64,000 nt of DNA from positions 94,860,001 to 94,924,000 of the forward strand of contig CM069132.1 in NCBI GenBank assembly GCA_035221665.1. Direction: 5' to 3'. The stretch is from Okamejei kenojei. Its lineage: Eukaryota. The translations under genes and the position numbers were made by a program. Positions 1 through 64,000 of the stretch are shown piece by piece (the stretch's first letter is position 1; every line of letters starts with the position of its first letter). A model generated the notes under the pieces. The model was given only the letters and a program-made list of their open reading frames with translations. It did not search any database and was not told the origin of the DNA.

Positions 1-231
1 TCCGCATCGGGTGGTGTGGTCGTTTGATGGCAGTGTTTAAATCTTTAAGGTTGATTCAAATCCTTGTTTCGTCTTTGTTCTTCTTGACTGCTGCGACCAT
101 GGTGGAGACCCAGGAGGAGGGGTCATTGACAAGGGCTATCATGCCCAGTGTATCCATTTTGTCAAGTTCAGTTTTGATGCGGTCCTTCATTGCATGCGGG
201 ATTTGGTGAGGAGAATGAAAGACAGTTATGA
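1..231 (-). mobile_element. Gypsy-type LTR retrotransposon pol remnant (RT N-terminus), interrupted by the DIRS insertion
   Basis: The minus strand reads ...PHQIPHAMKDRIKTELDKMDTLGMIALVNDPSSWVSTMVAAVKKNKDETRI*INLKDLNTAIKRPHHPMR, a typical Gypsy RT start. It continues the fragment at 4120-4525 across the DIRS element. Confidence 0.85.
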
Positions 232-1642
232 ATTTTACTTCGGAGTCACGTGAGTGACTACGTGAATAGAAGCCCGTACAGCCGTTGGTGCGTCATGACA
301 TCAGACGTTGGTGCAGTCGGCCGGTTGGAGCAGCAGCGCTCCTCCAATCGGTAAGTTTAAACGGAGGTAAGGTTTTAAAATTTTTTTTACCACAGATCAT
401 TTTCTGCGACGGTTTGGAATTCTTGTAGATATGTTGCAGAAAGTGAAGAAGGTGTCGGCGAGGCGCTCCGGGGGTAGAAAGGAAAAGTGGCCAGGAGAGT
501 GTTGAGGATGGAGGCCCGTCTGGTACACCTGGTCCGGTGCTGGCTACACAGCCAGTGGTTGCGGACCCACTGCCGGGGGGCAGTGGAGGCTTGCCAGTAG
601 GGCGGAAGGCCACTGACAAGTCTCTGTGGCCCGTAGATGAGTCGGGCCTGGAGGTTCTACCCTCCATAGGAGAGTCCGTTTGCTCACGGCTCTCCCACGT
701 CGAGATTTTATTACAAAAGAATGCTCGACAGGGACCAGCTCCGTGAGGAGGAGTGGTGCCCAAGCCAGGCTGATGGTGAGCTTTTGCTAGCAGCACCTGT
801 TTCAGGGCTGCAGAACTATCCTGCCTGTGAGGAGGATGTTCTATCAGTGCAGTTTGCTGACACTGATTCTATCCTGGGGAGAGCAGTAAAGGAGTTCGGT
901 TGGAGGTAATTCCGAACATTGCTGGGAAGTTTGCTGAGCCTAGAGAGGCAGGAGAGGCGATTGATGTAGAATTGGCTGAAGCAATTCAGTATATGCTCTC
1001 CCACCAGTTACATGAGCTAGCTATGGATGTAATAGCAAAAAAACTATAAAGCTCCTGTTGATTGTGATCCTCTGAAGGTACCGGTGATTAATCACCAAAT
1101 TTGGTCACAGATGGGTATGCCTGCTAGGGCCCAGGAGATGAAGTTTCAAAAAAGTGCTTAAACTGTTGTCAGCAGGTATTACAGCTGTGGTGAAAGTTAT
1201 TGATACAAGCAATATGGTTGAAGCACACCAGGACGAACTGGGATTCCTTTGTAATGCATTTTTGAAATTAATAATATCAGGAGGGCCGCTATTAGGCCAG
1301 TGCTAATCCGAATTTAGCGAGTTTGTGCAAACCGACCAGTGTACCACCACGAAATCTGTTGTTTAGTGGTAACCTTGCCAAAAGGGTCAAAGACTGTCAT
1401 GAGGTTGTTAAAACCATGGCCCTCATTAAGCCGGCTGGCAAGCAAGGCAAAAAGGTTTCTCTACAAGAGGTCGAGGACAACAAGGTCCACAAGGAAAGAT
1501 GCAGGTAAGGAATATAACATTGACAGACGATGAATTAACTGATGTTCCTGTTCAAATTGGGGAAGGTTAAAATTGTTTCTCAAACAATGGCAGCAGTTGA
1601 CATCAGATTTGTTCATACTTAGTAGTATTGAAGGGGTGAAAA

Positions 1643-2638
1643 TTGAATTTTACTCTAAGGACAGTCTACCTAATCAACATTTTCCTAGTCGTAAACTTAT
1701 TTTTTCAGATGAGGAAAATGTGCTTATTCAAGCAGAGAGGGGTAATTGAGCCTTCTGTCTATCAAAGTCAACAATTTCTGTCAAGTATATTTCCCAGATC
1801 TAAAAAGACTGGGGGATGTAGAATTATTCTGGATTTATCGAGTTTGAACAAATTTGTTTGTTATAGGCATTTCAAAATGGAGACCTTTACCACGGCCAAA
1901 CATCTAGTGTCCAAAGGGTGTTATATGGCAACCATTGATTTAAAGAATGCGTATTACTCAGTGTCTATTCATGGTGATGATAGAAGATATTTGAAATTTA
2001 TTTGGATGACTCAGCTGTGGCAATTCAGGGCATTGCCGAATGGATTAACTTCAGCTGTTAGATTATTTACTAAATTGGTAAAACCTGTGTTAGCATTACT
2101 TAGAGCTCAGGGGCATGTGGTAATGGCCTATTTAGATGATATTCTGATTGTTGGAAAGACTCATGCTGAAACTCAATCATCAGTTTCAGTTGTTAAAATC
2201 ACTTTTGAACAAATGGGATTTATTATTCACCCAGATAAATCTAAATTATCACCAGTCCAAATTATTGATTATCTGGGATTTAACATTAATTCCAATCACA
2301 TGTTGGTAACTTTGCCCAGGGATAAATTGAATCAGTTAATTGAGGACTGTGTTAATCTCGTTGGAGAACAACGGCCTTCGATTAGACAAGTAGCCAGTTT
2401 AATTGGGAAGTTTGTTGCATCATTTCCAGCTGTGCAGTATGGTTCTCTGCATTATCAACAATTACAACGATCAAAGGAACAGGCACTGAGAATACAAAGG
2501 GGCCATTTTGATAGGCCTATGCAGTTGTCAGCTGGGGCGATTGCTGACATACAATGGTGGATAGTACATGTTTCAAAAAGTTTTAGGAAGGTTTTGGTGG
2601 GGATCAACATCCTTTACATGATCGTATTGATCTGTTAA
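1643..2638 (+). CDS. DIRS reverse transcriptase (C-terminally truncated)
   Basis: Motifs KKTGGCRIILDL, HFKME, IDLKNAYY, LPNGL and YLDD (about 2129-2140). The ORF stops where copy 2 continues into RNase H. Confidence 0.9.
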   Translation: MNFTLRTVYLINIFLVVNLFFQMRKMCLFKQRGVIEPSVYQSQQFLSSIFPRSKKTGGCRIILDLSSLNKFVCYRHFKMETFTTAKHLVSKGCYMATIDLKNAYYSVSIHGDDRRYLKFIWMTQLWQFRALPNGLTSAVRLFTKLVKPVLALLRAQGHVVMAYLDDILIVGKTHAETQSSVSVVKITFEQMGFIIHPDKSKLSPVQIIDYLGFNINSNHMLVTLPRDKLNQLIEDCVNLVGEQRPSIRQVASLIGKFVASFPAVQYGSLHYQQLQRSKEQALRIQRGHFDRPMQLSAGAIADIQWWIVHVSKSFRKVLVGINILYMIVLIC

Positions 2639-2639
2639 T

Positions 2640-3682
2640 TTGCAGATTTTAAGGAGGCCATACCTGGGGAGAGGACTGTCTCATCGGACTGTGGATGTTC
2701 TCACGTCGGCCTGCAGGGATAGTACACAGCAGCAATATATCACCTATATAAGGAAGTGGGAGCAATTCTGCCTACAGCAGAATATTGTATATCACACTGC
2801 AGGGATCACGGACGTATTGGAGTTTTGTCAACTCTTTATTTCGACCAAAAATTAAGTTACAGTGCGATTAATTCAGCCAGAAGTGCTCTGTCTTCTTATT
2901 TACCTATGAATGCAGAATTGCATACAGTAGGGACACATCCGTTAGTTTCACGATTCATGAAGGGAGTTTTCAATTCTAATCCCCCTAAACCCAGGAATGC
3001 CGGTATTTGGAATGTGAGTGAGGTTCTTATGGTTCTTCGCCAGTGGGCTCCGGTTACAAGCCTATCTATAGCCAAATTAACTATGAAGGTGGTCATGCTT
3101 ATGGCGTTGGTTTCAGCTCAACGTGTACAAACGTTGCAAAAGCTACGGCTAGATAGAATGCATGTGTCGGCAGATGCCATTATATTTTATGTCTATGATT
3201 TGCTTAAACATAATAGAAGAGGCATGACAGGATGTAAGATTGTGTTTTCAGCATACCCCGCAGATGATCGCTTGTGTGTAGTCTCACATTTATCACGTTA
3301 CATTGAGATTACTAAACCTCTGAGAGGAACAGAGTTGGCTTTGTTTATTAGTCACAAAAAACCACACAGTAAGGTGTCGGTGCAAACGATTTCAAGGTGG
3401 CTAAAGCAGGTCCTGGCAAGTGCAGGAATTGATACTGATAAATTCAAATCTCAATCCACCAGGGCGGCATCAACTTCCGCGGCAAGGGCGATGGACTTGC
3501 CAATAGACCATATCCTCGCGGCCGCAGGATGGTCCAGTGAGCTAACTTTTCAGAGGTTTTATCACAAGCCGATTTCAAGGCTCGGGGTGTTTGCTGATTC
3601 TGGTGTCAGTACTGTTATAGTTTCCCCTGAGTTAGAGGGGTTTCTTATGATTTTGTTTGTAAATAAACTGTTATTCGTTTAA
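2640..3682 (+). pseudogene. DIRS tyrosine recombinase (frameshift near 2825)
   Basis: ORFs 2640-2855 and 2756-3682 carry SYSAINSARSALS, LVSAQRVQTL, QSTRAASTS and AAGWSSELTFQRFY (catalytic Tyr region). Confidence 0.9.
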
Positions 3683-4119
3683 CAAATGTTATTATTGATG
3701 CATGATTGATTGCTAATGACTTTGAGTCAATCCAGGCAGTGTGAACGTCGGATTTGGGTCTGCGGCGTGAATTCACAGTGCTTTGAAATCTTCACATAGT
3801 CACTCACGTGACTCCGAAGTAAAATAGTAAGATTAAACGAGAACTTACCAGTTTGAAGTTTGATCTTTATTTTATGAGGAGTCGAGTTGAGGGACTACGT
3901 GCCCTCCGCTCCCACCCTCATAGATCTCATCTGGTAGTTCTAGTTTTATCATCTTACCATTATACTTCAGTCATTGTTAGCTGTGAATTCACTCCGCTGC
4001 TTTGAAGATTGACGCACCAACGGCTGTACGGGCTTCTATTCACGTAGTCCCTCAACTCGACTCCTCATAAAATAAAGATCAAACTTCAAACTGGTAAGTT
4101 CTCGTTTAATCTTACTATT

Positions 4120-4525
4120 CCTTGTCGGTTACAATGCTGTATTCTGTGGGAAGTTTGCCCGGCTGGTTATCAAAAAGGTCTTTGTATTGTTCGAGTAGTT
4201 GTTGGGTGGGACTTTGAGCGGTAGATAGCTGGTACACAGTTTTGCTGAAGAAGACTAGGTTCATATCACAGCATGCATTGATGCCCAGAAGGAGGGGCAC
4301 TTCCCCTCTAAAGATGAAAAAATTCTTGAAAACTTGAGATGCTAGATGGCATTGTAATGTGACCTTACCAACCGGTTGCAACTCCCCCCACCAAATGGAT
4401 GTAGCTTGGAGTTTGTCTTCATGACAGTTTCTTTGTTGTGAATTTATTTGGAAGCCTGATAAAGACAGGACATTGCATCGTGCCCCAGTATCTATCTTTG
4501 GAACCCTTATGATGTCACAGATCAC
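4120..4525 (-). mobile_element. Gypsy pol remnant (aspartic protease and linker), upstream part of the 1-231 fragment
   Basis: KIDTGARCNVL protease motif, LLGINAC, and LLEQYKDLFD...PGKLPTEYSI leading into RT. Confidence 0.8.
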
Positions 4526-4540
4526 TGTTGTAAAGTCACG

Positions 4541-5157
4541 GCAAACCTCCCCAACTATACCTCGTCATCCCTGTTCCTACCCCTATCCTTCTTCATTCCC
4601 CCTCATCCCTCAGCACTCCCTCCCCTCCTCTTGACCCTCCCTATTCATTCCCCTCGCCTCCTCCCCTCCCCACTCCCTCCCTTACCTCTCCCTCCCTCTC
4701 CTTTTCCCTCAGTCACTCACTCCTTCCCTCCCTCCCTCCATAACAACTCTCCCCTCCCTACCCCCCTTGACATCATTGTGAGGAGGAGGCGGCTGTGTTT
4801 TTTAAAACATTTTTAAAAATGTAAATGAGATCCCATTGTGATGTCATTGTGGGGTTGAACACTGCTGACAGGCAGTTTAAGTAAATTAGATCCCATTGTG
4901 ACATCATACACTGCTAATTGCCAGTGCAGATGGAAGAAAATGTTCTTAAAGTGAGGTTTTGTAGTTAAAAATGTGAATAACTTGTAAAATATACCATTAA
5001 TCTGAACGAACCTTGCAAATGAATGCCACAGGACAATGATAAGTAAGGTTGGCCAAAAATTCTAGTGCGATTGTGTACCAATTTTACATAATTTCTGGAA
5101 TCCCGCACACACAGATAGATAGAAAAAATCAAGATGAGCATTTTAGTAATATATAGA
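4541..5157 (-). mobile_element. Probable non-autonomous Helitron-like element lacking its 3' end, with a polypyrimidine tract
   Basis: The minus strand begins TCTATATATTACTAAAATGCTCATCTTG (5'-TC start). Internal repeated GATCCCATTGTGA motifs and a C/T-rich tract at 4560-4770. No 3' hairpin or CTAG seen. Confidence 0.4.
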
Positions 5158-5984
5158 TAGATACTGTAGCAGTTCTATATTCTGATAATGAAAATTTCAA
5201 ACCACTCCTACAAAGTATGCATAAAATTGCCAAGATTGAGGGTGGGGATTACCAATTACCTGCTGTATGAATAAATCTTACATTTATTTTTAATGTTGTT
5301 TCTGAGATGGATTGCTCGCGTTCCACGTCCTTTCAAATATAAAATAACCAGACTAAGTCACTGCACTGCTGAACATCTGGGCAACAGGCAATGCTGATGT
5401 GGTTAAAAATTACCATAACGTATCCATTAAAAATTACATAACGTATATCAATGCAGCATTTGTGTAATTTTTGTATCATTTTAATGTGATTAGCCGAGAT
5501 ATATTCCCACTAACGAAACATCATTAATCTTTTCAGATAAGAAATCGGTTAAATATTAAATTGAATGAGAGTGCATGCCTATGTTGTAGGCAAAAGAAAA
5601 GTGAGGGCTAATAACTAGTAAATAGGGATATAGATTGTGCTAATGTGGTGACAGGGAACAGCAGATAAAGCCTAAAAGTAGAGATATGGAATGCAGCAGT
5701 GACGACACCCAAATTTCAGGAACTTCATTGATTATGTTATAGCGTGCATAGCGTGCACCTATCGTTGTAACAGAATGGATCTATTGTCAACTAATTTAGA
5801 TTTGTTTTCTGTATCCTCCATTCTGTAATCAAATTGTTAAAATACTTTTATTGAATTGAATTGAATTGAATTTATTAGCCATTTAAAAAAAAATTGAACA
5901 AAATGTCGTTACCATACAGTTATAACAATAAAAAGCAAACAAAACACACCATTACATACATTTAACATAAACATCCATCACAGT

Positions 5985-6135
5985 TCGTTCACTCATGTGT
6001 CAGATGACGTATATCTCGCTGTTGGCTTCTGTAGTCATTCATCATGTTGACAGAATTGGTTGCCCGACGCGTCACAGAGTGCATCGTGTCATTGTTTACG
6101 GGGATCACTACGAGGAGGCTTCTGTCATGATCCCC
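5985..6135 (-). mobile_element. 151-bp retroposed element headed by an HDV-like ribozyme
   Basis: 11-bp TSD TCCATCACAGT (5974-5984 and 6136-6146). The minus-strand 5' end folds as an HDV-type pseudoknot. Confidence 0.8.
6048..6135 (-). ncRNA. HDV-like self-cleaving ribozyme (predicted, 88 nt, with P4)
   Basis: P1 GGGGAUC/GAUCCCC; P2 UGACAGAA/UUCUGUCA; P3 GCC/AGU (one mismatch); L3 UCCUCGU; GU; P4 stem CGAUGC/GCGUCG; J4/2 CCAA. Confidence 0.8.
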
Positions 6136-6442
6136 TCCATCACAGTGACTCTCCTCCAGGCATCTCCTCGCTGTCATTGAAGGTAAAAAACGTCTTATCC
6201 CTTCCCTGCTTCTTCTCCCGCGGTCAGGCAGTCAAACTGCTGCGTCGCGGGTCCTGATATTGAAGCACCCTCTGGGCCATGGAAGATCTCACAGCCAAGC
6301 CACGCCGGGCGATGAAAGGTCCTGTGAACGGGCCGATTCAAGCCTTGCGATGTGCGGTGGATGACGCTGCTGTGGCTGGAGTCCCCGAAGAGTTGGTCGC
6401 CAACCAGCGATACGACACGGTGAAAAAGTTGCATCTCCGTTG

Positions 6443-6906
6443 AAACGTAGAAACATAGAAACATAGAAACATAGAAAATAGGTGTAGGAGGAGGCCATTC
6501 CACCCTTCAAGCCAGCATCGCCATTCATTGTGATCATGGCTGATCGTCCCCCATCAATAACCTGTGCCTGCCTTCTCCCCATATCCCTTGACTCCACTAG
6601 CCCCTAGAGCTCTAACTCTCTCTTAAATCCATTCAGTGCCTTGGCCTCCACTGCCCTCTGTAGCAGGGAATTCCATAAATTCACAACTCTCTGGGTGGAA
6701 AAGTTTTTTCTCACCTCAGTCTTAAATTACCTCTCCTTTATTCTAAGACTGTGCACCCTGGTTCTGGACTTGCCCAACATTGGAACATTTTTCCTGTATC
6801 TAGCTTGTCCAGTCCTTTTATAATTTTATATGTTTCTATAAGATCTCCCCTTATCCTTCTGAAATCCAGTGAATACAAGCCTAGTCTTTTCGATCTTTCC
6901 TCATTT
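6443..6906 (-). mobile_element. CR1 LINE 3' end (continues at 10420-11720)
   Basis: (GAAACATA)n tail at 6443-6477 and a CR1 3' region similar to 22200-22619. It is split from the rest by an L1 insertion with TSD ATCTTTCCTCATTT. Confidence 0.9.
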
Positions 6907-8013
6907 TAATTTTAACTTTATTTATTTATTTATTTTTGTTAGAAGTAAGTACAGTAATGTACCTGATGCATACAGACACATTATAATTCTTGTACAACTT
7001 CTTATTTATAATTTAATAATAAAAGAACAGTGATAGAAAGAAGAAAATAGAGTGTTGAGATCAATAGACAAGAGAGTAGAAACGAATAGCTAGAGAGACA
7101 GAAAGAAGAAATAAGAAGCTAAAGACATTTTTAAAAAAGAGAAAAAAAGGAGAAGAAATTAGGAGAGATATACCTATTTAATATCTTTACCCACCTGTCA
7201 CCCGGTTCTGAACCATTTAATTTCTAAGATTATGTTGCAGCATATGCTTGTAAGAAGTCGATAAAAGGAGACCAAATCTTTAAGAATTGGTCTACTTTGC
7301 CTAGTAGGAGGAATCTCTTTTCTTTAAGATGTATCGTTTCTGACAAATTTGAAATCCACAATTTAAACATTGGCGTGGATGCATTTTCCCAAAATCTAAG
7401 TATAAGTTTTTTTGCTGTTACTAAACCATAATTAAAGAGAGATTCTTGGAACGTAGTTAGCTTACGCCCCTCTTCCGTTGATCCGAAGATAATCAGTTCT
7501 GTATTGGGGTTCAATTTTGTGTTAAATAGTTTTGTAAAAGTTCCAAAGATTTAATTCCAAAATTTATGAAGTTTTGTACAAGAGACAAAGGAATGTGCTA
7601 TAGTAGCATTTTGAGTTCGACATTTGTCACAAATGGGGGAAACGTTTGGAAATATTTTATTCAGTATAGTTTTCAAGTAATATAATCGATGTTAAATTTT
7701 AAATTGAATTAAGTTCTGCCTGACATTAATCGAACATTTATGTACATATAATATGTTTTTTTCCCATCTGTCATTCGGAATTTTTATCAATAATTCTTGT
7801 TCCCAGTCCCTTCTAATTGCCTCTGTTGTTGGTGTTTCTATATTAAAAATTATATTATATAAATATGATATTAAATTGCTTGATTCTGCCTTTCTGTTCA
7901 TTCCTTCATCTAATATATCTGAGGTTAGAGTTTGATATCCTTGTATGTGTTTTTTTCAAATAATCTCAAACTTGAAGGTATTTGAAATATTGATTACTTT
8001 TCAGATTATATTT

Positions 8014-8444
8014 ATTTATTTATTTTTTGTTTATTTTTGTTAGAAGTAAGTACAATAGTCTGTTACTTAAGTACCTAATACATAAATACATATTTTAATT
8101 CTTGTACAACTTCATACTTTTGTTTTAATAATAAAAGAACAGAGAGAAAAAAAATAAAGAGTGTCGGAATAGATAGACAAGCGAGTAGAAACAGAAAGCA
8201 AAAGAAATAAAGGACAGAGATAAGAAGCTAAAAGATTGAAAGAAAAGGAGAAAGTAAAGAAAAGAGAGATTAGGAGAGATCTACCTATCTCGTATTTTTG
8301 CCCATCCGTCACCCAGTTCTAAACCATTTAATTTCTAAGGTTATGTCGTCTGCATATAATGACATTTTATTATTTGAGTGTTTGGTATTATACCCATGAA
8401 TATTCGGATGGCTTCTTATACCTTCAGCTAAAGGCTCTATCACT
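8014..8444 (-). mobile_element. Nested 431-bp L1 derivative (RT YADD fragment fused to 3' UTR)
   Basis: 8014-8342 copies the L1 3' UTR (6915-7235) and 8341-8443 copies 9328-9430. TSD AGATTATATTT at 8003-8013 and 8445-8455. Confidence 0.8.
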
Positions 8445-9499
8445 AGATTATATTTTAGTTGTAGTTGTTGGAATGATAGAAGTTTTCCCATTTCATACAT
8501 ATCTCCAATCATTTTAATTCCTATTCTTTCCCAATGGATAAACGTTTTATCAATAATAGATAGTTTGAATGAGGGATTGTTAACTATTGGGGAAAGAAGC
8601 GATAAGTTTCTTAATTTTAAAGTTAATTTTATTTGTTTCCAAATTCGTATTGTACTGTGAATAATTGGATTCTTCTTATATATTATATTGTTCAGTTTCA
8701 TCGGAGAAAGAAGAATCGCTCCTATATTATAGGGGGAACAATCCTCTTTATCCATTCTTATCCTGCCTACTTGTTGGGCAGAACTGTCCAACCAGTAAAT
8801 TATGTTTTTAATATTCACTGCCCAATAGTACTACAACAAATTGGGGAGTGTCAGTCCCCCAAATTCTTTAGATTTACACAGATGTTTTCTTTGGATTCTA
8901 TGTGATCTTTAGTCCCATATGAAATTTGTAATATCAGAGTCTAGTTTTTTAAATATTTTTTTGGTAAATGCATTGGTAATGATTGAATAAGGTACAGATT
9001 TGTGGTAAAAAGATCATTTTTATGGCATTTATTCTGCCTATTAAGGACATCGGCAATGTTTTGCAAAATTTAATCAACACATTCAATTTAGTTAATAAAG
9101 GCATGTAGTTTGCGTTAAATAATGATTTATATTTTCTAGTAATTTGGATACCCAAATATACCCAAATTTACGATTCAGAAAGTGAATTCTAACAGATGTG
9201 TCTGCTCTTGAGGTTTTATCATCATAATTTCACTTTTATTCCAATTTTATTCTATTTCCTGAAAAGGAACCTCTATTAAATTTAATATATTTGGTATGCT
9301 AATTTGCGAATTTGTAATGTATAATATTATGTCGTCTGCATATAATGACATTTTATTATTTGAGTGTTTGGTATTATATCCATGAATATTCAGATGACTT
9401 CTTATACTTTCTGCTAAAGGCTCTATCACAAGTGCAAATAGCAGGGGTGATAATGCACACCCTGTGGGGGGGGGGGGGGGGGTGGGTGGGGGGGGGGGC

Positions 9500-10117
9500 A
9501 GCTGAGCTTGCTTGAGCCTTGCGTCGAACCCGGTGAGCCACTTCCATTCTCGGGTTTTCAGGCAGCTTAAATACTTGTTTAAGTAAGTTGGCAGCAAACT
9601 CGCGAGGGTTTTTTGCACTTTCCCTTCCCTCTTTTACTCCAACTATTCTTAAATTCTGCCTTCTCGATCTTGCTTCCAAGTCCAGACATTTATCATTCAT
9701 TTTGGCAAGTTGCTCCCTGGTACTTTCTTGCTCCTTTCTCAATCTCTTTATCTCCTCAGACATCTCAGTCATCGTATTTTCCATTTCTTCCATAACCGAA
9801 TCGTATTTTGCAGTAGTCTTGAGAATTGAATCAAACTTATTGTTACAGTCCTTTTCAACCCGATTAATTTTCTTGTTTAAATCCTCCTCAATTTCTTCAA
9901 CACGTTTATTTAAGTTATCAATTTTCAGCATCACCTTCTCATTACCGTGTTTAATTTTTTCAGAGATACTTTTGTCCAGCGGGGCGTTCCCATCTTGTAT
10001 CAATTTAGAAATATCTTTAGTAACTGAAGTTCTTACTGACTGTTCCAGTTGTTCCATCTGTCCTTCCTTTGAAGTCATTTCTGTAGGAGGACTTCGAGAA
10101 TCAGCTTCTTCTTCCAA
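9500..10117 (-). pseudogene. L1 ORF1p N-terminal part (coiled coil and start of RRM)
   Basis: ORF 9374-10117 has an E/K-rich coiled coil, CLDLEARSRRQNLRIVGVKEGRE and MEVAHRV, and is truncated at a poly-C tract. Confidence 0.85.
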
Positions 10118-10419
10118 GCTTTCAGCTGATGTTTGAGGAGTTTGAGGAGTTTTACCAAGTTTTTTCAGGTAGAGTCTTATAGCAGCTCTTGCAGCAGGTT
10201 TTGCAGGCCTCTGATGAGGTTTCCCTTTTTTCTTTGAAAACTGACATTAATCTCCGTTATTTCGCGGCGACTTCTGATGACGTCACTTACGCGTCGTCAA
10301 ACAGCTCCGGTGAGTATTTTAAAATCAGTCCCGTCTTCCAAACCATCTTTTTTCAGGATTTAACGGGAGCAGAGCTCGATGCTGCACCTTTGTTACTCCA
10401 TGGTGCCACCGGAAGTCCA

Positions 10420-11720
10420 ATCTTTCCTCATTTGACAGTCCCGCCATCCCAGGGATCAATCTCGTGAACCTACGCTGCACTGCCTCAATCACAAGGATGT
10501 CTTTCCTCAAATTAGGAGACTAAAACTGTACACAATACTCCAGATGTTGTCTCACCAGGGCCCTACACAACTGCAGAAGAACCTCTTTACTCCTATACTG
10601 AAATCTTCTTGTTATGAAGGCCAACATTCCATTAGCTTTCTTCACTGCCTGCTGTACCCATAAGCCAACTTTCAGTGACCGGTCTACAAGTACGCCCAGG
10701 TCTCGCTGCACCTCCCCCTTATCTAACCTAACCCCATTGAGATAATAATCTGCCCCCTTGTTTTTGCTGCCAAAGTGGATAACTTCACATTTATCTATTT
10801 TATACTGCATCGGCCACGCATCTGCCCACTCACTCAACCAGTCCAGGTCACCCTGCAACCTCCTAACATACTCTTCACAGTTCACATTGCCACCCAGCTT
10901 TGTGTCATCCACAAACTTGTTAGTGTTGCTCCTAATTCGCTCTTCCAAATCATTAATATATATGGTAAACAGCTGCGGCCCCAACGCCGAGCCTTGCGGC
11001 ACTCCACTCGCCACTGCCTGCCATTCTGAAAGGACCCGTTCACTCCTACTCTCTGCCCCCAGTCTGCCAACCAAATTTCTATCCATGTCAACACCCTACC
11101 CCCAATACCATGTGCTCTAATTTTAGTCACCAGTCTCCCGTGCGGGACCTTATCAAAGGCTTTCTGAAAGTCTAGATGCACTACATCCACTGGCACCCCT
11201 TCATCCATTTTACTTATCACATCCTCAAAAAATTCCAGAAGATTAGTCAAGAATGGGGGGTTTAGGCCGAGCGATCGTTCCATCAGTCGTGAGGAGAGAA
11301 TTATTTTGGCTCATTGGCATTACTTGCCCGATATGAACATTAGTCAAGCATGATTTCCCTTTCATAAATCCATGTTGACTTGGACTAATCCTTTTACTGC
11401 TATCCAAATGCCCCATTATTACCTCTTGAATAATCGACTCCAGCATCTTTCCCACCACCGAATTCAAGCTAACTGGCCTGTAATTCCCCGTTTTCTCTCT
11501 CGCTCCTTTCTTGAACTGTCCTCCAATCCACAGGAACTGATCCTGAATATATTGAACATTGGAAAATGATCACCAATGCGTCCACTATTTCCAGAGCCAC
11601 CTCCCTGATCATCAGGTCCAGGGGATTTATCATCCTTCAGTCCCATTAGCCTACCCAATACTATTTCTCGCCTATGTGAAAATTTCTTTCAGTTCCTCTA
11701 CCCCCTTAGATTCTCTGTCC
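10420..11720 (-). mobile_element. CR1 LINE ORF2 (RT) remnant
   Basis: [48 protein letters not shown] and LEYCVQF. Confidence 0.95.
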
Positions 11721-12324
11721 TCCAGTAGATCTTTGAAGAAAGAGAGATGCGACCCCACCCCACCCCCCCACCACTCCCCACATGATACACAAAAAAAAAA
11801 AATCAAATATACATACATCTAACATTAACGATAAGAGAAAGAAGGAAGAGAGACAGACAGACTGCAGGTGAGTCGCAGCCGCTGACGCAGCACCACCACC
11901 GTTATTAATCAAGTTTCTGTGCAATCTTGTCAGATGATTATATAAAAGCTGTACAAAATTACACTCAGCAGATCATCTTTGACTGATCTCATGGTACACA
12001 GCATTTTTAATAAATAATCCTCATTGTAAGTCCGAGGATGAGTTCAGATCCAAAATGTCGCCTGTGCATTCCCTCTGCAGATGCTACCTGACATGCCGAG
12101 TTCCTCCAGCATTTTGTGTTTTGCTCCTAGTTGTAAATCTCTATTCAAATAGCTACATGCTATGAAGCATTCTAGCCCAGCTGTCATGGTTTAAATGTAT
12201 TTTATCCCTTAATGACCAGTAGTAATTTTGCAGTGATTCGAAGAAAAATGTATCTCATTTTGTTGTATCCGGTTCATTGCTTCACTCTAGCAGCAGATGA
12301 AGACGAATGTAGTGGTAGAAGTTA

Positions 12325-12637
12325 GGGTGGTCACAGTGGCGCAGTGGTTGAGTTTCTGCTTTACAGCGAATGCAGCGCCGGAGACCCAGGTTTTATCCTG
12401 ACGATACGGAGTTTGTATGTTCTACCCGTGAACTGCGTGGGGTTTTTCCGAGATCTTCGGTTTCATCCCACGTTCCAAAGACGTACAGGTTTGTAGGTTA
12501 ATTGTAAAAATAGGTAAATGTAAAAATTGTCCCTAGTGGGTGTAGGATAGTGTTAATGTGTGGGGATCGCTGGTCGGCGCGGACCCGGTGGGCCGAAGCT
12601 GTTTCCCGACTGTATTTCTAAACTAAACTAAAACTAA
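12325..12637 (+). mobile_element. tRNA-derived V-SINE (HE1-like)
   Basis: A-box-like GTGGCGCAGTGG, V-domain GGAGTTTGTATGTTCT...CCAAAGACGTACAGG, and CR1-type tail GGGCCGAAG...CTAAACTAAA. Confidence 0.85.
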
Positions 12638-12949
12638 GTGGAATAAAGGAGCACATTGGAAAATAATTACAAATCCCGTACAGGCAGACACCCGTTGTCA
12701 GGATCGAACCCGGGTATCTGAGTTTATGAGATCAAAGTTATAGGAGCAGAATTAGGCTATTCGGCCCATCGTCTACTCCACCATTCAATCAATTCCCTCT
12801 CAACCCCATTCTCCTGCCATCTCCCCATAGCCCCTGACACCCTTACTGATCAAGTAAAATTCCCAGTCTGGGGAGCAGCATCTCACCAGGAATGCCCTAT
12901 CTGAGCACCACAAGGTGTGGATTAGGAAGCAGACCCTTCTGCTTCTTAC

Positions 12950-13140
12950 CTTTCCCCAGCACACTGGTCAGTTATGAAGCCCTCGGGTTGGATGGCACAG
13001 CCAGGTGAAGCAGGGATGAGGCAAGTCTCTGTAAAACAGGCCATATAGCAGTCTTTCACTTCCCTGAGGTAAGTGAATCTAGCTTGAAGTTCTCCCAGCT
13101 TGTTTTCGATAGCTGGAACATTTGGCAGGAACATGCTGGA
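12950..13140 (-). mobile_element. Rex1/Babar-type LINE endonuclease fragment
   Basis: NVPAIENKLGELQAR...DCYMACFTETCL...AIQPEGF resembles the start of the Rex/Babar APE domain. Confidence 0.7.
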
Positions 13141-13940
13141 GACTCACCTGCATGTCTCCCATAGTTTCTGGGTAGGTGATGGCTTCAAGGCCCAGGAGTC
13201 AGTATGCAGAGTCACTCATTACAGACGTTATGTTAGGTGGGAAGGGTCTGGGACAGAATTATCAATGTTTCAGCCTGTAAGGTCAACCATCCCTTTGCCT
13301 CCACAAATACTGCTCAACTCACTGATTTCCTCCAGCAGTTTGATATATGCTTCAGACGATAGCAGACTACAGACTACAGCATCTGCAATGTCTTGTGTCA
13401 CTATTATTAAATCCTCTGAAAAATAACAAAGCCCACAATGGCAACCTCAGAAATGGAGGGTCTTGCTGAAGAAAGAATAAAATTATGCTGCATAGCTGAA
13501 TGAAATTAATGGACATAGAACCACACAACATACCTTTTGTGAAGCAAATGCATTCAAATCTAAAAGACAGAATCAACATCTTAATGTGACCCCATGCATT
13601 GCCAACTCGAAACATCACATATTTTTTTTTCTCCAGAGATGCTGCCCGACCCACTGAGATACTCCAGCATTTTGTACCTATCTTTGGTATAAAATAGTTC
13701 TTTCCTACACATTTACAGAATTGGTTCTTTTTGCTTTTGACAGAAAAAACATTTAAGATCCACAAACATTTTCTATCCAAGGAAACAAATAAAAAATGAA
13801 TGAAATAATAGTTTTCTCTGCACTTTGACTGAATTTTCATTGCATTGACTCACATTCACTGATATCAAATATATTTGTTGACATCATATTGCCAAAGTCT
13901 ATACTAATGCTCTCATGTCTGTGGTCCTTATAAATTATGT

Positions 13941-13994
13941 GGGGTGGAAGATTGCAACCTTCACGTGGTCTGCCCTGTTTCAACGAATGCAATC
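13941..13994 (+). ncRNA. Minimal (P4-less) HDV-like ribozyme, 54 nt (predicted)
   Basis: P1 GGGGUGG/CUGCCCU with G1.U; P2 GAUUGCA/UGCAAUC; P3 ACC/GGU; L3 UUCACGU; GU; J4/2 CGAA (candidate catalytic C at 13984). Confidence 0.85.
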
Positions 13995-14080
13995 AGCCCG
14001 GCATGCACAATCAAATAAGATCAAACAGAACAAGTTGTCCTCCAACTTTAGGCTGTGCACACCATATGCAAGAAGAAGAC
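13941..14080 (+). mobile_element. 140-bp SINE-like element headed by a minimal HDV/CPEB3-like ribozyme, with an (AAG)n tail
   Basis: 9-bp TSD AAATTATGT (13932-13940, 14081-14089) and 3' end CCATATGCAAGAAGAAGAC. No tRNA A/B boxes seen. Confidence 0.85.
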
Positions 14081-14750
14081 AAATTATGTAGTTGACAATT
14101 GTGCCAATATGTTTTTAGCAAATGTGATATATATGACTTTGTATTTTTTATAATTTAATTTTATCTGATTATAGATTGAGATTTGTATTTGTTTTTAACG
14201 ATCATCTTGTTCTGCATTCCTCAAGTTCTGAAACAGCCAGGGCCTTAGGTATTTTCGTAGCACATTTCCAGGACTGATTTTGTCACATCGTGCTATCCCC
14301 GGCATTTGCCATCAATCATGCTGCTCGTATTCATTGCAGGCACCAAATATACTTTTTCCTGATTTGTTTTACAACTGTTCCAATTAAAGATCCACATTCT
14401 TGAGCTCATGTTACAAACTGCAGTCTTGAGAAGCCTGCACCCAACAACGTCATCCTTATGGTGACAATTAAATCCAGTTTCTGCCTCTGACTTAGCAGTT
14501 TTTTAACCATGCCTTCCAGCCTTCCGTTAAGTTCATGCTGAGTTAATAATCGTTGTTACAGTTCTGTAATTTTTGATTTTACATTTTCATCAATCATTAT
14601 AAGAAACATCTGTTTCATTTCAAATGTGCAAGTTATATTTGTGCTTTTTTTATATTGCACAGAAGAATTTACAGGTATTTTATGATATATATGATACAGC
14701 AATGCCTCGGTAATCCAAAAAATATCATTAAGGGGTCCACAATAATCTTG

Positions 14751-14946
14751 TGTAGAAATAAACTGCAGATGCTGGCATATATACATAATATATATAAGAT
14801 AGACACAAAGTGCTGGAGTAACTCAACGGATCAGGCAGCATTTCTGGAGAAAAAGATTTATCTGAAGAAGGGTCCCGACCCGAAACGTCACTCATCCTTT
14901 TTCTTCAGAGATGCTGCCTGACCCGCTGAATAGCACATTGTGTCTA
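14751..14946. mobile_element. Penelope-derived fold-back repeat with a hammerhead-like motif
   Basis: A minus-oriented unit (14751-14856) is followed by a plus unit starting CTGAAGAAGGGTCCCGACCCGAAACGTC (14862-14889). Confidence 0.7.
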
Positions 14947-15029
14947 ACCGCAATAGCCTTGTTGGAAATATACTGAATGACAAGAAAAGTGAGAATGTAT
15001 TTACACAAAAACACAAGAAAACAGCAGCT

Positions 15030-16480
15030 GCTGGCCACTAGCCTACTGAAGCCTGCCCCACCATTTAATATGATCATGGCTGGTCCCTGCTCTCCTCAAT
15101 CCTCTTGATTACTGCATCGAAAAAGGCCCTTCAGCCCACGGAGTCCATGCTGATCACCCATTCAGTCTAGCTCTATGTAATCCCAGGATCAAATCAAACC
15201 TGGGTCTCTGGCACTGGTTCTATGAGGCTCTATCAGTTGTGCAACTCTGCTTGCTTCTTCAGTGCTACTTTCCATTGACCTTCAATTTCTCGATCTTTCA
15301 AATGTTCATCTATCTCCACCTAACATAGATTGAACGTTCTGTCCTCCATCCATCACATTCAAGGGCAGTGAATTCCAAATCTTCTCTACCCTCTACGAGA
15401 AGAAGTTTTTAAACGATTATCCCCTTACTTTGTTGTTCTGTCCCCTTGTGAAATCATCCCACTAGTGAAATTATCTCAACTTCTCTCCTGCCAATTCCCT
15501 AATATGTCTGAATAGGTTATCCTTCATTTTTCTAAACTCCCAGGAATACAGAGCCAAATTGCCTGGCCTCTCTGGGGCATTTCTAAGCTAAAGGCAATAT
15601 TATTTCACTGAAGTGATTCATACATTTTTCCAATATCTATGTACAGCAAGTAATTTGGAAAGTTAACAGAATGCCATTGTTTATTGTGAGAGAATCGAAT
15701 ACAAATGTAGGGAGGCTTTGCTTCAGTAATATGGGGCACTGGTGACAGTACATAGAGTCATTGAATCACACAATGTGGAAACAGGCCCTTCGGCCCAACT
15801 TGCCCACACCGACCAACCTGTCCCATCTACACTAGTCCTACCTGCCCGAATTTGGCCAACTTCTCTCTAAACCTGTCCTATCCATGTACCTGTCTAATTG
15901 TTCCTTAAATGTTGCAATTGTCCCTGCCTCAACTACCTCCTCTGGCACCTCTTTCCACCCATCGCTCTTTGTGTGAAAAAGTTACCCCTATTAAAACTTT
16001 CCTCCTGCATTTGGAGTGCTGGATGCCCAATATGGATATTTCTTATAAAATTATAACTGTGCTTTCAGCTTTCAGTTACTATCACATTGTTGTTAGAGAC
16101 GTAAAGATTATTTTGAAGGTTAGCATCACAGACATGGAGCAGAATTTCATGGACAAACAGTTGACACTCATCTCTGCCCTATGACCATAATACACAGGAT
16201 CAGAATTAGGCCATTCGGCCCATTTAGTTAGCTCCGCCATTCGATTATGGCTGATCTATTGTTCCCTCCCAACCCCATTCTCCTGCCTTCTCGACAGTAT
16301 CCTTTGATGGCCTTTCTAATCAAGAACCTATCAATCTTTGCATTAAAAAATACCTAATGATTTGGCCCCCACAGCTGTCTGTTGATATAGAAGAGGGTGA
16401 ATGGCTACACGGATAGGGGGACATGGACAGATGAGTTGACAATCAGATCAGCCTTGTTCTCACTAAATGGAAGTGCAAGT
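15030..16480. mobile_element. Cluster of old CR1 3' fragments and a SINE fragment
   Basis: Repeated GGCCCTTCGGCCC / GGCCATTCGGCCC CR1 tail motifs (15783, 16209) and degraded CR1 ORF2 end sequence. Confidence 0.6.
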
Positions 16481-17214
16481 TGGAGGAGGGCTGAAGTTCT
16501 ACTCCTGCTTATAATTTGTTTGCATGTCCTAATTTATATACCTATGGCATTGGAGGAAACCATTGTGTCTGTGCCAATCTGAAATGGATTTTAGTTTATC
16601 TTCTTGAATCTTGATCATTGTCCTGTAGCTAAAGGATCTTCAACCACACATCCAGGTATTGTTTTTAAATGCACTGGAAATCCCTGCCTCTGCCACTCTT
16701 TCAGGTAGCCATTGCCAAAGCTTCACCAATTACTGAATTGGTGTTAATACTCTTTTCTCAACTCCCGTTCAATCATTCTATCAAATAACACAACATTTTT
16801 TAAAACAAAAAATAACACCTCTTTGCAGTAGGATATTTCGAAATGACAGTGTCATTAGAATTCTTAAAACTTGGCAGAATTACTTAAATTACTTTAATTG
16901 CAATTTCTATTAGTTCTGGCATTAGATAGACAGGAGGTCTTTTTTGTTTTATAGGAATACTATTTTTGTATTTAATTTCAGTTTCTAATAATAAACTCCT
17001 ATTTAATCTCCACTTAAAAACAAAAAGAGCAGTAGAGAGAAGCAAAATGTTTGGACACACATTGTATCGGAGATCAGATTTGTTGCGTATAACAATCAGG
17101 CTTAGAGGAGTCATCTAGCATTCAGACCAACCACTGTGTCAACGCTTCACTGATCATCACCATCTTCCCTCTAATTATGAAACTACTGAAACCTGCTAAG
17201 CACACGAAGTAGGT

Positions 17215-17505
17215 CAATACAACTTCATGTATCAGGCAACTGAACCACCCTATCAAACAACCAGATGGCAGTCCTGAACTACTATCTACTGTACCTCATT
17301 GGAGACCCTCGGACTATCTTTGATCGGAATTTACTAGCTTTATCTTGCACTAAACATTATTCATGTTATTCCCTTTATCATGTACCTGTACACTGTGGAT
17401 GGCTCAATTGTAATCATGTATTGCCTTTCCACTGACTGGTTAGCATACAACAAAAGCTTTTTACCGGACCTTGGTACATGTGACAAAGAACTAAACTAAA
17501 CTAAA
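17215..17505 (+). mobile_element. LINE 3' end (Rex/Babar- or L2-like) with (CTAAA)n tail; same family on the minus strand at about 24578-24690, 27047-27170, 38280-38550 and 58190-58432
   Basis: Shared CTGACTGGTTAGCA...AAAAGCTTTT..C...ACC..GGTACA.GTGACAA and AACTAAACT tail. Confidence 0.6.
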
Positions 17506-17657
17506 CCATACAATTTCACTTCCTTCAAAGATAATTTTTGATTCAGTGCCACATTTTTATTTTGCACCATCATTTTTTTTCAGAATTCAGTTTGCTTTAA
17601 GTTAACTAAAATTATTCTACTTGCTTGCATAAAATAAGTACACTCATAAGGGAAGTT

Positions 17658-17956
17658 CAGTGGTGCAGCCTCACAGCGCTTGAGACTGAGGTTCCAACAT
17701 GACCCTGGGTGCTGTCTGTGAAGTTTGCATGTTCTATGACCATGTAGGTTTCCTCTGTATGTTCTGGTTTCCTCCCATATCCCAAAGACGTGCACATTTG
17801 ATGGCTAATTAGTCTCTGTAAAATATTCTCTTAGCGTGTAGGGTATGGATAAGAAAATAGAATACCATAGTGTGAACAGATTATTAGTGGTCGGCGTGGA
17901 CTCGGTGGGTTGAAGGGCTTGTTTTCATGTTGTATTTCTAACACCTTAAAACTAAA
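17658..17956 (+). mobile_element. V-SINE
   Basis: V-domain AAGTTTGCATGTTCT...CCCAAAGACGTGC and tail GGACTCGGTGGG..GAAGGGC. Confidence 0.75.
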
Positions 17957-18199
17957 ATTCATATGTTTTACCAAGGACATAGGTTGGTTTGTTATTTCAC
18001 TTAATGTGCTAAACTGACATCTAAAACAATTACTCTTGCTATCAATGTATGTCCTTTCAATTAAATGTGTTGAAAGAGTCATTTTAAATTAAGTTTCTCA
18101 GATAAAATATCATTGTTGTTCTAACCCAAGAGTTCTGATCTTAAATGAAGTGAACTGACTTTCAATGTTCATACTCTAATTGCAATATATGTTTGCAGT

Positions 18200-19391
18200 T
18201 TCTTACCCAGGTCTCTAGATGGCAGTGGAGTGTTCCATCTGTGGGTGGGTTGATAAAACTGGCAGAACTTGTCCTCACTCTCGAAGGTCCAGATCGTATA
18301 ACCCAACCAAGGAGTGACATTTTTTCCAACAGGGCCGCTGCCTTCAAGGTGGTACGAGAATCCCGATGGTGGGGATGCCCGGATTTTACCAGGACTTGTT
18401 GAGAGTCTGGAACCTGGCGGAGGGCGACGGCCCGGGCGTCAGAGCAGCCAGCCCTTGTCCCACCCCACCGAGTGTCGGGGGGGGGGGGGGGGGCTCAAAC
18501 GTGTGAATTACTTGTAGCTGAGCAATCCCCACTCAACCGGAAGTACTTGTCGGACCCAGGCACCGTAATCCTTCCCGGGAGCCTGCTCACGCAACTCGAG
18601 CCGCCTTTCCTCAACACCCTTTATTCCCTTCCGAGATGCAGGGAGGCATGTCCTGTACGGGCTCCTCCTCCACACCCTGCATTTCCTCACCCTGGTCCTC
18701 CGTCCGGACACTAAGTGGCGGTCAGTGTTGCCTTCCGGTCGCGAGGGGAGCCTCGGTGGGGGTCCCACTACGCATGGATTCACCCCCTCTACATCAGGGA
18801 CCTGGAGTGGAGGGTATTGCATCGAGGAGTCCCCTGCAATCTGTTTCTCTCGCGGTTCACAGAATCGCCAGCCACCTGCCACTTTTGCAGCCTGGAAGAG
18901 TCTGTGTACCACGAGTATATGGAGTGTGTAAGGCTGCAGCCCCTGTTCCATTATCTAAAGGGGCTGCTCCTTGCCTCCTGGTTGCATTTATCACCCACCA
19001 TCCTCATCTTTGGACACACTGTACGTAGGGAGAGGGTAGGGCCGAAGATGCCCTGGTTGGGTTGCTCCTGGGCCTGTGCAAGCTGGCCATCCGTGAGTTA
19101 TGGCACCAGGCAGAAGAGGGCTCTGCCCGAGCCAGCTGCCTGCGCCTTTTCCGGGGCTACGTCCACGCCCGGGTGGTGTTAGACAGTGACTACCCCCGAG
19201 TCGACGGGCGCCCTGGGGGATTTCCGTGACCGCAGGGAGTTTAATGCATCCTTGACAAGGATTGTAACATAGTTGTATAGTAGTTTATTTAATATATCTG
19301 TTTGTCCTGTGTTATGGTGGTGGGTTCTGTTTTGTTTTATTGTATTGTAAATATTATTTTAATAATTGTATAATTGTTTTGATTAAAAAAA
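18200..19391 (+). mobile_element. Tx1-clade LINE 3' fragment
   Basis: EWRVLHRGVPCNLFLSRF...CHFCSLEESVYHEYMEC (C-terminal zinc knuckle), GT-rich 3' UTR and short poly(A) at about 19385. Confidence 0.8.
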
Positions 19392-20051
19392 GAACTGACG
19401 TTTCAAGCACTGAGTTGTTATATCTCAGGCCATGTCATCCATTCAGTTAAACAGCGGAGCTGGGTGAGCTGAAGATCTTCAGCAAAAGAAGAAAGAAAAG
19501 TACATAAGGAAGATAAAATATGCAGTTCAAGTCCTTTGCAATAAATGTTTTCATGTATTTTAATATTTGGATATGCATATACCTTGCATGGGTTTGGATT
19601 CCCAAAGCAAATTACATTTTATTTTTGAATGACTATGTATCCATTTAATTATGCCTATTGCAAGAATTATGGAAAATATATTTTTTTAAAAGGTTCTCAA
19701 GCAACATTTCTTTATGGGTATTTTGGTTAAATTAATAAGAAATTACTTGTTTTTATTGTATTACATGAACAAAGAACAATGAACAGTATAGCACGGGAAC
19801 AGGGCCTTCGGCTCACAAAGTAATCAAAGATGATGCTATTCCAAAGGTATCCCATCTGTCTAAACATGGTCTGTGTCCCCTATGTCCTACCTGGTTATGT
19901 GCCTTGTCTATGGGGATCCTAAACATTAGAATCTGCATTTACCACCTCCCCGGCAGCATTTTCTTGCACCTAGCATTCCACGTGTAAAAAAAAACTTGCA
20001 CCGCAAATCTATTTCAAACTTTCTCCCACTCATTTTAAATGTATAAAACAA

Positions 20052-20373
20052 TCGCGGTGGCATGGTGGCACAGCGGTAGAGTTGCTGCCTCACAGCACCA
20101 GGGACTTGGGTTTTATCCTGATTACGAGTGGTGTCTGTACGGAGTTTGTGCAATATCCCGTGACCTACGTGGGCTTTCTCCTGGAGCTCCAGTTTCCTCC
20201 CACACTCCTAAGATGTACCTGGAGGTTTGTAGGCAAATTGGCATGATAAAATTGTAAATTGTCCCTAGTGTGTGTAGCATAGTGTTAGTCTGCGAGGGTC
20301 GCTAGTTGGCACAGACTCAGTGGGCCAAAGGGCCTGTGCCTGTGGTGTATCCCCAAACTAAACTAAACTAAAA
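20052..20373 (+). mobile_element. V-SINE inserted in an old CR1 fragment
   Basis: GGTGGCACAGCGGTAGAG tRNA head, V-domain and (AAACT)n tail. Confidence 0.85.
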
Positions 20374-20649
20374 TAGTTTTTGATCTTATCACTCTGGGAA
20401 AATGGCTGATTATTTGCCCCATCTATGCATAAATATTTATCAGGTTATTCCTCAACCTCACCAGTGAAAACAATTGAAGTTCGTCCAACTTTTCCTTACA
20501 ATAGAATTCAGTAGAAACAATAAATTGCTAGACCCCTTCTGCACCCTGTCCAAAGCCTCCAAATCCATTTTACAATGTGGCAACCAGAATTGTAACAATA
20601 CTCTGAATGTGGCCTAAGTAAAGTTTTCTGCAGTTACAACATGACCTCC

Positions 20650-20908
20650 TAGAAACATAGAAACATAGAAAATAGGTGCAGGAGGAGGCCATTCGGCCCT
20701 TCGAGCCAGCACCACAATTCATTGCGATCATGGCTGATCGTTCCCTACCAATAACCCATGCCTGCCTTCTCCCCATATCCCTTGACTCCACTAGCCCCTA
20801 GAGTTCTATCTAACTCTCTCTTAAATCCATCCAGTGACTTGGCCTCCACTGCCCTCTGTGGCAGGGAATTCCATAAATTCACAACTCTCTGGGTGAAAAA
20901 GTTTTTTC
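20650..20908 (-). mobile_element. Young CR1 3' end
   Basis: (GAAACATA)n tail and FFTQRVVNLWNSLP motif; closely similar to 6455-6710. Confidence 0.9.
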
Positions 20909-21395
20909 GCCTGATTATTATACTCAAAGCCCTTATTGGTGAAGGTACGCATGCCCTATTCCTTCTTTACCACCCGAATCCACTTATGCTAACACTTTCA
21001 AGGAGCTAAGGACTTGCATCCCAAGATTCTTCGGTACATTGACTGTATACGTTTCCTTTTGAGTTTGACCCCCCCCCCCCTCGCCACAAAAATAACACCT
21101 CACAGTTGTCCGGATAAAATTCCATCTGTCATTTCTCCACCCACATTTACAACTAGTCATAGAATCATTGAGTCGTACACCACGCAAACAGGCCCTTCAG
21201 CCCACTTGCCATGCCGACCAAGATGCCTCATCTACAGCCAGCTTGCATTTGGTCTCTAAACCTTGCTTATTCATGTACCTGTCCAAATGTATTTCAAATG
21301 TTGTTAACTGATCTATATCCTGCTGTATCATTTGACAACCTTTGACAACCTTCTTTACCATCCTCATCTTCAAAATTGTTTTTTCTTTATCTTCT

Positions 21396-22619
21396 GCGTG
21401 GATAAGGGAGAACCAGTGGATGTGGTATATCTGGACTTCCAGAAGGCTTTCGACAAGGTCCCACATAAGAGATTAGTATACAAACTTAAAGCATACGGTA
21501 TTAGGGGTTCAGTATTGATGTGGATAGAGAACTGGCTGGCAAACAGGAAGCAAAAGAGTAGGAGTAAACGGGTCCTTTTTCACAATGGCAGGCAGTAACT
21601 AGTGGGGTACCGCAGGGCTCAGTGCTGGGACCCCAGCTATTTACAATATATATTAATGATCTGGATGAGGGAATTGAAGGCAATATCTCCAAGTTTGCGG
21701 ATGACACTAAGCTGGGGGGCAGTGTTCGCTGTGAGGAGGATGCTAGGAGACTGCAAGGTGACTTGGATAGGCTGGGTGAGTGGGCAAATGTTTGGCAGAT
21801 GCAGTATAATGTGGATAAATGTGAGGTTATCCACTTTGGTGGCAAAAACAGGAAAGCAGACTATTATTTAAATGGGGCCGATTAGAAAAGGGGAGATGCA
21901 GCGAGACCTGGGTGTCATGGTACACCAGTCATTGAAAGTAGGCATGCAGGTGCAGCAGGCAGTGAAAAAGCGAATGGTATGTTTAGCTTTCATAGCAAAA
22001 GGATTTGAGTACAGGAGCAGGGAGGTTCTACTTCAGTTGTACAGGGTCTTGGTGAGACCACACCTGGAGTATTGCGTGCAGTTTTGGTCTCCAAATCTGA
22101 GGAAGGACATTATTGCCATAGAGGGAGTGCAGAGAAGGTTCACCAGACTGATTCCTGGGATGTCAGGACTGTCTTATGAAGAAAGCTGGATAGACTCGGT
22201 TTATACTCTCTGGAATTTAGGAGATTAAGAGGGGATCTTATAGAAACTTACAAAATTCTTAAGGGTTGGACAGGCTAGATGCAGGAAGATTGTTCCCGAT
22301 GTTGGGGAAGTCCAGGACATAGGGGTCACAGCTTAAGGATAAGGGGGAAATCCTTTAAGACCGAGATGAGAAAGACTTTCTTCACAACAGAGAGTGGTGA
22401 GTCTCTGGAACCTCTCTGCCACAGAGGGTAGTTGAGGCCAGTTCATTGGCTATATTTAAGAGTGAGTTGGATGTGGCCCTTGTGGCTAAGGGGATCAGAG
22501 GGTATGGAGAGAAGGCAGGTACGGATACTGAGTTGGATGATCAGGCATGATCATATTGAATGGCGGTGCAGGCTCGAAGGGGATGGCCTACTCCTGCACC
22601 TAATTTCTATGTTTCTATG
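21396..22619 (+). mobile_element. 5'-truncated CR1 LINE with 15-bp TSD
   Basis: [29 protein letters not shown] and (TTTCTATG)n tail. TSD TTTTCTTTATCTTCT at 21381-21395 and 22620-22634. Confidence 0.95.
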
Positions 22620-23273
22620 TTTTCTTTATCTTCTATAAAGCTATTTTTTTAAATCCATATATCATATAAATTGTGTTAATCTGTAAATATTTTCTCAAGA
22701 TACATGTAGAGATGCTTTTCAGCATAAAGTTTATAAAGGCCTGAAAGAAAAAGCTTGCATCTAAATGTATACAGAAATTCATACACAAATAACTGTCTTT
22801 TTTCAATGCTTGGAAGTTGGTTATTTAGAAGTACATGGAAGTTTGCTATTTTCACAGTTGGATATGACAGTGACAACTTCTAGTGGAACTAGACCATGGT
22901 GGAAATCAATCATGCACTTCTGGTGACTAATCTCACTCGCACCAATATGATGACTTTGCACCTGATGTTCATAGAGTAACATTTTCCCCTGTACAACACA
23001 AAATTTGGATATTTCAAGCACTTTTCATTCATTGATTTCACTTATGTTATAGATAACAATAATTTTCTGACTAACAGTCAAGATTAATTCAATTGATCAT
23101 CAAAGATTAAATTGAGTCTGCCTTTTGCATCAATTGTGTGAAATAGGTGTTTTGACAGTGAAGGGGTGCGATAGGCGGGATGCAGTCATGTAATGATATT
23201 TCTAGAAATTCCAAACCAAGTATGTTGATCCTTGACATCGGGAATGTTGGAAAAACCTGCTATGACCTTAAGC

Positions 23274-36300: not shown

Positions 36301-38706
36301 TCAGGAACAACCGGGGTCTTGCGCTGAAAGATAAGCGACTCACTGCTAGGCCAATGTCGCTGTCCATTATGTGTAACCAGACACACTTTCGCAGGCTCTC
36401 AAACAATAACACACGAGAGCATGGGAGAGGTAGCGAAGGTGATAAGCATTGGTGGTCCAAGGGCAACATCCTATCCCCCTAACTCAGCAAAACAAAGATA
36501 GGTTGCCCTTGACATTCAGAATAGTGGAGAGGAGGATATGCCTCAGGTCTATGCACCATTGGTTGCAAAAATGAGTTCTGAGTAAGCTTTATGGTGTCGC
36601 TAGGGAGTCTCGGGCAACAATTAGGCATGGTTTAAACAACATGAGTAAGAATAGTCTGGTAAAAGCATAGTCCCATAATTGGAACTTACCGTTTATTACA
36701 GTTGCTACATTTGACATGCTATAGCAAGCACTGGTCTAGGATTTGTGTTATCTTACAGTCTGATAACACACTGTCGGGAGTATACTTTGACAACAGATAC
36801 CCAATCTCACACACATAAACACTCCGCCTCTCACCATTAATTCCTTCTGTACTTCCACAGCCCTCGTAAGCAGCCTTATATAATCAAGGGCCTATCTCAC
36901 ATTCCATCCATTCTCTCTTCTCTCCCACCTGCTCACAGTCAGGATTGACGATTAGAGTATGAAGTGTTCTAATTGTCCATACAAATAAATCCTACTTGAA
37001 CAGGCATATCTGTAAACACAATAACACAGCTAATAATAAAATAACATAACAACCACCAAATTAATTAAATAAAAAACACCCAATATTAAATGCAAGGATA
37101 CAAAACTAACTATTGGATGCGGTATGGTGGGAAAGAGGCCCATTCTTTGAATCTGGTGGCCACGTTTTCCAGACATCTCCATATTCTTCTTCTTCCCGAT
37201 GTGGGATGTGAGCATTGCTGACACTGGCTGACTTTTTGATGCACTGCTGCCGGATAGATCACAATCAACTGTGATCGGAGTCCGGGATGACTGGGCGGGC
37301 AGAGATGTCCCTGCTGCCTCTCCCTGTAATCTGCTATTTCCGAGGGCATTGAGTTTGCTGAACTCAGATCTGTGATGCCAAAGCCAGATAAGACACAAAG
37401 TGTGGATGTAAACCTCACGATCTTGAGAAAAATAGATGGTGATTTTTTGGGTGGGTCATCAGATTCAAGACAGCAGTCAGCATGCCTGTCCGCCACCAAT
37501 CAAACGTCTGTAACAGTGACAAGAGAGGTAACAATGCATGGACGAATCATTCTCATTCTGGAAAGGAAGTAGAGGGTTTGATGGGCTGTCTCCTAGAGGA
37601 ACATTGAAAGCTTGAGGGCACCTACTGCTCCGATGCAAGAAGAGCTTCTTTTCTGCCATATTCAGATGGCTCAACAGACTTTTCAGATGCTAATAATGTT
37701 CTCCTGAACATCCAATCTACCTTGCCAATCCATCCCTTATCATTTTTGATCATGAAAAAGCAGCTGTTACACTGCATTCTGCATTCTGTTACTTCTTCTC
37801 TTTTGCCTGGCCTTGATGTGCTTACAAATGGTATGATTTGCCTTGAGTTTTTCACTGTATTTTCCTATGTGACACTTATATACGAATGCATGTGACAATG
37901 ATAGCAAAGTTTAAATTACTCTGAGAATAGTTATGCAATTTTATTTTTAAAATATATATTTATTGGCAGCCAGCATTTTAGGCATAAGAACATTATTTTT
38001 AAAAAAAAGTTATTCAGTGAGTTCTCCAATTTCAGTTTGTCTTTTTCTCCCTAGCCATCCTGACCATCACTCCATCCCAATGCTGGGGGTGACTTTTTCT
38101 GTAGTTTCCTGCAGGGATACTGTCATTATCACGTTGTTTGATCTTCAGGGAATCATAGGTAGCTGCTACAGAAAGGGAATATCTGCTTCTCACTAATTCA
38201 GCTGCTTGTCACATCCTCATCTTACACACCGGCATCCTCAGCTATGAAGCTCAAAACTGAATGTGAACCAGTACAAATATTAGTTAGTTAGTTCATTTAG
38301 TTTGTTGGCACATGTACCACGGTAAAGTGAAAAGCTTTTGTTGCGTGCTAACCAGTCAGTGGAAAGGCTATACATGATTACAATCAAGCCATCCATAGTG
38401 TACAGGTTCATGATAAAGAAAATAACATTTAGTGCAAGATAAAGTCCAGTAAAATCCAATTAAAGATAGTCTGAGGGTCTCCAATGAGGCAAATGGCAGG
38501 CCAGGACTGCTCTCTAGTTGGTGATTGAATGGTTCAGTTGCCTAATAACAACTGTGAGATTTTCCAGAATATTGACTCCTATTTCCACTAGTTATAATCA
38601 ATTTTTACATCTTGATGTTCATTTGGCAATCATTTTGGATCTAAATATATATTGGGAAAGTGGGCATTCAATTCAGCCACAACTTTTCTAAACTGGCCAT
38701 GTACAA

Positions 38707-38932
38707 TGAAGTGGGCGCATGTGCGCATGTGCGGGGCTCTTCTAGACTGTGCACATGTGCAGGACGTTCCTGGAGTGTGCGCATGTGCAGAGTATTTTGG
38801 GCGGGAAAGGCCTGCGGAATCAGCCATGTTTGCCTGACATTTCTGAGTAATGTATTAAAGAAATAAGTTGCTTAAAGCTAAAATAAAGTTAAGTAATTTA
38901 CAAGTAGTGAAAGTTTCATTTACCTCACAACA
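38707..38932 (+). repeat. 5' LTR
   Basis: Direct repeat of 45220-45437; AATAAA at 38882-38887. Confidence 0.95.
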
Positions 38933-39498
38933 ATTTAAGCAACTTATCTTACAAGTCAAACAGTCCGACTTGGGATGGAGAAACTATTGAAATCCCAACG
39001 CTTGGATCTGGATCCCAACTCACCTGCTGCTGCAAAGAATTGGAAGCACTGGCTTTGCATGCTAAATAACTTCTTTGAGGAGTGTGGCAACGATGCACCA
39101 GACAGGATTAAGACATTAATACGCTTTGTCTATTCTGATGTATATGAGTACATAGAGGAATGTACAACTTATGATTCTGCTATTGATGTATTAAGCAGAC
39201 TCTTCGTTAAGACACCCAATGTGATATTCGCTCGACACCTCCTTGCTACTCGGAAACAAAGACCTGGTGAGTTACTTGATGAATTTTTACAAGAACTTCA
39301 AAGACCTAGTAAAGACTGTGCCTTCAAAGCAGTTACGGCTGATCAATATCGACAGGAAGTTATTTGAGACTCTTTTATCAATGGTTTGGCATCGCCTTTA
39401 ATACGACAGAGACTATTAGAACACAAAACCTTGGATTTACAGTCAGCTTACAATCAAGCTTACTCTTTAGACTTGGCTCAGAAAAATTCAGATGCTTA

Positions 39499-41952
39499 AG
39501 GCTCTGTCTCACCAGCATGCAACTGCATGCGACTAGCCCGACAAAATCGGAAGCGGGGGTCGTGTGGAGGTCGTGCGATCCCCGAGTGAGTTGACGAGAA
39601 GTTCGTGCGAAGTCCGAGGGAAGGTTGCGCGTGACGTAATTTTTCCTCATATAAACGGGGCTGCAGGCTGCTTGCTATTCCATGATCATCATGGAAAAGG
39701 CACAGAAACAGATACAGATTGCATTGCTGCAACAGCAAGAGAGGCTTCTGTTAGCAGCAGCCCTCATGCTGGCAGGTCAGCTGGGCAGGAGTTCGACAAG
39801 GAGTTCAACAAGGAAGGCTATGAAGAAACCCAGGAAGAGGTCTGCGGGGTGAGGTCTTTGTTCCGGATGAGACCCACTTTGGGCCAGTATGAGAACATGG
39901 TGACCGATCTGCAGCAGAAAGATGAGGCTGCCTTTAGAAATTTCACCAGGTTACCCCCTGACCTGTTTCAGGAGCTAGAGACACGAGTTGGACCTCTTCT
40001 GCAGAAAAGAGACACCGTCATGCGGAAGTCACTGGAACCAGGCCTGCGCCTAGCCATCACCCTCCGCTACCTTGCGTCAGGGGATTCCTACAAGAGCCTC
40101 TCGTACAACTTCCGTGTGGCTCACAACACCATCAGCAAGGTCGTCCGAGAGACCTGTGATGCCATCAACAATGCATATGAAGAAATGATTGACTGCCCTA
40201 GTACACCTGATGAGTGGAGGAGAGTGGCGCATGGCTTTCAAACCAGATGGAACTTCCGCACACATGTGGGGGCAGTTGACGGGAAGCATATGGCCATCCG
40301 GTGTCCACCCAGGGGAGGTTCTACGTACTTTAACTACAAGAAGTTCCATTCCATCGTGCTGTTAGCCTGTGGTCGATGCAAAAACTACAACTTGCTGTTT
40401 GTGAATGTGGCACACCTGGCAGTGCCGCAGATGGAGGGATCTGGATAGAGACCTCCCTTGGGCAAGCACTGGAAGAAGGGAGAGCAGGCCTTCCCTGATC
40501 CAGTACCTCTACCGGGAGAAGACAATCCTGACATCCCCTACGCATTGGTTGGTGATGATGCTTCGCACTCAGGCCATGGATGATGAAGCCATACCCTCAC
40601 AGGCAGATGTCTAGGGAGCAAAGGATCTTTAATTACAGGCTGTCCAGGTCTAGGAGGGTCGTGGAAAATGCTTTTGGTATCCTTGCTAGCAGATTCAGAT
40701 TCCTGCTGACTACAATGGAGCAGGAGCCCAAGACTGTGCAGACCATTGTCTACGCGGTATGCGTCCTCCACAACCTGATCCGCACCAGAGGTGCAGCAGC
40801 AGCCATGGTGGAGGGTGACACAATGGACAAACAGACAGGCGAAGTCACACCAGGTTCTTGGAGAGATGCAAGACAGGCTGCACCGATGGTGGCACTAGGT
40901 GCATTGCAAGGAAACACCAGCAACAAAAAGAGCAAAGGAGCAGAGGGACCATCTCTCGTGCTTACTACAACTCCGAGCGAGGCAGTGTACCCTGGCAGAA
41001 CACTATGTGGTGAGGATCAAAAGCAAACATCCCACACCACAGAGGACCACCACTGCAGGAACTGATCTAATAAAAGGAGGATCTATGTACGTTAATGGAA
41101 GGTTTTTGTATGTGAAATTGAGTAATGAGTTAATACTGTGATAAATAAAAAAATAATATCTCACACATCGCACATTGTACTTTCTTTGAAATGTCATAAT
41201 TTAAAAGCGATAAATGCATTCGTCTGCTTTACATGACGTCTCATGACACTCTTTGCAATTCAATGCAATTCAATGCCGGTGTGTGTTTCATTTATCTAAT
41301 AAAGCGTGGATTTATATGTGAGATGCATTCCATTATTAGACGTGGTTTCCATATGAGAGATCAACTCCATGATTAACAACTGCTTTTCCCACTACACGAA
41401 AAGGTTACACTGAAAGTTTAATAATCAAGTTGTGTGTGAGGTTATCCTCCGATAAAGACAAAGACCCTTGACTTTATAAGAATCAATTCCTTTATTTAGT
41501 GCAAACAAACATGATCCTGGGGTTCCTTGTTCTCCTCATGTTCTCTGGAGTTCGATGCAGCTGGGAAGAACTCCGTTACAAGAAACGCGGTAAGTGGTGG
41601 TTCTTTTCAAAACGCGCGCGTTTTTTTGTGTCGCGGTAAAGGCGGGCCGACTAATAATGCGCAACGCATGGCGTCGGGCAGTGACGTCATCGCGCAACGC
41701 CATGCGGACGACGCACGATGTCAAGACGTTACTCGCGTCCTCGATGCGGCTGCGGCCGACAGGATTTTGCCGCGTGGGATTTTTGAACAGTGTCGGTTTT
41801 TCGGAGCTCCGCTCGATGTCGGCACCAGCTCTGCACAACTCCACGCGGCTCCGGCGATCAAAGTGGGACCGGCCCCGCGACGCCGGACGGCTCAAGTGAC
41901 CACGTTAGGTCGCGCTCATCGCATGGAGTTGCATACTGCTGGGACAGGCCCG
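39499..41952 (+). mobile_element. PIF/Harbinger DNA transposon (transposase only)
   Basis: 33-bp terminal inverted repeats (27/33 match; GGCTCTGTCTCACCAGCATGCAAC... vs ...GTTGCATACTGCTGGGACAGGCCC). TTA TSD at 39496-39498 and 41953-41955. Confidence 0.93.
39691..41010 (+). pseudogene. Harbinger DDE transposase (frameshifted)
   Basis: FRNFTRL, RLAITLRYLASG, GAVDGKH, YFNYKKFHSIVLLA and FNYRLSRSRRVVENAFGILASRF. Confidence 0.9.
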
Positions 41953-42637
41953 TTATGGCGCATCTAATGTGTATTCTGCTGCAACTACTACAAACGAATT
42001 TCACCCAAGTACAAATATGGAGAAAACTGAAACAATTTCTACTGATAAAGGTGCCCTTGCTGCTGCATATAATTATTCAAAAAAGAACTGTTACTTTTGT
42101 GGGGGTAATATTCATAAGAGAGTGATATGCCCTGCTCGAGAGGCAACTTGTAATAGTTGTGGCAAGAAGGGACATTATTCTAGAGCATGCAAGTCCAAAG
42201 CAACTACTATAAGTGTGACTGCTGCCATGTATACGTCTTCTTTATGTGCAATTAAAGCTGCATTTCCTCAGAGCTTGTCTCGTGCAGCTACAATGGTATC
42301 CATTAATGGCCATACACTTAATGTATTACTTGATTCTGGCAGTTCATAAAGTTTTATAAGTGAACAAGTTGTGTCTCGACTAAATCTAACCATAATTCCT
42401 TCAAATAAGAAAATCTCGATGGCTCTGACAATTCTCAACACTCAAATTATAGGATCCTATATTGTAGACTTTATTCTGAACAAAACTAGCTATAAATCTG
42501 TATGTCTAGGTATTTTGAAAAATTTGTGTAGCGATATAATTCTAGGTCAGGATTTCCAGAAACAGCACAGATCACTTCAAATAATGTATGAAGGATCTAT
42601 ACCTGATCTTGTATTGTCAAAGCCACCACTATTGTGT

Positions 42638-42769
42638 GAAGTCTGAAGAAGGGTCTCGACCCGAAACGTCGCCTATCTCCTTCGCTCCTTAGATGCTGCT
42701 GCACCCGCTGAGTTTCTCCAGCTTTTTGTGTACCCTCGATTCTCCAGCATCTGCAGTTCCTTCTTTAAA
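42638..42769 (+). mobile_element. 132-bp Penelope-derived unit with hammerhead-like motif, inserted in Gypsy pol
   Basis: 10-bp TSD ACTATTGTGT (42628-42637, 42770-42779). Removal restores KPPLLCSVSAAS in frame. Confidence 0.85.
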
Positions 42770-42779
42770 ACTATTGTGT

Positions 42780-45000
42780 AGTGTTTCTGCTGCATCTGTT
42801 GAATGTCCTTCATTATTCACTAATTTATCCTCCAAGTGCAAGCCAATTGCTACAAAATTAAGACACTTTAGTAAAGATGATAGGAACTTTATCAACACAG
42901 AAGTAACTAATCTTTTACAAGAAGGTATCATAGAACCCAGTTCTTCCCCTTGGAGGGCACAAGTCGTCGTGGTTAAGGACCCCTTGGAGAGACATAGAAA
43001 ATACTCTGCATTGATTACTCTCAAACTATAAACCAGTTCACGGACCTTGATGTATACCCACTACCTCGAATAGAAGAGATTATCAATACGTTAGCTAAGT
43101 ATAAGATATTCTCTACTTTTGACTTAAAAAGTGCTTACTACCAAATTCCTTTGAAGGAATCAGAGAAGGAATACACTGCGTTTGAAGCAAATGGGAAATT
43201 ATATCACTACTCCAGGGTTCCTTTTGGTGTAACTAATGGTGTGGCTGTTTTTCAGAGAGAGATGGACAAACTTGTTGAACAGGAAAACCTTAAAGATACT
43301 TTCCCTTATCTTGATAATATAACTATTGCAGAAAAAGACCAAGCTGAACATGATGAAAATGTACAACGGTTTTGGATGTTGTACATTCTAAAAATCTAAC
43401 ATTAAATGAGGCTAAGTCAATAACATCAGTGTCATCAATTAATATTCTTGGTTATTGGGTTGGAAATGATGTAATCAAGCCTGATCCAGAAAGACTCCGC
43501 CCACTCCAAGAGATACCTGTTCCAGTTACATTAAACTCTCTACGAAGGGTCCTTGGGGTGTTTGCATATTATGCAAAATGGATACCAAATTTTTCTGACA
43601 AAATTCAGCCTTTGATTAGAGCAAAATCTTTCCCCCTTGACTCTACAGCAATTGGTGCTTTTACTTCTTTAAGGAAACAATTGGAATCTGCGACATTACA
43701 CGCCATCGACGAGGATCTCCCCTTTGTTGTTGAATGTGATGCCTCTGATTTAGCAGTATCAGCAACATTAAATCAAGGAGGACGACCAGTGGCTTTCATG
43801 TCTCGTACTCTCCAAGGTAGTGAATTGCACTACCCACCCGTCGAAAAGGAAGCTACAGCAATTATTGAAGCAGTGAGGAAATTGAGTCATTTCCTTGCTC
43901 ACCAGCACTTCACTTTGATAACAGATCAGCGTTCAGTAGCTTTTATGCTGGAAAATCGGAAACGAACGAAGATTAAGAACAGTAAAGTTCATGAATGGAG
44001 GATTGAATTATCTGCATATAGTTATTCAATTGAGTACCGCCCTGGTAAGGATAATGTTGCTCTGGATACATTAACCCGAGCATTTTGTGCCTCTGTTCAT
44101 TCTTCTGCACTCACTGATCTTCACAATGGGCTGTGTCATCCTGGAGTCACTCGTTTGTTACACTATGTTCGTTCCAAAAACTTACCTTTCTCTACAGAAG
44201 ATGTGAAGATGACGTGTGCTTCATGTAGAATCTGTGCTGAATTAAAACCAAGGTTCTTCCATCCTGAAGAAGGAAGATTGATCAAAGCTACTCAACCTAT
44301 GGAACGTTTGAGTATTGACTTCAAAGGGCCTTTACCATCCTCCTCTCGAAATGTTTATATACTCACCTTAGTTGACGAATATTCGAGGTTCCCATTTGCT
44401 TTTCCTTGTCCAAATATGTCAGCTGCTATGGTTATCAAATGTTTAGATCAACTATTTTCATTCTGTGGATTTCCAAGTTACATACATTCTGATAGGGGCA
44501 CCTCATTCATGTCAAAAGTTTTAAAGGACTACCTTTCTAAGAGCAACAAGTAAAACAACACCATATCATCCTTTTGGAAATGGTCAGGTTGAGAGGTATA
44601 ACGGAATCATTTGGAAAGCAGTGAAACTGGCTTTAAAGTCAAATGACATACCAGATCAGCATCGGGAATGTGTTCTACCAGATGCATTACACTCCATCAG
44701 ATCTTACTGTCAACTGCTTTCAATACTACTCCACATGAGCGGTTCTTTAACTTCAAACGGCGTTCTTCTAGTGGTACTTCTCTGCCATCATGGTTGACTA
44801 GCCCTGGGCCTGTGTTGCCTCTTCGTTATGTCCGATTAAATAAGAACGAGCCTTTTGTTGATGAAGTTGAACTGACTGATGTCAACCCTTCTTATGCAAC
44901 TATAAAGTATCAGGATGGATGCCAGTCAACTGTCTCACTTCGTGACCTTGCACCATGTCAGTCTTCTCCATCAGCTCCGTCACTTCTTGATCACACTAAT
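42780..45000 (+). pseudogene. Gypsy pol: RT, RNase H and integrase (frameshifts and stops)
   Basis: PSSSPWRAQ, DLKSAYYQ, PFGVTN, YLDN; ECDASD, EKEATA, TDQRS; HNGLCHPG...CRIC, IDFKGP, SDRG. Confidence 0.95.
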
Positions 45001-45219
45001 CGAGAACTTCCTCCAACACTTCCAGCATCCCCTATGGAAACTTCTATAAGAAATTCTAAAATTGTAAATTTAAATAACAATATGTGAAGTTGATGACCAA
45101 GCAATATATCTACCACCAGCTATTGAAACGCCATTGCCTCCTGAAGCTCCAGTTCTGCGATGGTCATCAAGATGTATTAAACCTCCTGACCGTCTCAACT
45201 TATAAATAGGAGTGGAGAA

Positions 45220-45437
45220 TGAAGTGGGCGCATGTGCGGCGCTCTTCTAGAGTGTGCGCATGCGCAGGACATTCCTGGAGCATGCGCATGTGCAAAGTAT
45301 TTCGGGCGGAAAAGGCCTGCGGAATCAGCAATGTTTGCCAGACGCTTCTGAGTAATGTATTAAAGAAATAAGTTGCTTAAAGCTTAAATAAAGTTAAGTA
45401 AATTACAAGTAGTGAAAGTTTCATTTACCTCACAACA
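45220..45437 (+). repeat. 3' LTR
   Basis: Direct repeat of 38707-38932, preceded by the polypurine tract. Confidence 0.95.
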
Positions 45438-46495
45438 TACATAAATATCAACTCTTGGTGTAAGAGGAGAAAATAGAAAATATATAATTATTGATCAAGG
45501 ATTTCTTTTGTTAGCATCAGAAGGATTGTCCCAAGTTGGTGAGCTTGGTACATCAAATACTCCTCAGCATTCATATCCTAACCATTGTGTGAAGTAGCTC
45601 CTTGACCTTGAGTTAAATCAGCTTTGTGAGTATTTCCAAGTCTTAATCGGTAACAGAAATATTAATGCCACAACATAATTGATATTCCCTGATTTGCCAT
45701 GCATCCAGCCTCATTCACTGAATTACATTTTGCACAGTCCAGTGGTAATAACTAAATCCTCCTGCCTGTTCTCCTTGTTCCTTTCTCAGACTAACAAATC
45801 GTTTTGCAGTGTGGGAACATTTGGAAAGTCAACTCTGCAGATGTTTCTTTTACTCATCTTGCTGGTTATCTTTCACGTGAATCAATGCAACAGATGGACT
45901 TTCTGTCAACACTTCAGCTCAGTTTAATGAAATAAGTTGTCTCAGCTGAATATCGTTCTGATACATGTGTGGGTGAATTGCTGCAAATTTACCCATTCTT
46001 AATTTAATATGTTCAGTTCTATTACATTGAGACTGCGGTCACAATTTTTAAAAAAAAATTCAAATTACTTTTTCATTGACAGAACCTCTGACAGGAAGCT
46101 TAGACAATAACTTCTCCCTGACAAGCGGTTCTAATGCAGTAGCTATAACTAAAATATATTAATTGTTCAGGATTATTCCAAGGAGATATCACAATTACAA
46201 AATTGAGGAGATCCATATGATCGAGGACAAGGGTTATGACATATCTTTTGTGTCAACTGTTCTAAATTGGGAACAAATTCCAAAACATTGGTTCAATTCA
46301 CTATCAATTACAGTCAAAATTTCAACTTTATTTCTCTCATTCTCTGAGTAAGTTTGTATTGTTTAAGCTTTTACTAGATTTTCTCACTTGGTGAATTTGC
46401 CTATATTTGTGCATGTTGTTCTGAACTTTAAGCATGGATTTTCTGTTCTCCCTGTGTCTATGTGTGTGTTCATACAATGATTGTTTTTGGATAAT

Positions 46496-46806
46496 GGTGG
46501 CACAGTGGCGCAGAGGTAGAGCTGCTTCCTTACAGTGCCAGAGACCAGAGTTCAATCCTGACTACGGGTGCTATCTGTATGGAGTTTGTACGTTCTCCCT
46601 GTGACCGCGTGGGGTTATTTCTGGGTGCTTTCCAGTTTCTTCTCACTTTCCCAAGATGTACAAATTTGGCTTAAATTGGCTTCGGAAAAATTGTAAATTG
46701 TCCCTAATGTGTAGGATAGTGCTAGTGTAAGGAGATCACTGGTCGGCGAGGACTCGGTGGGACGAAGGGCCTGTTTGCATGCTGCATCTCTAAAGTCCAA
46801 GTCTAA
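46496..46806 (+). mobile_element. V-SINE
   Basis: tRNA head GTGGCGCAGAGGTAGAG, V-domain and tail TCTCTAAAGTC. Confidence 0.88.
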
Positions 46807-47793
46807 AGAAAGTGACATGTTCTCAGATGAAGGTCCAAACCTGAAACATCATCTGTGCATTTCCTCCACAGATTCTTGCTTGACTCATTGAATTCCTCAA
46901 TCATTTTATGATTTGCTTAAGATTCCAACATTTTTAGTTGCTTGCCTGTTTGCCTATTTACCTGATGTGCCTGTTTGTCAAAGATGGAAATATGTCACAG
47001 GCATTCGGTCAGTCTTAAAGTCTAAACTTGTAAACAGTTGGGAACTGTGTAACAAATAAATAATTGCAACCTTGGATATATCTTCTGTGACAAATTACAA
47101 ATTGGTGACATAAATGATTGCTTTTCTTGAGGATTATTGTAAGACCTTCATGAATTGAACGGCATTTTTAAGTGAACCTGAAATGCACTTAAACAGATCT
47201 TTTCTGAAAACACTCACATGAAATCTTGCTGTCCAAGGCCTCCGTATGTACAGTGGCATGGAACAGCTGCATTCATTGAATTATCAGAAACATCAGTTTA
47301 ACTAGATCACTATTGAATGGTTGAATGGAAGTAGGAAACATGATTGTTTTGAATGACCACAGTTGGAGCATAAGTAACAAATACATTAAATATTTCCAAA
47401 GATAAATTATTTCAATTGGCATTCAGCTCATTTTCAAATGGATATGCATTTTAAAATGAACAGTATCCTGGAGGTTGAAGGACAAGTTAATATTATGAAA
47501 ATAGAAAATTATGTGATGTGTGCAAAAATTGTTCTGATTGAAATCAGGCCGGATCCATATGGCATGTTGACTTGCAAATCTACTTGCACCACACAAGATA
47601 AATTATATCTTTGTTTAAAGATATTGTGCAGAAACTAGATCACTTTGATCTCTATCCATTAAAGATAGTTAAAAATTATAACATTGCAATAAGGAGCCAG
47701 CAGCAGGATTTGGCTTTTGTAGAGTGCATCATTTAATTGAAGAACTGATCACTGAATTGCATTTCTGGTGCCTTTTTGGATCATGATTTACAC

Positions 47794-48676
47794 TAGGAGT
47801 TGGCAACCTTGTTCTGCATAGGGGCCAGGACCCATGTCTGTGAGTGGATGGCAGGCCACATCTATCACCATAGTTAATAAATGGAGGTAGTATTACTTAC
47901 TTTGACTTATATTTATATATTTAAGCAATATTATGAACACAGCAGTTATTTTCAGACACTGGTATTGAAACTACCCTCACCCCTTGGTCCTAAGCTTCAT
48001 GCAGACCCTTTGTTACCCTCTCTTCCACCTCCCCCATTCTCTCTCCCTCCCCCCTCCTCCCCTCCTCCTCCTCTCTCTTCTCCCCCCTCCTCTCCCCTCT
48101 CTCTCCCCTTCCTCCCCCCCTCTCTATCCTCTTCTCTCCCTCCCTCCTCTCTCCTTCCCTTTCCCCATTCCCTCTCCACCACTCCCTCTCCCCTCTCTCC
48201 ATTTCCCCCATCCCCTCCCTCCCCACCTCCCTCTCCAAGGTCCAGTCCCGTCCATTTGCCGCTGGATTCCTGTCCGCCGCGTCCACACGAACCAACGGAC
48301 AGCAGTGCCGCCATCTTTGAGGAGGGCGACCCTGACCCTGACCCTCCCCCAGGTAAAGCGCAAGGACAGATGGTTCCGGGACGCACTGAGCACCAGGCAC
48401 CGCAGCCACTGCAACTGCACTTTTGCATCAGTGGAACCGCGCCCACCAATCCAACTAACCTTTTGCTCAGTTTGTGCGATTATATCAGTTCCGATTTTTT
48501 TTGTATCAGATAACAGAATTGCTAGGAGCATTAAAGCAAGGCTTTATGTCGCTGGCCAACAATATTAAACAGTCTAAAGAAGTCTAAATGATGGGAAAAA
48601 AGCCACGCCTGCGGGCCGGATGATTTTGTGTTTCGGGCCGGATCTGGCCCCTGGGCTGTAGGTTGCTGACCCCCTG
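47794..48676. mobile_element. hAT (Charlie-like) non-autonomous DNA transposon
   Basis: Ends TAGGAGTTGGCAACCT and AGGTTGCTGACCCCCTG with subterminal GGGCCG motifs. 8-bp TSD ATTTACAC/ATGTACAC. Confidence 0.8.
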
Positions 48677-48745
48677 ATGTACACAGTAGGCCTGTGTGTA
48701 ACCTGGAAAAATAATAAATTTAGTCAAACCTGTAGAGCAGTCCAA

Positions 48746-48940
48746 ATAAGGAAGTGCAGATGCTGGTATATACCAAAGAGAGACACAAAGTGCTGGAATA
48801 ACTCAGTGGGTCAGGCAGCATCTCTGGAGAAAATGGAGAGGGGCCATTTCTGGTTTGGAACTGACTCAAAGCATCACTTATCCACGTTCTCCAGAGATAC
48901 TGCCTGACACATTGAGTTACTCTAGCATTTAGTGTCCTCT
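48746..48940. mobile_element. Penelope-derived fold-back repeat
   Basis: GACACAAAGTGCTGGAATAACTCAG...TCTCTGGAGAA is inverted with TTCTCCAGAGA...TGAGTTACTCTAGCATTTAGTGTC. Confidence 0.65.
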
Positions 48941-48951
48941 CAGGTCTAACC

Positions 48952-49222
48952 TTTTAGTTTAGTTTTTAGATTTAGAGATATAGTGCAAAAACAGGCCCTT
49001 CAGACCACTGAGTCCACGCCGACCAGTGATGATCGCTACACACTAATACTATCCTACACACACCAGGGACAATTTACATTTATACCAGGTCAAACAACCT
49101 ACTAACCTGTACGTCTTTGGAGTGTGGTAGGAAACCGAAGATCTTGGAGAAAACCCAAGCAGGTCATAGGGAGAATGTACAAACTCCGTACCTACAGCAC
49201 CCATAGTCAGGATCGAACCCGT
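48952..49222 (-). mobile_element. V-SINE (5'-truncated)
   Basis: Reverse complement of the V-SINE copies; B box appears as GGATCGAACC. Confidence 0.85.
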
Positions 49223-49717
49223 GCCATCCCTGATGTTGGATCTTGCTTAAGCAATTGCTACACTGGTGGAATGTCATCCATGATGACATGCTTGCCACGG
49301 ACCATCGACGGAGAACCTACTGGGAGGACTGGTGGGCCCTCACACCGTGGACTCTGAGCTCGGGCCTGAGCCACCGGCATTGACCAAGAATGAGAAGGGA
49401 CGTGGAACATGAGGACGGAGTCCCTGGGGGCTGAGGTCGCAAAGAACAAAGGGGTGGCACGGGTTCGACGGGGTGCCGCTGAGAACGAGACGACCTGTGG
49501 TGGCGGTGGTGGAGGGGGGGAGAGGGGATGAAGAAAGGACCAACAATATTTAAGCGTACTATGTAACTTTGTCTGTGCTTTGTGGTGAATCTTTTGTGTA
49601 CAGTCAATACAAAAACAAATAATTTCACTGTACCTTAATGACACATTTGACAATAAAGTATCTATCTATCTATGAATGCTGGAAAATTGCATCTTCCACA
49701 AACAACAGCCCTAGATA

Positions 49718-50764
49718 TAGCGATGTTACAATACTTACCTTCAGCGGTGCTGCAGTTCTGCCACTGGCCGTGTGCGCAACTTTGGCGCCTTTGTGGGGGG
49801 GGGGGGGGGGGTAGCGGGATTAAAATGCTGTTATCTGCTGCCTGTCAGAAGCAAACTTCCTCTGGCTGCCAGCTGCTGCAGAACAATCGAACGGACTTCC
49901 ATTCTCGAAAGTTAAAAAAAAAATTGCGGGACAATTTAATCACTGGAGTAAAATAAAAAGCTACTTCTAATGCCGTCAACACCTACAACGGGACGAATCT
50001 CATGTAGGGGAAAAAACATAATGTAATTTGTTTATTTTACATATAAACTTGTTTCTTGGGATGACTTTAATCCAATTTTAATTGGCGAAAATGTGATTTT
50101 GGCCCCAGACGAACCGGCAGTGTTTTTCCATGGGGTTCAAATTCACCGCAACGGCAACGTTCCAATTGATCGCGTTCCACAAAAACCCACTCGCAAGATG
50201 ATTTAAACGCCCATTAATTTACGGGAATTAAACATTAAATTCCTTCCATTTGGCCTATAAATACATGACAATGAGATTTTAAAATCATGTTACATTGTGA
50301 ATTCTTGTGTGAAAGATATTTGGACACTTAGGCTATTTAAAAATGTTAACCTTTTCTTAAGAAATGGATAGATGTTTAGATCTAATAATTGAATTTTGTA
50401 ATTAGCTACAATTAGGTAACTAACTAATTATATGCTTTAATTTCAGGTCATCCAAGTAAGATTGTTTCATATTTGTTTCAGAATGCTTCAATCTATAATA
50501 ACTGAAAATTTCATTTAGTTCTCTTAATTTTTAAGAACGTTTTTGGCTTTTGACTGTCCTCGATCACAGCTTTTGAGTTAAGTCAATGGAAAAGCAATAG
50601 GGAACAAGATGCTAATTTCAGAGTATGAAAATGGCCATAACTTTTTTTAGTACTGAAGATATGAAAGTGAATTAGTTGTCAAATTAAACTTATTTTTATG
50701 CTTTATCTGATGGGATAAATTGCAGACTTGATTTTTTAAATCTCAAAATTTTATAACATTGCTA
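49718..50764. mobile_element. Non-autonomous TIR DNA transposon (hAT-like), about 1.05 kb
   Basis: Terminal inverted repeats TAGCGATGTTACAA / TTATAACATTGCTA (12/14 match) and flanks CTAGATA / CTAGATG. Confidence 0.65.
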
Positions 50765-50914
50765 CTAGATGCAATCCACATTCAGAGATTTGTAGCTGAG
50801 GCTGAGGCAACAAAACTAAATCCATAGTTCACTGTTGAGTCCACTGCACTGATGACACCAATTCAGTCAGTTGCTACTGTGACTTAAGTCTTGCCAGTTT
50901 AAAACAGTCAGAAA

Positions 50915-51605
50915 GTCATAAGGTCGTAAGTGATAGGAGCAGGATTAGGCTATTTGGCCTATCAAGTCTACTCAGCCATTCAAACATGGCTGATCTATCT
51001 CTTCCTCCTAACCCCATTCACCTGCCTTCTTCCCATAACTTATGACACCTGTACTAATCAAGAATATATCTCTCCCTGCCTTAAAATATACACTGACGGC
51101 CTCCACAGCCTTCTGTGGTGAAGAATTCCACAGATTCACCACCCTCTGACTGAATAAATTCCTCCTCATCTCCTTCCTAAAAAAAAGTCCTTTAATTCTG
51201 AGGCTATGACCTCTAGTGCTAACTTCATTCAGACAGATAGGGTGAGATTGTATGGTGTTTGTGTCACAGTAATTGTGGCAAACAGATTTGCAAGTGCACA
51301 GAGTAAAACAGAAAGGACTGGAGGAACTTATTGGGTCGGGATGTTGCCTGACCTGCCATTCAGCCCATCGAGTCTACTCTGTCATTCAATCAAGGCTGAT
51401 CTCTACCTCCTCATCTCAATTTCCTGCCTTCTGCCCGTAACCCTTGACACCCTTTCTAATCAAGAATGTGTCCATCTCTGCCTTGAAAATATCCCTGACT
51501 TGGCCTCCACAGCTCTCGGTGGCAATGAGCTCCACAGATAAACTACCATCTCACTGAAGAAATTTCTCCTCACCTCCTTTCTAAAAGAGCGCCCTTTAAT
51601 TCTGA
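50915..51605 (-). mobile_element. Two CR1 3'-end fragments
   Basis: ATAGGAGCAGGATTAGGC...AATTCTGAGGCT (50915-51220) and a second copy at 51356-51605. Confidence 0.75.
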
Positions 51606-52267
51606 TCAAGACATTTACTCCAGCAAGTACATTTGTATATTGTTGTCGAATACACTGTCATGCTGAAAAATCTTTACTGGTGATGGGGCAAACACGCAGA
51701 TAGTGAGCACAGGAGACAATGGAGATTCCAGTACTGATGCAGGATCATAAACAAAATGCTAACCATCACTTTGCTCCCACAGATTCTGCTTGATCCATTG
51801 AGTTCTTCCAGCTGTTTTTTTTTTGTAGTCAGCAAACACGGCTACCAATCATTGCAGTATCCTTTAAAAACAGGGCAGGAATAATAAGGAAGAATGGATT
51901 GGAACAAGTTACACTAAGTCGAAGGAATATTTTCAATTTTGTCACATCAAAAAAGCCTTGCACCATTTATTTTACTTGTTCTAGTTCTATGGTCAGTACT
52001 TACATCTTCTTCTTATCTTCTTCCTTGTTGAAAATGGTATATTCAAGGAGAACTAACTAAATGTAACATGATATAATGTGTCAATTGGGTCTGACCAGTA
52101 GTAAAGCCAATCTTTTGCAAGCCTCACTCAAGTCTAAAGAGTGAAACTGAGAGGAAGATATATCAACATGGATCTTCTCTCCAGTCAGGGTCACAACAGG
52201 AACACATGTATAAATACATAAAAAATAAAACATCTATCTTTCACGATACACTACACATGTGAGCATC

Positions 52268-54906
52268 AATAGAAAGATTAAATGAGAACTTATCTTTTGA
52301 AGTTTGATCTTTATTTTATGAGAAGTTGAAGTGAGGGAATACGTGAAGAGCCTGCCAGCCCACATGCACGTCAATCTTCAGAGCAACTGTATGAAACCAC
52401 AGACCAGGTGCAGACCTTAAACTATAGAAAGATTAACAAGACTAGAGTTACCGGATGATCTTTTATGAGAATCAGGGTTGGGAGTGGAGGGCACATATTC
52501 CCTCACTTCAACTTCTCATAAAATAAAGATCAAACTTCAAACAGTAAGTTCTCGTTTAATCTTTCTATTTTATTTCAAAGTCACATAAGTGAATACGTGA
52601 AGATTTCAAAGCTCTATGGTTTCATGCAGTAACCCAATCTGTGTGTGAAACACTTAATCAGATAAACCATTAATGGTAGAAAACATGGATTATTAATACC
52701 ATGATGCTAACTTGCATACATGGCCATTGCTCTTAACCGAACCATCGTCCCAATTGACTTTGAGTTAGACAATAACTCATGCAAGACTGTTCAGAATTCT
52801 ATCTGCAAATATCCAGACATATTCAACCAAATTTTATAACTTCTAAGCTCTCACTATGTAATCCTCTTGCTGTACGATGAAAGGGAAATATCCATTCTAT
52901 TGGTTGCTAATGAGCCATCAGCAATCTCTTGAGAGACTATTAAATAACAATGAAGAAACTATCTTTCATCTCATAGGGACTTGCAAACTCAGTGTACTTG
53001 TATACCGAATAACACTCCCAATTTCGCCTCTGGTGGGTATGCTGTAAACTCCAAATGTACTCAATCATGCCCATTTTGCTTATGAGATAATTCCCATAAC
53101 AAGCTACCCTAATGTCACTTATGACCCAGACACCGAGCCAGAGATTGAGTAAAGATTGTGCTCTTTGTGCTGAAATCAGTTGCTGAAAGCATAATGAACG
53201 TAAAGGTACTGCTCCCATTAGGAAACTGTAGATGAATAGCTGCATAATAATTTACTGAAGTACATTGCACACTACGATGACTGTAGGCTTTTAGAGCGGT
53301 CATATAAACAAACACCTTGCATAACGTTAGAGAACAGCGGGTGAATAGCCAATCATTTATTGTCCCACTTATGGCATGATAAAGAATGACAAAACAGCAC
53401 AAGCAATGTCAATTGTGCTATCACATAATCGCTTTTCTAAGCCCAAACCAAAAGCAACACAAACCTCTGTTACTTCCGGTTAAAATTAACTCACATATCT
53501 TGTTCACAAATTTCCCATACAATTGTGGAAAGCTACCTGCCCGAGAAAAAAGGCTGCACCAGCCATCATTCGTGACTTCGAGTAAATAGGAGCTTTTTTA
53601 GCTGCCTTACCATGGCCTAAATGAATAGGCAAAGATGGCACAATTAAGTTTTATGTTGCCTCATCCTTAATATCGTAAGAGGCATCTACTGATAAACCCC
53701 CAAGTCTTATCAGCTGCAAAGTTTGCATGTCATCTAAACCTTAATGACACAATGCCCTTTGATTTAAGTAGGGCAGCATAGCTTCCACCACTGGCTATGT
53801 TATCAAACACCAAATATATCTGTGCCTCTTGTGTATTGATATGGTAAAGTATGCATCTTCAAGATCGATTCTCTGAATCAGCTAAATTGCTGACAGCCAA
53901 TCATCCATCTCAAACTGGATAACCAAACACATGATCAGATTAGCCAATCCTAACCTGATTTGGCATGCCCCATGTTCCTCCAATCTTGAGAAATATCAGA
54001 AATATATCCCTTTTCGTTCTTGAACAGACTACTCATCCCCTGTGAGATGTCACTGATTCCACTTGGAACCACCGTTCCGCTATTGGCCATACGGACGGAT
54101 GTTTCTTGGCTTCCCTTGCCACGGAAGATACATTATCTAGTTATACATTCAATTTGCTGATAACATATAACCAGAACCTTATGACAGAGTTGAAACACCG
54201 TACCCACTTCATGTGGGAATATGAGTTCCCTGTCAACTCTCGACTATTAGTCACCACGAATCCTCAGCGTTCCTCAGTGGAAATTAGCCTAATGCAAGCC
54301 TGAACCAGGAATTGCTTTGCAGTCCTCTGACTAAAACCACCTGTCTGAGTTGCCAGAGTGCGCAACACAATCTCTGCGACCAACCACTCAATCAGGAATA
54401 CTGATATTGAGAACCTACAGATTATTATATATACCCTTTTGATTCACAACATGAACCTGTAGGTGAGATAAAATACTATATGCCAGACCTGCTTCCCGCT
54501 AGTAGTTACCTATCCCAGAGACGATGGCAATGATGTTTTCAATGAACTGGCAACTGCACTAACTGAGCAGAATTTTAACCATGTGTTAAGGGAGACTACA
54601 ACTACTTCACTCTACTGAGCAGCCTGATAATCTCAATCACAGATGTTGAGGCAGTGCTTCCCTGGTCAATATGACCCATGTGGCCAGCAAGTTCCAGGAT
54701 GGTCTACTCTGAACCAGGGTAACCAAGCTGTTCCTACTTGGAAATTACATAGCTAGAATTTGCCCTAGAGATATTGATTGCATTAAGCATTTAAATTTAT
54801 TTGATGTTTGCACAATTTTTACACAAGATTGAAAAAATACTGATTGGAGTAACAGAAGGAAGTCAGTGATTCTGTTAAAAAAAATCATTCAACACCGAAG
54901 TATTAT
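52268..54906 (-). mobile_element. Degraded DIRS element (right end and internal complementary region clear; body eroded; left boundary uncertain)
   Basis: 52268-52620 is homologous to the reverse complement of 3775-4119, including the hairpin 52270-52345 / 52487-52567. An IDLEDAYFTISIHKRHRY RT motif lies on the minus strand at about 53815-53870. Confidence 0.7.
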
Positions 54907-56619
54907 TTTCACTTTAGTTAAGGAATCAGTCAGACAGCTTTTCCAGCTAAGATCTATTAAACTATCATATACTGCAGATGTAGGTTTAGTTTGGAATTGA
55001 GTTGCCAGACATTTATGTCTATAAAATATTATCAAAATAGATTATCTGCGGAAATGGCTCAGATGATATGCTAAACGTCTGGTGGATATTCTTAAATGTT
55101 GTACAAATGCTTGACACCATGAAGCAGCTGTTTCTAAGGTGATCAATGTCATGACAATCTGAAAGCTTAATTTCAAGCTTTCCCAGTTAAAGAACTATCC
55201 AACTATAACTTTGAAACCAAAGTACGTTAACATGCTAAATTGTGGGCCAGCGATTAGGGCACACTCATAACTCCATCTCAAATCTCACCTAAGTTCTGGG
55301 GTCAAGAAAAGGGCGTTCATGTTGCGGCACTGTTTCCACCTATCATTCCACCACCACGCACAGGAAACACAAGAAATGACATGACAAACACCATTGTATG
55401 CAGATGCCGAGAAGCGTTGAACAAAGAGCAGAACAACTTCTAGTCTTGTGTGTGGACTCGATAAGAAGAAGACCTAAGTTCTGACCATAGAATTAGAACA
55501 AGTAATATAAATGGTGCAAGTAGAATTCTCCTAATCATTGCCAGTGATAATTGATTTAATTTGCGAGGGAAGAAATATGGTTCCCTCTTCCTTTGTGTGA
55601 CAGTGCAGCTGCTTAGTTACTGATGTTATTAAGAAAGGCATAATGTCTTGTAAGTTTGCCAAAGTAATAATTGGAACTATTTCTCCAGCGAAGAAAATGG
55701 ACAACAACTCTACAACTAAAGCTAATTGAAATTGAGAAGAGCAATTAATGTGATGGAAGAGGCTGGGGCTATTTTAATAACGTAAAGTGTTGTAAAATGT
55801 TAAAGCTTGTAATAAGCGGAATGAAATCCAGTGATATTTTATTAAATTAAAGCACATTGAAAAACATTTTACTAACTTCTTGCACTCTCAAATGTAAGAT
55901 ATTAGTTTACTGCCTCTGTCCCTTTGCTGGTGAGTTGGTCCAATGATGAGCAAAATCTACATATAACTTTGTACACTTGCAGAAGTCCTAAAGAAAGCCC
56001 AGTAGATAAGTGGGGGTTGATGGATGTGAATAAGGGAAGAGCAGTGATGACAGCAAAAAACTGGATGGTTAACAAAGTGCAGTGGTGGGCACAGTGTGAT
56101 CTACTTTATAAACTAAAGCTTTGACTGATTCAACCAAAGATTGTGACATGGCAAACATGGCATAACCATGTTCTTTTGGCAACTTTTGGCACTCTCCACA
56201 AATCACCAATTCCCTTGAAGAACTCCACTTCCTCCTTTAATTGGAATAAACTAACTTTGATACTTCATTTTCATGTTCACATTAAGATCAGTTTCTTGTC
56301 ACATATACCAGGATGCAATCAATTTCGTTGTTCACGGGAAGCTCAGGGGACAAACAGTATACATGCAGTAATGATAAATATGATAACCAATACAACAAGT
56401 CTGGGGCAGCAGAATGATATGAAGTTGTAGTGCAAAATCCGGGTCATGCAAAAGAATATTGAGGTACAATAACGGGATAACTGGATGAGATAGCACAGCA
56501 CCTGCAAGCATGGGGAGCCCTCCGTCGTCACTGGGGAGGCCTTCGGGCAAGACTAAAGCAATGAGACATGCAAAACCCAACCTCCTTTGCATTCCTTTGG
56601 CCAATGTGCAATAATTGGA

Positions 56620-56846
56620 GAACAAGATAGAGGCACGCAGCCCAGATGGCTCAATACCTGTGTGGATCCTCTGGCTGGGATATTCAAGGACATCTTCTCA
56701 GCTACTTCAAAAGGGAATCTATCTGGGAAGAACATTGTTATCTGCCTCAATGAATACCATCTGGTAGCACTTGCATCCACTGTAATGAAGTGTTTTGAGC
56801 TGTTCATTGCACCCTGGGGTATATGACAATAAACTAATCTGAATCA
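56620..56846 (+). mobile_element. Rex1/Babar LINE RT fragment with tail
   Basis: CVDPLAGIFKDIF...CLNEYHLVALASTVMKCFE and GACAATAAACT tail. Confidence 0.7.
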
Positions 56847-56851
56847 GTAAA

Positions 56852-57277
56852 GAAAGACACCAAATGCTGGACTAACTCAGTGGGACAGGCAGCATCTCTG
56901 AAGAACATGGATAGGTGACGTTTCGGGTTGCGACGCTTCTTCAGATTGAAGAAGGGTCCTGACCCAATATGTTACCAATCCATGAATATATACACAAAAT
57001 GCTGGAGTAACTCAGCGGGGCTGGCAGCTTCTCTAGAAAGAAGGAACAGGTGACGTATCAGTTCGAGATCCTTCGTCAGACTGAGCCTGTCCTGCTGAGT
57101 TACTCCAGCATTTTGTACCTATCTTCAGTGTAAACCAACATCTGCAGTTCCTTCACACGTCTCCTGTTCTACACATGTCACCTGTTCTACACATGTTCTT
57201 CAGCGATGCTGTCTGTCCCACTGAATTACTCCAGCATTTTGTGTCATTTTTTTCCTAAATAAGCACCTGCAGTTCCA
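56852..57277. mobile_element. Nested Penelope-derived fold-back repeats
   Basis: The outer palindrome is centred on CTTCTTCAGATTGAAGAAG (centre 56945); an inner palindrome spans about 56985-57157. Confidence 0.7.
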
Positions 57278-59770
57278 TGTATCTTAATCTGTAAAGGTTG
57301 GGCAGTGGTGTCCTTGCCACAGATGGCTTATCTTTTCTTAGCCAAGCTGTTGAATCAAACTCTGTTAAGGCAGCTGCCCTAGAGTGTTCTGAGGTGTGTG
57401 TAATAAGCTGTAGAGTGTGAATGTGAACAGTTTGAATTTGATGCCAATGTATGTCCCTTGCATCTATTTTCAACGTGTTATTTGGTATATTTTGAAAGCA
57501 AATCTGATTATTAATTTCAACTTTCTCTTCTCAAGCATAATGCTGAAGGTAGCATGTAATTAAATTATATGCTATTCAGTGAATTAACAATCAGTAAAAG
57601 AGCAAAATTGAGTTTCGTTCAATGGTCATTTTATTTTGTAGATATGTTTAGATATTTTGCTACAAGTAAGAAGTTCATTGTTCCATTTCAGAATATATGA
57701 CAATAAAACAGTTGACACTTTCAAGAGTCATATGTTCTGAAATTCTCTTGTGATCTTACATGGTTCGAGCAAAATTATGGCTTTTTGGTGGCTTTCTTGG
57801 GTAATATTTGGCTGCTTTTGAAGTCATGAAAACAAGTGGAATAAAGATATAATAAAAATTGCACAAGATCTTCATTCTCGAAAAAGAAAATCTCAGAGAT
57901 TCTGTTACATCAATCCTCCAGCTGAATGATCACCGGGATGCCTATTGTTGCCCTAAAAGAGCAGCAGATTACACTGCTAGGTTTGCAGGCATGATGGATA
58001 CTAGCTATATGTCCCAAATTGTGAAACTTGCTGTACCTGCTTAACACTGCCATCCATCAGATCTAGCCACAGAGGTTCCTGAGAAGGTGATCCTATCTGT
58101 TTTGAAGGAAAAGCAATGTGGAATAGAGCAGCACGAGGATCTTTAGTAAGAGGTGGAATCTCTATGGGAACTGCAAGGGAATCGATACTCAGTTCAGTTC
58201 AGTTTAGTTTATTGTCACGTGTACCTAGGTACAGTGAAATTTTTTTTGTTGCATGCTAACCAGTCAGCAGAAAGGCAATACACGATTACAATCAATCCAT
58301 TTACAGTGTATGTGTTAAGGGAATAAAGTTTAGTGCAAGGTAAGGCCAGCAAAGTCCGGTCAAAGATAGTCTGAGGGACATCAATGAGGTAGATAGTATT
58401 TCAGCATTGCTCTCTGTTTGTGGAAGGATGATTAAGAAGGCACAGTCTTGCTTCATCATTGATCATGTTTTCCATTTTCTTCCTTTCAAACAACAGGCAA
58501 ATCGGTCAATTTTACTTCGGAGTCATGTGAGTGATTCCGTGAAGAAGCCCCGTCAGTGCACCTGCGCGTCATTACGTCACACGCGCTTGGCGCACCAACA
58601 GGCTGGAGAGCATAGCTCCACCAGCGGTAAGTAAAACACCCGCAGGTAAGTGTTTTAAAGTTGCTGCGGTTTGCTAGGTCCCGTAAGGCTGGTTACAGGG
58701 ACGCCGACTTCAGGGCCGCCGGCAGTTCAGCCAGCGGCAGCAACTCCGGTGCTTCAGAGCACTGTGGCCACTCCTGTTGGGAGGCAGGCCAAGAGTAAAT
58801 TGTCCAGGCCTATCGACTGGTGAGTCAGGCCAGAAAGACTCCCCCCCCCCTTCCAATAAAAAGGTTGGGGACGTCTGGACAACATGGAACACCTCATAGA
58901 TAAAATGATCAACCAGGACGTATTCCAGCCGGGGTTTTATAACCCCAGGGTTCCCCAGCAGCTCTCAGCAGCAACCTCTAGCAGAGGTCCGTATAGCAAA
59001 GAGCTGTACACGTAGGAAGAACAATATGCCTACGAGTCTGCATGGGACCCATAACAGCAGCACCTTTTTAAGGGCTGCATGATACCTCCCGTGAGCATGA
59101 GCCAGGAGAGCCAGGGCAGGATATGACTCTGACCCTGAAGTTGGTGACACTGCAGAAGAGCATGCACCAAAGCACATGAGCTATGCTCCAGGTGTGCTGG
59201 ATGTGGCAGGCAAAATTTGCCATACCGGCTGGAACTGGTGAACAGATGGATGAAAACCTGGCCGGCAATGTTAACTATATGGCCTCTCACCAGCTCCAAG
59301 CCTCCATAATGGAGGAAACTTCGCAGAGTTATCAGACACCTGTTAACTGTGCATCGCTCGAAGTGCCCACAGGCTATCTGTGGGCAAATGGGCGCATCAT
59401 GAGGGCGCATGAGTTGAGGCTGCAGAAAGTCCTGAAACTGGTTGGAACAGGAATAATGGCGTTTAGGCAAATGGTACGAGGGCACCACTATCAAAAAACA
59501 CAGCAGGATATGGGCCCTGCTGTGTAATGCCCATTTTGAAAATTAATTATTCACAAAATAGCCATCAAGCCTACGCTCAACCCACGGTTCACAGCCTTGT
59601 GCAGATCCTCTAATATCCAGAAAAAAAACCTGGACGATGAGGCAAAAACAATCGGCCTCATCAAAACTCATCCCGGGAGCAGGATGCCGCCTCGAAAACC
59701 ATACCCTTTCAGACGGGCTACAGACGATGGTGCAGGTCAAGGACCAAGCCGGGCGACTCCAGCTACACGC

Positions 59771-59864
59771 ATCGCTCCTCGGCCTTTTGGCTAAGATCAA
59801 GTGTAGTATCTGTTCTTATCAGTTTAATACCTGATACGTCCCTTATCTAGTGACCAAAGCATTG
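59771..59864 (+). pseudogene. RNU2: 3'-truncated U2 snRNA retrocopy
   Basis: ATCGCTCCTCGGCCTTTTGGCTAAGATCAAGTGTAGTATCTGTTCTTATCAGTTTAATACCTGATACGTCC matches the U2 5' end from nt 1. TSD ACACGC at 59765-59770 and 59865-59870. Confidence 0.93.
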
Positions 59865-60279
59865 ACACGCTCCAATGCACACCCCAAACAGGGCCAGGAG
59901 ACTGAGGAACCCAGCAACCATGGAAGTACAAGTACTGGACTAGTCCAGGATATATCCTCTAGAGATCAGTCACCGGTCGGGGGTAGGTTGCAATTGTTCT
60001 ATGATGCATGGTGCTGCATAACATCAGATCTATCCATACTGGACTGTATCCGGGGGTATCTAATCAAGTTTATCTTGGAAGTATATCCACCCGTACCAAA
60101 TACACCTAGTCGGGTATTGGGTTTTCAATACCAGAAACTCTACAGGTGAATGATGAAATTGGAATATTATTCCAAAAGGGGTAATTGAAAGGACGGCATA
60201 TCAGCCTCAACAATTTGTGTCCAATATATTCCCCAGGCAAAAGAAGGATGGTGGGTGTCAAGCCATTCTGGACCTAACC

Positions 60280-61854
60280 TAATTAAAAGCCAATAAATCC
60301 CCAGGGACAGATAGGCTGCATCCCAGGATACTTAAGGAAGTAGCCCCAGAAATAGCAGATGCATTAGTGATAAATTTTCAAAACTCTTTAGATTCTGGAG
60401 TAATCCTGAGGATTGGAGGGTAGCTAATGTAACCCCACTTTTTAAAAAGGGAGGGAGAGAGAAAACGGGAATTACAGCCCAGTTAGTCTAACATCGGTAG
60501 TGGGGAAACTGCTAGAGTCAATTATTAAAGATGGGATAGCAGCGCATTTGGAAAATGGTGAAATCATTGGACAAAGTCAGCATGGATTTACGAAGGGTAA
60601 ATCATGTCTGACGAATCTTATTGAATGTTTTGAGGATGTAACTAGTAGAGTGGATAAGGGAGAAGCAGTGGATGTGTTGTATTTGGACTTTCAGAAGGCT
60701 TTCGACAAGGTCCCACATAAGAGATTGGTATACAAACAAAGCACACGGTATTGGTGGTTCAGTATTGATGTGGATAGAGAACTGGCTGGCAGACAGGAAG
60801 CAAAGAGTAGGAGTGAACGAGTCCTTTTCAGGATGGCAGACAGTGACTAGTGGGGTGCCGCAAGGCTCAGTGCTGGGACCCCAGCTATTTACAATATACA
60901 TCAATGATTTAGATGAAGGGATTCAAAGTAACATTAGCAAATGGACGAGGGAATTAAATGCAACATCTCGAAGTTTGCGGATGACACAAAGCTGGGGGGC
61001 AGTGTTAGCTGTGAGGAGGATGCTAGGAGGCTGCAGGATGACTGGGATAGACTGGGTGAGTGGGCAAATGCATGGCAGATGCAGTATAATGTGGATAAAT
61101 GTGAGGTTATCCACTTTGGTGGCAAAAACAGGAAGGTAGACTATTATTTGAATGGTGACCGATTAGGAAAAGGGGAGATGCAGCGAGCATGCAGGTGTAG
61201 CAGGCTGTGAAGAAAGCGAATGGTATGTTGGCATTCATAGCAAAAGGATTTGAGTACAAGAGCAGGGAGGTTCTACTGCAGTTGTACAGGGTCTTGGTGA
61301 GGCCACACCTGGAGTATTGCGTACAGTTTTGGTCTCCTAATCTGAGGAAAGACATTCTTGCCATAGAGGGAGTACAGAGAAGGTTCACCAGACTGATTCC
61401 TGGGATGGCACAACTTCCATATGAAGAAAGACTGGATAGACTTGGCTTGTACTCGCTGGAATTTAGAAGATTGAGGGGTGATCTCATAGAGACTTACAAA
61501 ATTCTTAAGGGGTAGGACAGGCTAGATGCAGGAAAATTGTTCCCGATGTTGGGGAAGTCCAGGACAAGGGGTCACAGTTTAAGGATAAGGGGGAAGTCTT
61601 TTAGGACCGAGATGAGAAAATAATTTTTCACACAGAGAGTGGTGAATCTGTGGAATTCTCTGCCACAGAAGGTAGCTGAGGCCAGTTTGTTGGCCATATT
61701 TATGAGGGAGTTGGATTTGGCCCTTGTGGCTGAAGGGATCAGGGGGTATGGAGAGAAGGCAGGTACAGGATACTGAGTTGGATGATCAGCCATGATTATA
61801 TTGAATGGCGGTGCAGGCTCGAAGGGCCGAATGGCCTGCTCCTGCACCTAATTT
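60280..61854 (+). mobile_element. 5'-truncated CR1 LINE inserted in the DIRS RT
   Basis: KSPG.D.LHPRILKE, QHGFTKGKSCLTNL, FADDTKL and LEYCVQFWSP. TSD CTAACC at 60274-60279 and 61855-61860; removal restores ILDLTRLNSYV. Confidence 0.95.
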
Positions 61855-64000
61855 CTAACCCGACTTAACTCTTATGTCCAGTATGAACATTTTAAAATGG
61901 AAACTTTCAGTACTGCTAAGCTACTTGTATCAAAAGGGTGTTATATGCAACCATAGATCTGAAAGATGCATATTATTCAGTACCAATTCATCACCAATAC
62001 CGTAGATACTTGAAATTTAGTTGGATGAGACAGCTGTGGCAATTTAAATCTTTGCCCAATGGGTTAACCTCAGTCCTAGGTTATTTACAAAATTGTTGAA
62101 ACCAATATCAGGGCTACTCCGCACTCAAAATCACATTGTAATGGCATACTTGGATGATGTTTCTGATCATAGGCAAAACTCAGGAAGCAGCTGAGGAATC
62201 GGGTTTAGTTACCAAACACCTGTTTGAGAGGTTAGGTTCCTCATCCTTCCAATTAATAAATCCAAATTAGCACCATCTAGAATGATTGACTATTTGGGGT
62301 TCATCATTGATTTAACTAACATGTACGTGATTTTGCCTACAGCCAAAACTGTAGAAATTATGAAGGCCTGTAGCAATCTGGTAGATGAACAACAACAGAT
62401 GAGTAGCCAGTGTTATTGGTAAATTAGTGGCGGGTTTTCCCTGCAGTACAGTTCGGACCTCTGCACTATCAGAATGTGCAACGAGCTAAAGAACAAGCAC
62501 TGAAAGAACATGCAGGTCATTTTTGATAGACCAATGCAGTTGCCAGCCGAAGCTATCGCTGAGTAGCGATGGTGGATAACTAATGTCTCACGATGTACTA
62601 GAGACATTCTGACTCAATAACCTTCAGTTTTACAAACTAATGTGAGTGCTTCAGGATGGGGAGCCACTGATACCGAGTCTAGCTGTGGTGGCAGATGGAG
62701 TGTGCAAGAGGCATTAATTCTGCAGAGGCATGGGATAAACTATGTAGAATTGCTGGGTGCATTCTATGGCCTAAAAGCATTCTGCTCAACAATGCATGAT
62801 TTACATGTTCAGCTTCAGATTGACAATACCACAGCTGTTGCATATATCAATCACATGGGTGGAATTAGGTCATTATCATGTGACAATTTGGCTAACCTCA
62901 TCTGGCACTGGTGCATTACAAGAAACATCTGGGTCTCAGATATCTACCTACCAGGTAGAGATAACGTGAAAGTGGCAGACACCAGGTCACGTAAATTCAA
63001 TGACAACACAGAATGGATGCTGAATCCAAAAGTTTTTAAAATGAATGTCAGCCGGTATGGATTGCCAGACATAGATCTGTTGTATCCATGTTAAATCCAG
63101 TTACCTAAATATGTCTCCAGTTACCTAAATATGTCTTATGGGAACCGGATTCAGGGGCAGTAGCAGTGGATGCATTCTCGCTACATTGGGATGTACGTTC
63201 TTTTATGCTTTTTCCTCATTCTGCCTCATCAGTCAATGTCTCACCAAAATAGAGCACGACTATACTATAGGCGTTTTGGTAGTTCCTAACTGTCCCACAC
63301 AGCCATGGTTCCCATTGAGCCTGAGACAGATGACACAGCCATTCATGGCTATCCCCAAATGCAGCAACTTGTTGGTTCACCCTGGGACAGGAGAGAGTCA
63401 CCCTTTACATGATCGTATTAATCTGTTGATTTGTATATTCTAACCAGACCGTTCCAGGGACTCGGACTATCGAGTAGGACCATGGATGTGATTATAGCGG
63501 CCTGGAGAGATAGTACTAAAAAACAATATGTATCTCATATTAATAAATGGGAGATGTACTGTTTACAGTCAAATAATACTCATACTGCAGGCATACCGGA
63601 TGTATTGGAGGAGTTCCTTGCTACATTGCATTTTGACGAGCAGTTGAGCTATAGTGCCATTAATAGTGCTCAAAGTGCTTTGTCCTCCTATTTAGGGCAA
63701 GGGTCAGGACAACACTCTGTCAGATCTCATCCATTGGTGGCTCGATTCATGAGAGGTATTTTAACAAAAACCCTCCCAGACCTAGATATAGGGAAATCTG
63801 GGATGTGAGCATAGTTCCCACACTGCTTCGGCAATGGGCTCCAATTACATCTCTGTCTTTCCAGAAGTTAACGCTCAAAGTGGTCATGCTCATGGCGCTA
63901 GTGTCAGCGCAATGGGTTCAGATATTGCAAAAGCTACGACTGGACAGCATGCATTCTTCGGTAGATAATGTTACGTTTTATGTATATGATCTAATCAAAC

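Follow-up and report, generated by a model that had tools for sequence, protein, structure and literature searches.

The 151-bp minus-strand insert analyzed here, located in a 64-kb window of genomic DNA (the whole stretch that was analyzed), is a non-autonomous bipartite retroposon of a described kind, composed of the two ends of a LINE; the family to which it belongs is termed family A. We are fairly confident that it derives from a LINE, likely of the Vingi clade, that lost its middle part, that its predicted self-cleavage would set the 5' end of its RNA, that the two RNA ends likely pair with each other, and that it would be copied in trans by the protein of the parent element. The case carries the established combination of ribozyme and LINE 3' end over to a vertebrate family of the Vingi type, for which the parent could be named and the breakpoint mapped. 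The features on which this reading is based are compiled in Table 1.

Table 1. Features of the family A insert, its surroundings and the family B element (window positions; nt, position in the element)
Feature	Position	Strand	Remark
Host repeat receiving the family A insert	5880..6300 (at least)	-	1,454 first-look candidates; unclassified
TSD copy, element's 5' side	6136..6146	.	single in 14/14 other host-repeat copies
TSD copy, element's 3' side	5974..5984	.	direct sequence and host-repeat comparison
Family A short retroposon, 151 bp	5985..6135	-	decayed copy; internal deletion of Vingi-type LINE
Predicted HDV-like ribozyme (nt 1-88)	6048..6135	-	predicted cleavage 5' of 6135
P1 (nt 1-7/30-36)	6135-6129 with 6106-6100	-	helix reading
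P2 5' strand (nt 9-16)	6127-6120	-	partner nt 81-88
P3 (nt 17-19/27-29)	6119-6117 with 6109-6107	-	C.A mismatch and G.U in window copy
L3, 7 nt	6116-6110	-	
J1/4 (nt 37-38)	6098..6099	-	majority GG, window copy GU
P4 region, 38 nt (nt 39-76)	6060..6097	-	includes a stem of 6 bp (nt 50-55/66-71)
J4/2	6059-6056	-	predicted catalytic C (C77) at 6059
P2 3' strand (nt 81-88)	6055-6048	-	
Start of parent LINE ORF	6011..6047	-	AUG at 6045 (nt 91, third base after P2)
End-stem 5' arm	6044-6033	-	
Deletion junction (nt 125/126)	6010..6011	-	about 1 nt microhomology; LINE 5' part/3' part
Parent LINE 3' end	5985..6010	-	15-nt trailer and GAAC-type tail
End-stem 3' arm	6009-5998	-	
Parent ORF stop codon (nt 134-136)	6002-6000	-	
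Family B short retroposon	13941..14080	+	minimal HDV-like head, own end stem, AAG tail

Insertion site and copies of family A

The initial annotation had described an insert of 151 bp bounded by a perfect 11-bp duplication, and comparison with the host repeat bears this out. Each of the 14 other host-repeat copies read has the 11-mer once, with the downstream flank immediately behind it, as in an empty site. The 11-mer flanking the insert on both sides therefore represents a genuine target-site duplication (TSD), and the element ends exactly at 5985. Among 87 family A copies starting at G1, TSDs were detected in 54, and 39 of these 54 are 11–12 bp long. They mostly open with A-C-pyrimidine preceded by a pyrimidine-rich stretch, in line with the target profile of the 87 copies (A at position -11 in 63%, pyrimidine-rich sequence just upstream). 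The base before G1 in the same 87 copies is T in 55% and G in 9%; this bias may reflect either a preference in top-strand cutting or a link to the ribozyme -1 position.

In the genome of 2.76 Gb, whose repeats resemble those of a cartilaginous fish, family A yielded 1,143 first-look candidates, so that the insert is a multi-copy element, as a retroposed family should be. All 40 scored matches were near full length, the 39 others being 87–91% identical to the window copy. The perfect 38-nt core occurs 48 times in the genome and is present in 3 of 30 copies chosen by their 3' end, which translates into about 500 copies, an estimate with a wide margin and a downward bias; a copy number on the order of a thousand seems reasonable. 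Uniformity of the 5' ends, likewise anticipated for such a family, was evident among 30 copies (including the window copy) that had been selected solely by their 3' 66 nt. At least 7 of the first 8 nt agree in 27 of them; in one copy about 5 nt are missing at the start, and another has no ribozyme. Such a uniform start does not in itself call for a ribozyme, since a template of 151 nt is easily copied in full.

Relative to the family majority, the least changed of 73 near-full copies already differ at 3–6 sites (median 10), for which reason we regard family A as old and probably extinct. It is present in public sequencing runs of at least seven organisms. Contigs from other organisms display the 5' boundary, with unrelated sequence before nt 1, and none of them shows a transcript end or a junction between family A and the LINE. 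In two family A copies lying 11 kb apart (L272 and L273, G000:C28), the same T-rich insert interrupts the element after about nt 85; the flanks of the two copies are identical, and the pair is a local duplication. We also considered a SINE headed by tRNA, 5S or 7SL sequences, and discarded it because simple patterns for Pol III A and B boxes found neither in the family A majority and Rfam matched no small-RNA head.

The window holds further mobile sequences, all on the plus strand: frames for a reverse transcriptase (RT) and a tyrosine recombinase, as in DIRS-type elements (1640-3682), a Harbinger-like DDE_Tnp_4 transposase fragment (40559-41062) and the broken pol (RT, RNase H and integrase) of an LTR retrotransposon (42998-44550). 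A truncated U2 snRNA copy (95 bits) is found at 59771-59887, also on the plus strand. No host exon was recognized among the 25 of 74 long frames that were scanned in the window.

A predicted HDV-like fold at the 5' end

Read from the first base of the insert, all parts of an HDV-like ribozyme (P1, P2, P3, L3, J1/4, P4, and J4/2) are found in the sequence in the helix order that had been assigned to it. The descriptor scan proposed in the initial annotation, here tolerating one mismatch in P1 and one in P3, matched the 64-kb window exactly twice, namely at the insert (6135-5985) and at 13941, and returned no match in 20 simulated 64-kb sequences of equal dinucleotide content. Hallmarks of HDV-like ribozymes are a catalytic C in J4/2, a U and a G in L3, and the P1.1 pairs, and the family A majority has them all. 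The Rfam search of family A gave a match to the CPEB3 ribozyme (RF00622) below the cut-off of 35 bits, with 21.0 bits for the window copy and 22.6 bits for copy L028. Nested folding of nt 1-86 was not significant (z -1.1), the method being unable to score pseudoknots, and the fold of the P4 region is weak (z +0.6 in a near-majority copy).

The window copy deviates from the family majority at 14 positions, 9 of them at CpG sites. Three of the changes are lesions of the core: G27A, which creates the C.A mismatch in P3 already suspected of impairing this copy, C29U, which leaves a G.U pair in P3, and G38U, by which one P1.1 pair is lost. C77 is kept. With these lesions, the window copy probably cleaves poorly or not at all.

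In the family A majority, a 10-nt direct repeat links the head to downstream sequence (nt 10-19 and 103-112; window 6126-6117 and 6033-6024, minus strand). It arises from an A-to-G change at nt 107 peculiar to the short element and has decayed in the window copy. Its second copy might serve as an off-switch by competing for the 3' strand of P2.

Covariation of the helices had been named as a further check, and the outcome differs by level. In an alignment of 24 family A copies, 95.5% of cells pair under the structure versus 30–46% for slid controls, and no covariation beyond that of shuffles was seen. Non-CpG changes occur in the stems (47/1,064) and in P4 (31/676) such that the stems show no excess conservation, CpG sites change in 15–19%, and only 4 of the 30 copies chosen by their 3' end retain an intact core. 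The sequence pattern is that of neutral decay from one master copy, and covariation within family A can therefore neither confirm nor refute the fold. Between families, the helices appear to covary: in families a, b, c, f, and g, and in the short elements A and B, P1, P2, and P3 differ in sequence yet pair, and the C in J4/2 is kept, on a plain reading of the descriptor output. The descriptor gave no head in four decayed LINE copies (L334, L329, L315, and L322).

Related heads also occur outside this genome. From a metagenome set of 80 loci, 15 reach near the ORF start; 6 of these gave a descriptor head (three belonging to the same element), and one more head, that of L344, was read by eye. 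Four distinct metagenome relatives share the HDV-like fold. Both head and 3' end are available in L346 and L344 only; L339, which has no recognizable head, was left unscored. The head of L346 (L346:3261-3344) scores 55.6 bits against RF00622, above the cut-off, and the family b heads (L283, L284, and L304) reach 25–29 bits. The mammalian CPEB3 ribozyme shares its fold with family A, which scores 21–23 bits, but is single-copy, intronic and immobile, whereas family A is mobile. The Vingi heads amount to a naturally occurring collection of HDV-like ribozyme variants, of which some come very near the CPEB3 ribozyme. As a separate observation, two RTE families (L151:1619-1770, L155, L174, and L185) carry HDV-like heads with P4 regions of about 90 nt.

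The second descriptor match, at 13941, had been taken for a separate family, and it is indeed one, derived from a LINE of its own. Family B (4,118 first-look candidates) has an HDV-like head of 54 nt with a P4 region of 5 nt and matches both ends of a second Vingi-type cluster (L316), while a stretch of about 17 nt in its middle has no counterpart at either end of L316.

A different role of the family A head has to be weighed. Its main function may be that of an internal RNA polymerase II promoter, of a protective fold at the 5' end or of a protein-binding site, with cleavage being vestigial or dispensable for spread. In the trypanosome elements L1Tc/NARTc, the same 77 nt (Pr77/L1TcRz) are promoter and ribozyme (PMC3383444), and the uniform 5' ends of family A suit either model. 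However, in all seven families whose head could be read, the double-pseudoknot order and the J4/2 C are retained despite differing helices, and a DNA promoter needs neither; the lack of Pol III boxes in the family A majority likewise does not favor a promoter. We consider it unlikely that such a function is the main one, bearing in mind that promoter and ribozyme roles are compatible.

The parent LINE and the internal deletion

An autonomous LINE having both ends in common with the insert, postulated at the outset, is present in the same genome. Vingi-type families were located with a short endonuclease motif; used as a search query, it gave 45 matches versus none for a control, mostly LINEs in which a compact HDV-like head immediately precedes the ORF. 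Starting from the closest of them, a protein search together with 55 fetched loci resolved at least eight clusters. The parent cluster comprises eight loci and has nt 1-125 and the final 26 nt in common with the element. The family majority agrees with the LINE 5' end at 108 of 125 positions in L334 and at 107 of 118 in L329, and the last 26 nt match at 22–24 positions in all five LINE copies compared. What the short element lacks is a middle part of about 2.6 kb in the LINE copies read. In L329, the reading frame opened by the AUG at nt 91 is that of the endonuclease and is interrupted by one stop, which is absent from L334 and L300. G1 is the first base of both L334 and L309, each of which has a TSD of its own, and L334 extends from end to end. 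In L309 (L309:891-3756), a Vingi-type copy of the family A parent, nt 57 is joined directly to ORF sequence, with loss of the P2 3' strand and the 5' arm; this apparently represents a second internal deletion that was not amplified.

The LINE itself yielded 336 first-look candidates. All copies read are broken and measure 2.7–2.9 kb. Among LINE 3' loci, 20 of 20 read share the same tail, and in 15 the match extends no more than 1.5 kb upstream, the pattern that 5' truncation would leave. Short copies carry G96 in 80 of 87 and G107 in 82 of 87 cases, whereas three of three LINE copies have A at both positions; these diagnostic sites indicate that the short form was amplified as a family of its own, from its own master copy. 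None of the 48 exact matches to the 38-nt core, all of which were read, continues into the LINE, and several are interrupted or cut short.

With respect to its proteins, fragments of the parent match Exo_endo_phos and RVT_1 in Pfam. No RNase H match was obtained in fragments spanning the RT to the C terminus, nor among the precomputed domains of any of the 120 homologues listed; close homologues are mostly 900–1,050 amino acids long and have the same domains. The Vingi clade is described as lacking RNase H (PMC13708176). The compact arrangement of an apurinic endonuclease (APE) and RT in the absence of RNase H, together with the same head geometry at the 5' end of Vingi-2_Gav, makes it likely that the parent belongs to the Vingi clade. 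No named Vingi protein appeared among the PDB matches, which were distant R2 proteins only, or among the homologue names.

An origin from, or mobilization by, an RTE-clade LINE deserves mention because RTE elements have bipartite derivatives and ribozymes of this type (PMC5786205); in addition, two RTE families of this genome have large HDV-like heads, and the tail of family A is a tandem repeat. Queries with PF20049 and an RTE endonuclease gave four RTE families, but none has either family A end beyond chance or shares ends with A or B, and the parent RT scores 44–45 bits against RTE loci compared with 115–328 bits against other Vingi-type loci. Judged by these four families, we hold this origin to be highly improbable and retain the Vingi-type parent. 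In a separate search with PF14529, all 30 loci read belonged to one unrelated LINE family, which we take to be I/Nimb-like, and it was set aside as parent. This family (L217, G000:C2:28228257) has many near-identical copies and one open frame of 1,276 amino acids, and looks recently active.

Bipartite non-autonomous LINEs have been described for RTE, Ingi, Vingi, and R2, and the ribozyme was suggested as the reason why they retain the 5' end; Vingi is missing from the ribozyme-bearing clades listed in that article (PMC5786205). The Vingi derivatives described there (Vingi-1_EE, SINE2-1_ACar/Vingi-2_ACar, and SINE2-1_AMi/Vingi-2_Gav; Kojima 2018, PMC5786205) resemble family A in consisting just of both ends of a compact APE and RT LINE without RNase H. 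By our reading of the printed sequence, the 5' end of Vingi-2_Gav has the same helix lengths and P2 core as family A (PMC5786205). A difference is that family A has no tRNA head. Vingi is reported from amniotes and insects (PMC5753468, PMC3391268).

NARTc/RIME of trypanosomes and the R2 SIDEs are proven examples of such elements (PMC3383444, PMC4035085, PMC3414825, PMC6765202). NARTc/RIME have the first ~77 nt and the last ~30 nt in common with their LINE and are bipartite like family A (PMC3383444, PMC4035085), and the HDV-like ribozyme of NARTc/L1Tc cleaves at +1 (PMC3383444). The L1Tc parent encodes RNase H and ends in poly(A), in contrast to the parent of family A with its GAAC-type tail, lack of RNase H and vertebrate host; the 5' part of family A includes the first codons, unlike that of NARTc/RIME, and ribozyme activity is proven there but predicted here. 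The R2 SIDEs of Drosophila likewise combine a 5' ribozyme with the LINE 3' end by internal deletion and are mobilized in trans (PMC3414825). R2 is specific for 28S rDNA and uses a restriction-like endonuclease, whereas family A is dispersed, has a weak target preference and an APE partner.

Complementarity of the two RNA ends and its possible meaning

In short family A copies, nt 92-103 pair with nt 127-138 (z -2.5 in L028; the stem is lost in the window copy), and family B keeps a closed end stem of its own (z -2.4). In the parent LINE, the arms of the family A stem are the first codons on one side and the last codons plus stop on the other, about 2.6 kb apart. To compare families, the 35 nt after P2 were matched with the 35 nt before the tail in a matrix of seven families, with family d (5' end absent) and the singletons L305, L312, and L328 excluded; all seven stem from one genome, and the ranks ignore kinship. 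Of the 5,040 ways to assign 5' to 3' arms, the correct one scores best, and it does so again among 120 when A and B, the families in which the pairing was first seen, are omitted. The first rank holds at windows of 20, 25, 35, and 50 nt, whereas control windows moved inward by 60–400 nt rank 492–4,612.

Tests of single elements gave a less even picture. In 9 of 12 cases the 5' arm ranked among the best 3% of body windows, the exceptions being L316 (family B) and L310 and L323 (family g); in L300, pairing of the 3' arm is weak. Of the two metagenome elements, L346 shows the pairing (17 of 586 windows score as well), whereas in L344 it is absent (414 of 573). RTE controls gave 17/591, 90/819, and 33/570 windows as good, moderate scores that may mean either a weaker RTE version of the pairing or a lenient test. 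Taken together, the sequences show a family-specific 5'/3' complementarity of the ends across seven Vingi-type families, with uneven support.

This complementarity need not be a protein signal. It could instead guide RT jumps across the loop and thereby produce deletions, or it could be a by-product of composition or ancestry. In family A, the deletion junction falls on the inner edge of the 3' arm, the single-copy results are mixed (L344 negative, RTE controls partly positive), and the origin of all seven paired families from a single genome suits the by-product reading. On the other hand, the arms vary between families yet match their own partner only, and L346, from an unrelated metagenome, pairs as well. 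Moreover, coding sequence extends into both arms in family A, an indication that the full-length element is under selection, and a pure deletion hotspot would not be selected. We thus view an origin without signal function as possible, if somewhat doubtful.

The most likely course of events is as follows. A master copy would have been transcribed from an upstream host promoter, and the ribozyme would have cut 5' of G1, freeing the RNA with a defined 5' end from the read-through transcript. The freed RNA may then have folded its end stem, likely part of the recognition signal for the parent LINE protein, which would have bound the RNA 3' end and nicked DNA at pyrimidine-rich/A-C-Y sites. Target-primed reverse transcription could have been primed where the GAAC-type tail meets A-C at the nick, and staggered cutting would have given rise to the 11–12-bp duplications.

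Extending this to the clade, we tentatively propose, at what we see as slightly less than an even chance, that Vingi-type RNAs are closed end-to-end, with the 5' end set by the self-cutting ribozyme and a covarying, family-specific stem between the bases directly following the ribozyme and those directly preceding the tail, about 3 kb apart, serving as the cis signal for the protein. A search of the openly accessible literature retrieved no description of 5'/3' pairing in Vingi RNA, of a Vingi ribozyme, or of family A. The end pairing is possibly the new part, and family A itself may already be catalogued in Repbase or Dfam.

Why few LINE clades produce bipartite derivatives is posed as an open point in PMC5786205. 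If functional, the end pairing would provide an answer, as end-to-end closure would explain why Vingi-type LINEs readily yield minis that retain both ends. A practical aspect concerns Vingi-1, which already serves for gene insertion with RNA alone, the templates having a native UTR on either side (PMC13708176). As these templates carry both UTRs, a rule of matching ends would bear on their design, and a natural mini-element of about 150 nt would then represent a minimal template design for Vingi-based gene writing.
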